64,000 bases of DNA from an uncultured Actinomycetes bacterium (GCA_963705835.1 CAVPLC010000069.1:69449-133448), one strand, 5' to 3'. Counted from the stretch's first letter, positions 1 to 64,000 are shown. The notes: generated by a model not told the origin, from the sequence alone. Numbers and translations are program-made.

Positions 1-11
1 CGGCGACGCCG

Positions 12-719
12 TCACGGCCGGGCCTCGCTCGGTGATGGTGTTGCTGAACCAGCTGACGAGGCCGCGGGACCAGCGATGAGGACATCCAGGCTCAGCGCGA
101 GGATCCACGCCGGGAACAGCAACTCCACCCAGGGAGATATGCCTATGCCGACCAGCAGGATCAGCGCGCAGGCCAGCCCGGACAGGATGAGCCACCGGGA
201 GACGATCGCGGTGCGGCGCGCGATGTTCACCGTGGTCAGGGTGAACACCGCCGCCATCCGCATCGAGTAGACGTTCAGCAGGCTCCCGGTGAGGTTGCGG
301 CTCAGGATCAGCACGTCCGCGCCGGGCCGGACCGACGACGCGGCGGCGATGGTGGCGCCCGCCACCGCCGCGGCCACGAACAGCATGCCGACGAACAACA
401 GGCCGCTGCCGAGGAACACGGTGGCGAACAGGCGGTCCTCGCGCTCGCCGATCCGGTCCCGCAGCACCCCGATGAACCACAGGAAGGCGATCCCGGCGAA
501 CGGGATGAGGTTCAGGGCGATGGCCACCGCCGTCCGCCGCCGCGAATCGGTCAGCCACGCGCCGGCGACTTCGGGACGGGCCGGGACCGAGACCCGGAGC
601 AGCACCAGCGCCGTGATCAGGAACACCGCGAAGATGATCCCGGCGACCGCGGCGGCCCGGGACGTCCTCAGCAGGCTCCCGGGCCGCAGCCACCCCCGAC
701 GGGTCGCTCGCCACACCAT
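12..719 (-). CDS. integral membrane protein, family not recognised
   Basis: 235-aa ORF with about 6 helix-length hydrophobic segments (AAAVAGIIFAVFLITALVLL, LLFVGMLFVAAAVAGATIAAA, LILSGLACALILLVGIGI). The overlapping + strand ORFs are Arg/Pro/Ser-rich antisense artefacts. Confidence 0.6.
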   Translation of the reverse strand: MVWRATRRGWLRPGSLLRTSRAAAVAGIIFAVFLITALVLLRVSVPARPEVAGAWLTDSRRRTAVAIALNLIPFAGIAFLWFIGVLRDRIGEREDRLFATVFLGSGLLFVGMLFVAAAVAGATIAAASSVRPGADVLILSRNLTGSLLNVYSMRMAAVFTLTTVNIARRTAIVSRWLILSGLACALILLVGIGISPWVELLFPAWILALSLDVLIAGPAASSAGSATPSPSEARP

Positions 720-728
720 CGGACCGGT

Positions 729-1397
729 CTACCCCCGCCCCCTGGTCAGGTCATCACTCGTGGCGGGTGACGACGGTGATGACCGCCCGTCTCGCCTGCG
801 CGAGCGCCAGGCCGACAGCCCGGCTCTGGCGCCCAGGCCGATGGCGACGACCACGACTACCCCGAGCACCACCTTCGACCCGGCGTTCCCGATGCGTTCC
901 GCGATCTCCGCGCCCAGGAAGTAGGAAAGACCGACGTACATTCCGATCCAGCCGACGCCGGCCACGAGCGCTCCCAGCACGAAGACGGGGAGCCGCACCC
1001 GGAAGATGCCCGAGACGAAGGCCGGCATCGTCACGGACGCGACGAAGGTATGCCGGCTGAAGGCACGGTCCCCCTTGGCGAGCAGCTTCCGGCGCGATTT
1101 CTCCAGCCGCCCCGGGTGGTCGAGCAGCTGGCGGCCGCCGTGAGCGCCGATCTCGTACCCGGCTACCGAACCGAGCATCCACGCGGCCATGGCCGTCACG
1201 AGCACGACGACCACGTTGAGCCGGCCCTCGCCCGCCAGCGTGCCCGCCGCGATCAGGGACGCGTCCCCCGGGCCCGGTACTCCGGCGCCCATGATCGCGA
1301 CGAACACGAACAGGACAATGTATTCGGACAGGCTCACGGCGCCGACGCCTCCGTGATCGCGGGCGCGAGTCTCGCCGGCCTCATCCCGCCGGGTCAA
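729..1397 (-). CDS. DedA / SNARE-associated family membrane protein
   Basis: 222-aa ORF. The motif VLFVFVAIMGAGVPGPGDASLIAAGTLAG followed by the basic loop RRKLLAKGDRAFSRH and further TM helices is typical of DedA proteins. The start may be an internal GTG. Confidence 0.7.
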   Translation of the reverse strand: MTRRDEAGETRARDHGGVGAVSLSEYIVLFVFVAIMGAGVPGPGDASLIAAGTLAGEGRLNVVVVLVTAMAAWMLGSVAGYEIGAHGGRQLLDHPGRLEKSRRKLLAKGDRAFSRHTFVASVTMPAFVSGIFRVRLPVFVLGALVAGVGWIGMYVGLSYFLGAEIAERIGNAGSKVVLGVVVVVAIGLGARAGLSAWRSRRRDGRSSPSSPATSDDLTRGRG

Positions 1398-2034
1398 CCG
1401 GCGGCAGGTCCTCGACCTGTTTCTTGGTGATGTTGAGCCGGATCCCGGCGTCGACCGACGCGACGGCGCTGACCGGGATGGCCACCTGCCTGCGGCCCCA
1501 CAGGTGGCCCTCCTGGAGCAGGACGTGGGTCACCCGATGATCGGCCGGGCTGACGATGAAGCCTTCGACCCGCCCGATCTCGCCGTCCACGGCATGCACG
1601 CTCTCATGGCGCTCCACCTCGGTCTCCCCCAGCGGGACGGCGTGGCTGACGACGACCGGGGTGCGGTGCCCAACGCCCGCGCCGATCCCCATGCCGGAAA
1701 CCGAACCGCCGACCCCCATGCTGCCCACGTTGCCGTACCCCTGGACCGCCTCGGCCTGCCCGTACCCGCCGCCGTACGCGTCGTCGGCGGCCACCTCGAC
1801 TTCCTCGGCCGGGTCGAAACGGGCGAACTCGGCCAGGGTGCAGCGCAGCCTGATCTCTCCTGCCGTCGCCTCGATCAGCTCCACCGGCACCAGCCGGCCT
1901 TCCGCATGGTGATGCCTGGGCACGATGACCAGATGGGTGACAGCGCGGGCGGCCGGGTCCAGGATCGTGCGGCTGACCACGCCGCAGAAACCATCCGTGC
2001 AGCTGGCCGTGGCCCCCAGGGCGTACTCCGTCAT
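1381..2034 (-). CDS. hypothetical protein with PRC-barrel-like segments
   Basis: ATG at 2034 is preceded by GGGAGG. Has a Gly-rich central linker. The C-terminal VHAVDGEIGRVEGFIVSPADHRVTHVLLQEGHLWGRRQVAIPVSAV resembles PRC-barrel repeats. Confidence 0.55.
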   Translation of the reverse strand: MTEYALGATASCTDGFCGVVSRTILDPAARAVTHLVIVPRHHHAEGRLVPVELIEATAGEIRLRCTLAEFARFDPAEEVEVAADDAYGGGYGQAEAVQGYGNVGSMGVGGSVSGMGIGAGVGHRTPVVVSHAVPLGETEVERHESVHAVDGEIGRVEGFIVSPADHRVTHVLLQEGHLWGRRQVAIPVSAVASVDAGIRLNITKKQVEDLPPVDPAG

Positions 2035-2127
2035 CGCCGCCTCCCTTCCCTCAGGTAGCAGCCTGGCCGGCCGACATCCGGCGGTCATCACCCACCACGG
2101 ATGATCGGGGGCGGGTTCCCCTGGGTC

Positions 2128-2973
2128 TCACAGGACGGCCAGCACGGCGCGGGTCCAGTCGCGGTAGCCGTCATGGCTCGGGTGGAAGCAGTCGGACGCG
2201 AACTTTCCCGGCCACGGCGGCAGGAAGTGCGAGGACACCTGGGCGACGGGCAGGCCGCGGGCGGCCGCCACCTCGTGGATGGTCCGGTTGATCCGCGCCA
2301 CGTACGGCACGCTGGCCCGGCCGATCAGGCCCCAGCATCCCGTGGGCAGCGGCAGGTCAAGCACGACCGTGTGGTCGGGAACGGCCGCGAGCAGCGCGCG
2401 CAGGTCGGCGAACAGCTTGCCCGGGCCGGTGTACAAGATGTCGTTGACGCCGATCCCGCAGGTCACCAGGTCAGCCGAGACGGGCAGCTTGGGTAGCTGA
2501 TCGGCCAGCACGTCGCGGATGAGCGCACCGGACACGGACAGGTTGAGCACGCGCCACGGCAGGTCGCTGCGCCGCCTGAGCACCTCGAGGACCTGCCCGA
2601 CGTAACCGCCGTCGGGGCTGGGCGCGCCGAGGCCCTGCGCGGTGGAGTCGCCGAGCACGACCCACAGCGGCCCGGCCGCGGAGGACCCGCGGGGTTTGGG
2701 GTCCCCGTCGAGCCCTTCGGCCTCGAACTCGCCGAGCACCCGCTCGTTGTGCGCCTGCCAGTGGCTGGCGAAGGCCGCGCAATCCTCGCGCATCGCGGTG
2801 ACGCCGTCGGCCCAGCGTCCGAACGGCCCGGTGCGCAGCCCGGACACCTCGGCGGCCTGGGTGCGGGTCACGTACGTGCCCATGGTGGCGACGATCTCGA
2901 TCGGCGAGCGGCGGGGCCCCAGGGATAGCTGGCGGCGCATGGCCAGACGCGAGAGTGCGGGCATCCGCTGCAT
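2128..2973 (-). CDS. SGNH/GDSL-type hydrolase (lipase/esterase family)
   Basis: Block I VVLGDSTAQG, block III GIGVNDIL, and C-terminal DCFHPSHDGY carrying the catalytic Asp/His. Confidence 0.75.
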   Translation of the reverse strand: MQRMPALSRLAMRRQLSLGPRRSPIEIVATMGTYVTRTQAAEVSGLRTGPFGRWADGVTAMREDCAAFASHWQAHNERVLGEFEAEGLDGDPKPRGSSAAGPLWVVLGDSTAQGLGAPSPDGGYVGQVLEVLRRRSDLPWRVLNLSVSGALIRDVLADQLPKLPVSADLVTCGIGVNDILYTGPGKLFADLRALLAAVPDHTVVLDLPLPTGCWGLIGRASVPYVARINRTIHEVAAARGLPVAQVSSHFLPPWPGKFASDCFHPSHDGYRDWTRAVLAVL

Positions 2974-3084
2974 GGTCGCCCCCGATCACGGTTTACGCGG
3001 GATAAACGACGCTAGACGAATACGTTGACATCTGTCAAAGTCCAGGTGTCTTCGGGAAGACCTGCCGCGCCGCGCTCCTTCCGT

Positions 3085-3122
3085 CCCTTTTTTGACCGAA
3101 CGTACCGTGGTTCGTCGCCTAC
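3085..3122 (+). repeat. dispersed repeat DR-A, copy 1
   Basis: CCCTTTTTTGACCGAACGTACCGTGGTTCGTCGCCTAC. Near-identical core to the copy at 44467-44507, and the similarity extends about 30 nt upstream. Ends 11 nt before the ATG at 3134. Confidence 0.8.
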
Positions 3123-3133
3123 GCTGCTGAATC

Positions 3134-3949
3134 ATGGACGGGGTTCCCGCCCGCGTCGGTATCGCGGGCGACTGGCACGGAAACACCGCGTGGGCGGTCA
3201 GGGCCGTGGGCAAGATCTCCGCCCTGCTGCCGCGCGACGGTCCGCGGGTCATCCTGCAGCTGGGCGACTTCGGCATCTGGCCCGGCCGCGACGGGCGCGA
3301 GTACCTGTCCAGGCTCGACGCGGCGCTCGCCGCCGCGTCCGCCGACCTGTGCTTCGTCGACGGGAACCACGAGGATTACCCCCAGCTGGCCGGGCTGCGG
3401 CCCGGGCCGGACGGCCGGGAGCGGGTGACCGAGCGGATCTGGCACCTGCCCCGCGGGTACCGGTGGCGCTGGCACGGCCGGGACTGGCTGGCCCTCGGCG
3501 GCGCGGTCAGCCTGGACCGCGCGGTGCGGACGGCGGGCATCGACTGGTGGCCCGAGGAGGAGATCACCCGGCGGCAGGCCGCGTCGGTCATCGACGCCGG
3601 GCCCGCCGACGTGATGGTCACGCACGAGTGCCCGGCCGGCGTCGAGCACGCCTTCCCGCCTGTGCCACCCTCGTGGTCCGCTGCCGACCTGCGCCGCAGC
3701 GACGCGCACCGCGGCCTGCTCCGCGAGGTCGTGCTGGCGGTGCGGCCGCGCTGGCTGATGCACGGCCACCTGCACATGAGCTACCAGCGCCGGGTGGACC
3801 TCGGTAACGGCCCGATCGAGGTGACCGGCCTGGACCGCGACGGCGCGCCGAGCGGCAACTGGGCGATCCTGGATGCCGTGAGCATGCGGTGGCTGCGGTT
3901 CCACGGAAAGCCGATCAGCAACGCCATCCGCGGCCTGGTCTCCTCTTAG
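3134..3949 (+). CDS. calcineurin-like metallophosphoesterase
   Basis: Ordered motifs GDWHGN, GDFG, DGNHEDY, THECP and GHLH. Confidence 0.8.
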   Translation: MDGVPARVGIAGDWHGNTAWAVRAVGKISALLPRDGPRVILQLGDFGIWPGRDGREYLSRLDAALAAASADLCFVDGNHEDYPQLAGLRPGPDGRERVTERIWHLPRGYRWRWHGRDWLALGGAVSLDRAVRTAGIDWWPEEEITRRQAASVIDAGPADVMVTHECPAGVEHAFPPVPPSWSAADLRRSDAHRGLLREVVLAVRPRWLMHGHLHMSYQRRVDLGNGPIEVTGLDRDGAPSGNWAILDAVSMRWLRFHGKPISNAIRGLVSS

Positions 3950-4308
3950 GGATCGATGGACCACGCCTCTTCGGGGGGCGCGCCCAGCAGGTCCGCCGGC
4001 ACCGGGTCGGGCAGCGGCGCCAGCCTCGGTTCCCCGCCGACCGCGAGCGTCTCGCGCGGCGCGGCCAGGGACGTCGGGGTCGGCGCGATGTGCGGGTGCC
4101 GAGGCAGGCTAGCGGTCCAGCGTTCGGTGCACGACTGGGCATCCTTGCAGTACCAGCGGATGTCGGTGCAGGCCTGACCGCCGTCGGGCACCATCAGCCC
4201 GGTCGGAAGCGCGATGCCGCACAAGGAGCACTGGGCGGACGCCAGCGGACGACGGTCGTCACGCGGCGCCGGCCTGCTCGCCTCCCTCCACGTGAGAGGG
4301 CGGTTCAT
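3946..4308 (-). CDS. hypothetical Cys-rich protein
   Basis: 120-aa ORF with CSLCG ... C ... WYCKDAQSC, possibly a zinc-ribbon-like arrangement, and a Pro-rich tail. Convergent, with its stop overlapping that of the phosphoesterase gene. No family recognised. Confidence 0.4.
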   Translation of the reverse strand: MNRPLTWREASRPAPRDDRRPLASAQCSLCGIALPTGLMVPDGGQACTDIRWYCKDAQSCTERWTASLPRHPHIAPTPTSLAAPRETLAVGGEPRLAPLPDPVPADLLGAPPEEAWSIDP

Positions 4309-4654
4309 CGCACGACCGCCAGCCGTTTAGGCCTGGTCATAGGCCTCACCAGAGCTGAGGCGTAGGCGGCCATAGTTCCTCCCCAGGGGCACACCGGCGA
4401 AGTCGCCTTGAGGCTCGCTACTCCAAGTTAGCCACTCAGAGCCGGGTGACTCAGGCAAAGCCGCAAAGTTCTTCACTTCCACGCCAAAAGCTACTCAAAC
4501 ATACTTACGTTTCAGGCGCGAACCAGGATTAAAGGTTTCACCATCGTGAATTCTTTTGCGACTGTAGCCTATTCGGCTTTCTGTTGTCAGTGCTTCTCGT
4601 GTTGCCTGTGTTGCCTATCTCGCGGCGGGCTCCCGGAGAACGGATACGGGTAGG

Positions 4655-7178
4655 GTGGCACGGGCGGCGAGGGCCGAGGGGACGGTGGAGGGAACGGCGG
4701 TGTCGGCCGACTACGAGAAGATCCGCGAGGAGAATATCGCGCGGTACGGCTGGGACACGGCCGTGCTGGACCTGCTCGGGCAGCTGTACAGCGAGCGGAC
4801 GCACTTCATCTTCGAGCTGATCCAGAACGCCGAGGACGCCGGCGCGACCGAGCTGTCCTTCGAGCTGTTCGGCGATCGCCTCGAGGTGCGGCACGACGGC
4901 CGGCCGTTCACCGAGGCCGACGTCCGCGGCGTGTGCGGGGTGGGCCAGAGCCGCAAGTCGCTGACCTCGATCGGCCAGTTCGGCATCGGCTTCAAGTCGG
5001 TGTACGCCTACACCAAGACCCCGCGCGTCTACAGCACGGGCGAGCACTTCCGGATCGAGAACTACGTCCGGCCCTATCCGGTCGAGCCGCTGGCCGGGCT
5101 CGGATCACAGACCCTGTTCGTGTTCCCCTTCGACCACGACACCGTGCCCGCCGCCGTCGCCGCAGGTGAGATATCCGCGGCCCTGAACGCGCTCCGGCCC
5201 GGGACGCTGCTGTTCCTGGCCAGCATCATGCGGCTGCGGGCCGGCGGCGCCGGGGTCGCCGGCTCGGTCATCGAGCGCTCGGTCACCGACGGGATCGAGG
5301 GGGCCGAGGGGTCCAAGGGGTCCAAGGGGGCCGAGGGGGCCAAGGGGGCCAAGGGGGCACCCCGGCGCGTCACGCTGGCCAAGGGGCGCCGGAGGGAGGA
5401 ATGGCTGGTCTGGTCGCGCCGGGTCGAGGGCCTGGGCGCGGTGTCGCAGCGGATCGAGATCGCCTTCCTCACCGAGGCCGGGCAGATCACCAGCTGCGGC
5501 GATGCCCCGCTCAGCGTGTTCTTCCCGACCGAGAAGGAGACCTTCCTCGGCTTCGTGGTCCAGGGCCCGTACCGGACCACCCCGGCCAGGGACAACGTGC
5601 CCGAGCACGACCCGTCGAACCAGGCCCTGGTGCGGCAGACCGCGGCGCTGCTGGCCGGCGTGCTGCCCGAGCTCGCCGCCGGGGGGCTGCTCACCGTCGA
5701 GGTACTGCAGGCGCTGCCGCTGGAGGCCACGCGCTTCCCGCCCGGCTCGATGTTCCGGCCGCTGTTCGACGCGGTGCGCGAGGCCCTGAGCGCCGGGCTC
5801 ATCCCGGCCACGGGAGGCGGCTACCGCGCGGCCGCCGACCTGAAGCTGGCCCGCGGCGCCGACGTGCTCGGCCTGCTCGACGCCGGCCAGCTCGGCGCGC
5901 TGTACGGCGCGGGCCGGGCGGTGTGGTTCGCGGAGGAGTCGATCAGCGAGAGCGGGACGCCGGTGCTGTGGCGGTACCTGCGAGACGAGATCGGCATCGA
6001 GGAGGTCGCGGCGCGAGGACGTGGTCGCCCGGGTCGGCGCGGAGTTCCTGGGGGCGCAGCCGGACGAGTGGATCGCGCGCTTGTACGCGTTCCTGTTCGG
6101 CTATTCCTCGCTATGGCGGGCGGCCCGGGCCAAGCCGATCATCCGGCTCGAGGACGGCAGCCAGGTCGCCGCGTTCGACGCCGCCGACCGCCCGGCCGTC
6201 TACCTGCCCGGACCGGCCGCGAGCAGCCTGCCCACGGTGCGGCGCGCGGTGGCCGAGAACCCCGCGGCCCGGCCGTTCCTTGACGCGCTGAACCTGACCG
6301 AGCCCGACGTGGTGGCCGAAGTCCTCGAGCTCGTGCTGCCCCGGTATGACCGCACGGACATCGCGGAGCTGGACCTCGCGCAGCACGACGCCGACCTTGA
6401 CCTCGTGGTGCGCGCGCTGGACGAGGCCGCGGCGGGCCGGCGCCACGAGCTGCTCGAACGGCTGCGGCGGACCGCCTTCCTCATCGGCGAGAACGCCGCC
6501 ACCGGCGAGCAGCGGCTGACGACGCCGCCCGCGCTGTATCAGCGGGCCAAGGACCTGGAGGTCTACTTCGACGGGAACCCTGACGCCTGGTTCGCCGCCG
6601 ACCGGTACGGGCCGTGGCTGGTCCAGCTGCGCGGCATGGGGGTCCGGCAGGCCGTCGAGGTCCGCGCGCGGACCCCTGATCCGCTCGGGTACGTGGCGAT
6701 CGTGGTCGAGTTCGGCCGGAACGAGCGCGGGCTGGACGGGTTCGATCCCGACGCCGCCATCGACGGCCTGGACTTCGCGCTCGGCCACCCCAGCCATGAC
6801 CGCTCGGAATACGTGTGGAACGCGCTGCTGGCCCCGAACCGGCGGCTGGTCGCCGGAGCGGTCGAGAGGTCGGTGCTGCAGTCGTTCAGTGACTCCAGCC
6901 GGGAGGTCGCCACGTCGGCGATCGGCATGGCCGCCGAGCGCGAGGCGTGGCTGCCGGGCCGGGACGGGACGTTCCGCCGGCCGGGCGAGCTCTCGCTGGA
7001 CGACCTGCCGACGACCTACACCCGGGATGAGGGGCTGGCCCAGGCGCTGCACATGCTCCGGCCCGTGGTGGCCGAGGCGGCCCGCCAGCTCGGGATCCCG
7101 CCCGAGGTGCTGTGGGGCCTGAGCACGCGCCCGGACCTGGTCGCGATGATCGAGCACGAGCTCGGCGAGCAGCCGTAA
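4655..7178 (+). CDS. sacsin/Hsp90-like GHKL ATPase domain protein (about 840 aa after one frame correction)
   Basis: The N-terminal motifs THFIFELIQNAEDAGA, LEVRHDGRPF and SIGQFGIGFKSVYAYT match the sacsin-type HATPase_c_3 Bergerat fold. ORFs 4655..6283 and 6021..7178 join at about 6005-6020 (IGIEEV / EDVVARVGAEFLG). Total length is 1 mod 3. Confidence 0.7.
5297..5358 (+). repeat. 9-bp tandem repeat encoding a Gly-X-Y tract
   Basis: GGGGCCGAG / GGGTCCAAG units repeated 7 times, encoding EGAEGSKGSKGAEGAKGAKGA inside the GHKL ATPase. Confidence 0.85.
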
Positions 7179-7331
7179 CGTTTCCGGACCCGGTACGACG
7201 CGGACCGGATCGTGGCCGGCTTCGCCGCGCGGCTGCAGGACGCCGTCGACGTGGGCTCGGTCCAGGACGAGCTGGCCCGCGCGGTCCAGCAGGCCCTGGA
7301 GCCCGCCCACCTCACGGTATGGAAGCGTTAA
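7179..7331 (+). pseudogene. relic 3' tail of a membrane-protein gene (paralogue of the 43168-44399 gene)
   Basis: Lies directly after the GHKL stop, in the same frame. RYDADRIVAGFAARLQDAVDVGSVQDELARAVQQALEPAHLTVWKR-stop aligns with HYDAEATVAAFAGRLRESVDLSSMENELTAVVHQAFEPTHVSVWL at the C-terminus of the 43.2-kb gene. No start codon or gene body is present. Confidence 0.6.
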
Positions 7332-7528
7332 ATGATCCGCAGAACCAGGGAGGCGTCGGGCACGATCACGAGCCCCTATCAAACCAGGCTTGACCGGCCG
7401 CTCAATACAATTCATCATGTACTAACGCAGAAGGGGCGGGCGACGAATACCGGGCGCACCGGATTTCGAAATGCGATCGAATCAAGGTACGTCAGACTCG
7501 ATCGATGGATCTGTGATGGGGTCATGGG

Positions 7529-9014
7529 ATGAGCGAGGGACAGGCTCAAGAACGGGGTCGGCGGCAAGGGCCGCTGCTTCGCAACGAGATAATCTCCGAG
7601 GCGTTGCTCGATCCCGGTGAGCGTGAGGCCATAGGCCTGCCGACCGGCGACGATAAGCAATTGCCTATCGTCATCGAACTGAACCTGCAGCACGCCCGGG
7701 GTCTCGACGGGGCCGCCAGTCAACTCAAGGCAGAGTGGGCCGAGGTGCTCGGCGGATTGCCACCAGGCCTGACCGCGGAAATCTACTGCCGTGCCGACCT
7801 GACCCTCCGCGAGGTTCAGGCTCTGGTCGAGCGCGACCTGAGAACGTCGCCACGCTGCCGAGCGCGCCATATACCGAGTCTGGCCGGACTTTCCTGTGGA
7901 AGCGCTCATCGACAAGTCCTGCAGCACCGTCAAGGCGGACGCCGCCCGCCGGTCGTATGACGCCGCGGGGCGCACGATCGTCTGGGCGGTGGTGGACTCG
8001 GGGATCGACGAGAACCATCCGCACTTCAAGCACTACAAGACGCTGGGCGGCGATGTCGCGAATCTTCACAGGGACTTCACGCAGCCGGACGACCCGCGCC
8101 CAGGCTCGGCCTTAATTGACAATTTCGGGCACGGAACTCATGTCGCCGGGATCATCGCGGGCGGACTAGGTCCCGACGCGCCTGCCCACCGGGTGCTTCA
8201 GCAAGTCCAAGATCCGCTGAATCCGAGAGGCACGAAATGCCAGGAGCGGGAGGTAACCGAGTCGTCCCTGCTCTCTGGCATCGCCCCGTACACCAAGCTG
8301 GTCAGCTTGAAGGTGCTCAATGACTCTGGTGCGGGCAGTTCCATGAGCGTGGTGCGGGCACTGGAGTACGTCCGCACGCAGATAAACGGGCAGAAGCTCA
8401 TGCGCGTGCACGGCGTCAACCTGAGCGTCGGGTACGAGTTCAACGCGAAGTGGTTCGCCTGCGGGCAGAGCCCCGTCTGCGTCGAGGTCAACCGGCTGGT
8501 CCGGTCGGGGGTAGTGGTGGTTATCGCCGCCGGCAACACCGGCTACGGGGTCCTCACCAGCGTGCAGCGGCAGACATCGGTCGGCTTTCCCATGACCATC
8601 AACGATCCCGGGAATGCTGACCTGCCGATCACGGTGGGTTCCACGCACCGCGATATGCCGCACACCTACGGCGTGTCCTACTTCTCGTCCAAGGGTCCCA
8701 CCGGCGACGGTCGCGCCAAGCCCGACCTGGTGGCACCCGGCGAGCGCATCACATCGTGCGCGGCGGGCCACGCCCTGGGGAACGTCAACGGCACCTCGGG
8801 TGAGGCGGTCTACGTCGAAGACAGCGGCACGAGCGTGGCAGCTCCGCACGTGTCGGGCGCGATCGCCGCGTTCTTGTCCATCCGGGGCGAGTTCATCGGG
8901 CAGCCCGAGCAGGTCAAGCAGATTTTCACCGGCTCGGCTACGTCACTGGGCCGGGAGCGGTACTTCGAAGGTCACGGCCTGGTCGATCTCATGCGGGCCA
9001 TCCAGTCGGTCTAA
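7529..9014 (+). CDS. S8 (subtilisin-like) serine peptidase with an about 120-aa N-terminal extension
   Basis: Catalytic triad motifs VVDSGID (Asp), HGTHVAG (His) and GTSVAAPHVSG (Ser). The N-terminal ORF 7529.. (PIVIELNL ...) joins the peptidase frame at about 7840 (ERAIYRVWPDFPVEALIDKS). Length is 1 mod 3. GC is about 58-62%. Confidence 0.8.
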
Positions 9015-9020
9015 CCGGGA

Positions 9021-10415
9021 ATGCTCATGACGGAAATCGCAGGCTGGCCGCACTGGCGGATTCATTTCGGCCGGGCCGGGGAGACCGATGCCCGGGCGCG
9101 CGCGGCCATCACAGATCAGATCGTCCAGGCCGAAGTCACGGACCTGATCGTGATGGGTCACGGCTGGAACAACGACGAGATCCGCGCCGGCCGACTGTAC
9201 GAGCAATGGCTCGGCATGCTGCCGCCCCTGCTGCCTGCCCAATCCACGGCGCGGGTGGGAACGGTCGGCGTATTCTGGCCCGCGGCGCTCTGGCCGGATG
9301 AATTGCCACCCGCCGAAGAAGACGCGGAGGGCGGCGCGGCGGCGGTCCCGGAGACGGCCGGGTCGGCCGTCAAGGCGCTGGCCGTCGTATATCAGGATCC
9401 GGAACAGCGGCAGATCCTTGATCAGCTGGCCCGCCTGATCGAGGATCAGCCGACCGACCCGGAGGCGCTCAACCGGTTTCACGACCTCATGGGCCAGCTG
9501 GGCCGCACCGAGCCCCAGGTCATCAGCCCGGAAGACTCCGGCCCGCTGGCCATGCTGGACGAGGATCCTCTCGTCCTTGCGGCACGCTTTGCGGACACCC
9601 TTGATGCGGCCGCGCGGGCCGACGGCGACGTGGTCCCGTATGGCGGGGCAGAAGGGGCGTTTGATGAGGGAGGTGCCGCGGTCCTTCCCGATTTCTACCT
9701 GCCCGACGACGGCGAGGATGTCGCCGCGGCGGGTTTCGGGACGCTTACCCGGCGGCTGTGGAACGGAGCGAGGGAAGCGCTCAGGCAGTTCACGTACTGG
9801 CAGATGAAGCAGCGGGCCGGGGTGGTGGGCCAGCAGGGCCTGGGCCCGTTCCTCGCCGATCTCGGCCACCGCGCGCCGGAGCTGAGACTGCACCTGGTGG
9901 GCCACAGCTTCGGAGCGCGCCTCGTATCGTTCTCCCTGATCGCGCTGCGCGCCGACGAGCCCTCGCCGGTGCGGTCGCTCACGCTGCTCGAGGGCGCCTT
10001 CTCGCACTTCGCGTTCGCGCCGCGCCTGCCGCAGGACCCCGCGCGGTCAGGTGCCCTCCACGGCATGATGGCACGGGTCAACGGGCCGCTGCTCGCGTGC
10101 TACTCGTCACACGACACGGCGGTGGGACTCTTCTACCCGGCCGCCTCGATGACGGCCCGCGACGACGCGGCGGGGCTTACCGATGAGCGGATGTTCCGCT
10201 GGGGGGCGATAGGCCACGACGGAGCGCAGGCCGTGGACGCCCCGACCGTCACGCTGCAGCCGGCCAGAACCCGGTACCAGCTCGCCGGCTCCCGGTTCAC
10301 CAACATCGATTCCAGCGCCGTGGTCTGCCGCGGGAAGCCGCCCTCGGGCGCGCATAGCGATATCGTCCACCGCGAACTGGCCTGGGCCATGCTGTCCGCC
10401 GCCGGGCTCGGCTGA
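9021..10415 (+). CDS. large alpha/beta-fold serine hydrolase (esterase/lipase-like), subfamily not recognised
   Basis: 464 aa. Has VMGHGWNN near the N-terminus, the nucleophile elbow HLVGHSFGA, then SSHDTAV and GAHSDI as candidate Asp and His. A roughly 200-aa acidic insertion lies between them. Starts 6 nt after the S8 stop. Confidence 0.7.
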   Translation: MLMTEIAGWPHWRIHFGRAGETDARARAAITDQIVQAEVTDLIVMGHGWNNDEIRAGRLYEQWLGMLPPLLPAQSTARVGTVGVFWPAALWPDELPPAEEDAEGGAAAVPETAGSAVKALAVVYQDPEQRQILDQLARLIEDQPTDPEALNRFHDLMGQLGRTEPQVISPEDSGPLAMLDEDPLVLAARFADTLDAAARADGDVVPYGGAEGAFDEGGAAVLPDFYLPDDGEDVAAAGFGTLTRRLWNGAREALRQFTYWQMKQRAGVVGQQGLGPFLADLGHRAPELRLHLVGHSFGARLVSFSLIALRADEPSPVRSLTLLEGAFSHFAFAPRLPQDPARSGALHGMMARVNGPLLACYSSHDTAVGLFYPAASMTARDDAAGLTDERMFRWGAIGHDGAQAVDAPTVTLQPARTRYQLAGSRFTNIDSSAVVCRGKPPSGAHSDIVHRELAWAMLSAAGLG

Positions 10416-10424
10416 ACCCGTACG

Positions 10425-11078
10425 TCACTGATCCGGGTGGGGCTCGTGGGCGAGCCTGTGCTGCAGCGCCGCGGTTCGGAACTGGTAAACCGGGCCGTCC
10501 TGCCGGAGCACCCCGCGCCGGTGAGCGTCATCGAGGAAGGACAGGCAGTTCCAGGGGATGCAACGACGCAAGGCCAGCCAGGCGCGGGTCACGTGCGCGT
10601 GGGTGGCGAGCGGGGGCCGCGTGGACAGCAGTAGTCCGCGAAAGATGACCCGGAAGGTCCAATCCGCAAGACTGTAGCCCACGAACAGCAGCATCTTGTT
10701 CGTGAGCGAGCTCTGGATTATCGGTGGGAGCAGTGCCGAGTCCCCGCTTATCCGCACCAGGAAGTCGATGTAATCATCCTCGGTCAGGACAAGCGACTCG
10801 GGTACGCTGCGGTGACCGTGCAAATGGTAGACAATAGGCCGCGTGCTATCTGGGTTGAAACCTTTTTTCTCGCTAAACAGTGCGTTCGCCTGCCGCACTT
10901 CTTTCCGGTTTGTCGTATACCAGGGACATATGGCTCGCTGCGGCGCACGTCGCACGATCCGCCAATGCCTCATACATGAAGTCGTCATAGCACCGGCTCC
11001 CATGAAGGGCGTGCAGGCCCCCTTATCAATCAGGTATACGGTTCTATTCCACGCCTTGTCGTCGAAAGCTCTGATCAC
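10425..11078 (-). CDS. SIR2-like (SIR2_2 type) domain protein, possibly disrupted
   Basis: Has ACTPFMGAGA (GAG motif), PIVYHLHGH, SLVLTEDDYIDFL and LLFVGYSLADWTFRVIF. Residues 30-70 are W/C/R-rich and an alternative frame reads YDDFMYEALADR, so internal frame errors are possible. GC is about 45-60%. Its stop lies 9 nt from the convergent hydrolase stop. Confidence 0.6.
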   Translation of the reverse strand: MIRAFDDKAWNRTVYLIDKGACTPFMGAGAMTTSCMRHWRIVRRAPQRAICPWYTTNRKEVRQANALFSEKKGFNPDSTRPIVYHLHGHRSVPESLVLTEDDYIDFLVRISGDSALLPPIIQSSLTNKMLLFVGYSLADWTFRVIFRGLLLSTRPPLATHAHVTRAWLALRRCIPWNCLSFLDDAHRRGVLRQDGPVYQFRTAALQHRLAHEPHPDQ

Positions 11079-11272
11079 CAGATCACCCCAGGGCTGCGCC
11101 AGGGCAGTGCATGAAAGGCCCGCCCGATCTCATCCTAGCCATGCAGGATAGCGAGTCCGGCTGTTATTACCGGCCCACCGCCCAGTTAAAGTTAGGAGGG
11201 TACGGAACTCGCGATCTGGGTCGCGGAGCCCTACGCAAACACCGAACACGCCACAGCGAGGACGGCAGCCCG

Positions 11273-12907
11273 ATGATCCGCAGCACCATGCAGGACCGCC
11301 CGCTCACCATCGGCGCCATCATGCGGCACGGCGCCCGGGTGTACGGCGGCAGCGAATGCGTCACCTGGACCGGCGCGGGCGCCCGCCGGACCCCGTACGC
11401 GGAGGTGGCCAGGAACGCCGGGCGGCTGGCCGGGGCGCTGGCCCGGCTGGGCATCGGGCCGGGCGACCCGGTGGCGACGTTCTGCTGGAACAACACCGAG
11501 CACCTGGAGGCCTACTTCGGGGTGCCCGCGATGGGCGCGGTGCTGCACACGCTGAACATCCGGCTGCCGGGCGCCCAGGTGGCCCACATCGCCGGGCACG
11601 CCGGGGACCGGATCATCATCGTGGACGACACCCTGGTCCCGCTGATCGCGCGGATCGCCGACCAGCTGCCCACGGTCGAGGCGTTCATCGTCAACGGCTC
11701 CGGTGACGCGTCGGCGCTCGGCGACCGGGTTCCGGTGTACCGGTACCACGACCTGGTGGCCGCCGAGAGCCCGGACTTCGGCTGGCCGGAGGTTGACGAG
11801 CGGGACGCGGCGCTGATGTGCTACACCAGCGGCACCACCGGGGACCCCAAGGGCGTGGTGTACTCGCACCGCTCCACCTACCTGCACGCGACGGCGGTCA
11901 TGGCCGCGGGCGTCAAGGGCATCACCGAGGCGGACCGGGCGCTGGCCATCGTGCCGATGTTCCACGCCAACGCCTGGGGGCTGCCGTACGCGGCGTTCCT
12001 GTCCGGGGCCACGCTGCACATGCCCGGCCCGTTCCTGCAGCCCGAGCACCTGACCGCGTTCATCGCCGCGGAACGGTCCACGGTCACCTCGGGCGTGCCG
12101 ACCATCTGGAACTCGATCCTGGACTACGGCCAGGACCACGAGATCGACCTGTCCTCGCTGCGGCTGGGCACCTCCGGCGGCGCCGCGGCGCCCCGGGTCA
12201 TGCTGGAGCGGTTCGCCGACCGGTACGGGCTGCGGATCATCCAGGGCTGGGGCATGACCGAGATGAGCCCGGTGGGCGGGATCGCGCTGCCGCCCGCGGG
12301 GGTCGCCGAGGGCACCCCGGAGGACCTGGACTGGCGGATGCGCTCGGGCCGGGTCATCGCCGGGGTCGAGATGCGCGTGGTCGGCAGGAACGGCGAGGAA
12401 CTGCCCTGGGACGGCGTGAGCGAGGGCGAGATCGAGGTCCGCGGCCCGTGGATCACCGGGTCGTACCACAAGGACCCGGCGCCGGACAAGTTCCATGACG
12501 GCTGGCTGCGGACCGGCGACGTCGGCACCATCGACGACCGCGGCTTCTTCCTGATCACCGACCGGATCAAGGACGTGATCAAGTCGGGCGGGGAGTGGAT
12601 CTCCTCGGTGGAGCTGGAAAACCAGCTGATGGCGCACCCGGCCGTGCAGGAGGCCGCGGTGATCGGCATGCCCGACAGCCGCTGGGGCGAGCGGCCGCTG
12701 GCCACCGTGGTGCTGCGGCCCGGGGCCAGCGCCAAGCCGGCCGAGCTGGCCGACTTCCTCGAGGGCCGGGTGGCCCGCTGGCAGGTCCCTGAGAACTGGA
12801 CGTTCGTGGCCGAGATCCCGAAGACCGCCGTGGGCAAGTTCGACAAGAAGGTGCTCCGCGCCCGCCTGGCCGACGGCGAGCTCGAGGTCGAGCACCTCGA
12901 CGGCTAG
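11273..12907 (+). CDS. AMP-dependent acyl-CoA synthetase (long/medium-chain fatty-acid--CoA ligase type)
   Basis: Has YTSGTTGDPKGV (AMP-binding motif I), GWGMTE, GWLRTGDVG and a C-terminal PKTAVGKFDKK. The ATG at 11273 was chosen over the upstream in-frame extension. Confidence 0.85.
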   Translation: MIRSTMQDRPLTIGAIMRHGARVYGGSECVTWTGAGARRTPYAEVARNAGRLAGALARLGIGPGDPVATFCWNNTEHLEAYFGVPAMGAVLHTLNIRLPGAQVAHIAGHAGDRIIIVDDTLVPLIARIADQLPTVEAFIVNGSGDASALGDRVPVYRYHDLVAAESPDFGWPEVDERDAALMCYTSGTTGDPKGVVYSHRSTYLHATAVMAAGVKGITEADRALAIVPMFHANAWGLPYAAFLSGATLHMPGPFLQPEHLTAFIAAERSTVTSGVPTIWNSILDYGQDHEIDLSSLRLGTSGGAAAPRVMLERFADRYGLRIIQGWGMTEMSPVGGIALPPAGVAEGTPEDLDWRMRSGRVIAGVEMRVVGRNGEELPWDGVSEGEIEVRGPWITGSYHKDPAPDKFHDGWLRTGDVGTIDDRGFFLITDRIKDVIKSGGEWISSVELENQLMAHPAVQEAAVIGMPDSRWGERPLATVVLRPGASAKPAELADFLEGRVARWQVPENWTFVAEIPKTAVGKFDKKVLRARLADGELEVEHLDG

Positions 12908-12946
12908 CCGACCCGGAGTAGGGTTTGGCTCAGTGGGGGTGGGCGC

Positions 12947-15900
12947 GTGACTGGGTTGGTGGTTTTTGTCGGCCGGGAGCGGGAATTGTCGCGCCTGGGT
13001 GCGGCGCTGGGCGGTGATCAGCGGCTGCTGCTGGTGATGGGGGACGCCGGGGTCGGCAAGACCCGGCTGGTGGCGGAGGGGCTGCGGCGCGCAGCGGCCG
13101 GCGGGCTGATCGTGGCGGCGGGGGGCTGCCTGCCCCTGGCCGAGAAGCTGCCGCTGCTGCCGGTCGCTGACGCGCTGGCCGAGCTGGGCCGACTGGAACA
13201 AGGGCGGATGCTGGAAGCGGCGCTGGGCATGACGCCGCCCTACGTGCGGGCCGAGATGGCGCGGCTGCTGCCACAGCTGGGATCCGCCGAGCAGGCGTCC
13301 GGGGAGCGGGCCGAGGAGTGGCGTCAGGAGCGGTTGTTCACCGCGATAGCCGAGCTGCTGGAGGCCGCCGCGGCCCGGACCGGGCTCGGCCTGGTGGTCG
13401 AGGACGTGCACTGGGCCGACACCGCGACGCTGGACTTCCTGACCTTCCTGGTGCGGGCGGGGCACGGGAGAGCGGTGACGGTGGTGGTCACCTGCCGCAG
13501 CGACGAGGCGCCGCTCGAGCCGCGGGTGAGCGGCTGGCTGGGGTACGCGCGGGCCAACGCGGCCGTGGAGGAGATCAGGCTGGGCCCGCTGTCCGCGCAG
13601 GAAACGGCCGAACAGGTCGCCGGCCTGGTGGGCGGCCCGCCGGCTGCGCATCTGGCCGGTGAGGTGTTCGCCCGCGGGGAGGGCAACCCGTTCTTCACCG
13701 AGCAGCTGGTGGCGGCCACGCTGGCCGAGCACCCGGCGGGCGTCCGGGACCGGGCCCGCGGGTTGCCGGCCCGGCTGGGCGAGCTGCTTGCGGCACGGAC
13801 CGCCGGCTGCGCCGGGCAGGCGCAGGCGGTGCTGGCGGCGCTGGCGGTGGCGGGCCGCCCGCTGACCGAGGATGTGCTGACCGTGATCACCGGGCTCGCT
13901 CCGGAAGCGACCCGGCAGGGGCTGCGTGAGCTGGCCGCGGCCCGGCTCCTCGGCGAGGGCAGGGCCGGCGGGACCTACCGTGCCCGACACGCCCTGCTCG
14001 CCGAGGCGGTCGCGGACGGCCTGCTCCCCGGCGAGCTCAAGGTCCTGCACGAGAGGTGCGCGGAGGCGCTGCAAGCCTCGGAGGACGAGACGCTGGCCGC
14101 CGAGGTGGCCGGGCACTGGGCCGCCGCCGGCCGTCCGGAACGGGAGCTGCCGGCCAGGCTCGCCGCGGCCCACGCGGCCGAGCGGGTCTTCGGCTACGCC
14201 GAGGCCGCGGCGCACTGGCGGCGGACCATCGAACTGTGCCAGCGCATGCCCCCCGGCGCCGAGACGGCGGGGTTGAGCCTGCCCCGGCTCTACATGCGAG
14301 CCATCGACGCGCTGGAGGTGTCGGGTGAGGTTCAGCAGGCGCGGGCGTTCGCCGAGGACGCCTACCGGCGGTTCGCCGGCGACCCGGACCGTACCACCGC
14401 GGCCGTCATCCTCCTGCGTGCGGGGCATTTCCGAGGGCTCCAGACACGTTTCTTCGGTGACCGCGATGTGCCCAACACCGGTCTCCCGCTGATCGAGGAG
14501 GCCCTGCGGCTGTTCGAGGCCGGGCCCCCGTCCGCAGAGCAGGCTCAGGCCTGGCTGGATTACGGCCGGTTCCAGCCGACCACCCAGGAGGGCGGTAAGG
14601 CCCGCGACCGCGCCATGGCCAAGGCGCTGGAGGTCGCGGAGGCAGTCGGCGCCACCGCCCTGGTCGCCCAGCTTCTCTCGTTCCGGGCCTACCAGGCGTT
14701 CACGGACGGGAAGATCGCGGAGGGGTTCGCGCTCGTCGACCGGGGACTCGACCTGGCCGAAGCGGCCGGGGACGCCGAGGCCAGCCTCTGGGTGGCGGTG
14801 GAGAAGGCCTACGCCCTGGCGTCGACCGGCCAGAACGCCGCCGCCGTCGAGGTGGCGCTGAGCGCGCTTGCTACGGCCCGCGACACCGGCCGGCAATCCG
14901 GCCTGCACGCCGCGATGCTGGTGGCCAACGCGGCCAGCGCCCTGCTCGCCACCGGGCGCACCGCCGAAGCGGGCGCCCTGGTCGACCCGGTGACGGGAGG
15001 CGCCCCGGACCGCGACCACTGGATCATGCACCTGAGCCGCGGTGAGATCGACACGGTACGCGGCGACATCGCGGCGGCGACCGGCCGGCGTATCCGGCTC
15101 AGCGAGGTGACCGGCGAGCTGGGAAGCGGCGACTGGGGACGCGCGGCCGCGTTGTGGGCCGCGGAACTGGCGCTGTGGGACGGCGCTGGCCGACGCGCTG
15201 GAAGAGGTCCGCCATGTCCTGCTACCCATCGACACGCACGAGCGGGCCATCGTGTGCTCGCCGCTGCTGACGGCGGGCATGCGCGCCTGCGCCGACCTCG
15301 CCGAGCGGGCTCGCGCCCGGCGCGACGACGACGCAGCGGCCCGGGCCAGCGCGGCGGAGCTGGCTTCGTGGGCGGATCGGATGAGCGGCGCCCCCTTCCG
15401 CGACCACGCCTTCGCGGCGGACATCTCCGCTCAGCGTGCGACATGGCATGCCGAGCGCACCCGGCTGGACGGGGCCGGCGATCCAGCCGCCTGGGAAGCG
15501 GCGGCCAGGGCCTGGGAGGAGCTGGGCAACCCGCACCGCGCCGGGTACGCCTGGTGGCGCCGCGCCGAGGCGTTGCTGGCGGCAGGGCGTTCGGCGGCCG
15601 CGGCCGCCGCGCTGCAAGCCGCCGCCGCGGCGGCGCAGACGCACGCGCCGCTGCTCGCGCAGGTCCGCAAGCTCGCCGAACGGGCGCACATCCCGATCCA
15701 GGCGCCACCGGTACCGGTCCCCGCCGCCGGGTCACCCGCCGCGGCCCCGCGGTACGTGCTGACGAGCCGGGAGGCGGCGGTGCTGCGGCTGCTGGCGGCC
15801 GGGCGTACCAACGCCCAGATCGGGGCCGAGCTTTATATGAGCCCGAAGACCGCCAGCGTGCACGTGACCAGCATCTTGCGCAAGCTCGGCGTCACCAGCC

Positions 15901-15959
15901 GGGTGCAGGCCGCCGCCGTGGCCGAACGGGCCGGGCTGCTGCACGAAGAGCTCGACTAA
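12947..15959 (+). CDS. large ATP-binding LuxR-family regulator (LAL type)
   Basis: N-terminal P-loop GDAGVGKT. C-terminal LuxR HTH LTSREAAVLRLLAAGRTNAQIGAELYMSPKTASVHVTSILRKLGV. The two parts are in different frames and join at about 15180 (ELALWDG / LADALEEVRHVL). Length is 1 mod 3. Confidence 0.8.
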
Positions 15960-16079
15960 GGCCTGACTCGCGAAAACTAAGGACTCATGCGGCGCGGTCG
16001 CCCGATCCTTCGGCGCGTGCCTTAGCGACATGCTCGGGACTAAGCCACAGCGCTGACATCCCGAGAAAGGACCAGTGCC

Positions 16080-16274
16080 ATGTCCCAGCCCATCCGCACC
16101 CTCGCCCGCATCCTGCTCGTCCCGGCCGCGCTCGCCGCTATGGCCTTCGCCGGCCAGTCGGCCGCATCCGCGAGCACCCTCGGCCACTACCGGGCGCAGC
16201 CCAGCGCCGTCGCGGCGGCCAGCCCCGCGGTGCACTTCGTCGCGCAGCGCAAGCATCACTTCCGCTGGGCGTAG
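16080..16274 (+). CDS. small putative secreted peptide
   Basis: 64-aa ORF with a signal-peptide-like N-terminus (RILLVPAALAAMAFAGQSAASA) and AAAGGA 9 nt upstream. Overlaps the uncertain 3' tail of the convergent dioxygenase ORF. Confidence 0.3.
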   Translation: MSQPIRTLARILLVPAALAAMAFAGQSAASASTLGHYRAQPSAVAAASPAVHFVAQRKHHFRWA

Positions 16275-17280
16275 CAGGTAACTGGGTGAAGCCGTCCGCG
16301 CCGACCTTGACCTCGGCGGGCTGCTGCTCGGCGATCAGCGGGCGCGGGCGGCCGTCCAGGTCGAGGACGGCGGAGGCCTCGGTGTACCACGACGGGATCA
16401 CGGCGTGCCCCCAGAAATCGCGGCGCCTGGGGTCGTGCACCGACCAGCGCAGGACGGGATGGTCGGGGTCGCCGGTGTAGTAGTCGCTGGTGTAGATCTC
16501 CACCCGGTGCCCGTCCGGGTCCCGCAGGTACACGTAGAAGGCGTTGGACACGCCGTGCCGCCCCGGGCCGCGTTCGATCCGGGACTCCTCGTGCAGCGAG
16601 CCGAGGATGTCGCAGATCCGCAGGACCTGATGCGATTCGTGGGCGAAGAAGCCCAGGTGGTGCAGGCGCGGGCCGTCGCCGCCGGTGAACGCGACGTCGT
16701 GCACGGTCTGCTTGCGGAACATCCAGGCCGCGTACAGGGTGTCGCCGTCCTCGATGGTCTCGGCCAGCCCGAAGCCGAGCGACCGGTAGTACTCGTAGGC
16801 GGCGCGGACGTCGGGCACCACGATGTTGAAGTGGTCCAGCCGGGCGATTTCGGCGCCGCGCCGCAGGTCATAGCGTTGCTGCAGGCGCTGCGGGTGGTCG
16901 GCGGCGAAGAAGAACTCGACCGTGAAGCCGAGCGGGTCCTCGGCCCGGACCGCCTCCCCCACGCCGGGTGTGACGCCCGCGGCGACCCGCTCGGTCCGCG
17001 AGCCGAGCGCGGCGTAGAACGCCTCGGCCAGGTCCAGGTCGGCCGGGGTGCGCACCCGGAACGCGAGCCGGCCCGCCGCGGGTTCCGGGCCCTCGCGCAG
17101 GATCAGGTTGTGGTGGGTGAGCTCGTCGTACCCGCGCAGGTAGAGCAGGCCGGCGTCATCGCGGGTGATCACGAAGCCGAGCAGGTCGACCCAGAACCAC
17201 CTGGCCCGCCGAAGGTCGGTGACGACCAGCTCGGCGTAGGCGGCCCGCACGATGTCGGGCCGGGTATGGGCACTGCTCAT
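16138..17280 (-). CDS. hpaD: extradiol dioxygenase, 3,4-dihydroxyphenylacetate (homoprotocatechuate) 2,3-dioxygenase type
   Basis: Two-module VOC fold with AYAELVVTDL, LTHHNLIL, ARLDHFNIV, HDVAFTGG, PRLHHLGF and GHRVEIYT. The ATG at 17280 lies 2 nt after the upstream stop, with GGAGCG as SD. The last 40 or so residues are Arg/Pro-rich, so the true stop is uncertain. Confidence 0.8.
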   Translation of the reverse strand: MSSAHTRPDIVRAAYAELVVTDLRRARWFWVDLLGFVITRDDAGLLYLRGYDELTHHNLILREGPEPAAGRLAFRVRTPADLDLAEAFYAALGSRTERVAAGVTPGVGEAVRAEDPLGFTVEFFFAADHPQRLQQRYDLRRGAEIARLDHFNIVVPDVRAAYEYYRSLGFGLAETIEDGDTLYAAWMFRKQTVHDVAFTGGDGPRLHHLGFFAHESHQVLRICDILGSLHEESRIERGPGRHGVSNAFYVYLRDPDGHRVEIYTSDYYTGDPDHPVLRWSVHDPRRRDFWGHAVIPSWYTEASAVLDLDGRPRPLIAEQQPAEVKVGADGFTQLPATPSGSDACAARRSAPRGWPPRRRWAAPGSGRGCSRMRPTGRRRP

Positions 17281-17282
17281 GA

Positions 17283-18767
17283 TCACGCTCCGAACCGGGG
17301 GACTCCGGTGTCCCCCAGCGGGATGTGGACGATACGCGATTCAGTGTAAAAGTCCAGGCTGTGCGCGCCTCCCTCGCGTCCGAGGCCGCTGGCCTTGACG
17401 CCGCCGAACGGGGTCCGCAGGTCACGCACGTTGTGCGAGTTGATCCAGGTCATCCCGGCCTCGACCGCGTGCGCCACCCGGTGCGCGCGGGCCAGGTCGC
17501 CGGTCCAGATGTAGGCGGCCAGCCCGTAGGGCGTGGCGTTGGCCAGCTCGATCGCCTCGGCCTCGCCGTCGAACGGGGTGACGCAGACCACCGGGCCGAA
17601 GATCTCCTCGCGGAAGATCCGCATCGACGGCTGGACGTCGGCGAACACCGTGGCGGCCAGGTAGTTGCCCTCGGCCAGCCCGGGCGGCCGCGACCCTCCG
17701 GCCACCAGGCGCGCGCCCTCGGCCCGGCCGGTCCGCACGTAGGACAGCACCCGCGCGTAGTGCTCTGGGTGCACCAGCGCGCCGATCTCGGTGGCCGGGT
17801 CCGACGGCTCGCCGACCCGGATGCGCTCGGCCCTGGCGGCCAGCCGGGTGACCAGATCGGGGTATATGGACCGTTCGGCCAAAATCCGGGAGCCGGCCGT
17901 GCACCGTTCGCCGTTGAGGGAGAACACCCCGAACAGGGCGCTGTCGGTCGCCCGGTCCAGGTCGGCGTCGGCGAAGACCAGGCACGGCGACTTGCCGCCC
18001 AGCTCCATGGACAGGCCCTTCAGGTGCGGCGCGGCGGCCGCCATGATGACCTGGCCGGTGGTGGTCTCGCCGGTGAACGAGATGCGGGGCACGCCCGGGT
18101 GCGCGACGAGCGCGGCGCCCGCGACCTCGCCGATGCCGTGCACCAGGTTGAACACGCCGTCGGGCAGGCCGGCCTCGGCCATGATCTCGGGCAGCAGGCT
18201 GGCCGACAGCGGGGTCCACTCGGCGGGCTTGAGCACCACCGTGCAGCCCGACGCCAGCGCGGGCGCGAGCTTCCAGGTCTCCAGCATGAACGGGGTGTTC
18301 CACGGGGAGATCAGGCCCGCCACGCCGGCCGGCTTGCGGATCACGTAGCCGAACTGGGCCGGGGTCCGGAACGCGTCCTCGTGCAGGGTGACGGCCAGGT
18401 CGGCGAAGAACCTGAAGTTCTCCGCGGCCCGCGCCGCCTGGCCGCGGGCCTGGGTGACCGGCAGGCCGGTGTCGAACGTCTCGAGCTCGGCGATCCGCGC
18501 CGCGCGCGCCTCGATGCCGTCGGCGATCCGGTTCAGCACGGCGGCCCGGGCCCGCCCGGCCAGGTGCGGCCAGGGCCCTGCGGCGAACGCGGCCCGGGCG
18601 GCGGCCGCGGCCCGGTCGATGTCCTCGGGGCCGCCGGCCGCGACGGTGGCGTACGGGCGGTTGGTCACCGGATCGGCGACCTCGAACGTGGCGCCGTCCG
18701 AGCTGGAGGTATGGGCACCGCCGATGAAGTGCTCGAGCTTGGCCGGCAGGCCGCGCGGGGTGGTCAC
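17283..18767 (-). CDS. hpaE: NAD-dependent aldehyde dehydrogenase, 5-carboxymethyl-2-hydroxymuconate semialdehyde dehydrogenase type
   Basis: Has FIGG ..., ISPWNTPF, the catalytic-Glu motif MELGGKSP and the catalytic-Cys motif NGERCTAGSR. A candidate GTG start at 18767 gives about 494 aa. The ORF is formally continuous with the upstream FAH-RraA ORF. Confidence 0.8.
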   Translation of the reverse strand: MTTPRGLPAKLEHFIGGAHTSSSDGATFEVADPVTNRPYATVAAGGPEDIDRAAAAARAAFAAGPWPHLAGRARAAVLNRIADGIEARAARIAELETFDTGLPVTQARGQAARAAENFRFFADLAVTLHEDAFRTPAQFGYVIRKPAGVAGLISPWNTPFMLETWKLAPALASGCTVVLKPAEWTPLSASLLPEIMAEAGLPDGVFNLVHGIGEVAGAALVAHPGVPRISFTGETTTGQVIMAAAAPHLKGLSMELGGKSPCLVFADADLDRATDSALFGVFSLNGERCTAGSRILAERSIYPDLVTRLAARAERIRVGEPSDPATEIGALVHPEHYARVLSYVRTGRAEGARLVAGGSRPPGLAEGNYLAATVFADVQPSMRIFREEIFGPVVCVTPFDGEAEAIELANATPYGLAAYIWTGDLARAHRVAHAVEAGMTWINSHNVRDLRTPFGGVKASGLGREGGAHSLDFYTESRIVHIPLGDTGVPRFGA

Positions 18768-20351
<1,584 letters not shown>

Positions 20352-20372
20352 CGCGCAGAATCATATATGACT
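20352..20372 (-). promoter_or_regulatory. possible -10 element (TATGAT) and near-palindrome GTCATATATGAT directly upstream of the ATG at 20351
   Basis: The minus strand reads AGTCATATATGATTCTGCGCG-ATG. TATGAT ends 8 nt before the ATG, which would give a leaderless or near-leaderless mRNA. Confidence 0.25.
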
Positions 20373-20422
20373 CGTGGTGGCCGTGACCGGACGGGGGCCG
20401 GGGACCGGGGTGGACGAGGGCC

Positions 20423-20485
20423 GGGACCGGGACGGGATGGGGCGGGACCGGGACGGGATGGGGCGGGACCGGGACGGGATGGGGC
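20423..20485. repeat. 3 x 21-bp perfect tandem repeat GGGACCGGGACGGGATGGGGC
   Basis: Counted directly. Degenerate G-run flanks extend from 20385 to 20490. Lies in the divergent intergenic region of the hpa genes. Confidence 0.9.
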
Positions 20486-20512
20486 GGGTACCCGCACGCT
20501 ATTCTCGGCGCT

Positions 20513-21346
20513 ATGCGATTTGCCACCATCCGGACTGAGTACGGGACCACAGCGGCGAGGTTGGAGGGGGACGTCCTCGTGACGCTGGATGCCGCCGACG
20601 TGGGCGAGATGCTCGCGGCCGGCAGCGAGGGACCGGGACGGATGTGGGAGGAGGCGGTGGTGGTACCGGTCGCGGAGGCGGACTTCGCGCCGGTGGTGCC
20701 GCGGCCGGGCAAGGTGATCTGCGTGGGGCTGAACTACCGGGCGCACATCGCCGAGACGGGCCGGGAGCTGCCCGCCTACCCGACGCTGTTCGCCAAATTC
20801 GCCGACACCCTGCTCGGGCCGCGCGACGACCTGGTGATTCCGGCGGTGAGCGAGCGGGTCGACTGGGAGGTCGAGCTCGGGGTGGTCATCGGCCGGCCCA
20901 TCTACCGGGCCACGCCGGAAGAGGCCGCGGCGGCCATCGCCGGGTACACGGTGGTCAACGACGTGTCGATGCGGGACTGGCAGCGGCGGACGCTGCAGTG
21001 GCTGGCGGGCAAGATGTTCGAGCGCTCCACGCCGGCCGGGCCCTACCTGGTCACCCCGGACGAGGTGGATGACGCGGCCGACCTCGAGGTCCGCTGCGAG
21101 GTGGACGGCGCGGTGATGCAGCAGTCGCGGACCTCGGACCTGCTGTTCAGCCCGGCCGATATCGCGGCGTACGCGAGCCAGGCGATCACCCTGCGGCCCG
21201 GTGACCTCATCGCCACCGGCACGCCCGGCGGCGTGGGCGACGCCCGCAAGCCGCCGGTCTACCTGCGGCCTGGCAACGTGCTGCGGACCTGGATCGAGGG
21301 CGTCGGCGAGTGCGTGAACCAGTGCGTCGCGGACAAGACCGGCTAA
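20513..21346 (+). CDS. fumarylacetoacetate hydrolase family protein (HpaG/HpaH-like isomerase, decarboxylase or hydratase)
   Basis: Has KVICVGLNYRAH, DWEVELGVVIG, NDVSMRDWQ and GDLIATGTPGGVG. Confidence 0.8.
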   Translation: MRFATIRTEYGTTAARLEGDVLVTLDAADVGEMLAAGSEGPGRMWEEAVVVPVAEADFAPVVPRPGKVICVGLNYRAHIAETGRELPAYPTLFAKFADTLLGPRDDLVIPAVSERVDWEVELGVVIGRPIYRATPEEAAAAIAGYTVVNDVSMRDWQRRTLQWLAGKMFERSTPAGPYLVTPDEVDDAADLEVRCEVDGAVMQQSRTSDLLFSPADIAAYASQAITLRPGDLIATGTPGGVGDARKPPVYLRPGNVLRTWIEGVGECVNQCVADKTG

Positions 21347-21347
21347 C

Positions 21348-21983
21348 GTGACCCATCCCGCCGTGAACAAGCAGGAGCGGACCTACGAGATCCTGCGGGA
21401 CCGCATCCATACCGGGGTCTACGCCCCGATGGCCCGGCTGAACATCGACGCGCTGGCCAGGGAGTTCGGCGTCAGCGCGATCCCGGTGCGCGAGGCGCTG
21501 CGCCGCCTGGAGGCCCAAGGCTGGGTCCGGTTCAGGCCCAACGCGGGCGCCATCGTGTCACCGGTCGACGCGACCTCGTGGGAGCAGGCCATGGTGGCCA
21601 TGGCCGTCCTGGAGGGCGCGGCGACCGCCGAGGCGCAGCGGCACCTGCGCGCCGCCGACTTCACCCGGCTGCGGACGCTGGCCGCGGACATGGAGAGCGA
21701 GACCGACCCGATGCGGTTCGGCATGGCGAACCGGCGGCTGCACACCGCGATCGTGACCAAGTGCGGCAACGCCTGCCTGCTTGAACTGCTGCAGCAGACC
21801 CACGACCGCCTGGACCGGGTCCGCGCCACTATGTTCGCCTACCTCCCCCACCGCGCCGCCGAGTCGGTCAAGGAACACCAGCGCCTGCTGGAGTTGCTCG
21901 AGGGCGGCGACGCCGACGAGGTGGAGCGGTACGCCCGCTGGCACAAGCTGCAGACCGTCGAGGCCTACCGGGCCATCCGCTAG
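21348..21983 (+). CDS. GntR-family transcriptional regulator with FCD-type C-terminal domain
   Basis: Winged-helix region LNIDALAREFGVSAIPVREALRRLEAQGWV followed by a helical ligand domain. The GTG start lies 1 nt after the upstream stop. Confidence 0.8.
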   Translation: MTHPAVNKQERTYEILRDRIHTGVYAPMARLNIDALAREFGVSAIPVREALRRLEAQGWVRFRPNAGAIVSPVDATSWEQAMVAMAVLEGAATAEAQRHLRAADFTRLRTLAADMESETDPMRFGMANRRLHTAIVTKCGNACLLELLQQTHDRLDRVRATMFAYLPHRAAESVKEHQRLLELLEGGDADEVERYARWHKLQTVEAYRAIR

Positions 21984-22009
21984 CGGGGCACGGGGTCGGC
22001 CGAGGGGCT

Positions 22010-22038
22010 GTACCACGGACCGTTCGGATAAAAATGTC
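22010..22038 (-). repeat. dispersed repeat DR-A, copy 2
   Basis: Reverse complement GACATTTTTATCCGAACGGTCCGTGGTAC. Lies between the convergent GntR and DinB gene ends. Confidence 0.7.
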
Positions 22039-22595
22039 TCCCGGGACTGGCCGGTCACGATTTCCACGACGATGTCCAGGTGACCCAGGTGCCTGGCGTA
22101 CTCCTGGAGCAGGTGGAACAGGACCCGTTCCAGGGTGGCCGGCGGGGCGCCGTCCCAGCGGGGCCCGGGCTGGCCCGCCTCGGCCAGGTCGTGGGACTCC
22201 ACGATGGCCCGGGTCCGGCCGGCCTGGTCGCGCAGGCCGGCCAGCAGGCTGGCCAGGGTCTCGTCGGGACCGGCACGCCACCGGCCGTCGTCCCTGTCGC
22301 CCCATGGGTCGCCGACGTCGCGGCCCTCGAAACCCCACTCCAGCCAGCGCAGCTCGACGTAGCGCAGGTGCTTGGCCAGCTCGAGCGGCGTCCAGCCGGA
22401 GGGCAGGCGGCTGCGGCGGAGTTCGGCGGCGGGCAGCGCCTCGAGCCTGGCGGCCAGCTCGTACCGGAAGTAGTCCAGGTAGCGCAGGAAGACCTCGGCG
22501 CGCGAAGGGGCCGGGGTGGTCGGCTCGGGAAACGGCTCGGGCCCGGGAAACTCGTCGATGCGGCCTATTATCCCGTGATGGGCACGTCGTGCCAC
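22026..22595 (-). CDS. DinB/DUF664-family (mycothiol-transferase-like) protein
   Basis: Has WTPLELAKHL ... LFHLLQEYARHLGHLDIVVEIVTG. Homology-like sequence ends near 22030, but the ORF has no stop until 21558 and runs antisense through the GntR gene. The end coordinate is an estimate. Confidence 0.6.
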
Positions 22596-23437
22596 AGGCC
22601 GCCGTTAAGGTTCAGGTTGTTGCCGCTGGTCTGGCCGGGAGCGCTGTCGCTGATGTAGGTGTACAGCGGGTGCCCGTCGTAGGTGGCCTGGATGGTGCCG
22701 TCGGTCCGGGTGATCGTGCCGAGGTGGCCGGTGACGCCGGACCCGGCCGACGGGGTACCGGTGACCGGCGGCCAGTAGACGGCGCAGCTTCCGTAGCAGG
22801 CGGACTTGGACGAGGTGTCCGGGGCGAACCAGTACAGCGTGAGGCCCTTGGCGTTGGTGAGCAGGTTCACGCCGCCGACGTTGCGGGCCTGCAGGACGTC
22901 GGCACCGGTCGCGACGGGCTGCGTCTTCGGGGTGGCCTCGGCCACGCCGAGCAGCGCGAACGCCACCACGGAGGCGGCCGCCACGGCGGGAACGACCCGG
23001 CGGCCGAGGTTCAGGGACTCGGGCAGGGCGGGGGCCGCGGCGAGGGCCAGCGTGGCGAACGCGGCCACGTCGATGATCCCGGCCCAGATTCCGGCGGTGG
23101 TGCGGACCTCGGTGAAGCCGAACAGGCCGAACCAGATCGACAGCAGGTAGCCGCCCAGCACGCTCACGGCGAACCCGGCCCCGGCCGCGGCGGCCACCCA
23201 GCTCCCGGTGACCAGGATCGCCAGGGCCAGCGCGAACGCGGCGATCACCTGCAGCAGGAACAGCCAGCCGATGGTCGGTATGGTCCGGTAACCCGTCAGG
23301 TACAGGTCAAGGTGAATGGCTCCGTCGGCGACAAGTAGTGCCGCCCCGGCGATCCCGAACCAGGACCGCCGGGGCAGTGACGCCCCCCTCGTGCTCCCCA
23401 TACCTCTGTTCACGTGCGCACCAGACCGCCGGTTCAA
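22568..23437 (-). CDS. membrane protein with C-terminal secreted Yx(FWY)xxD-repeat (COG4315-like) domain
   Basis: Four N-terminal TM segments, then LYWFAPDTSSKSACYGSCAVYWPP ... DGTIQATYDGHPLYTYISD. Confidence 0.65.
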   Translation of the reverse strand: MNRRSGAHVNRGMGSTRGASLPRRSWFGIAGAALLVADGAIHLDLYLTGYRTIPTIGWLFLLQVIAAFALALAILVTGSWVAAAAGAGFAVSVLGGYLLSIWFGLFGFTEVRTTAGIWAGIIDVAAFATLALAAAPALPESLNLGRRVVPAVAAASVVAFALLGVAEATPKTQPVATGADVLQARNVGGVNLLTNAKGLTLYWFAPDTSSKSACYGSCAVYWPPVTGTPSAGSGVTGHLGTITRTDGTIQATYDGHPLYTYISDSAPGQTSGNNLNLNGGLWHDVPITG

Positions 23438-23479
23438 CGGCTACGTAACGGAATGGTGGCTATCGTACGCCGGGCGGGG

Positions 23480-23957
23480 TCAGTCGCTGGCGTAGGCCTT
23501 CTCCAGCGCGGCGAGGTCGAACTTGGTCATGGTGTACATGGCGCGCATGACCCTGGTCACCGCGTCCTGGTCCGGGTCGCGCACCATGTCGAAGAACGCC
23601 GTCGGGACGATCTGCCAGCACAGCCCGTACTTGTCGCGCAGCCAGCCGCAGGCGATCTGCTGGCCGCCGTCGGTCAGGCGGTCCCAGTAGTAGTCCACCT
23701 CGGCCTGGTCCTGGCACTGGACCACGACCGAGATGGCCTCGTTGAACGTGAACGCCGGGCCGCCGTTCAGGGCGGAGAACTTCTGGCCGTTGAGCTCGAA
23801 CTCCACCAGCTGCACCGAGCGCCGGCCCGGGCCCGGCCTCGGTGTGCCGGAGGATGGAGCCCAGCTTGGAGCCGGGGAAGATGCCGGTGTAGAAGGTGGC
23901 GGCGGCTTCGGCCTCGGTGTCGAACCACAGGCAGGTGACGAACGGCTGGTCGGTCAT
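23480..23957 (-). CDS. VOC / PhnB-like (3-demethylubiquinone methyltransferase-like domain) protein
   Basis: MTDQPFVTCLWFDTEAEAAATFYTGIFPGSKLG in one frame. VQLVEFELNGQKFSALNGGPAFTFNEAIS ... CGWLRDKYGLCWQIVP in the next. They join in the GGCCCGGGCCGG run at about 23822-23835. Length is 1 mod 3. Confidence 0.7.
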
Positions 23958-24018
23958 GTTCTCCTCCGTTTTTCGTGTCCTGCCATATCTAACGGTCCCG
24001 GCGCCTCGACGTCATCGG

Positions 24019-24420
24019 TTACGAGGCGGCTCGATCGGCGGGCTCGAAGGGGCACGTCAGGGCGCGGACCGACGCGGGAACCGGGATGCCGGCCCGCAGG
24101 TCCGGCGCGGGTTCGGGGTGGCCGGCCCGGGCGTGCAGGGGAACCACGCCGGCCCAGGCGCTGCCCTCGATGTCCTCGGGCGGGTCGGTGGGCCAGCCGC
24201 CGGAGATCTTCAGCGACCAGTCCCTGATCGGCATGCTGAGCACCATGGTGGCGGCCAGTTCGCGCTTGCGGGTGCCGCGGATCTCGGCGAGCCGGCCCGG
24301 GATGAAGCGCTCGGTGATCACGTCGAGCGCGCGTTCGGAATCGGGCCCGGTCAGCCGCGTGAACGTGCCGAACAGCACGGCGCTGCGGCCCGTCGGGACG
24401 AGCGGGATGGACGTGTTCAT
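24019..24420 (-). pseudogene. pyridoxamine 5'-phosphate oxidase-family (flavin-binding) protein, C-terminal half only
   Basis: RSAVLFGTF ... FIPGRLAEIRGTRKRELAATMVLSMPIRDWSLKISGGWPTDPPEDIEGSAWAGVVPL matches the distal half of the family. The roughly 100-aa N-terminal barrel half is absent, and an in-frame stop lies upstream. Confidence 0.45.
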
Positions 24421-24493
24421 CGAATCTGATTTGGAGCCGATCGCGGGCGTGGGCCTGGAGCAGTTTGCCGCGGCCGTCTGCGGGCGGCCGGGC

Positions 24494-25530
24494 TAAGTAG
24501 CCCAGGTCCGGGTCGACCTGGCCGACGAGTTCCCGGCCTGCCTTGAGGCGCCGGACGTTCTCGGCGATCCGGTCGGCCAGCAGCGGCCGGGTCATCTCCT
24601 CGGTATCGGCGGTGTGCGGTGTGATCAGGCAGTTCGGCAGGTAGAAGAGGGGGTGGCCCGAGGGCAGCGGTTCCGGATCCGTGACGTCCAGCGCCGCGCC
24701 GCCGATCTGGCCGGCGCGCAGGGCGTCCGTCAGGGCTCCGGTATCGACCAGGCCGCCACGGGCCACATTGACCAGCCAGCTGCCTGATCCCATCGCGGCC
24801 AGTTCGGCCCGGCCGATCAGGCCGCGGGTCTGCGGCGTGAGGGCCAGGGTGAGCACGACGGCCAGCGCGCCGGGCAGGGCCTCGGCCAGCCGGTCCGAGC
24901 CGATCGTCTCGGCGGCGCCGGGTACCGGCTCGGGCCGGCGGCGGACGACCGTCACCCGGGCGCGGAACGGCTCGAGCAGGCGCAGCAGCACCGTGGCGAT
25001 GCCGCCGCCGCCCACCACGGTGACCGGCTGATCGAACAGGCTCACGCCGCCCGGCTCGCCCCAGGACCGGGCCTCGGCACGGATCTTCAGCTGGCGGAGG
25101 CCCGCGAGCAGCAGTAGCAGGGCGTGCTCGGCGACCGGCTCGGCGAACGCGCCCTTGGCCGACGTCCAGCGCCGCTCGTGGTCGATGACGCCGCCCTCGA
25201 CCGCCCGCTCTATGCCGGCCTGCGGCAGCTGCACCCAGGAGATCCCTGGCTGGCTGGCCAGGGTGGCGCGCAGGCTGTCCATGGCCGACCCGTCCGTCCA
25301 GACCAGGCCCGTGGGCTCCTGGTCCAGGGTGACCGGCTCGCCGCCGCCGCGGCGGATGGCCTCGGCGGCCCAGCCGGCCGGCGCAGGTCCGACGGCGATG
25401 CGGGGCGCGGTGCCGCCGTCCGAGCCGTCCGTGTCGGCGAACATCGCCACCACCCCTTCGACGCGGTCCAGGGCGAGCGCGGCCTCCTGGCCGCCGCGCG
25501 CGACAATAACCGTAACGCGCGGTCGAGGTC
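24494..25530 (-). CDS. D-isomer-specific 2-hydroxyacid dehydrogenase family protein
   Basis: NAD-binding VTVVGGGGIATV, then WLVNVARGGLVD, ALDVTDPEP and ITPHTA. The expected C-terminus ...VDPDLGY is followed by TTA rather than a stop, and the ORF stays open to 23954. The start is uncertain. Confidence 0.7.
25490..25522. repeat. 33-nt direct repeat, copy A (31/33 identical to 26068-26100)
   Basis: GCCGCCGCGCGCGACAATAACCGTAACGCGCGG. Encodes RVTVIVARGG, the start of the dehydrogenase. Confidence 0.85.
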
Positions 25531-25539
25531 CACTCGGTC

Positions 25540-25983
25540 GTGGCGCGGCGGGGACGAGGAAATCACCAGGAACTCGAGCGCTTCCGGCGACTGGTTGCAC
25601 AGCTGGTGGGGTGCGGCCGCGGGAATGTGCACGGCATCGCCGGGCCGGAGGATCTCGTCGTGATCATCGAACCGGACCGTGCCGACGCCGTGCAGGATGT
25701 AGTAAAGCTGCTCCACGGAGCCGTGCAGATGACGCCGTTCGGCGCTGCCTAAGTTTCTATGTATAGAGGAGCGGTCTGCCTCAGCCCGCTGACGCCCAGC
25801 ATCAACACACGTCACAATTGCGTGGAGGATCCGGGCTCCGTGGTGGTTTTGGTGGACTATAGACCCCCTGCCGGCTGCTCCACGAAGCCTGAATCCACCA
25901 CGGAAAGTTGCGCAGAACGCACCACGCCGCGCGATACGCACCAGGCTCGAGCCAGCCACGGTACCGACGCGGGGCCGGGGCAT
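25540..25983 (-). CDS. cupin-fold ORF, possibly a fragment
   Basis: Has HLHGSVEQLYYILHGVGTVRFDDHDEILRPGDAVHIPAAAPHQLCN and ALEFLVI. The N-terminal part is implausible and has lower GC. The ORF has no stop of its own before running out of frame into the dehydrogenase gene. Confidence 0.35.
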
Positions 25984-26067
25984 GGTCAGGGCGCTTGAAG
26001 GCGCGGCCTTCTGGCTGGGGCCGCCCAGCCCGAACAGCGCGTCCGCGTCCAGGTTGACGGTGCACTC

Positions 26068-26100
26068 GCCGCCGCACGCGACAATAACCGTACCGCGCGG
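26068..26100. repeat. 33-nt direct repeat, copy B
   Basis: GCCGCCGCACGCGACAATAACCGTACCGCGCGG. Weaker similarity continues for about 25 nt more. Confidence 0.85.
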
Positions 26101-26199
26101 CCACGGGGCGCCGTTCCGCTCCGATTCCCCGGGAGACCGCTTAGCTGCGGCGGCGGATGTGGTAGGTCGCCTGCTCCTGGTTCTGGGCACAGAGCGTGA

Positions 26200-26220
26200 G
26201 GAACCCGGGTCCGTTCGGGC
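26200..26220 (-). repeat. dispersed repeat DR-A, core-only copy 3b
   Basis: Reverse complement GCCCGAACGGACCCGGGTTCC. Lies 22 nt from copy 3. Confidence 0.6.
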
Positions 26221-26238
26221 CTGGGAGGCACGCAGGGG

Positions 26239-27126
26239 CTAGCGGGACGAACCCAGATCCGTTCGGTCAAAAAATGAATTTATGGTTTTACTGAATTCGC
26301 CGGGCTGCTCGGCGAAGCAAAGGTGAGACGCATCCTCGATGGTCTTTAGCTGCGACCCGGCGATGCGCTTGTGCATATCCTCCAGGTGGCCCGGGGTGCA
26401 TTCGTCGTAACGGCCGCCGATCAGCAGGGTGGGAACCTTGATCTCGGCCAGGCGGTCCATGATGTCCCAGGTCTTGAGCGTGCCGGTCACGGTGAACTCG
26501 CTCGGGCCGTTCATCGTGTTGTAGACCACGTAGCCGGCCTCGGCGAAGGAGCGCTCGAAGCCGGCCGGCCACGGATTCATGCGGCAGACGTGCTTGCGGT
26601 AGAAGCCGAGGATGGCGGCCTGGTACTCGGGGCAGGCGGTGGTCCCGGCGGCCTCGTGCTCGCGGATCACCTGCCTGGTCTCGGGCGGCTCTTCTTGCAG
26701 CAGCTGCTCGCAGTCGGCGACCCAGCGGATCATGCTGGCCGGGCTGCCGCACAGGGTCAGGCTCTCCAGGTCCGGCTGGCGGTCCAGCACGTACTGCATG
26801 GCCAGCATGCCGCCCCAGGAGCTGCCGAACAGGTGCAGGCGCTCCAGGCCGAACGCCGCCCGCACCTGGGCGACCTCTTCCACGAAGCGCTCCACGGTCC
26901 ACAGGCTGACGTCATCGGGACGGTCGGACTTCCCGCAGCCCAGCTGGTCGTAGAAGATGACCCGGCGCCGGTCGGCCAGCGCTTCAAGCGGTTCCAGGTA
27001 GTTGTGGGTGAAGCCGGGGCCGCCGTGCAGGCACAGCAGCGGCACCCGGCCGTCGGCCGACTCGCCGACGGCGCGGAACCAGACCCGGCCGCCCGGGACC
27101 TCGATGTAGCCCTCTTCCTCGGTCAT
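26239..27126 (-). CDS. proline iminopeptidase-family alpha/beta hydrolase
   Basis: Has LHGGPGFTH, the nucleophile elbow LFGSSWGGMLA, and DASHLCFAEQP. GGGAGA SD lies 6 nt upstream of the ATG. Confidence 0.85.
   Translation of the reverse strand: MTEEEGYIEVPGGRVWFRAVGESADGRVPLLCLHGGPGFTHNYLEPLEALADRRRVIFYDQLGCGKSDRPDDVSLWTVERFVEEVAQVRAAFGLERLHLFGSSWGGMLAMQYVLDRQPDLESLTLCGSPASMIRWVADCEQLLQEEPPETRQVIREHEAAGTTACPEYQAAILGFYRKHVCRMNPWPAGFERSFAEAGYVVYNTMNGPSEFTVTGTLKTWDIMDRLAEIKVPTLLIGGRYDECTPGHLEDMHKRIAGSQLKTIEDASHLCFAEQPGEFSKTINSFFDRTDLGSSR
26242..26277 (-). repeat. dispersed repeat DR-A, copy 3
   Basis: Reverse complement TCATTTTTTGACCGAACGGATCTGGGTTCGTCCCGC. Encodes the last 12 codons of the iminopeptidase ORF (its stop, 26239-26241, follows immediately). 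Confidence 0.75.
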
Positions 27127-28633
27127 GAGGTCTCCCGCTCGCCACCGGCTCGGCGGCGGGCATGGCCTTGTCGTCGAAGACCTGCTTCATCTCCGGCAGC
27201 CGGGCCGGATGCCTGGCGTACAGGTAGGCCAGCACGACGATGCCGATCACGAACCAGATACCGATGGCCAGGCCTGCCTCGCTAGAGGGGTAGGTGAGCG
27301 GGGTGACGAACTTCAGGAACGAGTGCCCGATCCCGAGCGCGGTGAGGAACGCCGGGATGAACGCGACGATGCCGACGACGGGGATCACCAGGTGCAGCAG
27401 CCAGTTGAACTCCGAGCGCTGCCGCCGCAGGTAGAACATGATGCAGGACAGGTTGAACACCATGTAGATGGCGATCATCACCCCGGTCAAGATGGTGGCC
27501 AGGAACACGAAGGCCGTGGTGGGGCCGAAGTGCAGCGCGATGGGCAGGCCGACGGCCAGCGTGACCACCAGCTGGACGAATACGCCGACGTACGGGGACC
27601 GCCACCTGGGATGGAGCCTGGCCAGCGGGGAAGGCAGCAGCCCGATCCTGGCCATGGCGAACCAGGTGCGGGTGGTGGCCAGCGTGCCGGCGTTGCCGTT
27701 GGCGAAGGTGGAGTTCAAGATGGCGAAGAAGGCCACCACCCAGCCGATTCCCCACACGTCGCGGGCCAGCTGGATCCACGGGCTGCCGCCGCCCAGGGCG
27801 CCGAAGTTCACGTACCTGCTGGGACCGTAGTACACGTCGCCCGCATAGGTGGTGAAGACGTAGAACAGCCCGATGACCAGGCACGACATCACCACTGCGA
27901 TCCCTATGGTCCGGCGCGGGTTGCGCGCCTCCTCGGCCAGCGGGGCGGAGGCCTCGAAGCCGATGAAGGCGAGGATCGTGTAGATGGAGCCGGCGGCGAT
28001 GCCGCTGAAGCCCTTGTAACTCGTGATCGTCGCGTAGTGCAGGGTGAAGACGCTGCCGGTGTTGGCCGAGCCGGCCTTGGCCACCAGCCAGATGGCCAGG
28101 GCGACGAACACCACGATCTCGAACGTGCCAAGGATCGTGCCGGCCCTGGCGCTGACTTTGATACCGCGGTAGTTCAGGGCGGCGATGAGCACCGAGGCGA
28201 CGATCATGAAGATGACCCAGGTGGTGGTGAACGGCCAGCCGAACTCGCTGTTGGTGATCGAGCCGATCAGGTATCCGCACAAGATCATGGTGATCGGCCC
28301 GATCAGCGCCTCGACGAGCGCGTACCCCCAGCCGACCAGGAACCCGAGCGCGGGGTGGATCGCCTCGGCGGGGTAGGTGTAGATGCTTCCGGCGCTGGGC
28401 AGGTGCTTGGCCAGCTGGCCGATCGAACTCGCGACCAGGAGGCACGCGACCAGGGCCAGCAGCACGGCCAGCGGCAGCGCGCCGCCCGCGTAGGTGGCGC
28501 CGGCCGCGATCGACAGCGCGACCGCGCCCGCCGGGGCCATGGAGGTGACCGACTGGAAGAGGACCTCGCGCAGCCCGATGGCTCCGCGGGCCAGGGTCCT
28601 GGGGTTGGTGGGGTTGGTGCCGGTGTTGGCCAT
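27123..28633 (-). CDS. APC-superfamily amino-acid/polyamine permease
   Basis: About 12 TM segments. Has FQSVTSMAPAG and FIGFEASAPLAEEARNPRR. The ATG at 28633 is preceded by GGGAGAG. The in-frame ORF continues to 26984, overlapping the next gene. An ATGA stop/start overlap exists in another frame, so the 3' end is an estimate. Confidence 0.8.
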
Positions 28634-28720
28634 GACGCTCTCCCTTCGCTCACTACCTAAGGTAATAAAACTGACCATAAAGATCTAGAAGGGACTGACG
28701 TGCCTGAAGTTGCGCGGCGG

Positions 28721-28780
28721 TCCGGGGGTTCGCGGTCGCGGGGGGTTCGCGGTCCCCGCGGGGTTCGCGGTCCGGGGGCC
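28721..28780. repeat. three spaced copies of GGGGTTCGCGGTC (period 17-18 nt)
   Basis: Read directly at 28724, 28741 and 28760. Resembles the right arm and flank of DR-A (GGTCCATGGTTCCCGCGGTCC at 51.4 kb). Confidence 0.7.
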
Positions 28781-28860
28781 GGTTGCTCGGGGAGCTTGAG
28801 AGCCTGAACAGCTGGCCTCACCACTCCCACCGGCCCCTCAGGTACCTGGACGCAGTCAGT

Positions 28861-28904
28861 GAGAGTGACTCTCTGCCCGATAGATCGGGCAGAGAGTCAC
28901 TTTC
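28861..28904. promoter_or_regulatory. 44-nt inverted repeat with a perfect 18-bp core
   Basis: AGTGACTCTCTGCCCGAT-AG-ATCGGGCAGAGAGTCACT at 28864-28901, extendable by three more pairs. Lies in the divergent region between the permease and pspA. Confidence 0.6.
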
Positions 28905-29027
28905 ATTGGTTTGAAATCAAGGGCCTGGCCGCGGCGCTGGGTGGGGTCGGCGGTCGGGGACGGGGCGGGGCGGCTAGATTTGCCGCATAACAGCGGGCCG
29001 TCACCGTTGACTAAGGAGCAGATCGAC

Positions 29028-29756
29028 ATGTCTCTCTTCCAAAGGGCTCACGACGTCCTCGCGGCCAAGGCCAACAAGGCGCTCGACGCCGCAGAAAAGC
29101 CCGACGAAATGCTCGACCTGTCCTACGAGCAGATGCTCGATCAGCTCACCAAGGTGCGTCAGGCCCTGGTGTCGGTCGCCGCGTCGCGCAAGCAGCTCGA
29201 ACTGCAGGAGCAGCAGCTTCAGCACTCAGTGGACCACCTGCAGGACCAGGCCAAGCAGGCCCTGTCGATCGGCCGGGAGGACCTGGCCCGGGAGGCGCTG
29301 TCCCGCAAGGCCGCGGCCCAGGCCCAGATCGACGGCCTCGAGCCCCAGCACCAGCAGCTCACCGAGCAAGAGGCCAAGCTCGAGCAGACCCTGGCGGCGC
29401 TGCAGGACCGGGTCAACCACTTCCGCACCCAGAAGGAGACGCTGAAGGCCGAGTACACCGCGGCGAGCGCGGTGAGTTCGGTGAACGAGAGCGTGGCGGG
29501 GATCTCGGGCACGCTGTCCGACTCCGGCGCCGAGCTGGCGCGGGCCCAGGACAAGATCGCCCAGATGCAGGCCCGGGCGGGCGCCCTGGACGAGTTGCTG
29601 CAGTCCGGGGTGCTGGAGGACGTCGGCGGCAACACCGACGACATCCAAAAGGAACTCGATCAAGCCGGAACAGATGCGGACGTCGACAGTGAGCTCGCCG
29701 CGCTCAAGGCGCAGATCGGGCCGGGCAGCTCACCGCCGGAGCTGACCAGCGGCTGA
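29028..29756 (+). CDS. pspA: PspA/IM30-family (phage shock protein A-like) protein
   Basis: MSLFQRAHDVLAAKANKALD ... followed by long coiled-coil heptads. AAGGAG lies 10 nt upstream of the ATG. Confidence 0.85.
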   Translation: MSLFQRAHDVLAAKANKALDAAEKPDEMLDLSYEQMLDQLTKVRQALVSVAASRKQLELQEQQLQHSVDHLQDQAKQALSIGREDLAREALSRKAAAQAQIDGLEPQHQQLTEQEAKLEQTLAALQDRVNHFRTQKETLKAEYTAASAVSSVNESVAGISGTLSDSGAELARAQDKIAQMQARAGALDELLQSGVLEDVGGNTDDIQKELDQAGTDADVDSELAALKAQIGPGSSPPELTSG

Positions 29757-30053
29757 CGGCGGCTGGCCCGAGGGACGGTAGCGGGTCGGCCGCGGGCAGT
29801 AGCGGGCCGACCGCGGATCGGTTGCGGCTGGCCTCGCCACGGGTAGCGCTGGCCCGGCTGGCCTGCGGACTTGCCTCAAGGCAACCAAATTCACTGGTAC
29901 ATCTTTTCCAGACTGTCCTGATGCGTTACGATTACCCAGAGTCAACACATCGCGACCCTTAGCTAGCCCGACAGAAGGCGACAAAGTCCTTCAGGGCACG
30001 ATCCGTTCTCAGTCCCGGACCGGGGCCGAGCTACCGACATCCAAGGAGTGCGA

Positions 30054-30836
30054 ATGCTACGACGATGGTGCATTCTCCTCGCCATGCTGGCCGTAACGGT
30101 CGGCACGGCCCTCACCGCGACCAGCGCGTCGGCCGCATCGACCAGCGGGTGGAGATTCTCTCCCGGCGGGCCGGCTCACCTGGTGGGCCACGGCGCCTTC
30201 GGCGGCCTCCGGCACCAGGCAGAGAGTACGAACTGGTCCGGATACGCGGCGACGACGGGGACCTACACCAGCGTCTCGGCCACGTGGGTGCAGCCGGCCG
30301 GCATCTGCAGCCGGGGCGACCAGTACGCCGCATTCTGGGTCGGCCTCGACGGCTACAGCAGCAGCACGGTGGAGCAGACGGGCAGTGAGGTCGACTGCAT
30401 CGGGCGCACCGCGCAGTACTACGCCTGGTATGAGATGTATCCGGGCCCGTCGGAGAACTACTCGAACACGGTCAAGGCCGGGGACACGTTCAACGCCTCG
30501 GTCACCTATAACAACAACAACACCTACACCCTCACCATCGCCGACGTCACGCAGGGCTGGAAGCAGAGCACCACGCAGACCCTGGCCGGAGCGTCCCGCT
30601 CCTCCGCCGAGGTCATCGTCGAGGCGCCGTGCTGCACGTTCTTCGGCGGCATCCTGCCGCTGACGGACTTCGGCTCGATGAGCTTCTCGCAGTCGGACGC
30701 CAACGGCAGCGCCATCGGCAACGCCGGCGGGGTGACCCAGATCGTGATGGTCGACAACCGCGGGCTGGACAAGGACTCCATCACGTCGCTCAGCGGCGGA
30801 ACGAGTTTCGGCGCGACCTGGCTGCGCAGCAACTAG
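30054..30836 (+). CDS. secreted glutamic peptidase, family G1 (formerly A4, eqolisin-like)
   Basis: Signal peptide. Has STNWSGYAAT and AAFWVGLDG. VEQTG carries the candidate catalytic Gln and YAWYEMYP the candidate catalytic Glu. AAGGAG lies 5 nt upstream. Confidence 0.75.
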   Translation: MLRRWCILLAMLAVTVGTALTATSASAASTSGWRFSPGGPAHLVGHGAFGGLRHQAESTNWSGYAATTGTYTSVSATWVQPAGICSRGDQYAAFWVGLDGYSSSTVEQTGSEVDCIGRTAQYYAWYEMYPGPSENYSNTVKAGDTFNASVTYNNNNTYTLTIADVTQGWKQSTTQTLAGASRSSAEVIVEAPCCTFFGGILPLTDFGSMSFSQSDANGSAIGNAGGVTQIVMVDNRGLDKDSITSLSGGTSFGATWLRSN

Positions 30837-30853
30837 GGCCCGATCGTTCGTTG

Positions 30854-30886
30854 CTGGCCCGGCCGCCCTCGCGATGGCCGGGCCAG
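30854..30886 (+). terminator. stem-loop downstream of the G1 peptidase gene
   Basis: CTGGCCCGGCC-11 nt-GGCCGGGCCAG, a perfect 11-bp stem, 18 nt after the stop. The trailing sequence is only weakly T-rich. Confidence 0.5.
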
Positions 30887-31276
30887 CGTTCGGTTCTGCG
30901 CCGGCGGCGGGCCGCGCAGCAGGCGGACGAGGCGGGATGCCGGTCCGTACCGGCCGACCGGCGCGAGTGGGAGTGGGCGGGCGCGCCGCCGGCCACGACA
31001 ATGTGGTGTAACGGGCCCCGGCTAAAGGCCCTGATAAGGCCCGGTTAAGCGGTTCACCCGACCGGGCGGCGGGTTATGGTCCCCGGAGTCAGGGCGGGCT
31101 GCTGCACGTGCGTAACGGTTGTCGCTTTAGCTCCCATTTGCCGCTAATCGGCACTACTGTATGAACTGGCTTGCGGCGGCCGGCTATTGCGGCCATGCGG
31201 GTCCCGCCCGGCGCCGCGATCCGTGCTATCTGATCTTCCTGCGATTCGGTACAAGCTGGCCGAGGTAAGACAGTAG

Positions 31277-33163
31277 GTGGGGGTGACCAGTTTGGCTGTG
31301 CTGCAGGCTGGCGATCCGCAGCGGGTGGGACCCTACGTGCTGCTGGGCAGGCTCGGCAGCGGAGGCATGGGGCGGGTCTACCTGGCGCGGTCACCAGGCG
31401 GGCGCCAGGTGGCCGTGAAGGTGATCCGCCCGCAACTCGCGGAGGACGCCGGCTTCCGGGCCAGGTTCGCGCGGGAAGTGGCCGCGGCCCGCAAGGTCGG
31501 CGGGCTGTTCACCGCGCAGGTGGTGGACGCCGACCTGGATGGCCCGGTGCCCTGGCTCGTCACCGCGTACGTGCCGGGAGCGCCGCTGTCCGAGGCCGTG
31601 GAGCAGCAGGGACCGCTGCCGACCGCCACGGTGCTGGCGCTGGCCGCGGGTCTGGCCGAGGGGCTGAACGCGATTCACGCGGCGGGCGTCATCCACCGTG
31701 ACCTGAAGCCCTCGAACGTCCTGCTGGCCCCGGACGGTCCGCGGATCATCGATTTCGGTATCTCGTCGGCCGCGGGAGCCACCTCGCTGACCGGCACCGG
31801 CCTGATGATCGGCTCGCCGGGCTTTATGTCACCGGAGCAGGCCGAGGGGATGACGGTCGGGCCATCCAGCGACATCTTCAGCCTCGCGGGCGTGCTCACC
31901 TTCGCTTCGAGGGGCGAAGGGCCGTTCGGCAGCGGGGACACGGCCGCGCTGCTCTACCGCGTGGTGCACGGCACGCCGAACCTGGACCAGATCCCGGAAA
32001 GAATCCGGCCGCTGATCATCCGGTGCCTGTCCAGGGACCCCGGAGCCCGGCCCACGGCGGCCGAGTTCCTCACCGACCTGACCGAGGTGTACCCGTCGGC
32101 CGCCGACCTGACGGACTGGCTTCCGCCCCGGATCCTGGAGTTGTCCACTCAGCGGGCGGGCGAGGCCGGGGTGCACCCGCCCACCACTGCTGGTGCGGTT
32201 GGTGCCGCAGCCGCGACGGGATCCGTGACTGGCGGGGAGCGTGTGGCCGGTGAGGAGCCCGGGATCAGCGGTAGCGCGTGGCCCGAGGCGACGCAGACGT
32301 CCATGGCGCGGACTCCGCCGCCGCCGACGGCCACCCCAGGACCGCAGCCGTATCAGCGGCCTGTGGGTTACCAGGGGCCCGTCGGGTACCAGGCCCCCGC
32401 AGACTATCCAGAGCCCAAGGGATACCTGGGAGGGGGTATGCAGGCACCCGGGGGCGTGCAGACGCCGGGGGGCGCCCAACAGGCTCCTCCCCCGCTGCCG
32501 TACCCCGCTCAGCCTTCTTATCCGGGTCAGCCGGGGCCGCAGGGCAACCAGTGGTACATGCCGGGCATGCCCCCGGTCACGCAGCGGCGACGGCCGCGGT
32601 GGCCGTGGGTAGTGGGTGCGGCGGTGGTATGCGTGGCGGTCATCGTCGCCCTGGTTGTCGGGCTGGGCGGCTCCAGTCATCCCGCGGCTCAGGCGGGACA
32701 CATCCCGAGCCCGCGGCCGAGCGCGACGGCGCCGACCGCCACTCCCACGCCCACCGTCGGGAACTTGCAGCTGGCCCAGCTCCAGGTGGGCGACTGCCTG
32801 ACCGGCGCCAACATGGAACTCAACACCAGCAACCCGTGGCCGAAGCTGACGTCGGCCGTCCCATGCAGCCAGTCGCATACCGCGGAGGTGTTCTTCGCGG
32901 ATGACGCTTTCTGGCCGAAGAACGGCTCGTTCCCGGGCTCGAGCGCCATCACCAAGGCCGGGGACGCGGGGTGCAACAGCGCATTCCGGTCCTACGTCGG
33001 AATCGCGTATTCCAAGTCCATCTACACGTGGACCAATATCATCCCGGATGCTTCGACATGGCCCTCAGGAGACCGCGGCCTGCACTGCGTCGCCTATTAC
33101 TCCACGTCCAAACACCCGGGCGGCGCAACTCTCAGCGGCTCCATAAAGGGTTCCCGCAAGTAA
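31277..33163 (+). CDS. Ser/Thr protein kinase with Pro-rich linker, TM segment and extracellular septum-formation-like domain
   Basis: Has GSGGMGRVY, VAVK, HRDLKPSNVLL, DFG and SPE. TM segment WPWVVGAAVVCVAVIVALVVGL. The C-terminal domain has VGDCL ... VPCSQSHTAEVFF. Confidence 0.85.
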   Translation: MGVTSLAVLQAGDPQRVGPYVLLGRLGSGGMGRVYLARSPGGRQVAVKVIRPQLAEDAGFRARFAREVAAARKVGGLFTAQVVDADLDGPVPWLVTAYVPGAPLSEAVEQQGPLPTATVLALAAGLAEGLNAIHAAGVIHRDLKPSNVLLAPDGPRIIDFGISSAAGATSLTGTGLMIGSPGFMSPEQAEGMTVGPSSDIFSLAGVLTFASRGEGPFGSGDTAALLYRVVHGTPNLDQIPERIRPLIIRCLSRDPGARPTAAEFLTDLTEVYPSAADLTDWLPPRILELSTQRAGEAGVHPPTTAGAVGAAAATGSVTGGERVAGEEPGISGSAWPEATQTSMARTPPPPTATPGPQPYQRPVGYQGPVGYQAPADYPEPKGYLGGGMQAPGGVQTPGGAQQAPPPLPYPAQPSYPGQPGPQGNQWYMPGMPPVTQRRRPRWPWVVGAAVVCVAVIVALVVGLGGSSHPAAQAGHIPSPRPSATAPTATPTPTVGNLQLAQLQVGDCLTGANMELNTSNPWPKLTSAVPCSQSHTAEVFFADDAFWPKNGSFPGSSAITKAGDAGCNSAFRSYVGIAYSKSIYTWTNIIPDASTWPSGDRGLHCVAYYSTSKHPGGATLSGSIKGSRK

Positions 33164-33191
33164 CTTCGAGCCCGGCCACGCGTCGGGCTGG

Positions 33192-33843
33192 TCAGCGGCG
33201 CGGCGTCAGCCACCGGGTGCCGATCCGGCCGTGTTTCATCCGGCCTACCAGGCGGACGCACAGCGTTTCCGGCGTGTTGTCGCCCGCGTCCCTGCTGATC
33301 GCCAGCTCGGTGTACCGCACCGACAGCTCGTTGGCGTCCACCACCATGCCCGGCGCGAGGACCAGCTCTACGTCGCCGCCGCGCACCCGCAGCTCGATGA
33401 CCAGCTCGGGTCCGCTGCGCACCGCGCTGGTCAGGTCCAGCGTCACGTCGCACCACGCGGTGCGCAGCGCCAGCCGGCGCGGCAGCGTCCACCGGCCGTC
33501 GCGGCGCACCGAGCCGTGCCGCTCGTTGATGGTGAGCAGTTCGGCGGCCGGCTGCAGCCGGCGTCCCGGCGAGCGGCAGCGTGAGCGCGCCGTCGCTGCC
33601 TGGCGCCGGGATCAGATCGGCGGTGAGCGGGGCCAGCGCGTCGATGGTGCGGGCGGCCAGCGCCGCGTCCAGCCGCTCGTTGAACTCGGCCTGGTCGAGC
33701 CGGCCGTCGGCGACGGCGGCGCGCAGCAGTTCGATGACCCGGTCGCGGTCCGCGTCGGACGCGCGCAGCGCGGGTGAACTGGGCGGATCTGCGCGGCATC
33801 CGGCCTCCTCGGCGGCGACGTGGCGGCACCGCGCCACCGACAT
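33192..33843 (-). CDS. DUF1707 domain protein with LiaF-like C-terminal domain
   Basis: ASDADRDRVIELLRAAVADGRLDQAEFNERLDAALAARTIDAL matches DUF1707. The C-terminal part (ELLTINERHGSVRRDGRWTLPRRL ... GDVELVL) is in the next frame, joining at about 33545-33560. Length is 1 mod 3. Confidence 0.7.
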
Positions 33844-33912
33844 TCCACGTTATAGCGCGAGCCGGCGGCCCTGCCACGTACAGGAAATGAGTCACGGGCG
33901 GCCTCCGTATCT

Positions 33913-34500
33913 GTGACACTGACGCTGGATATTCTCCGGGGTGCAGGCGCAGCGATAGGGCTGACACGGCAGGTAGCGGAGTCCGGCATGGTTGAGGTAA
34001 TCGTCGGCGTTGCGTTGACCGCGGTGCTCGGCGGTCTGCTCGTTCCCTTGGTCAAGGGAATTCTCGATCGTCGAAGCGAGCGGTACAGCTCGTCTTTGGC
34101 TCTGGTAGATACGCTGGCGGCCAGCCTCTGGGAGTACTGGAAGCTCGCTCTGCGCGTCGCTTACTACGGGAGGCAGGGACCGCGCGGAGCCGAGGGTCTC
34201 GAGATTGCGCTTGGTCGCTGGGACAGCGATGATTCGTGGAACATGGGTTCGGCCATACAGATCCAGCTGAGCAGGTCGAGGAGGTTGCTGCCGCCTGCTG
34301 CGCATCAGGAACTCGCCCAGTCTCAGCGGAACGTCGTGGATTACCTGGACCGCGAGATCGACCGGCTTCGCGTCTCGGCCGAGCCCGACGACTGGAGCAA
34401 GCTCTACGAGTCGCTGATGATCGAGACACGCTCGGCCATCGACGCGCTCCTGGTCCGGGTGACGAGGCAATTGAAGATCGGCAGGATCCCCTATAGCTGA
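33913..34500 (+). CDS. hypothetical membrane-anchored protein
   Basis: 195-aa ORF with one TM segment (VEVIVGVALTAVLGGLLVPLV), then a helical region. GC is visibly lower than in its neighbours. No family recognised. Confidence 0.45.
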   Translation: MTLTLDILRGAGAAIGLTRQVAESGMVEVIVGVALTAVLGGLLVPLVKGILDRRSERYSSSLALVDTLAASLWEYWKLALRVAYYGRQGPRGAEGLEIALGRWDSDDSWNMGSAIQIQLSRSRRLLPPAAHQELAQSQRNVVDYLDREIDRLRVSAEPDDWSKLYESLMIETRSAIDALLVRVTRQLKIGRIPYS

Positions 34501-34543
34501 GGCCCGGTCGCGGGGACGGGCACAATCGGCCTGTGGCGGCCGT

Positions 34544-34963
34544 TCAGCCTTCCGGCTGCAGCGCGGCGGGATGGCGCAGCAGGGCGCTGGCCGCGCCGCT
34601 CATGCCGAAGCGGGCGTAGTAGGGGACCAGCGCGGCATCGCAGACCAGGTCCACGGAGTAGAACCGCTCCGTGCCGTCCAGGATCCGGTGCATCAGCGCA
34701 GTGCCGATGCCTCGGCCCTGGTAATCGGGCAGGACCTCCAGCCAGGGGATGAACGCGGTGAGCACGCCGTCGCTGAGCATGGTCACGAACCCGGCTACCC
34801 GCCCGGCCGCATCGTCGATGGCCATCACGCAGCGGTAGCTTCCCCGCAGCACGGCGAGGTGCTGCCGGGTCGAGGGCCGCCGGGGCCAGCCTACGAAGAA
34901 GCCGGTCAGCATGTTCTCGTGGACGAGGCTCACGTCGTCGGTATAGGAGATCATGCGGTCCAT
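34544..34963 (-). CDS. GNAT-family N-acetyltransferase
   Basis: Has the acetyl-CoA-binding motif LPDYQGRGIGTALM, with YYARFGM near the C-terminus. Confidence 0.8.
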   Translation of the reverse strand: MDRMISYTDDVSLVHENMLTGFFVGWPRRPSTRQHLAVLRGSYRCVMAIDDAAGRVAGFVTMLSDGVLTAFIPWLEVLPDYQGRGIGTALMHRILDGTERFYSVDLVCDAALVPYYARFGMSGAASALLRHPAALQPEG

Positions 34964-34997
34964 CCTGGCGGACCGCGATCACGAGTGACGGAGTGGA

Positions 34998-35036
34998 GCA
35001 CCCGGGACCGTTCGGAATAAATGGTTTAAAAGGGAC
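34998..35036 (-). repeat. dispersed repeat DR-A, copy 4
   Basis: Reverse complement ...CCATTTATTCCGAACGGTCCCGGGTGC. Lies between the oxidoreductase stop (35094) and the GNAT start (34963). Confidence 0.7.
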
Positions 35037-35093
35037 ATCCGGGGGCCGGTGTAGCCGGGACCTCAGCAGGTGAAGGTGGACTTTCACCGCACC

Positions 35094-36606
35094 CTAGGAA
35101 GGTGAAAGGCGGGTTTCACCCCGGGGTACGGGGGTGGAGGCGGGGCGGAGGCGCGCCGGGCTGATGTCGGGGGTGTCGCGGATGCCGAAGACGTCGCGGA
35201 GGGCGGACAGGGCGGCGAGTTCGCCGCAGCGGCCGTGGACGCCGGGGAGCGGCGGGGTGGCGGAGGAGCACAGGTAGACGCCGCGGATCGGGGTGCGGTA
35301 CTCGTTCCAGCGGACGACGGGGCGGAACACGGTCTGGCGCATGCTCTGCACGCCGACGGCGATGTCGCCGCCGACGTAGTTGGGGTTGTGGGCCTCCTCG
35401 TCGGCGGCGGTGCGGACGGCCCGGGCCAGGATGAGGTCGCGGAAGCCGGGCGCGAACCGCTCGATCTGCGCCTCGATCCGGTCGGTCATGTCCACGTCGG
35501 ATCCGGCGGGCACGTGGCAGTAGGTCCACAGCGTGTGGCGGCCGGCCGGGGCCCGGGACGGGTCGACGATGCCGGGCTGCATGACCAGCACGTAGGGGTG
35601 CTCGGGGTGCTTGCCCGCCAGGACCTCGGCCCCGGCGGCGGCGGTCTGCTCGTAGGTGCCGCCCAGGTGCAGGCTGACGGCGCGGCGGCAGTCCTCGTTG
35701 GTCCACGGCACCGGGCCGGACAGGGCGAAGTCCACCTTGCAGACGCCCGCACCGTAGCGGTAGCGGCGCAGCGCGGCCCGGTACCGGGACGGCAGGCGGT
35801 CGCCGGCCAGGCGGTCCAGCGTGCGCGGCGAGGTGTCCAGCAGGACGGCGCCGGCGGGAGGCAGTTCGCTGAGCGAGGTCACCCAGCTGGCCGGTCTCGA
35901 AGCCGCCGCCCGCGGCGATCACCGCGTCGGCCATCGCGTCGGAGATCCGGGCGGTGCCGCCCACCACGACCGGCCAGCCCACCGAGTGGGCCAGGCCGAC
36001 GAGCATGAGCCCGATGCCCGCGGTCGGCACGGCGGTCAGCGGCATCATGGCGTGGGCGGCGGCGCCGGCCAGGATCGCGCGGGCCTGCGGGGTGTGCCAG
36101 CGCCGGACCACCACCGAGGCGGGCAGCACGGCGCGCATGCCGTAGCTGGCCAGCACGAACGGGTGCGCGGGCGGGCGGCGCAGCGGCGCGAGCAGGGCCG
36201 CGATGATGTCGTCGGCGTGCGCGGCCACCGGGCCTATCGTCCGCTGGTAGGCCCGGCGGTCCTGGCCGAGGCGGGCGGCGGTCTCGGCCACCGAGCGGGT
36301 CACGACGGCGGCCCGGCCGCCGTCCAGGGGGTTGGCGAACTCGATCTCGGAGTGGGCGAAGGCCACGCCGCGCGCGGCCAGGTCGAAGCGCCGGAAGAAC
36401 GGCGAGGCCAGGGCCAGCGGGTGGCCCGAGGAGCAGACGTCGTGCCGGAAGCCGGGCAGGGTCAGCTCCTCGGTCCGGCAGCCGCCGCCGATGGTCGGCG
36501 CGCCGTCGATGACCAGGACCTTCAGCCCGGCCGCGGACAGGGTGACGGCAGCGGCCAGGCCGTTCGGGCCGCTGCCGACGATCACCGCGTCAGGATTCCC
36601 CCGCAT
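35094..36606 (-). CDS. FAD/NAD(P)-dependent oxidoreductase, phytoene-desaturase (CrtI-like) family
   Basis: Dinucleotide-binding motif DAVIVGSGPNGLAAA. C-terminal GVYLCSSATPPLPGVHG. The two halves are in different frames and join at about 35878-35888 (GGGFETGQL / VTSLSELPP). Length is 1 mod 3. The ATG at 36606 is preceded by GAGGGG. Confidence 0.75.
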
Positions 36607-36615
36607 GACACCCCT

Positions 36616-36645
36616 CAACTACCCACTGGTCAACTACCCACTGGC
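36616..36645. repeat. 2 x 15-bp direct repeat CAACTACCCACTGG(T/C)
   Basis: On the minus strand it duplicates CCAGTGGGTAGTTGA, which contains the TAG stop of the DUF1990-like gene. This gives two in-frame stops. Confidence 0.85.
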
Positions 36646-37521
36646 CACTACGTTCTTATCACGGCCCTGCTTATCACGGCCCTGCTTGTCACGGCCCTGC
36701 TTGTCACGGCCCTGCTTGTCACGGCGCAGCATCCGGGCCAGGCCGGTGACCGGGGCCGCGATGGTCTGGAGCACGCTGCGCACCGCGGAGTTGTGCCAGA
36801 TGTTGCTGGCGTGACGCCACTGGCGTTTGGAGTCGACGCAGGTGCTGGTGGTCTCGACCGCCGGGTCCTGGACGCCGAGGCGGTTGCCGAGCGCGACCAG
36901 GGTGGCGGTCCAGAACCTGTCTTCCTTCTTGTGCCCGCCGAACGTCATCCCGAGCTCGTAGATCGGGTCGTTCGCCCGCATCAGCACCTGAGCCTGGACG
37001 ATGGTGTCATCGCCTTCGCGTTCGGCGGAGAAGGTGATCCAGCCGGCGAACATGTGTCCCTGCGGGGTCATCAGCGTGAACGACTCGGCGTCCGCGTACA
37101 GGACGAAGACGCCGGTGGACAGCTTCACGCCGCCGCCGATGGCCAGGTCGAGCAGGGCGACGTCGCCGGGGTTGATGCCGGTGAGCGCGCCGGCGAACCG
37201 GTTGCCCTTCGGCCAGAACTCCGGGAAGTGCGCCTTCCAGGTGGCGATCGCGTACTCGGGTTCGACCTGGGCCTTCATGCGGTAGCTCTTCTGCCACATC
37301 TTGCCGAAGCCCTGGACCGGGCCGGTGAGCCGCCGGCCTGCGACGTTGGTCCCGCGGACCCCCTGCCGCGGGTCAACTTCCAGCCGCTCCACCTTCTTGG
37401 CCCAGCTCGCCGCGTCACGCGGTGCCGTGGTGTGCGGCACGGGCGGCGCCGCCGCCTCGCGGGCGCTCAGGCCGATCTGCTCGGCCGAGGCGACCCGCTC
37501 CGGGCCTGCTGTATCGGTCAT
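36634..37521 (-). CDS. DUF1990-like protein with C-terminal (DKQGR)n repeat
   Basis: 295-aa ORF. The central region ...FTLMTPQGHMFAGWITFSAEREGDDTIVQAQVLMRAN resembles DUF1990, but this family call is tentative. Confidence 0.55.
   Translation of the reverse strand: MTDTAGPERVASAEQIGLSAREAAAPPVPHTTAPRDAASWAKKVERLEVDPRQGVRGTNVAGRRLTGPVQGFGKMWQKSYRMKAQVEPEYAIATWKAHFPEFWPKGNRFAGALTGINPGDVALLDLAIGGGVKLSTGVFVLYADAESFTLMTPQGHMFAGWITFSAEREGDDTIVQAQVLMRANDPIYELGMTFGGHKKEDRFWTATLVALGNRLGVQDPAVETTSTCVDSKRQWRHASNIWHNSAVRSVLQTIAAPVTGLARMLRRDKQGRDKQGRDKQGRDKQGRDKNVVASG
36655..36729. repeat. 5 x 15-bp tandem repeat CTT(A/G)TCACGGCCCTG
   Basis: Counted directly. Encodes RDKQG RDKQG RDKQG RDKQG RDK at the C-terminus of the 36634-37521 gene. 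Confidence 0.9.
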
Positions 37522-37534
37522 GGCTCTCTTCCCC

Positions 37535-37892
37535 TCACCGCACGACGCCGTTGAGCGCCGATTCCTCGCTGTCGTAGATCGTGATGGCCTCGTCCAGCCG
37601 GGTCAGCTCGAAGATCTCCCGGTAGTGGTCGCTCAGCCCGAAGGCGGCGAGCTGCTGGCGCTGGCGGTTGGCCCGCACGAGCAGGGTCACCAGCATCCCG
37701 ATGCCGCCGCTGTTCATGTACTCAAGGCCGGCGAAGTTCAGCACCAGCCGGCTGGTCTTGCCGTCGCTGGCGGCCTCGTAGGCCGACATCAGCACCGGCT
37801 CGCACGCCGCGGTGACCTCGCCTCTGATGTCGACCACGGCCACCTCGTTCGCCGATCCGCCTGACGTCCATGGTGAGTTCGCGTGAACCCAT
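37535..37892 (-). CDS. STAS-domain anti-sigma-factor antagonist
   Basis: Has VVDIRGEVTAA ... LNFAGLEYMNSGGIGMLV. The ATG at 37892 has a strong SD (GGGAGGG) but is one frame off the domain, with the join at about 37850. Length is 1 mod 3. Confidence 0.7.
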
Positions 37893-37925
37893 CTGATTCC
37901 CTCCCCTTGTGACCCTTTATCGGTT

Positions 37926-38318
37926 CTAGCGAGCCGCTTTTAACGCGGCCGGCCCGGTTAGCTGGCTGACGGCGCGGTCGAGATCGGGAAAGAGCTCGAT
38001 GAAGTCCGACAGCCTGGTGATGTCGAAGATCTCGCGGTAGTGCGGGGACAGGCCGCAGGCGACGACCTTGCGGCGTTCGGCCCGGGCGCGGGCCAGCACG
38101 CTGACGATCAGCGCGATGCCGGTGGAGTTGATGTAGTCCACCGCGGCGAAGTCGAGCACGACCGTGCCGGGGTCTGCGCCGCCCCCTTGGACCGCGCTCT
38201 GGTACGCCTTGGTCAGGACGTCGGCGGCGGACCCGTCGACCTCGCCGGAAAGCTCGATGACGGCGGCACCGGGCAGCACCCGGGTCGTGGCCTCACACAT
38301 GCTCGTCATGTGCAGCAC
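37926..38318 (-). CDS. STAS-domain anti-sigma-factor antagonist
   Basis: Has VIELSGEVDGSAADVL ... LDFAAVDYINSTGIALIV. Its candidate starts overlap the stop of the upstream kinase gene (ATGTGTGA). Confidence 0.75.
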   Translation of the reverse strand: MLHMTSMCEATTRVLPGAAVIELSGEVDGSAADVLTKAYQSAVQGGGADPGTVVLDFAAVDYINSTGIALIVSVLARARAERRKVVACGLSPHYREIFDITRLSDFIELFPDLDRAVSQLTGPAALKAAR

Positions 38319-38766
38319 CTCCAGTGCGCATGGTCAGCGAGATGGTGTGGCGCTGGCCATTGATCGTTACGTCCATGGCGTCGACCATGTTGCGGATGAG
38401 GAACAGGCCCCAGCCGCGCGGACTCTGCCCGCCGTCCAGCTTCCTGAGGAGGTCGGGCTCCTCGGGGTTACCAGGTTCGGGATTGGCCTCGCCGCCCTGA
38501 TCGGTGATGGCCACGACGATCACGTCGCCGGCCTGGGTCACCTCGACCTCCACCGGGATCTCGGCGCGGTTCTGGTTGCCGTGCTCGATCGCGTTCATGG
38601 TGGCCTCGGCCACGGCGGTCTTCAGCCGCTCCAGGCGGGCCTCCGGCAGATCGAGGCCTGCGACGCTCTCGGCGACCCGGGCCAGGGCGAGACGCTCGTT
38701 GCCGGGTTCGCTGGGCAACGTGAACGCGTCGAGCCTGCGGGGTGTGGGCCGGGTCACCTGAGTCAT
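38293..38766 (-). CDS. RsbW/SpoIIAB-like anti-sigma regulatory Ser kinase (HATPase_c_2)
   Basis: Has AVAEATMNAIEHGN and GWGLFLIRNMVD. Its ATG overlaps the upstream stop (ATGA). Confidence 0.75.
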   Translation of the reverse strand: MTQVTRPTPRRLDAFTLPSEPGNERLALARVAESVAGLDLPEARLERLKTAVAEATMNAIEHGNQNRAEIPVEVEVTQAGDVIVVAITDQGGEANPEPGNPEEPDLLRKLDGGQSPRGWGLFLIRNMVDAMDVTINGQRHTISLTMRTGGAAHDEHV

Positions 38767-40133
38767 CGTCTGCTCCCCTGATGCCATGCGGACGGCGAGC
38801 GCTGCAGCGATACCAGCGTGATGTCGTCCTCTTGCTCGTGATCGGGGCCGGTGAAGTTGCCGAGCTCGGTCAGGCACAGGTCGATCAGCGCCTCACCGGC
38901 CGGGCCCTTGCCGACCAGTTCCGAGACCCGCGGGAAGCCGAACATCTCGCGGTCCGGCGCGTGGGCCTCGGCCAGGCCGTCGCTGTGTAGCAGGGCGCAG
39001 TCACCGGGCTCGAACTGGAAGGTCATCTCGTCGTACGGCATGCCCCGCATCAGCCCCAGCGGCATGCCGCGGGCGCGCAGTTCCTGGACGCCGCCCTGGG
39101 TGCGCACGTAGGGCACGTCGTGGCCGGCGTTGGCGAACTCCACCTCGCCGCTGGCCGGATCCAGGACCAGGGCCAGGCAGGTGACGAACATGTGCGCCGG
39201 GATGTCCTCGCAGAGCATGTCGTTGACGTGGCCGAGGACCTTGCCCGGCGAGATCAGCCGCGGCGCGGCGTCGCGGAGCAGCGAGTGCGTGCTGGCCATG
39301 ACCAGCGCCGCGGGCACGCCCTTGTCGGTCACGTCGCCGACCACGAACATGATCCGCCCGTCGGGCAGCGGGATGAAGTCGTAGAAGTCGCCGCCCACGG
39401 TCCGGGCCGGGCGGTAGAACGCGGCCACGTGCCAGCTGGGCAGGTCGGGCAGTTCCTTGGGCAGGAACTGCTGCTGGATGAGCTGCGCGATCTTCAGTTC
39501 CTGGTCGATGCGCTCACGCTGACGGGCTTCGGCCTGCTGCTGGCGGACCAGCTGGCCGACCCGCATGGCGGGGGCCGCGTAGCCGGCCAGCGAGTTGAGC
39601 AGGCGCAGGTCGTCGGTGGAGTACCCGCGCTCGGACCGCCTCGGGCCCAGGCTGAGCAGCCCGACCAGGCTGCCAGAGGAAATCAGCGGGACGACCAGCA
39701 CCACGCCGGCCTCCTGCAGGGCCTTGAGCGCGTTCGACTGCAGCTGGAGCCCGGTGATGTCCACCGCGCTGGCCGCGCTGAGCAGGTAGCCGATGAGCGG
39801 GTCGTTGGAGGCCAGGTCGAGTTCGGGGCCCGCGGCGACGACGCTCGGGGCGACCGGCACCACGTCGGTCGTGGCCGGCGGCGTGCGGCGCAGCCAGCCG
39901 CGGACGCGGGCGGCCCCGAGGCCGGAGGTCCCTCCCGGCGCCCCCCCGGGCGCCACCTCCGGCCCGGTGTCTAGCTCAGAAATGGCCAAAGTCGTTAGCT
40001 CAGACGTTGGCTCAGACGTTGGCTCAGACGTTGACTCAGACGTTGACACAGACGCCCCCCCGGGCGCTGACCTCAGTCTCACGGGATGCTGGTGCAGTCC
40101 CGCTGGTACTCCCCACCTGTTGCGCCATGTCAC
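38763..40133 (-). CDS. GAF-domain PP2C (SpoIIE/RsbU-type) Ser phosphatase
   Basis: GAF-like LVVPLISSGSLVGLLSLG, then GGDFYDF, VGDVTDKGVPAALVM, HSDGLAE and DDITLVSL. Confidence 0.8.
   Translation of the reverse strand: MTWRNRWGVPAGLHQHPVRLRSAPGGASVSTSESTSEPTSEPTSELTTLAISELDTGPEVAPGGAPGGTSGLGAARVRGWLRRTPPATTDVVPVAPSVVAAGPELDLASNDPLIGYLLSAASAVDITGLQLQSNALKALQEAGVVLVVPLISSGSLVGLLSLGPRRSERGYSTDDLRLLNSLAGYAAPAMRVGQLVRQQQAEARQRERIDQELKIAQLIQQQFLPKELPDLPSWHVAAFYRPARTVGGDFYDFIPLPDGRIMFVVGDVTDKGVPAALVMASTHSLLRDAAPRLISPGKVLGHVNDMLCEDIPAHMFVTCLALVLDPASGEVEFANAGHDVPYVRTQGGVQELRARGMPLGLMRGMPYDEMTFQFEPGDCALLHSDGLAEAHAPDREMFGFPRVSELVGKGPAGEALIDLCLTELGNFTGPDHEQEDDITLVSLQRSPSAWHQGSRR
39994..40053. repeat. 5 x 12-bp tandem repeat GTTGGCTCAGAC (variants)
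   Basis: Counted directly. Encodes STSESTSEPTSEPTSELT near the N-terminus of the phosphatase. Confidence 0.9.
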
Positions 40134-40271
40134 ACTCCGGGTTCGCGGCTCGTTTTGCGACGCACCTTCAGCCTAGAAAGATTGCGATACGGGATCGTTA
40201 CGGCAGTCAAGCCCTCTGACGTGTTTTTTTACGTAAGTGCGTTACGGTGATCCGGAGGGAGGGGTGGGGGG

Positions 40272-43154
40272 ATGACGGAGCTGAGCCTGGCGCTGCTCGG
40301 GCCGCCGGTCGTCCAGCGCGACGGCGCCGCGGTGACCTTCGACACCCGCAAGGCCATCGCGCTGCTCGCCCTGCTCGCCGTCACCGGCCGTGAGCACAGC
40401 CGCGAACAGCTCGCCGACCTGCTCTGGCCCGACGCCGACAGCGCCAAGGGGCGCGCGTCGCTGCGGCGCACGCTGTCGGTCACCGCCGCCGCCATGGGCC
40501 CGGGCCTGACCATCAGCCGGGCGGCGGTCACCCTCGAGCCTGCTTTGGTGCGGGTCGACGTGCGCGAGTTCGAGAGGCTTATCGCGCGGCCGGACGCCGC
40601 GTCACTGGAGCAGGCGGTGCAGCTGTACCGGGGCGACTTCCTGGCCGGGTTCGTGCTGCGCGGCTGCCCGGACTTCGAGGAGTGGCAGGCGTCGGTGGCC
40701 GAGGAGCTGCGGCAGTCGCTCGCGCGCGGGCTGCAGCGGCTGGTCGCGGCGTGCATCGCGCTCGGCGAGCTGGAGCGCGCGGCCGGGCACGCGCGCCGCT
40801 GGCTGCAGCTCGACCCGCTGCACGAGCCCGCCCATCAGGCCATCATCAGGCTGCACGGCTGGGCCGGGCAGCGTTCGGCGGCCATGCGGCAGTACCGGTC
40901 GCTGGTCCGGGTGCTGGACCGCGACCTGGCCGTGCGGCCGCTGCCGGAGACGACGCGGCTCTACGACGACGTGCGGGCGGGACGGCTCGAGCCTCCGCCG
41001 GTCCGGGCGGTTCCGGAGGCTCCTGTTCTTAGTTCGGAGCCCTCGGAGCCTCCCAGGCCTCCCGGGGCGTGGCCGCTGGTGGGGCGGGACGCGGAACTGG
41101 CGGCGTTGCGCGCGGCGTGGCGGGCGGTCGGCGACGCGGGCCGGGTGGTGGCGATCGCGGGGCAGGCGGGCAGCGGCAAGACCCGGCTGATCACCGAGTT
41201 CCGTACCTCGGCGGCCGAGCGGGGCGGCGTCGTCCTGGGTGCGCGGTGCCACGACGGCGAGACCGCGCTGCCGTTCGTGCTGGCCGCGGACCTGCTGCGG
41301 ACCGCGCTCGCGGTCCGGCCCGACCTGCCCGAGGTGCTCCCGGCGCAGACGGCCGCGATGGCCGGGCGGCTGGTCCCGGCGCTGGCCGCGGCCTACCCGG
41401 ACTCGGCCGCGCCCGCGCTGGACAGCCCGGTGGCCGTGACCCGGCTGTACGCGGCGATCGCCGACACGCTGCTCGCCGCGACCGGGGGCTCGGTTCCGGC
41501 CGGCGTGGTCGTGGTCGAGGACGTGCACTGGGCCGACAGCTCGTCGCTCGGGCTGCTCGCCTACCTGGTGCGGCGGCTCGCGGACTGGCCGCTGCTGCTG
41601 GTGCTGAGCTGGCAGGCCGAACAAGCCGGCCAGCTCCGGATCCTGCGCACGGCGCTCGCCGAGGCCGAGGGAGCCTCGCTCGGCGCGACCGTGGAGCCGG
41701 GACCGCTCGGGCCGGAGGCGATCGGCGCGCTGCTCGACCTGGACGGGATGCCGCGGGTCGAGGTGGACCAGCTGATGACCGAGACCCGCGGGCTGCCCAT
41801 GCTGGTCCGCGAGTACGTCGAGGCGCTGCGCGCGTTGGGTCCGGACGGTCCGGAGCAGGCCGACTGGTGGCCGCCGGCCAGCGTCCGGGACCTGCTCCGG
41901 GCCCGGCTGCAGTCGGTCAGCGAGCCGACCAGGCAGCTGCTGACCGCCGCCGCGGTGCTCGGCAGCGACAACGACGCCGACCTGCTGCGCGCGGTCAGCG
42001 GGCGCGGCGAGGACGAGATCGTCGAGGCGCTCGACGAGGCGCTCGGGCGGTCGCTGCTGACCGAGATCCCCCCGCCGGCCGCCAACCAGGCCCCCTCCTA
42101 CGGCTTCCCGTACGAGGCGCTGCGCCGGACCGCCTACGAATCGGCCACCCTGGCCAGGCGGCGGCTGCTGCACGGCCGGGCGGCGGACATCTTGACCCGG
42201 CGCCACGAGCGTGACCCGGCCACGACCCGCGCCGCGACCGTGGCCGATCATCTGCAGCTGGCCGGGCGCGACGAGGAGGCCGCACGGTGGTGGTGGCGCG
42301 CCGCCCAGGTGGCCCGGGAGCTGTACGCGCACGCCCAGGCGCACGCGCACCTGGTCCGCGCGCTGGCGCTCGGCTATCCGCAGCTGCCCGGCCGGCTCGC
42401 CCTCGGCGAGGAGCTTGTCGTGCTGGGCCGGTACCGTGAGGCGCTCGCCGAGTTCGAGACCGCCGCGGCCCTGGCCGTCGCCGGCGACGGGACGGATGCG
42501 GGCGGGGCCGACCGGGCCATCCAGGCCAGCATCGAGCACAAGCTCGCCGACGTGCACCACCGGCTGGGTGACTGGGACCTGGCCGACGCGCATCTGGCCG
42601 TGGTCACCGAACTCGTCGCCGGCGCCGAGCCGGGACGCCTGGCCCGGGCCGAGGCCGACCGGGCCGTGGTCGCGTACCGTCGCGGGGATACCGGCCAGGC
42701 CGCCGCCTTCGGCCGGGCCGCGCTGTCTTGCGCCAGGGCCGCCGCCGATCCCGGCGCCACGGCGCAGGCCCTCAACGTGCTCGGGATGCTCGCGGCGCGG
42801 GCCGGCGACACCGCCGCGGCCGAGACCTACCTGCGGGACAGCCTGGCCGAGGCACGGCAGCTCCCCGAACTGGGGGCGGCGGTCGCCGCGCTGAACAACC
42901 TGGCCCGGCTCCTGGCCGAAACCGGCCGGATCGGCGAGGCCCTGACGCTCGCGGCCGAAGCGCTCGAGCTGGGCAGCGAGCTCGGTGACCAGCACCGCGT
43001 GGCGGCCCTGCACACCAACATGGCCGACCTGCTGCACGCGGACGGCCAGGGCGAGGCCGCCATGGCGCACCTGAAGGAGGCGGCCAGGCGCTTCGCCTCG
43101 GTCGACGTGGGGGACGCGCCGCGCCCGGAGATCTGGACCCTGGTCGAGTGGTAG
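40272..43154 (+). CDS. SARP/AfsR-family regulator (wHTH + BTAD + P-loop NTPase + TPR)
   Basis: Has LLGPPVVQRDGAAVTFDTRKAIALLALLA and the BTAD region YRGDFLAG ... EPAHQAIIRLH. P-loop GQAGSGKT. The C-terminus has TPR-like repeats. Confidence 0.85.
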   Translation: MTELSLALLGPPVVQRDGAAVTFDTRKAIALLALLAVTGREHSREQLADLLWPDADSAKGRASLRRTLSVTAAAMGPGLTISRAAVTLEPALVRVDVREFERLIARPDAASLEQAVQLYRGDFLAGFVLRGCPDFEEWQASVAEELRQSLARGLQRLVAACIALGELERAAGHARRWLQLDPLHEPAHQAIIRLHGWAGQRSAAMRQYRSLVRVLDRDLAVRPLPETTRLYDDVRAGRLEPPPVRAVPEAPVLSSEPSEPPRPPGAWPLVGRDAELAALRAAWRAVGDAGRVVAIAGQAGSGKTRLITEFRTSAAERGGVVLGARCHDGETALPFVLAADLLRTALAVRPDLPEVLPAQTAAMAGRLVPALAAAYPDSAAPALDSPVAVTRLYAAIADTLLAATGGSVPAGVVVVEDVHWADSSSLGLLAYLVRRLADWPLLLVLSWQAEQAGQLRILRTALAEAEGASLGATVEPGPLGPEAIGALLDLDGMPRVEVDQLMTETRGLPMLVREYVEALRALGPDGPEQADWWPPASVRDLLRARLQSVSEPTRQLLTAAAVLGSDNDADLLRAVSGRGEDEIVEALDEALGRSLLTEIPPPAANQAPSYGFPYEALRRTAYESATLARRRLLHGRAADILTRRHERDPATTRAATVADHLQLAGRDEEAARWWWRAAQVARELYAHAQAHAHLVRALALGYPQLPGRLALGEELVVLGRYREALAEFETAAALAVAGDGTDAGGADRAIQASIEHKLADVHHRLGDWDLADAHLAVVTELVAGAEPGRLARAEADRAVVAYRRGDTGQAAAFGRAALSCARAAADPGATAQALNVLGMLAARAGDTAAAETYLRDSLAEARQLPELGAAVAALNNLARLLAETGRIGEALTLAAEALELGSELGDQHRVAALHTNMADLLHADGQGEAAMAHLKEAARRFASVDVGDAPRPEIWTLVEW

Positions 43155-43167
43155 CGCCGGGGCAGAG

Positions 43168-44399
43168 CTTAGGTCCGGCGCTCGGTTGGCGAGCCAGACC
43201 GAGACGTGGGTGGGCTCGAAGGCCTGATGAACGACGGCGGTCAGCTCGTTCTCCATGGACGAGAGGTCCACGGACTCGCGGAGCCGGCCGGCGAACGCGG
43301 CCACGGTGGCCTCGGCGTCGTAGTGAGCGCGGTTGAAGCGCCGGTCGACGACCCGCTGGACGCGCTTGCGCAGCGGGTTGAACAGCGCGGCCGCGGCCAG
43401 CGTCGATCCGGCCACCGCCACCCCCGAGCTCTTCGGCAGCACGTGCGTGGCCAGCAGCACCAGCCCGGCGTACACGCCGACCAGCAGCCCGGTGACGATG
43501 GCGTAGGCCAGCGTGCGGGAGATGATCCGGTCGATCTCGTACAGCCGGTACTTAAGGATCCCGATGCCGAGCGCGACCGGCAGCGCCGCGACGCCCGCGG
43601 CGAGCACGGCGCCGACCACCGCCGCCAGGCCGGTGGCGTTGTTGGACTGGAACGTGCCGAACCCGAGGCAGACGATGAACACGGCCGCCCCGCTGTAAAG
43701 CCACTTGAGCTGCAGGCGGCGCTCGCCGCTGGACTTGCGGTACTTGGGAACCTGGACCGCGAGCCACACCACCCAGCTGATGAGCAGCGCGAAGAACCCG
43801 ATGTTCTCGACCACGACCCACCCCAGCGCGGAGCCGACGGGATGGTCGATGCTGGCCGGGGTGCCGTTGGCGTCCACCCGGACCGTGCCGGCGGGCGCCA
43901 CGATGATCCAGGGCACGAACACGGCCGCCCCGAACAGCAGGCCGGCGGTGAACAGGGTGCCGCCCACTCGCCGCCACCGCCCGGTGGGCAGGTGCCCGTC
44001 GGGGAACAGCCACAGGGCGCCCGCGACGAGGACCAGGCCGCCCGCCCAGGTTGGCTGGAGGGCGATGGCGAGCCTGCCGAGAGGCAGGGTCCCATGATGG
44101 AGCCGGTAGTCCAGGACCGAGTAGGCCACCGAACCCGCCTGGAGCGAGAACAGGATGCCGCAGCCGAGCATCAGCCAACCGAGCGGGTTGCCCGGTCGCC
44201 GAACAGCCACCAGCATCCCGACCGCCACCGTCGGCAACAAAGCCATCAGCCGCACGAATTGGGGCGCCGTGTTGCCCTCCCACGCGACCAGCACGAGGGC
44301 GGCGATGTTGAGCGCGAAGGCGAGCACCCCAAGCGCAATGGCCGACCGGGGCGAGAGCAGCCGGCGAACCGTGTGCACAGCGCTTGCCCGCCCCTCCAT
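43168..44399 (-). CDS. polytopic membrane protein with conserved cytoplasmic C-terminal tail
   Basis: About 10 TM segments, then RRFNRAHYDAEATVAAFAGRLRESVDL ... EPTHVSVWL. The ORF has no in-frame stop and runs antisense through the SARP gene to 40602. A TAA lies one frame off at about 43168, so the 3' end is an estimate. ATG at 44399. Confidence 0.65.
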
Positions 44400-44466
44400 G
44401 CGCGTCACGTTACCCGCCGAGCGTTCCGGCATCGTTACGGGCCAAGGCTGACCCGCCGCCCCGCTT

Positions 44467-44507
44467 CCCTTCTTATTTTGGGCCGAACGGACCGTGGTTC
44501 CCGCCTA
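44467..44507 (+). repeat. dispersed repeat DR-A, copy 5
   Basis: CCCTTCTTATTTTGGGCCGAACGGACCGTGGTTCCCGCCTAC. Overlaps the stop codon (44504-44506) of the sigma-fusion gene. Confidence 0.8.
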
Positions 44508-46049
44508 CAGCGAGACGTTCAGCACGACCGTGACGGTGGCGCCGCCGGGGCTGATGGTGAGCTGCTTGTCCAGCGTGATCAGGCTGGTCGAGTGCACCGT
44601 GATCGTCACGCTCGCGCCGGACGCGAGCGATCCCGACGCGGGCGAGACGGTCAGGCCGGACGGGACCGATATCGAGTAGCCGCTCGACCGGGCCGCCCTT
44701 GGCGGTGAGCGTGAACGTCCCGACGCCCTGACCGTTGACCGCCACCAGGACCAGCCTGGTCTGCAACACGGTCAGCGTGCCCTGGGTCACCGGCGACGGG
44801 GAAGACGCCGAGGACCTGGGCGACGAGGATCCGGTCCCGGAGCCCGCAGCGCCGGTCGTTCCGGCCGCGCCCGACGTCCCGGGCTTTCCCGGCGTTCCGG
44901 AGCCGGCGGCCAGTCCCGGCGCGGTCGCGCCGCCGGACCCGCCGCTTGAGGGCGGCAGCCCGCTGCTGCCGCCGCCGCCCGGCGCGGTGCCGTTTCCCTG
45001 CCGTGGGAAGGGCCTCCGCGCGCTCCGGCCACCGCGCCAGGTGCCGGGCTGCCGCGGGCCCCGGCCGCCGGGTTCTGGCCGTGCTGCGCGCCGCCGATGA
45101 ACAGGACCGCGCCGACCCCCGCCGCGGCCACGGCCGTAGCCGTGCTGGCCACCGCGGCGTGGGAGTGCCGCAGGGCGTGAGGCCAGCCGGACGCGCCGGG
45201 CAGGCTCAGCGGCCTGGGGAAGCCCGCGGGGCCGAACGTCCCCGCCCGCGTCGCGACGTTCGCGCGGCGCGCCAGCCCGACGGCCGTGTGATCGGTGCAC
45301 AGCCCCAGCACCTGCTCACGGAACCCGGGCACCAGCGCGACCATCGGCACCGCGCCGGCGAACAGGGCCGGGCTCAGCTCGCGGCGCTTGCGCTCACCGC
45401 AGATCTCGCACCGTTCTATGTGGCGGCTGACCCGCTTGCGGATGAGCACCGTCAGCTGCCCGTCCCAGCCGGCCAGGGCAGCGTCGAGCGCGGAGCAGGC
45501 GTCCCGCCCGGCACGCGCGACGAGCAGCACGCCCAGCGATCGTTCCAGCTGACCGCGGGCCCGGGACAGCAGCGCGTGAGCGTGGTTGCGCGACACCCCC
45601 AGCGCGTCGGCCAGTTCCTCCCCCTGGAGGCCGTGCGCCAGGCTCAGCTCGATGACGTCACGCTCGGCGGGGTTCAGCCCGCCGAGCGCGTCGCGGACGA
45701 GATCACGCAGTTCGGCCTGTTCGGCGGCGCTGCCGACGTCGGCCGATTCGGCTGGCATGTTCACCGCCTCGTCGAGTGCGGATGTGGTCAGGCCGGAACG
45801 CAGCTGGCGCAGGCACTCGTTACGCGCGACCGCGTAGAGCCAGGACCGCAGCTTGGCCGGGTCCTTGAGCCCGCCCAGCTTGGCGGTGGCGATCAGGAAC
45901 GTATCCTGCACGGCGTCGGCGGCGTCCGCGGGCTCGCGCAGCAGGGAACGGCAGTAGGCGTACAGCGGCATGGCGTACCTGTCGTACGCCTCGGCGATGC
46001 CGCGAGGGTCCCCCGCCACGATGGCGGCGACCACCTCACCGTCGTCCAT
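44504..46049 (-). CDS. ECF-type sigma-70 factor fused to a zinc-finger anti-sigma-like segment, a TM helix and a Gly/Ser-rich beta-rich extracytoplasmic tail
   Basis: Sigma region 2 DAVQDTFL and region 4 ELADALGVSRNHAHALLSRAR. Then HIERCEIC and the TM segment AVAAAGVGAVLFIGGA. The tail ...TLTVLQTRLVLVAVNGQGVGTFTLTAKGG / GYSISVPSGLTVSP ... TVVLNVSL needs two more frame changes, at about 45000-45040 and 44680-44700. Confidence 0.65.
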
Positions 46050-46291
46050 GGGTTTTACGTTAGTTCGCTCAACACCCGCAGGTCAGCGAGACCGACATAA
46101 CGCGCTAATCGCGACCGGCCAGGTCCGCTGGGGCGTCTCGGACCGAGGCGCGAGCGCATCTGCCGGTGGCAGGTTCGCCAAGGGCGGGCTTGTGCCCAGG
46201 CTACAAACTACCGTGCGGCGCTTGACCTGGTTCAAGGCTTCGTATCAGCATGTGAGAGCGGATCTTTAGAGGGCAGCGGCTGGGCGGAGTC

Positions 46292-48568
46292 ATGGTCGAA
46301 AGCTACGGGCACAAGCGGTCCGACCGCTCGTACCAGGCGGGCCCGGCAGTTTTCGACCTTCTCGGCTCGAAGCTGCGACGTCCGCCGGACCGGCGCGGGA
46401 CAGTCCGCCGGTCATCGCTGATCGACCTGCTGGCTCGAGAAGACCTCCGGCCGGTCGTCTCTGTAGTCGCGCCCGCTGGCTACGGGAAAACAACGCTGCT
46501 GTCGCAATGGGCCGAGCGCAATGGGCAGGCGTTCGCCTGGTTGTCGGTCGACGAGACGGACAACGACCCGAAGGTCCTGCTCACCTACGTCGCGCATGCG
46601 CTGGACGCCGTGGAGCCGATCGGCGGGCCAGTGTTCGACGCGCTCGCCTCACCCGGCAGTTCGGTGCCCGGCTCGGTGGTGCCCAGGCTGGGAGCGGCGT
46701 TCGCGTCGGTGGCTGCGCCCGTGGTGCTGGTGCTCGATGACGTGCACCTGCTGCACAACCGGGAGTGCCGGTCGGCGCTGTCGGTACTGGCTGAGCACGT
46801 GCCCAAGGGGTCGCGGCTGGTGCTGGCCGGCCGCAATGAGCCGCCGCTGCGGATCGCGCGGCTGCGCGCCGAAGGGCGCATCACCGAGATCGGCCCGGCC
46901 GACCTGTCGCTGACGCAGGAAGAGGCGGCAGCGCTGCTGCGCGCGGCTGGCCTCGCGCTGGACGATGGCGAGGTAGCAGAGCTGTACCGCCGCACCGAGG
47001 GATGGGCGGCCGGGTTGTACCTGGCCGCGCTCTACCTGCGGGAGGGCGGCCCGGTGGGGACGGCGGCAGTCTCGTTCCGCGGCGATGACCGGCTGGTCAG
47101 CGAGTACATGAAGTCGGAGTTCCTGGCGCGGATCTCCCGGCGGCAGCGGGCGTTCCTGACCCGGACCGCGGTGCTGGAGCGGATGTCCGGGCCGTTGTGC
47201 GAGGCGGTGCTGGAGCTGCCGGGCGCCGCCGCGGTCCTGGCCGAGCTGGCCCGCTCCAACCTGCTGCTGGTTCCGCTGGACCGGCGCGGCTACTGGTACC
47301 GCTACCATCACCTGTTCCGGGACATGCTGCTGGCCGAGCTGGAACGACTCGAGCCCGGCGTGATGCCGGTGCTGCGGCGCCGGGCGGCCGCCTGGTGCCT
47401 GGACCAGGACCGGCCCGAGGAGGCGCTGGAGTACTCCATGGCCGCCGGGGATGTGGATATGGCTGCCGGGCTGGTGGGAAGGCTCGCGGTGCCGGCCCGG
47501 CGGCAGGGCCGGCTCACCACGCTTCAGCAGTGGTTCCGGTGGCTGGATGACCGGGGCGGGATCGAGAGATACCCGATGGTCACGGTGCTGGGCGCTCTGA
47601 TCTATGCGTGGATGGGGCGACCGGCCGAGGCCGACCGGTGGGCCGATGTGGCGGACCGCTGGTGGGACGGGACCGCAACGAAGCCCGATGACCCGGCGGT
47701 CATGGCGTGGGCCGCCCTGGGCCGGGCCTTCATGTGCCGGCACGGCATCGCGCAGATGGTGGCGGATGCGGACGCGGCGGCTCGCATGTTCCCGGCGGCG
47801 GGCATCGTGACATCGGCACCTGCGCTGTTGCAAGGCGTCGCGCGGATCCTTTCCGGTGACCTCGATGGCGGCGACGCAGCCCTGGCCGATGCGGTCAGGC
47901 GCGGGGAGCAGATCGGCACGCGCGACATCGTCGCGGCGGCGCTGGCCGAACGGTCGCTGGTGGCCATGGTGCGCGGTGAATGGGGCCGGGCCGAGGACCT
48001 GGCCGGCCAGGCACGCGCCGCGCTACGCCCGAACGGGGCCGAGGAAAGCTACGCCGCGCCCCTGGTCTTCGCGGTGCAGGCCCGCACGGCCATCCACCGC
48101 GGAGACGTCCCGGCCGCCCGCAGGCTGCTGGTCAGCGCCCAGCGCGCCCGGCCGCTGCTGACCCACGCGATCCCGCACGTGGCCGTTCAGGCGCGGATCG
48201 AACTCACCCGTGTCCACCTCGCCCTGGCCGACTCGGCCGCGGCCACGACGCTGATGCGTGAGATCGATGACGTGCTCCGGCGCCGACCCGACCTGGGCAT
48301 CCTGGCCGGCGAGGCCCAGGCGCTCCGGGCCCGGCTACCGGAAAAGCGCAGTCCCACCGCCCGCGGAGCGTCCTCACTGACCGCCGCCGAGCTACGAGTC
48401 CTGCCCATGCTCGCCACCCACCTGTCCTTCCCCGAGATCGGCGCCGAGATGTTCCTGTCCCCGCACACCATCAAGTCCCAGGCAATATCGATCTACCGGA
48501 AGCTGGGCGCCACCACGCGCAACCAGGCCGTCACCCGATCCAGGGAGCTGGGGCTCATAGAGGGATGA
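46292..48568 (+). CDS. MalT-like large LuxR-family regulator (P-loop NTPase + helical repeats + LuxR HTH)
   Basis: P-loop APAGYGKTTL and Walker B VLVLDDVH. Also TEGWAAGLYLAAL. C-terminal LTAAELRVLPMLATHLSFPEIGAEMFLSPHTIKSQAISIYRKLG. Confidence 0.85.
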   Translation: MVESYGHKRSDRSYQAGPAVFDLLGSKLRRPPDRRGTVRRSSLIDLLAREDLRPVVSVVAPAGYGKTTLLSQWAERNGQAFAWLSVDETDNDPKVLLTYVAHALDAVEPIGGPVFDALASPGSSVPGSVVPRLGAAFASVAAPVVLVLDDVHLLHNRECRSALSVLAEHVPKGSRLVLAGRNEPPLRIARLRAEGRITEIGPADLSLTQEEAAALLRAAGLALDDGEVAELYRRTEGWAAGLYLAALYLREGGPVGTAAVSFRGDDRLVSEYMKSEFLARISRRQRAFLTRTAVLERMSGPLCEAVLELPGAAAVLAELARSNLLLVPLDRRGYWYRYHHLFRDMLLAELERLEPGVMPVLRRRAAAWCLDQDRPEEALEYSMAAGDVDMAAGLVGRLAVPARRQGRLTTLQQWFRWLDDRGGIERYPMVTVLGALIYAWMGRPAEADRWADVADRWWDGTATKPDDPAVMAWAALGRAFMCRHGIAQMVADADAAARMFPAAGIVTSAPALLQGVARILSGDLDGGDAALADAVRRGEQIGTRDIVAAALAERSLVAMVRGEWGRAEDLAGQARAALRPNGAEESYAAPLVFAVQARTAIHRGDVPAARRLLVSAQRARPLLTHAIPHVAVQARIELTRVHLALADSAAATTLMREIDDVLRRRPDLGILAGEAQALRARLPEKRSPTARGASSLTAAELRVLPMLATHLSFPEIGAEMFLSPHTIKSQAISIYRKLGATTRNQAVTRSRELGLIEG

Positions 48569-48934
48569 ATCACCGACGATCCACGCCGGATTCGGCAGAT
48601 CAAAGCAGGCTCGGGGAGTAGCAGCAGGTGACCTGATGACAGCGGCCCGCCATTTCGACCAGTACGCCGCCATCCAGGGCCACGATGAGATCGTGGCCAT
48701 GGCCCCGGCAGGATCTACTCGTGCCTGGTAGGCGCGCCCGGTTCGGCGAGAAGAGTACGGCAACAGGACAGGTTTCCCGCGCGGCGGTGTTGCCCGTCTC
48801 GCCCACTGCGGGTGAGGCGGTGCACCGGTTCTTGCTGGTGAACTAAAAATGAGCGGCGACCGGTGGCCGCTACGCAAGAGCGGGCGCGACCAGCATCATG
48901 ACGCCTTTCATCGGGCGAGGCGGGAGGTACGGAC

Positions 48935-49588
48935 ATGGTGCTTGATCTTGTCCTGATCGGCTTGGCGATAGCATTCGATCCGCTGCCGCTACTGACATTC
49001 ATCGTCCTGCTGCCCTCACAGCGCGGCGCGGTAAAGGGCGCAGCATTCGTGTTCGGGTGGCTGGTATCCGTGGCGATCGTGGTCGCGATTACCGTGCTCG
49101 CAACCGGCAATAACCCTCCCAAGCCGAACACGGCACCCTCACTTGGAGCGCTGGCGGCGAAGATCGCTATCGGAGTCTTCCTCGTCGCGATCGCGATCCG
49201 GCAGCGCCGCAGGATGGGACAGCCGAAGAAACCTAAGAAGCCGCCGAAGTGGCAGGAGCACGTGGACACCATGTCCCCATGGTTCGCCATGGGCCTCGCG
49301 CCCGCGGTCCAGCCCTGGGCTCTGATCGGCGCAGGCGCTGCCACGGTTACACAGGCCAAGCTGTCCAGCTGGGAGAGCTACGTCGCGCTGTTCGTGTTCT
49401 GCATCCTAGCCTCGGCGTCCTACCTCGCCATGGAGATCTACGCCGTTGTCAGGCCCGACCAGAACAAGGCGTTCGTGGACAGGTTCAGGGCCTGGATTAA
49501 CGCCCATACCGATCAGGCGATCATCGTGGGGGGCTTGATCCTCGGCTCGTGGTTCATCGGCAGGAGCATCTACTTGATCGTTACCTGA
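48935..49588 (+). CDS. GAP-family (Sap-like) membrane protein
   Basis: Six TM segments with a central basic loop RQRRRMGQPKKPKKPPKW. GC is lower than in the flanks. The family call rests on overall architecture only. Confidence 0.55.
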   Translation: MVLDLVLIGLAIAFDPLPLLTFIVLLPSQRGAVKGAAFVFGWLVSVAIVVAITVLATGNNPPKPNTAPSLGALAAKIAIGVFLVAIAIRQRRRMGQPKKPKKPPKWQEHVDTMSPWFAMGLAPAVQPWALIGAGAATVTQAKLSSWESYVALFVFCILASASYLAMEIYAVVRPDQNKAFVDRFRAWINAHTDQAIIVGGLILGSWFIGRSIYLIVT

Positions 49589-49633
49589 GACGGCTCCGAG
49601 TACCGGCTCGGCTGTCCCTGGCGTGGCAGCGCG

Positions 49634-50197
49634 CTATTCGCCGGGGTGCTCAGTGCCCGCGTTCTCTGGCCGCTGCTCTCGGCTACGCGTCACCGCACCG
49701 ACGATGACCCTGAGCCCGAGTCCGATGACCAGGAGATCGGTGATCATCTGCGCCGTGACCACGAGCCGCGCCGCTTCTGTCTTAGCCGTGATATCGCCGA
49801 AGCCGACCGTTGAGAACACGGTGACGGTGAAGTACAGCGCGTCCGTGTGCGTCAGCGGCTCGCCGAAGTTGCTGCGGGAAATCGCGGCCATGACGACGTA
49901 GGCGCCGGCGAACAGCAGCAAGAACAGCGGAACGCTGGTCGCGAGGGCTTCGATAGCCCGCAGGCCGGGGAACTGCGACCGGATGATAGAACGGACCTGG
50001 AAGGCGATCAGACCGATGAACATCACCAGCCCGATCACCAGCGTCGTGACGGCGACCGGGGTTGACGAGTGGTCCAGAGGCAGCAGGTAGTAGATAACCA
50101 CCAGCGCGACCGTAGATCCCGTTGCCCGCAGCAGAGACCGCAAGATCCTGCGATATGAGGGCCTGGCATCAGGACCCGGACCCGTGCTAGCAGTCAT
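49634..50197 (-). CDS. two-TM potassium channel family protein
   Basis: Pore helix plus selectivity filter YFTVTVFSTVGFGD. Confidence 0.8.
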   Translation of the reverse strand: MTASTGPGPDARPSYRRILRSLLRATGSTVALVVIYYLLPLDHSSTPVAVTTLVIGLVMFIGLIAFQVRSIIRSQFPGLRAIEALATSVPLFLLLFAGAYVVMAAISRSNFGEPLTHTDALYFTVTVFSTVGFGDITAKTEAARLVVTAQMITDLLVIGLGLRVIVGAVTRSREQRPENAGTEHPGE

Positions 50198-50567
50198 GGG
50201 GAAAGGCTAGCGGGCGAGATAGGGGCATGAACCCAGCTCCGGCAGCTCTGGGCCGCCCCTGGCATGTGCCCAACCCGCAATACGGTCTCACCAGCATCAT
50301 GAATTCCCGTCCGAGCATCTGCTGGCAGACTTGAAGACGAGTCAACAGGCGCACGTGCCAGTACAGCGGCAAACCTAGCCGTACGCCGACGGCCCTGGGT
50401 CGTGAAACCCCTAGGGGTATGCGGGCGGCAGCGGGCAGGCCAGACGGGGCCGGCGAGGCCGAGGAGCCGCGAGGTGTGGCGCCGCCGGCCCCGACTGAGT
50501 CCTCGCCGCGGAACTCCACGCTAGGGGGCGACCGTTCCGGGATCGTTACCGCACGGGAATCGGGACG

Positions 50568-51233
50568 CTACTCCGAGAGCACCTTGTCCGGGTCGTGCAG
50601 GACGACGGTGCCGGCGATCATGTCGTGCAGTGTCTTCCGCTCGCGGCCGGTCATCATCAAGATGAGCGAGAGCAGTTGGGTGATGATGCCCAGGACCGAC
50701 TCGACGATGCTGCCCACGACCTCGCGAAGCGCCATCCACCACCAGCCCGCGACGCGCTTGGTCTCGGGGCGCCAGCAGCGCATGCCCAGCACCTGAAGGG
50801 CGGGGGTCTGGCCGCGGCCCCAGACGATGAGGCCCCAGATCACGTAACCGATTCCGAGGGTGACGATCGACAGCGGAATGGCCAGGAAAAAGGCGCCGAT
50901 ACGGCGGCCCGTGCTGGCGAGCTGGACGCCTTCGGGCAGGACGAGGCCGGACTGCTGGTCGAGATACATGCCCTGCGGGACGGGATCGTCGGCGTACTGG
51001 CCATAGCCGTAACCGGGCGGGACCGGCGGCGCTGCGGGGATTCCTGGCGGCGATTCCATATCGGTTTGCGCGGGCGGCGGAAAGGATTGCGCCTGCGGCG
51101 GGGAATATGACGGGTCCGGCGGCGGGTCGTCATACGACGGTGCTGGTGGCGGCGCGGAATACGACGGGACCGGTGGCTGCTGGACGGCTTCTTGACCGGC
51201 TCCGGACGCGTACGATTCGGGAATATCAGTCAT
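50568..51233 (-). CDS. RDD-family membrane protein with Pro-rich N-terminus
   Basis: PPxPSY repeats. Then RRIGAFFLAIPLSIVTLGIGYVIWGLIVWGRGQTPALQVLGMR and a second TM segment. The ATG at 51233 is preceded by GAGGG. Confidence 0.75.
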   Translation of the reverse strand: MTDIPESYASGAGQEAVQQPPVPSYSAPPPAPSYDDPPPDPSYSPPQAQSFPPPAQTDMESPPGIPAAPPVPPGYGYGQYADDPVPQGMYLDQQSGLVLPEGVQLASTGRRIGAFFLAIPLSIVTLGIGYVIWGLIVWGRGQTPALQVLGMRCWRPETKRVAGWWWMALREVVGSIVESVLGIITQLLSLILMMTGRERKTLHDMIAGTVVLHDPDKVLSE

Positions 51234-51420
51234 GGCAACCCTCACTTTCTGTGCGGTTGGCTGCCAGCCGGACTCTATGCCTTTAGTCGCGGTCAATGTA
51301 ATGATTGCGCGCGAACCGTTATCGATCCGGAAAGCGAAAAGCGCGCGAATTAGCGAATGTCCAGACTAAACTAGGAAAGTCGGCGTAATCGGATATGCGA
51401 GCTATGCGCGAGTGCGGACC

Positions 51421-51455
51421 GCGGGAACCATGGACCGTTCGGAATAAAATGTTTT
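51421..51455 (-). repeat. dispersed repeat DR-A, copy 6
   Basis: Reverse complement AAAACATTTTATTCCGAACGGTCCATGGTTCCCGC. Begins 10 nt after the stop at 51466. Confidence 0.8.
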
Positions 51456-51465
51456 GATCTTGGGG

Positions 51466-53605
51466 TCAGGGCTGGGTCTGCAGCAGGCCGAGCGGGCTGG
51501 GCGCGGCGAACTGGACGGTCAGCAGGGCGGGGCCGGACAGGCCCGCGTGGGCCGGGAGGAAGGGCGGGCGCTGCGCGCGGACGAAGGCCAGGATGTTCCG
51601 GGCTTGCGCGCCGGCGGCGGCGAGCTCGGCCGACCGGAGCGGCGGGGTCAGCGCGGAGCCGGGCGTGCCGGGACCGCCGTCGGCGAAGCCCGCGATATGG
51701 ACCGGCTGATTCGCGGCCAGGGCGGCCAGCGTGATCAGCAGCCGCGCGTCGACCTGGCCGGACGCGAGCTCGGCGCGGGCCGACGGGGTGACTGTCACCC
51801 GCGGGTCGGCGAGGAGCTGGCGCCCGGCGGTCTGCCTGGCGCTGCGGTCGGCGGCGAGCGCGGCCCGGAAGGCTCCGGCCTGCGCCACCACGCGCACGTC
51901 GATCCTGGCCGGGCCGGTGCCGAAGCTGGCCAGCGTCTCGGGCGCGTACACGCTGGCCAGACGGCTGCCGAACATCGCGCGCACCGCGGCCGTGGCCACC
52001 ACGACGGCCGAGCCGAGCGGGTCGGACGCACCGGGACCGAGCACGAGAAGGTTAGCGGCCGGGACGCCGCTGCGGACCAGAGCGGAGCACATCGCGGGGT
52101 CGCAGGACACGATGGCGGCGCTGTTGACCTGGCTGGCCACCCAGGCCGCGGCCTGGTCGCGGACGGCGGCCGCCAGGCTGAGCGGGGCGGGCGCGGCCGG
52201 GCGGGAGGTCCGGTCGGATGACGTCAGGTGCGGCGCCGAGAAGCCGTTCGTGGCCTCGACGGCGAGCACGGCGCCGATCACCCCGGCCGAGCAGACCAGC
52301 CCGATCCGGCGCAGGCGGGGCCAGTCAACACGGGGCCAGTCGACGCGGGTGTGTTCCGGGCTCGCCTCGTGGCGTTGCGGGGTGGTGGGTACGGCGGGAT
52401 CGGCGGCTAGTTCGGTGGCGCGGCGCAGGTGATAGCCGAGTTCGAGCTGGGCGCGCTGGGCGTTGGCCGACTCGGTGCGGGCTCGCCAGTATCCGGCGGC
52501 ATCGCGGTGGGCCGCGGCGACCTCGGCGTTGCGCCCGGCCTCATCGAGGCGGCGGTGCAGTTCGGCGGCGGTCCAGCGGTGGACCGATCGCTCGTGACCG
52601 GGGCCGTCGGTGAGCAGGCCCACGGCCTCGCACTCGGCGATGTGCGCCGGGCGAGCGGCCAGCACGTCAGGCTGCGACCGGGACGCGGAACACCGACGCT
52701 CGGACGAGCATCGCCTGCGCACCGGCGCTGAGCCGGTCGAACAGCTCGCCGAGCATCTGGTCGCCCGCCGCGAGCGCGATCGACTCGGCGGTCGCCGCGG
52801 GCAGCTCGGTGGGTTCCGTCTGGGTCGCGGCCTGGCCGGTCCGGGCCTGCACGGCCGCGGTTATCCGGCCAGTCACGTCGTCGAGACGCAGGCCGGCCGC
52901 CAGCAGGGAGTCCAGGTACTCCATGGCGCGCGGGTGCCCGGCGGTCAGCCGCCACGCGAGGTCCCGTTCGGCTTCGGCAAGCATGCGGAGCGCGGGCAGG
53001 GACAGGGCTAGTTCGGCGGCACCCGAGCGGGTCAGCGGGCCGAGATGACGGAACGCCAGGCGTTCCTTGCGCAGCCCGGGCACTGAGAACGGGCGAACGC
53101 AGCTGATCAGCAGCTTGCCGGTCCAGCCGGCCAGCAGCGCGGCCAGCTGAGGGTCGCGGACGGTCCACAGGCCCGTCTCGTCCGAGAGGTTGTCGTCGAA
53201 GTCGTCAAGGACGACCAGATCGGTCTCGGCCGGCTCGGCGACCAGGCTGGCGGCGGATACCTCGCCGGTGAGCACGGTGATGACGCGTTCCGGCGTCAGG
53301 CGGCTCACGCGAGAGACGATCTGGGCGACCAGCGTCGACTTGCCGATTCCGCCGACGCCGTGCACGACCAGCGCGGTCACGTTCGGTCCGGTCAGATCGG
53401 CGGACCAGCGCCGCCGCTCCGCGGACCGGATGGACAGGGAGGTGCGCTGGAGCACGGCGCCGGACGTCCGGGCGTGGCGCGCGGAATGCCGCGCACGGGC
53501 CGGTTTCTCCTCCGGGCCGGCTCGCCTGGCCGACGGCACGTCGTGCGGCAGGACACCGCGCGTCAATTCCGCGTTATCGTGCCGAATACGGACTAACTTC
53601 GCCAC
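51466..53605 (-). CDS. NB-ARC/STAND-type P-loop ATPase fused to a TM segment and an extracytoplasmic domain
   Basis: P-loop HGVGGIGKSTL and Walker B LVVLDDFD. Helical region and TM segment IGLVCSAGVIGAVLAV, then a roughly 260-aa C-terminal domain. ORFs 52667..53605 and 51466..52722 join at about 52670-52680. Length is 1 mod 3. Confidence 0.7.
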
Positions 53606-53841
53606 TATTCCACCCCTTCCCCGTTCTCTGGCAGACGGGGCAAGCCGCTATTCCCCTGTTATATAGCACACTGGGCTACACAACGAGTGCTTTTAGTGAT
53701 TGTCGCTCGCGGCGCAAGGAGGTCAAATTACCCCACAAATTTGGACTTATACCGAAAAGGCAGGTGCGTGCTTGCCTTCGCTCGCGCGGCGCAAACGTGG
53801 TTATAACGGGCAGACCGGATTAGGCTGGCATTTGGTGGAAT

Positions 53842-55341
53842 ATGCGGAAAGAGGTCGGGTCGGTGAGTGACTGGGATCTTGTGCTGCGCGGCGGGCGGGT
53901 CGTGGACCCGGAGTCCGGTCTGGACGCCATCCGGGACGTGGCGGTGGCCGGGGGGCGGGTCGGTTCGGTCGGCGAGGCCTTCCGGGGAACGACGGCCTCG
54001 GTTGACGTGACGGGGCTGGTGGTGACGGCCGGGTTCGTGGACCTGCACAGCCACGTGAACGACATCACGGGCATGAGGCTGCAGGCGCTCGACGGCGTCA
54101 CGACGGCGCTGGAGCTCGAGGCGGGCGCCACGCCGGTTCGTGCGGCGTACGAGGTCGCCGCGGCTGCGGGCCGACCGGTCAACTACGGATTCTCCGCGTC
54201 CTGGGCGATGGCGCGGATGCAGGCGGTGGCCGGGATGACGCCCGGAGCCTCGCTGGCCGGGTTCCTGGCCAGCCTGGGCGATCGGCGCTGGCAGCGGGCG
54301 GCCTCGCCCGAGCAGATCGCGGCGATGATGGACGCGCTGTCGGCCGACCTGGCCGACGGGGCGCTGGGCATCGGGGTGCTGCTCGGGTACGCGCCCGGCG
54401 TCAGTCCGGACGAGTACCTGATGGTGGCCGCGCTGGCGGCGCAGGCCGGCATGCCGACGTTCACGCACGCGCGGGACCTGATCGAGCTGGTGCCGGGCAC
54501 GCTCATGGACGGTGCGGAGGAGATCGTGCGCGCCGCGGGCCAGACCGGCGCGCACATGCATTACTGCCACGTGAACAGCACGTCGCAGCGCCACATCGAC
54601 CGGGTGCTGACCGTCGTCGGCCGGGCCCAGGCCGCAGGGGCGCGGGTGAGCACCGAGGCCTACCCGTACGGATCGGGCATGACCGCGATCGGCGCGGCGT
54701 TCCTGGCGCCGGAGCGGCTCGGCGAGCGCGGGCTGGTGCCGTCGTCTTTGACGTTCGCGCCGACCGGCGAGCGGGTGGCGAGCGCGTCGCGGCTGCGCGA
54801 GCTTCGGCGCCGTCATCCGGGCGGGCTGGTCACCATCGACCTGCTCAACGAGGACGATCCGGCCGACCGGGCGCTGCTGATGAGCTCGCTCACGTTTCCC
54901 GGCGCCGTGGTGGCGAGCGATGCGATGCCGCTGACCTTTGCCGAGCCGTCACCGGACCAGCGCGCCTGGCCGCCGCCCGCGACGGCGATCACGCACCCGC
55001 GGACGGCGGGGACGTTCTCGCGGGCGCTGCGGCTGCTGACGCGGGGCTCGGTTTCTTACGGGCTCGCTCAGGCGCTCGGTAAGTGCAGCCTCGAGCCGGC
55101 CCGGCTGCTGGAGGATCACGTGCCGGCGATGCGGCGCAAGGGGCGGCTCGGGGCGGGGAGCGACGCGGATATCGTGGTGTTCGATCCGGCGGTTATCACC
55201 GATTGCGCTACCTATGTCGAGAGCACTCGGCCCTCGTCGGGTATCCGGCACGTGCTGGTCAACGGTTGTTTTGTGGTGCGGGACGGGGAGATCGTGCTCG
55301 ATGCCGCGCCGGGGAGGGCGGTCCGGGCCGAGCCGCGTTGA
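53842..55341 (+). CDS. amidohydrolase, N-acyl-D-amino-acid deacylase (D-aminoacylase) family
   Basis: Has DLVLRGGRVVDPESG and the metal-binding motif GFVDLHSH. Also has the C-terminal DADIVVFDP ... GIRHVLVNG. Confidence 0.8.
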   Translation: MRKEVGSVSDWDLVLRGGRVVDPESGLDAIRDVAVAGGRVGSVGEAFRGTTASVDVTGLVVTAGFVDLHSHVNDITGMRLQALDGVTTALELEAGATPVRAAYEVAAAAGRPVNYGFSASWAMARMQAVAGMTPGASLAGFLASLGDRRWQRAASPEQIAAMMDALSADLADGALGIGVLLGYAPGVSPDEYLMVAALAAQAGMPTFTHARDLIELVPGTLMDGAEEIVRAAGQTGAHMHYCHVNSTSQRHIDRVLTVVGRAQAAGARVSTEAYPYGSGMTAIGAAFLAPERLGERGLVPSSLTFAPTGERVASASRLRELRRRHPGGLVTIDLLNEDDPADRALLMSSLTFPGAVVASDAMPLTFAEPSPDQRAWPPPATAITHPRTAGTFSRALRLLTRGSVSYGLAQALGKCSLEPARLLEDHVPAMRRKGRLGAGSDADIVVFDPAVITDCATYVESTRPSSGIRHVLVNGCFVVRDGEIVLDAAPGRAVRAEPR

Positions 55342-55464
55342 GGCGGGCGGGGCGGTGAGGCGCGGCGGTGGGGCGGCCGCGCGGCACTGAGCCAGCCGCG
55401 CGGTGGCGCGGACCTGCGGCGGCGCGGACCTGCGATCGAACATACCTTCAGGGTGCTCGCGATC

Positions 55465-55493
55465 TTGCCTGTAGACTGAATTTCTGTTCTAAT
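55465..55493 (+). promoter_or_regulatory. possible sigma-70-type promoter (TTGCCT-17 nt-TCTAAT)
   Basis: Read directly in an AT-richer patch about 150 nt upstream of the 55641 ORF. Hexamer match only. Confidence 0.25.
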
Positions 55494-55640
55494 ACTGGCG
55501 TGGGTCTCGTCGACGAAACAGCGAGGCGCCCAGTCCTGTGCGCGCTGGTCCCCGTGCCGCAGGACCAGGGCGCGCAGCGGCCGACGCCAGGCCCCGCTGG
55601 TTACGACGCCTGAGCGGCTCATCCTAGACGCACGGTAGAG

Positions 55641-56723
55641 GTGAGGACGACGAGTGAGCGATTCGAAAGTCTGAGCGACGATGACGAGCAGTGGCTTAGC
55701 GACATCGAAACTATGACGCTTAATCTCGGCCAGGAGCTGTCCGCCTGGCGCGAGGCCCGGCATCGTTCGGTCGGCGACGACGACTACGCCATGGACGACG
55801 AGCCTGCGGACGAGGGTCTCCACCCGGCCGTCGGCCAGGCCGATCGCGCGCATCACGAACGGCCGCCCGCGCCGATCCATAGCGCGACAATCTATCCGGC
55901 CGACATGGCCGAGCCGGCCACGGCCCGGCAGCCGCGTTCGACCGACCAGCGGACCAGGACGCTGATCGACCATGGCCGGCGCAGCGCTCGGCCGGCGCGG
56001 CGGTTCCGCGGCCGTACGATGACCGTCGGCGTGGTTCTGCTTGCCGTGACGGTTGCCATCCTCGCCGTCCTGGTGTTCAGGAAGAGCCCGTCCTGGCCGG
56101 CCAGCGTGGCGACGGTGCAAGGCGAGATCACCACCGCCTGCGAGAATCCCGATGTGGCTTCGGAGCCCAATCAGGTCAATTTCGCGTGCAACAAGAACAC
56201 CAGCCAGATCCTGTGGGTATTCGCCCTTATGACGAGCGGCAATAATCCGTCGTTTAGCGACGCGAAGAGCGGGCGGCAGGGCCTGGAGCCGATTGCACCC
56301 GCGCAGGGCGGCGAGGTCGCGTGGACGCTGAATCTGCATCATCCGTACAATCCGCTCACTCCGATAGACAGCCTGGAGGTCGCCGCCCGTGCGATCAACA
56401 ACATTATCGGCGGCGCGACGATCACGGCCAGCAATGGCAAGCTGACCGTACAGCCAGGGCTGGAAAGCAATTCGACCAATTGCGCCAGGTATACCGGGTC
56501 CGCAGCGGTCATCACGCGGGCCGGGTTCCCCGACATCTGTGCGCAGCCGGTCAGCGCCGGAGCAGGCCAGGCCGCGCTGGTGTCCGACGTCTATCAGGAA
56601 TGGCTGGTGGGCTCGCCCCCGGCGGCGGCCCAGGAGGCCGGCGTGCTCTTTGAAAATGCCGGCAATCCCGGTAACCCGATGGTGCAGGCCATCTTGAGGA
56701 CGCTGTCCGGCGTCGCGAGCTGA
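55641..56723 (+). CDS. hypothetical membrane-anchored extracytoplasmic protein
   Basis: 360-aa ORF with an acidic cytoplasmic N-terminus and one TM segment (VGVVLLAVTVAILAVLVF). The Cys-containing ectodomain has lower GC. No family recognised. Confidence 0.55.
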   Translation: MRTTSERFESLSDDDEQWLSDIETMTLNLGQELSAWREARHRSVGDDDYAMDDEPADEGLHPAVGQADRAHHERPPAPIHSATIYPADMAEPATARQPRSTDQRTRTLIDHGRRSARPARRFRGRTMTVGVVLLAVTVAILAVLVFRKSPSWPASVATVQGEITTACENPDVASEPNQVNFACNKNTSQILWVFALMTSGNNPSFSDAKSGRQGLEPIAPAQGGEVAWTLNLHHPYNPLTPIDSLEVAARAINNIIGGATITASNGKLTVQPGLESNSTNCARYTGSAAVITRAGFPDICAQPVSAGAGQAALVSDVYQEWLVGSPPAAAQEAGVLFENAGNPGNPMVQAILRTLSGVAS

Positions 56724-56766
56724 TATCGCGCCCGGACCGTCGCCGTCGCATCGCAAGCGGAAGAAG

Positions 56767-58302
56767 GTGATTTTGATGAATTCGGCCAGGAAGCAGCGCT
56801 GGCAGCAGGCTACCGCGCTGGTGAGCCTCAGCACTGCTGGCGCGATGACCGGAATCGCCTTCGCTCACGGGACGCTCGCCGATATGACCTCACCGACGAG
56901 CATGCCGGCTCACCTGCTGGCCTTTAAGAAGGCGGCCGGGCCGACGCTCAGCGGCGACGGCGAATTGCGATCGGCGATCGTCAGCGCGGCACAGTACTAC
57001 CTGCGCCTGGCCCAGGGCAAGACACCCTCGGAGATGGAGGCGCTGATCTGGCAGGGCGCAAGCACCGACGGTGCCGACCACGGCGAGTCGTGCGCGGCCT
57101 TTGCCAGCCTGACCCTCGAGACCGGCGCGCAGGCGACCGGGCAGCAGAGCTGGATAACCGGCGGCACCAGTTATCCCTGGCCGTTGCACCAGTGGGCCGA
57201 CGTGCGTGTTGACCCCAATCCCCAATCACCCGGCATCGTCTCCGTCATGCAGGACGCCGAGGCCCATCACCGCTGGCACCCGCTGGGCGACGGCTACACG
57301 CCCCAGCCGGGCGATTGGGTCATGTTCGCCGGCCACGTCGAAGTGGTCACCAAGTACTCAGGCGGAGTCCTGTACACGATCGGCGGTGACTCCATGCCGA
57401 ACCTCTCGGTCAATGCGCACGAGTACGACGACCCGCTCGGCGCGCAGGGCGTGACCGGCTTCGTCAACAACGGCGAACTGGCAGGCTCGCAATCCCCGGC
57501 GGCGACGGTCGACGCAAGCCTGCCGTCGTCGCAGGGCGGCGCCCTGGACGGCACGGCGGAGCCGGGACAGGCGGTGATGTTCGGCGTGGGGCCGGCGCTG
57601 AGCAATTCGAATGCCGGCCAGGCAGGCGCGGGACCAGGGTCGGGGTCGCAGACCGGTCTCCCGGCCGACGGGATCGTCGTCCTCGGCACCGCGGCCATCC
57701 CGGCCGCGCCGGGGATCTCGGCCGGCGGCTCTGGTAGCGCCGGTGGTCACAGGTACAGCCGGACTCAGGCCGTGGCCGGCGGGGCGCAGGCCCCTGACAC
57801 GCCGACCCAGCAGGCCTTTATCCAGCAAGTGGCCAAGGGCGCTGCCGAGGCGCAGCGGCAGTACGGCATCCCGGCGGCGGTCACGATCGCGCAGGCGATC
57901 GACGAGTCTGCATGGGGGCAGAGCCAGCTGGCGGCGCAGGACAACAACCTGTTCGGGATCAAGGGCACGGGTCCGGCCGGGTCGGTCATGATGCCGACCC
58001 AGGAATACCAGAACGGCCAGTGGGTGACGGTCAGCGCGCCGTTCCGCGTGTACAACAGCGTCTCCGAGAGCATCGCCGATCACAGCCTGCTGCTGGCCAC
58101 CGGCTCGAGCTACAAGCAGGCCATGGCGGACCGGCAGGATCCCGACGCCTTCGCCAACGACCTGACCGGTGTGTACGCCACCGATCCCCATTACGGCGCG
58201 AACCTGATCACGATCATGCGGCTGTACAACCTGTACCGCTACGGCTCGGGGACGCAGACCGGGACGCAGGCCAGGTCGTCCTCGTCCGCTCGGCCGGGCT
58301 GA
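56767..58302 (+). CDS. secreted cell-wall hydrolase: CHAP/NlpC-like amidase domain + glucosaminidase (FlgJ-like) domain
   Basis: Signal-like N-terminus. GESCAAFASL and GDWVMFAGHVEVVTKY carry a Cys/His pair. The C-terminal domain has TIAQAIDESAWGQSQLAAQDNNLFGIKG ... YATDPHYG. Confidence 0.75.
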   Translation: MILMNSARKQRWQQATALVSLSTAGAMTGIAFAHGTLADMTSPTSMPAHLLAFKKAAGPTLSGDGELRSAIVSAAQYYLRLAQGKTPSEMEALIWQGASTDGADHGESCAAFASLTLETGAQATGQQSWITGGTSYPWPLHQWADVRVDPNPQSPGIVSVMQDAEAHHRWHPLGDGYTPQPGDWVMFAGHVEVVTKYSGGVLYTIGGDSMPNLSVNAHEYDDPLGAQGVTGFVNNGELAGSQSPAATVDASLPSSQGGALDGTAEPGQAVMFGVGPALSNSNAGQAGAGPGSGSQTGLPADGIVVLGTAAIPAAPGISAGGSGSAGGHRYSRTQAVAGGAQAPDTPTQQAFIQQVAKGAAEAQRQYGIPAAVTIAQAIDESAWGQSQLAAQDNNLFGIKGTGPAGSVMMPTQEYQNGQWVTVSAPFRVYNSVSESIADHSLLLATGSSYKQAMADRQDPDAFANDLTGVYATDPHYGANLITIMRLYNLYRYGSGTQTGTQARSSSSARPG

Positions 58303-58490
58303 GCGGCGTCGCACGGCTCGGAACCGGTCTCGGCGGCGGTGCCCGCAGCAGTAGCGGCAGCGGTACGCACGGAGCGGCCGGTGGCGGGAACGGGACCGGG
58401 GTGCTGAGCTACGGCCCGGCGCTGGGCGGGCCGGGTCCCGGTACGGCCGTCGGCGGGACCGGTCCTGGCGCGGCGGTCGGCGGGACCCCG

Positions 58491-58555
58491 AGCGGCGGGA
58501 CGGCGAGCGGCGGGACGGGGAGCGGCGGGACGGGGAGCGGCGGGACGGGGAGCGG
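58491..58555. repeat. 4 x 15-bp tandem repeat AGCGGCGGGACGGGG
   Basis: Counted directly. Part of a roughly 900-nt G-rich low-complexity stretch (58303-59250). Confidence 0.85.
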
Positions 58556-58623
58556 GACAGCGCTGCGTGGGACGAGCGCCGGTGCGGCGGCGGGGAACAA
58601 GGCGCTTCAGAACCGTGTCCAGC

Positions 58624-59814
58624 ATGACGGCTGACATTCCGGGCGCGGCAGGGCCGGGCATGGCGCACGCGAGCGGGCATGGCGGCGGAGGGCACGGCGC
58701 TGGGCGACGCAACGCCGGCGAGGCGACACGCGGCGGGCAGGACGGTGCGGCCTCGGGCCGGGCGGCAACAGGTCAGGCGACACGCGGCGGGCAGGGCACC
58801 GCGGCCTCGGGCGGGGCGCGGCTGAGCGCGGCCGGGGCGGGCGGGGTGCCGCGGACGTCGGAGGTTTCGGGCGCTCCGGGCTCATCGGGCCGCAGTTCCT
58901 CGGGTCGGAGCGTATCGGGCCGGAGCGTATCGGGCCGGAGCGCTCGGGCCGGAGCGCGTCGGGCCGGACCGCGTCTGGGCCGGAGCTCGTCGAGCCCGGT
59001 CAGCTCGCGGGCTCGTACCACAGGCGCGGGCGCGGCCGTACCGACGGCGGGGCCGACGGCGGGGCCGACGGTGGGATGGCCGGGCGGCAGCGGCGCTGGC
59101 TCGGCCGGCCAGGACTCCTCGGGCCGGGGCTCCGCAGGGCTGGGCGGTACTCGGATTCCCGGCGTGACGGTCAGCAATGCGGGCGCGGGTACCCGGGCCG
59201 CCAGCGGGGCGGCGCTGCGGGCCGGGCCGCGCAACGTCAGGATCAGCACCCGGCGGTACGTGGCGCAGATTCCGCAGGCGGTGACCGCGGCGTTCATCAC
59301 GTCGGCCAAGACGCCGCTGCTGCGGTCCGAGCCGCTGTACCGGGATGTCGCGCGGAACACGGGAGTGCGCTGGCAGCTGCTGGCCGCCTGCGACTGGATG
59401 CAGTGCCAGGCCCAGCCGCGGGTCTCGCCGGTCTACGGCGAGAAGCTCGGCACCAAGAACAGCGACGGTACGGTCTACCGCACCAAGTCATCGGCGCTCG
59501 AGCAGTGCGCGCGCGACCTGATCGACCTGGCCCGGATGGTGTACGGCATCGACCTGACCGAGCGGCTCTACCTGTCGATCCGCGATCTGGCCAACGTGTT
59601 CGCCGCCTTCCGCTGGGGCGGGCTGCTGGCCGCGCACCATATCTCGTCGATGGAGTTCCCGTACTCCGTCGAAGGGCTGACCGCACATCACCTCAAGATG
59701 CGCTGGCCCGACATTCCCGATACGCCCAAGGCCGACAAGGCGGGCGCGCGGTTCCCGATGGCTTTCGGGGCGGTACCAATCGTCCTCGGCCTGGATTATC
59801 CGGCGGTGGTTTAG
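58624..59814 (+). CDS. protein with Gly/Ser/Arg-rich low-complexity N-terminal half and a conserved-looking C-terminal domain
   Basis: The C-terminal 190 aa are of normal composition (RWQLLAACDWMQCQA ... FRWGGLLAAHHISSMEFPYSVEGL). Start and frame within the low-complexity part are uncertain. An ORF in another frame (to 58634) overlaps the ATG. Confidence 0.45.
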   Translation: MTADIPGAAGPGMAHASGHGGGGHGAGRRNAGEATRGGQDGAASGRAATGQATRGGQGTAASGGARLSAAGAGGVPRTSEVSGAPGSSGRSSSGRSVSGRSVSGRSARAGARRAGPRLGRSSSSPVSSRARTTGAGAAVPTAGPTAGPTVGWPGGSGAGSAGQDSSGRGSAGLGGTRIPGVTVSNAGAGTRAASGAALRAGPRNVRISTRRYVAQIPQAVTAAFITSAKTPLLRSEPLYRDVARNTGVRWQLLAACDWMQCQAQPRVSPVYGEKLGTKNSDGTVYRTKSSALEQCARDLIDLARMVYGIDLTERLYLSIRDLANVFAAFRWGGLLAAHHISSMEFPYSVEGLTAHHLKMRWPDIPDTPKADKAGARFPMAFGAVPIVLGLDYPAVV

Positions 59815-59909
59815 GTAGCTGAGTGCACATGGCTGACACGTAGAAGGTAGGCCTCATGCTTCGCTTCATCATTCTTTGCCTGGGCATGCTCACCACCAGG
59901 GCGGGCAGG

Positions 59910-60897
59910 ATGGACACGGCTCCGCTGAGGGAGCGCCGGTACCGGGAAGAACCACGTGCGCCGGAAGAGCTTCCGGATGGCGAAGACCCGTGGATCACGG
60001 CTCCGGAGCCGCCGCGGCGCCGGGTCAGCGCGGAATCGGTGCGGCCGGACCTGGTGCCGGGCAGGCGGCCGCCGCGCCGGCGTCGCCGCCTGCCGTGGTG
60101 GGCGAAATGGGCCGCCGGCCTCGCGATCGTCGCGCTCGTCTTCCGTAAGGCGCTGGCGTTCGTGGTGATCACCGCTGCTGTCGGCGGCGCTGCACCTGGT
60201 CGGGCTCAACGTTCACCTGCCGCACATCAACCTCGCCTGGCCGTGGACCTCGATCACGGCCGGGACGACGACCGACACGAATGTCGGGCCGTGGGTGCTG
60301 CAGAAGATCGAGGGCATCTCGCGGCCGGCGCTCGGCACCGAGACGTTCAACTTCGTGTTCACCCACAAGGTCTCGAAGAACATCGGCTTCTGGCCGTGCT
60401 GGTACTCGAGCACGTTCTACGCGGTCGGCCGGGCGTCCGCCACCGTCGACCTCAACCCCGGAGCGACGTGGTGGTCGCCGTCGACCGGACATTACCGGCT
60501 GCAGGTCCTGAGCCGGCCGGTCACCGGGCAGGCCGGCCGGGTCGCCGTGACGATCGTCCTGCCGCCGCCGCAACTCCCCCAGTCCGTGCACGACATCAGC
60601 GTCGACAACACGCTGTCGCACCCGATCGACACCCAGCACAGCTGGACCTACCCCGGCTTCGGCTGCGGTGCGCTGATCAAGCCGCAGTTCTCCGAATCGG
60701 TGCTCTACGGCCAGGCGCAGAATCTCGCCTTTACCCAGGCGACGCACAACCCGCAGGTGACCAAGCCGCTCATCACGGCGGCCGAGAACGAGGCCACCCA
60801 GATCATCCGCGACAACTTCGTGCAGCCGACGGTGAACGCGCTGGGCTACACGCTCGCGTCGTTCAGCATCCGGTGGGCGGGCGCGGCCTCGCCGTGA
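59910..60897 (+). CDS. membrane-anchored protein, DUF4230-like
   Basis: Arg/Pro-rich N-terminus and a TM segment (WAAGLAIVALVF ...), then a roughly 230-aa domain (ILQKIEGISRPALGTETFNFVFTH ... ATVDLNPG). The frames join at about 60170-60178. Length is 1 mod 3. The family call is tentative. Confidence 0.55.
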
Positions 60898-60906
60898 CGG
60901 GCCGGG

Positions 60907-61944
60907 TCACAGGTGGAAGCTGCTGCCGACCGAATTGGGAACGAAGGCGGCGGGGAACCGGGCGGACATGGCGTGCTGGGCCCGCCAGCCGGTGCAGTGG
61001 GCCGGGACGAGCACGCCCGGGTTCATCGCGGCCAGTTCGTCCAGCACGCGCGGGATGAGCGGCTCGAAGATCGGGCCGTTCAGGTGGAAGCCGCCCAGCA
61101 GCGCGTACAGCGGCTCGCCGCCGCACAGCCGCCGGGCGTAACGGGCGATGTTGACCACTCCGGCGTGACCGCAACCGGTGATCACCACCAGGCCGCGGCC
61201 GCTGACGTTGACGATGAGCGCCTGGTCGTCGAGTACGAGGGGATCGGGCTGCCAGCGCTCATCGAGCCAGGCCTGCTGGGGCGGGAAACCGGGCTCGTAC
61301 CCGGTGGTGCGCGCGACCTCGCCGGTGATCAGGACGGACCGGCCGAACAGGAAGCTCGGCTGCCGCTCCTCGATGATGTCGAAGCCCGCCTCGGTCAGCG
61401 CGCGGCGGCTGGTAGTGGGGATTTCCATGGGCTCGCGCCCAGGCAGGGCGATGCGGCGGCGGCGCCAGAAGTGCGGGTGGATCAGGACCGGCATGTTGAC
61501 CCGTCCCAGCGTGCGGATCAGCCCGTCGAGCCCGGTGGTGTGGTCGAAATGGCCGTGGCTGCAGATGATGGCCTCGATCGAGGACGGATCGATGCCCAGG
61601 TGGCGCATGTTGTGCGTGACGCCGTCGGGGCTGGTGCCGGCGTCGAACAGGAACCGGTGCTCGCGACCTCCCTTCGCCACCGTGACCAGCACCGAGAATC
61701 CATGCTCGGCAAGGAGCGCGTCGGGTGCCTGCCCGCCCTCCATGACCGCCGCGGGGCACCACGGACCGGCACCGACGGCGGCCCGGCGGGCGGGTCCCTG
61801 ATCGGGCATGAAGATGTCGGTGACGTTGTCCATCAGCGTGGTCACGACCACGGAGTCGACCGGCTCCAGGTCGATCTCGATGGCCGGCTCGACGTCGTGC
61901 AGGACGGCGGCGGCCATCCCCGGGGGGCCTTCGTGGGTGCACAT
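60907..61944 (-). CDS. MBL-fold metallo-hydrolase
   Basis: Has the metal-binding motif CSHGHFDHTTG, and later ITGCGHAG and PAHCTG. Starts 4 nt after the upstream stop. Confidence 0.8.
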   Translation of the reverse strand: MCTHEGPPGMAAAVLHDVEPAIEIDLEPVDSVVVTTLMDNVTDIFMPDQGPARRAAVGAGPWCPAAVMEGGQAPDALLAEHGFSVLVTVAKGGREHRFLFDAGTSPDGVTHNMRHLGIDPSSIEAIICSHGHFDHTTGLDGLIRTLGRVNMPVLIHPHFWRRRRIALPGREPMEIPTTSRRALTEAGFDIIEERQPSFLFGRSVLITGEVARTTGYEPGFPPQQAWLDERWQPDPLVLDDQALIVNVSGRGLVVITGCGHAGVVNIARYARRLCGGEPLYALLGGFHLNGPIFEPLIPRVLDELAAMNPGVLVPAHCTGWRAQHAMSARFPAAFVPNSVGSSFHL

Positions 61945-61948
61945 GGGG

Positions 61949-63930
61949 TTACGGATCCTCTTCTGGCGGGGCCGCGGCCGGGCCGGGGTGGCCCTCGGGA
62001 TCTTGGGTCGGGGCGGGCCGCGCGGTCGCCGCGATCTCCAGGGCCTTGTCGATGTAGACGCGGTAGCCGCACTCGGCCCGGTAGCCGTGGATTTCGGGCG
62101 TGTCCAGGCTGCGCATGAACGACAGGATCTGCTTGCTGAACACCTGGCCGGGTACCAGGACGGGGAAGCCCGGCGGGTACGGGGTGACGTACGTGGTGGA
62201 CACCACCTGGTCGCCGTTCTCCACCCGCTGTTCGACCTCGTCGGGCATGAGGTACTCGCAGTAGCTGTCGTTGTAGGCCAGGTAGAAGGCGCGACGCACG
62301 TCCCCCTCGGGGGTGGGCAGGCCGTGGCCGTCGGAGAAGCTGGGGTGGAAGCCGCTGAAGTCCGGCAGCGGCGCGGAGGGGTTGGTGAGCCGGAGCACCG
62401 CGCGCTCGTGCGCGGCGCGCTCGGTCGGGCTCATGTCGGTGATCTGGGTGTCGAGGTCGCGGGCGATGGTGACCAGCACCTCGATCAGGTACGCCACCGA
62501 GCTCCGGGTCGTGCCGATGGTGGTCATGAACAGGACCGTGTTTCGCGAGGTCTTGTTGATCTGGACGCCGTAGCGGTCCATCAGGTGGCTGCGCTTGAAC
62601 GCGTCGCCCTCGATGCCGGTGGCGCCGATGTAGATGGTGACCCGGGACGGGTCCAGGACGAACTCGTCGGATTCCCAGGCCTTGATCATGTTCGGCAGCC
62701 CGGAGCGCAGCGGCTGGTCGATGCCCGAGGGCCGGAACTCGGCCGGGATCAGGTCGCCGGTGGTCAGGCAGCGCATGTACTTGGACAGCAGCGGATGATG
62801 GTCCACGGCGTCGCGGAGCCGCATCGCGTTCTCGATCTGCTTTTGCACCAGCTCGAAGCCCTCCAGGGCGGCCTGCCGCCGGCCCAGGTCCAGGGAGGCG
62901 AGGATCTGGTAGTTCGGGGACGTCGAGGTGTGCGTCATGTAGGCCTCGTGGAAGGTCTCCTCGACCTTGGTGGTGAAGTCCTGGTCCCAGACGTGGATCA
63001 TCGAGCCCTGGCGCAGCGAGGTCAGCGTCTTGTGAGTGGACTGGGTGGAGTAGACGCGGACCCGGGCGCGGGCGGGATCGGGCAGCAGCCGCCGTTCGAG
63101 CAGCACATCGTCGTCGGCGGCGTCGATCGAGCCGACCTCCTCGGCGAACTCGTCGTAGCTGGCGCGGTATTCGGGTGAGCGCAGCAGGTCGGCCAGGGTC
63201 CGCGCGGCCCGCATGGCCGTGCGCGGCCGGTAGACGGGATGGAACCTGGCGAAGGCGAACCAGGCCTCGTCCCACAGGAAGATCAGGTCGGGCTTGATCG
63301 CCAGGCACTCCTGCATCACCCGCTGCACGTCGTAGACGATCCCGTCGAACGTGCAGTTGGTCAGCAGCAGCATCCTGACCCGGTCCAGCTTGCCGGCCCG
63401 CCGCAACGCCAGCAGCTGGCTCTTGATCTCCCGCAACGGCACGCCACCGTACATCGAGTACGGGTTGAGGCGGTACGCGTCGAGGTAGGTCACCATGGCG
63501 CCCGCGAGCATCAGCCCGTAGTGATGGGACTGGTGGCAGTTCCGGTCGACCAGGACGATGTCGCCGGGCTGGACCAGGGCCTGCACCACGACCTTGTTGG
63601 CCGTGGACGTCCCGTTGGTGACGAAGTACGTCCGGCGCGAGCCGAACGTGGTGGCCGCCAGCTGCTGAGCCTCGCGCAGCGGCCCGGTGGGCTCGAGCAG
63701 CGAGTCCAGGCCGCCGCAGGTGGCCGACGTTTCGGCCAGGAAGATCTCCAGGCCGTAGAAGTCCACCATGTCCCGGATCCAGTTCGAGTTGACGATTGAC
63801 TTGCCGTGCGAGACCGGCAGCGCGTGGAACACCCCGGTCGGCCGGTGCGAGTAGCTGCGCAGCGCGGAGAAGAACGGCGCTCGGTACCGGGCCCCCGTGG
63901 AGAAAAGATCTGAATTTTATTGTGAAACAC
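61949..63930 (-). CDS. PLP-dependent Orn/Lys/Arg decarboxylase-family enzyme
   Basis: Has FHALPVSHGKS, TNGTSTANK and the PLP lysine motif STHKTLTSLRQGS. Also PYPPGFPVLVPG. N-terminal MFHNKIQIF (GTG at 63930) is one frame off PFFSALRSYSHRPTG, with the join in the CTTTTCT run at about 63897. Confidence 0.8.
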
Positions 63931-64000
63931 CCGTTGCCCGGTATCGACGATGAAATGGCTCAGTGCAAGCGGCGCTCCTACGAATAATGTTAAGAAATCT

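Follow-up and report, generated by a model that had tools for sequence, protein, structure and literature searches.

A dispersed, non-palindromic extragenic repeat family in Trebonia-like soil actinobacteria

Dispersed extragenic repeats are well studied in Proteobacteria, where REPs evolve in concert and act as protein landing sites for gyrase, IHF and Pol I. As far as our literature search reached, none of this type has been described for Actinomycetota. Here we report a family of short repeats in a 64,000-nucleotide stretch of DNA (the whole of which is referred to below as the window) whose host belongs to a Trebonia-like Streptosporangiales lineage of soil bacteria. In common with the REP/BIME/REPIN elements of Proteobacteria, the copies are about 30 bp long, extragenic, high in number and found in both orientations, often right after stop codons, and they occur as single units, tandems or inverted doublets. 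Like those elements, they make up a lineage-specific family that keeps equivalent intergenic positions and bears signs of concerted evolution.

We show that the family is intergenic, independent of orientation, conserved at the level of DNA, devoid of RNA structure and restricted to one lineage. Each site is best read as REP-like in its distribution but non-palindromic.

Seven copies in an ordinary chromosomal region

The repeat family is real. All seven copies listed in a first-pass annotation of the window were recovered in place (Table 1), and components of the motif are in excess of chance: the octamer CCGAACGG occurs 17 times where 4.85 occurrences are expected, a count reached in none of 100 shuffles; CGAAC-N8-GTTC gives eight strand matches at six sites (0.35 expected); and the 18-mer CCGAACGGNCCNTGGTTC gives 13 matches at up to three mismatches (1.24 expected). 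With up to two mismatches allowed, the 18-mer matches the seven copies, at six loci, and nothing else, where the chance expectation is about zero. A weight matrix built from about 54 family members found six of the seven in the window at its threshold of 14 bits, with scores of 30 to 44, and no match at all in the reversed-sequence control of the window; the seventh, at 26218, has the core, lacks the T arm and is not among the matrix matches.

All seven copies are intergenic or lie over the last codons of a gene, and no copy with two or fewer core mismatches was found in the coding interiors of the window's roughly 57 kb of coding DNA. Enrichment and intergenic bias, the want of which was to count against the first-pass annotation, are both strong. 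A look-alike on the minus strand at 17878, consisting of a T run and the octamer only, was rejected as a chance match because the aldehyde dehydrogenase coding sequence around it is conserved in L001.

Table 1. Copies of the repeat in the window. The core start is the first C of CCGAACGG, given with the motif strand; all seven cores have at most two mismatches to CCGAACGGNCCNTGGTTC.
Copy	Span	Strand	Core start	Core	T arm	Score (bits)	Gene context
A	3085..3122	+	3096+	3096-3113, CCGAACGTACCGTGGTTC	3088-3095	37.1	Divergent spacer, GDSL lipase (2128-2973, -) / metallophosphoesterase (3134-3949, +); core starts 38 nt before metallophosphoesterase ATG; TACGCT -10-like box at 3120-3125
B	22005..22040	-	22027-	22010-22027	22028-22037	35.7	Overlaps 3' end of DinB/DUF664-family gene, whose stop is lost via a 6-nt deletion; 27 nt from stop of convergent GntR gene (21348-21983, +)
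C	26239..26290	-	26266-	26249-26266	26267-26290, long, T/A-rich	30.6	Wholly within last 17 codons of proline iminopeptidase (26239-27126, -); overlaps TAG stop 26239-26241; 7 of 9 codons preceding core end in A or T
D	26197..26220	-	26218-	CCGAACGGACCCGGGTTC, core only	absent		Tandem, 48 bp downstream of copy C; 21 nt past iminopeptidase stop; no counterpart at orthologous site in L205
E	34995..35040	-	35015-	34998-35015, 2 mismatches	35016-35040	32.2	Between two co-directional minus-strand genes, sense; ~55 nt past stop at 35094; 52 nt before ATG of GNAT acetyltransferase (34544-34963)
F	44467..44508	+	44483+	44483-44500, perfect match	44472-44482	41.5	CTA of CCTAC, 44505-44507, is stop codon of minus-strand gene; antisense to both flanking co-directional genes; next minus-strand ORF starts at 44432 or 44399; upstream neighbour is ECF sigma gene
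G	51420..51458	-	51442-	51425-51442, perfect match	51443-51455	43.6	~10-25 nt past TGA stop (51466-51468) of upstream minus-strand gene, sense; at least 130 nt before RDD-family gene

Gene contexts in the window were checked by hand. The six loci comprise one divergent spacer, one convergent spacer and four co-directional spacers, three of the latter with the copy in sense and one in antisense. These contexts bear out the first-pass annotation both in that copies hug or overlap stop codons, five of the six loci lying within about 60 nt of one, and in that they occur in either orientation. The TACGCT box that follows copy A is placed where it would suit a leaderless transcript.

The surrounding region is about 71% GC, carries genes on both strands and has ordinary chromosomal content, metabolic and regulatory. 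It encodes a GDSL lipase, a metallophosphoesterase (MPE), a subtilase, an acyl-CoA ligase and a fused FAA-hydrolase/RraA/aldehyde dehydrogenase; a GntR regulator, a DinB/DUF664 protein, a proline iminopeptidase (PIP), an amino-acid permease, PspA and a Ser/Thr kinase; and a GNAT protein, STAS/SpoIIE partner-switching proteins, SARP-type and LuxR-type regulators, an ECF sigma factor, an RDD protein and an amidohydrolase. No tRNA was found in the window, and Pfam scans of about 40 of its roughly 55 genes revealed no transposase. By their Pfam contexts, the genes adjoining the copies are functionally unrelated.

Motif anatomy and host lineage

In an alignment of 45 to 56 non-redundant copies, conservation spans only about -10 to +24 around the core, and nothing beyond these limits is common to the family. 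The consensus consists of the T arm, CCGAACG, two free positions, CCGTGGTTC and a weak CCCGC, the last following directly on GGTTC. The motif thus measures about 28 to 35 bp, with a T tract of 5 to 10 nt, often in the form (C/T)ATTTT and then 3 to 4 nt, preceding CCGAACG; the smallest repeating unit, seen in the tandem array of L088, is 27 bp. Information is concentrated in two near-invariant blocks around the free positions 8 and 9, GAAC and GTTC being the most conserved. The T-rich arm is indeed unusual for a genome of about 71% GC, as had been remarked from the window alone. Two further candidate features were rejected: a micro-ORF (MPNGPWF) opened by an ATG directly before the core in at least six copies, downstream of which nothing is conserved and frames vary, and a shared 3' extension, GGTGCTCCACNCGTCAC, which copy E and L137 have in common and which is limited to these two cases.

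The first-pass annotation had described a dyad too short for a stable terminator hairpin, and the second part of that description stands in full: fold z-scores on both strands run from -0.65 to +0.70, about zero and no better than shuffled sequence. The dyad itself survives as sequence and fails as pairing. Its positions pair in 74.2% of cells (shuffles, 74.1%), a single compensatory change is seen among 225 cells, and covariation does not exceed that of shuffled columns; a fifth pair is formed in only 5 of 45 copies, which leaves 4 bp conserved. Rfam 15 gave no match in the window at gathering thresholds, and at E up to 5 only two weak mir-4679 matches elsewhere in the window, none of them at motif sites. 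Because neither folding nor covariation exceeds that of shuffled sequence, we read the motif as sequence (DNA, possibly unstructured single strands) and not as a hairpin.

The closest proteins to those of the window come from soil and peat metagenomes, in MAGs labelled Streptosporangiaceae or "uncultured Actinomycetes". A scan of a genome collection holding one genome per species returned at least 120 matches. Among those listed, the bare 17-mer is found in many phyla, as the reverse strand of a conserved metallophosphoesterase peptide (..LNHGSFGA..), and copies with the T arm are found only in Trebonia sp., a Streptosporangiaceae MAG, a palsa Actinomycetota MAG and about 15 "uncultured Actinomycetes" MAGs, several of the listed loci coming from one MAG. 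Viral contigs gave isolated single coding matches only; with the mixed-strand, ordinary chromosomal nature of the region, this led us to reject a phage origin or stoperator-like sites. Close relatives carry about one copy per 10 kb, a density from which hundreds of copies per genome are predicted.

Position and arrangement in related genomes

The description of the copies as lying mostly at gene 3' ends fits the stops of the window and is too narrow for its relatives, in which promoter spacers (MPE, ohr/leuS) and an operon spacer hold the motif with equal conservation. For the MPE gene, 80 metagenomic loci were reduced to 53 distinct upstream regions, 24 of which have the motif at 14 bits or more and five others a degenerate form. 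In all of them the distance from the start of the core to the start codon is 33-39 nt (37-39 in ATG forms, 33 in GTG-start variants), and the regions farther upstream cannot be aligned. In some MPE orthologues the left half of the motif, or the whole of it, is gone and both the TACGCT box and the start codon remain, which shows that the motif is not the MPE core promoter. Two diverged groups of ohr genes have a copy 42 or 61 nt upstream, which is the only common part of their upstream regions, and further promoter-side copies precede leuS (often head to head with the ohr copy), an NRDE-family gene and others. From core to start codon the distance is 38 nt for MPE, 42 or 61 for ohr, 52 for GNAT, 61 for the NRDE-family gene and 52 for an aldo-keto reductase, and overall it ranges from 38 to 227 nt.

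At the 3' end of the DinB gene a copy is present in six genomes (window, L202, L203, L204, L206 and L207), directly 3' of the stop codon in L202, L203, L206 and L207. The stop has been removed by an additional T in L204 and by the 6-nt deletion in the window, and the open frame then reads through the motif; this stop loss and read-through put junk tails (..GEL-FSAERAV..) on many DinB proteins in the databases. What lies downstream varies from genome to genome (an FAA hydrolase, GntR or Nramp), so it is with the DinB 3' end that the motif travels.

The 3' end of the PIP gene tells a similar tale in four genomes (window, L205, L206 and L207), where the copy keeps the same nucleotide position to within one base. 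Changes of 1 nt in the length of the T run shift the frame, giving C-terminal tails FFDRTDRGS.., FLAERSGPSH or FMT and a stop, the last being a TAA created by a G-to-T change inside CCGAACGG. In genomes with a GC3 of about 0.9, the codons under the T arm are AGT AAA ACC ATA AAT TCA TTT TTT in the window and AAT TCT TTT in L206 and L207. Because the frames vary and AT-ending synonymous codons lie under the T arm, selection or biased conversion acts on the DNA and not on the protein. The more distant L208 has a related coding sequence, TTCCTCGACCGCATCGAGG, at the equivalent site, which suggests that the motif arose in place by point mutation and not by insertion. In addition, an antisense copy is conserved in the 60-nt spacer of the livH-livM operon (L084/L170), abutting the TGA stop, and a few copies in relatives sit in open frames with AT-ending codons.

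Orientation shows no clear preference. Among about 33 non-redundant loci, about 17 copies point at a co-oriented gene and about 11 into a convergent gene (about 28 being classifiable), and by gene context about 7 copies past stops are in sense and about 6 in antisense; such context counts in relatives are approximate, because the GC3-based gene caller is imperfect, calling shadow ORFs and missing the read-through DinB gene. Close inverted pairs have a clear polarity, with six to seven head to head (L041, L045, L089, L137, L180 and L196, also L018) and none tail to tail; their common centre of 14-22 bp is AT-rich and in many cases includes AAAGATCTTT. Tandem units occur in the window (26266/26218), in L088 (three identical copies with a 27-bp period) and in L096. 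Singles, tandems and head-to-head pairs are the only arrangements seen, singles far outnumber pairs, and all copies in the window are single or tandem. Identical non-consensus variants appear twice within one genome in L047 (25 of 25 bases) and in L207, where both orthologous copies share AACGGGCCGGGCGCGTGCCCC; the other genomes compared have no such shared variants. Inspection of the flanks of single copies and of pairs found no target-site duplications.

Candidate functions and comparison with known systems

We tentatively favour the view that this lineage-specific extragenic motif is a double-stranded DNA docking site for a putative sequence-specific DNA-binding protein, since this covers all of the facts above. 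Protein binding, its mode and any role in chromosome organisation or gene regulation are inferred from the sequences. Most likely a helix-turn-helix dimer would contact the GAAC and GTTC half-sites, whose centres lie about 12 bp apart, and on one side of it the adjacent T tract would offer a minor groove that is narrow and bendable. Two units placed head to head around a common AT-rich centre can form a palindrome of about 50 bp. On this reading the copies are inherited vertically, and selection holds them at fixed spots in intergenic space of any type (promoter spacers, gene 3' ends and operon spacers). New ones seem to come from point mutation, from local tandem or inverted duplication and now and then from conversion of one copy by another; transposition of a larger element does not seem to be their source. 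Those lying 30-60 nt before start codons could also modulate transcription there.

Several observations sit less easily with a docking site. The density of about one copy per 10 kb, the L088 array and the identical variants of L047 and L207 also fit a self-propagating element, and the subset at a fixed distance before start codons also fits an ordinary operator. The motif taken whole lacks symmetry, and its GAAC/GTTC dyad is short.

It is unlikely, in our judgement, that the copies are operators of one global dimeric transcription factor binding GAAC-N8-GTTC, those at 3' ends being non-functional or weakly functional by-products. The dyad has the geometry typical of helix-turn-helix dimers, the distances to the start codon are fixed or short for MPE, ohr, GNAT, NRDE and aldo-keto reductase genes, the motif is the sole common upstream part of the two ohr groups, and divergent promoter spacers such as ohr/leuS hold head-to-head pairs. 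However, about 40% of copies have no promoter to control (the convergent DinB end, the antisense copies at 44483 and L203:7022, and livH-livM), and the density implies hundreds of sites. The neighbouring genes have no common function, and MPE orthologues without the motif keep their -10 box and start; the family thus shows neither the functionally related genes nor the confinement to promoters that mark the operators of a regulon. Among known actinobacterial operators, those of DasR, ArpA/ScbR ARE, GlnR, PhoP, KstR, AdpA, DosR/OsdR and WhiB7 AT-hook promoters do not fit. GAACG-N15-CCTAC, the ECF-like pattern of the Microbispora sigma factor MibX, fits a few copies and not the family as a whole.

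A selfish replicator of REPIN or mini-MITE type, moved by a putative transposase (RAYT/IS200-like or other), is distinctly unlikely. Its mobile unit would be the head-to-head pair, with 17-bp inverted arms, the AT-rich centre of 14-22 bp and a total of about 50-56 bp, and single copies would be decayed halves. Such an origin would account for an extragenic, high-copy family in both orientations with tandem and inverted clusters, for inverted pairs that are exclusively head to head, for the identical non-consensus variants within L047 and L207, and for a copy D that has no counterpart in L205. Two copies in the window also end in CCTAC, the reverse complement of GTAGG, which is found at the foot of E. 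coli REPs; this pentamer lies 3' only of copies A and F and of the MPE orthologues, the family consensus after GGTTC being CCCGC. Against mobility stand the predominance of singles over pairs, the want of a stable hairpin or covariation in single units, the absence of visible target-site duplications and of a transposase among the genes scanned, and the in-place origin suggested by TTCCTCGACCGCATCGAGG in L208. Orthologues with 70-80% protein identity moreover keep the positions, and purifying selection acts on the motif and even at synonymous sites. The combination that defines MITEs (80-500 bp, terminal inverted repeats and target-site duplications) was not found. An integron attC site or gene-cassette boundary was rejected as well, the copies being 4-9 kb apart, on both strands and not folded palindromes.

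That the T arm is itself a compact promoter is very unlikely. On that account (C/T)ATTTT would serve as the -10 element and the G or A of CCGAAC as the first transcribed base; the core would be a common 5' leader, and antisense RNAs would arise at gene ends. AT-rich tracts are rare and potentially promoter-active at about 71% GC, many members of the family (44483, 51442, 22027, 26266, L045, L047, L083 and L084) have a (C/T/G)ATTTT whose end is 4-5 nt short of the core, and roughly one copy in two is directed towards a start codon close by. But TANNNT is inconsistent on either strand and absent in copy A (TTTTTTGA) and in the copies of L202, L203 and L207; about 11 of the 28 classifiable copies point into convergent genes, one is antisense within an operon spacer, and antisense RNA from the DinB copy would run into neighbours of three different and unrelated kinds. 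Start codons lie anywhere from 38 to 227 nt away, which is likewise hard to square with a promoter. Nor did examination of all copies by hand for Sigma-70, ECF or MerR-type geometry find a common -10, either downstream or in the T arm, or any orientation bias; in copy A, TTGACC and TACGCT are 22 nt apart.

A signal for DNA uptake or other self-recognition, kept by biased uptake or recombination and not by local function, is highly improbable. The asymmetric architecture of a core with an AT-rich flank, the independence of orientation, the restriction to one lineage, the location at gene ends, the inverted pairs and the conservation even against codon preference would all suit it, but the density is about ten times below that of DUS and USS, and no copy with two or fewer core mismatches lies in the coding interiors of the window's roughly 57 kb of coding DNA, though the GC-rich core is easily encoded. 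DUS and USS are common inside genes, and we know of no uptake specificity in Actinomycetota.

A transcription terminator or other RNA-level 3'-end element, such as an mRNA stabiliser, deserves scarcely any credence despite the closeness of five of the six window loci to stop codons and the conserved, sense copies right at the DinB and PIP stops, for the T run lies 5' of the dyad and not 3', the GC-rich hairpin followed by a U tract that makes an intrinsic terminator was not found, folding on either strand is no better than shuffled and without covariation, sense and antisense copies past stops are about equal (about 7 against 6), and copies also occupy divergent promoter spacers and the livH-livM spacer.

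Returning to a docking site, it is possible, at modest probability, that the motif is the genome-wide recognition site of a putative lineage-specific protein-DNA system in Treboniaceae-like soil actinobacteria, either for a chromosome-organising or boundary protein or as a self-DNA tag for uptake or recombination. If so, selection on the sites would be strong enough to override codon usage and to let them persist at orthologous positions, and they would constitute a non-palindromic counterpart of REPs in a phylum in which, to our knowledge, none has been described. The host lineage is abundant in soil and almost unstudied, and a binding protein, if found, could turn out to be a global regulator or nucleoid-organising factor of a new kind; the 30-mer can be used as bait, and a cultured relative, Trebonia kvetii, exists. 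The motif also explains the mis-annotated read-through C-terminal tails of DinB-family and iminopeptidase-family proteins of this lineage in the databases, and serves as a sequence marker for the lineage in metagenomes.

The first-pass annotation had recognised no known operator, REP or MITE in the repeat, and our searches agree: no Rfam family matches it, searches of the literature for the motif, for REP/RAYT in Actinobacteria and for the formula of the dyad brought up nothing relevant, and literature matches to CCGAACGG are OsdR-type sites of other shape or PCR primers. The half-sites (C)GAAC and GTTC(G) recall the LexA (Cheo/SOS) box, GAAC-N4-GTTC, and one copy adjoins a DinB-family gene; the spacer is, however, 8 nt and not 4 in all copies, and the T arm is one-sided. 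The predicted number of sites, in the hundreds, and the location of many at gene 3' ends further speak against an SOS regulon. MIRU are likewise actinobacterial intergenic repeats that can overlap flanking stop and start codons, including within operons, but they form tandem arrays of 46-101 bp, are oriented with transcription and contain small coupling ORFs, whereas the present family has a 30-bp unit, mostly single and in either orientation.

The Neisseria DUS and Pasteurellaceae (Haemophilus) USS resemble it in having an asymmetric core with an AT-rich flank, in their independence of orientation and of neighbouring gene function, in their inverted pairs at gene ends and in their restriction to one lineage; they differ from it in being about ten times denser, and the present motif is absent from coding interiors in the window. 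With REPs the family shares a short, dispersed and extragenic nature as well as tandem and inverted clusters, but not the stable stem-loop palindrome: the single unit is not palindromic and its 4-bp dyad does not covary, there is no family-wide GTAG foot, and no RAYT gene was found among the roughly 40 window genes scanned. In further contrast to the REP/BIME/REPIN elements, the copies are strongly conserved in divergent promoter spacers too, and they belong to the phylum Actinomycetota. The most apt description of the family is a dispersed extragenic repeat of a new, non-palindromic type.

Local amplification of the motif and a coding look-alike

In a related MAG (locus L088), a trpD-like gene is preceded by three identical motif units in perfect tandem, an arrangement that indicates recent local amplification. 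The short tandem repeats of the window itself (Table) have periods of 12-18 nt, 4-7 copies and 82-98% identity; some, such as that at 28717-28778, are intergenic, and others probably belong to coding repeats.

The 17-mer CCGAACGNNCCGTGGTT was found in many phyla (genome-scan loci L082-L201, among the matches listed). In these phyla a metallophosphoesterase-like gene encodes a conserved peptide (..CP/GxAPxGSFGHNL.., read as LNHGSFGA), and the 17-mer is the reverse strand of that coding sequence. Such matches are coding look-alikes of the motif, to be filtered from any motif scan.

Features in the window and in a related MAG
Feature	Position	Strand	Description
Palindrome	3026-3039 (flanks about 2995-3045)		TTGACATCTGTCAA; TAGCGT box downstream, minus strand
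DinB/DUF664 read-through ORF	21558-22595	minus	
Tandem repeat	28717-28778		
Inverted repeat, 25 nt	28857-28908		arms CAGTGAGAGTGACTCTCTGCCCGAT / ATCGGGCAGAGAGTCACTTTCATTG, 92% complementary, 2-nt gap
Tandem repeat	36655-36725		
Tandem repeat	39993-40054		
Gene ending at motif copy F	44505-44790	minus	stop codon is the CTA of copy F; apparent frameshift around 44700
Tandem repeat	58478-58555		
Tandem repeat	58885-58996		
Motif array	L088, 3526-3596		three identical 27-bp units, CTATTCGCCGAACGATCCGTGGTTCCT, perfect tandem

A lost stop codon and an apparent frameshift

Relative to loci L202 and L203, a 6-nt deletion in the window has removed the stop codon of the DinB/DUF664 gene, and the ORF extends about 160 codons further, crossing the GntR gene that converges on it. 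The arginine-rich junk tails of many orthologues in the databases have the same cause.

Immediately upstream of the gene ending at copy F is an ECF sigma gene (44787-46049) whose product has a long C-terminal extension. Both frames around its apparent frameshift give beta-rich, secreted-domain-like translations, and the frameshift may represent an assembly error or a pseudogene.

Conserved and inverted elements in divergent spacers

Nearly all orthologous lipase/metallophosphoesterase spacers retain both the palindrome and the TAGCGT box; together these probably form the promoter of the GDSL lipase and an operator that overlaps it. The inverted repeat lies where the amino-acid permease and PspA genes diverge, and it matches mir-4679 in Rfam weakly and below threshold. 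It is probably an operator or hairpin belonging to the psp region.
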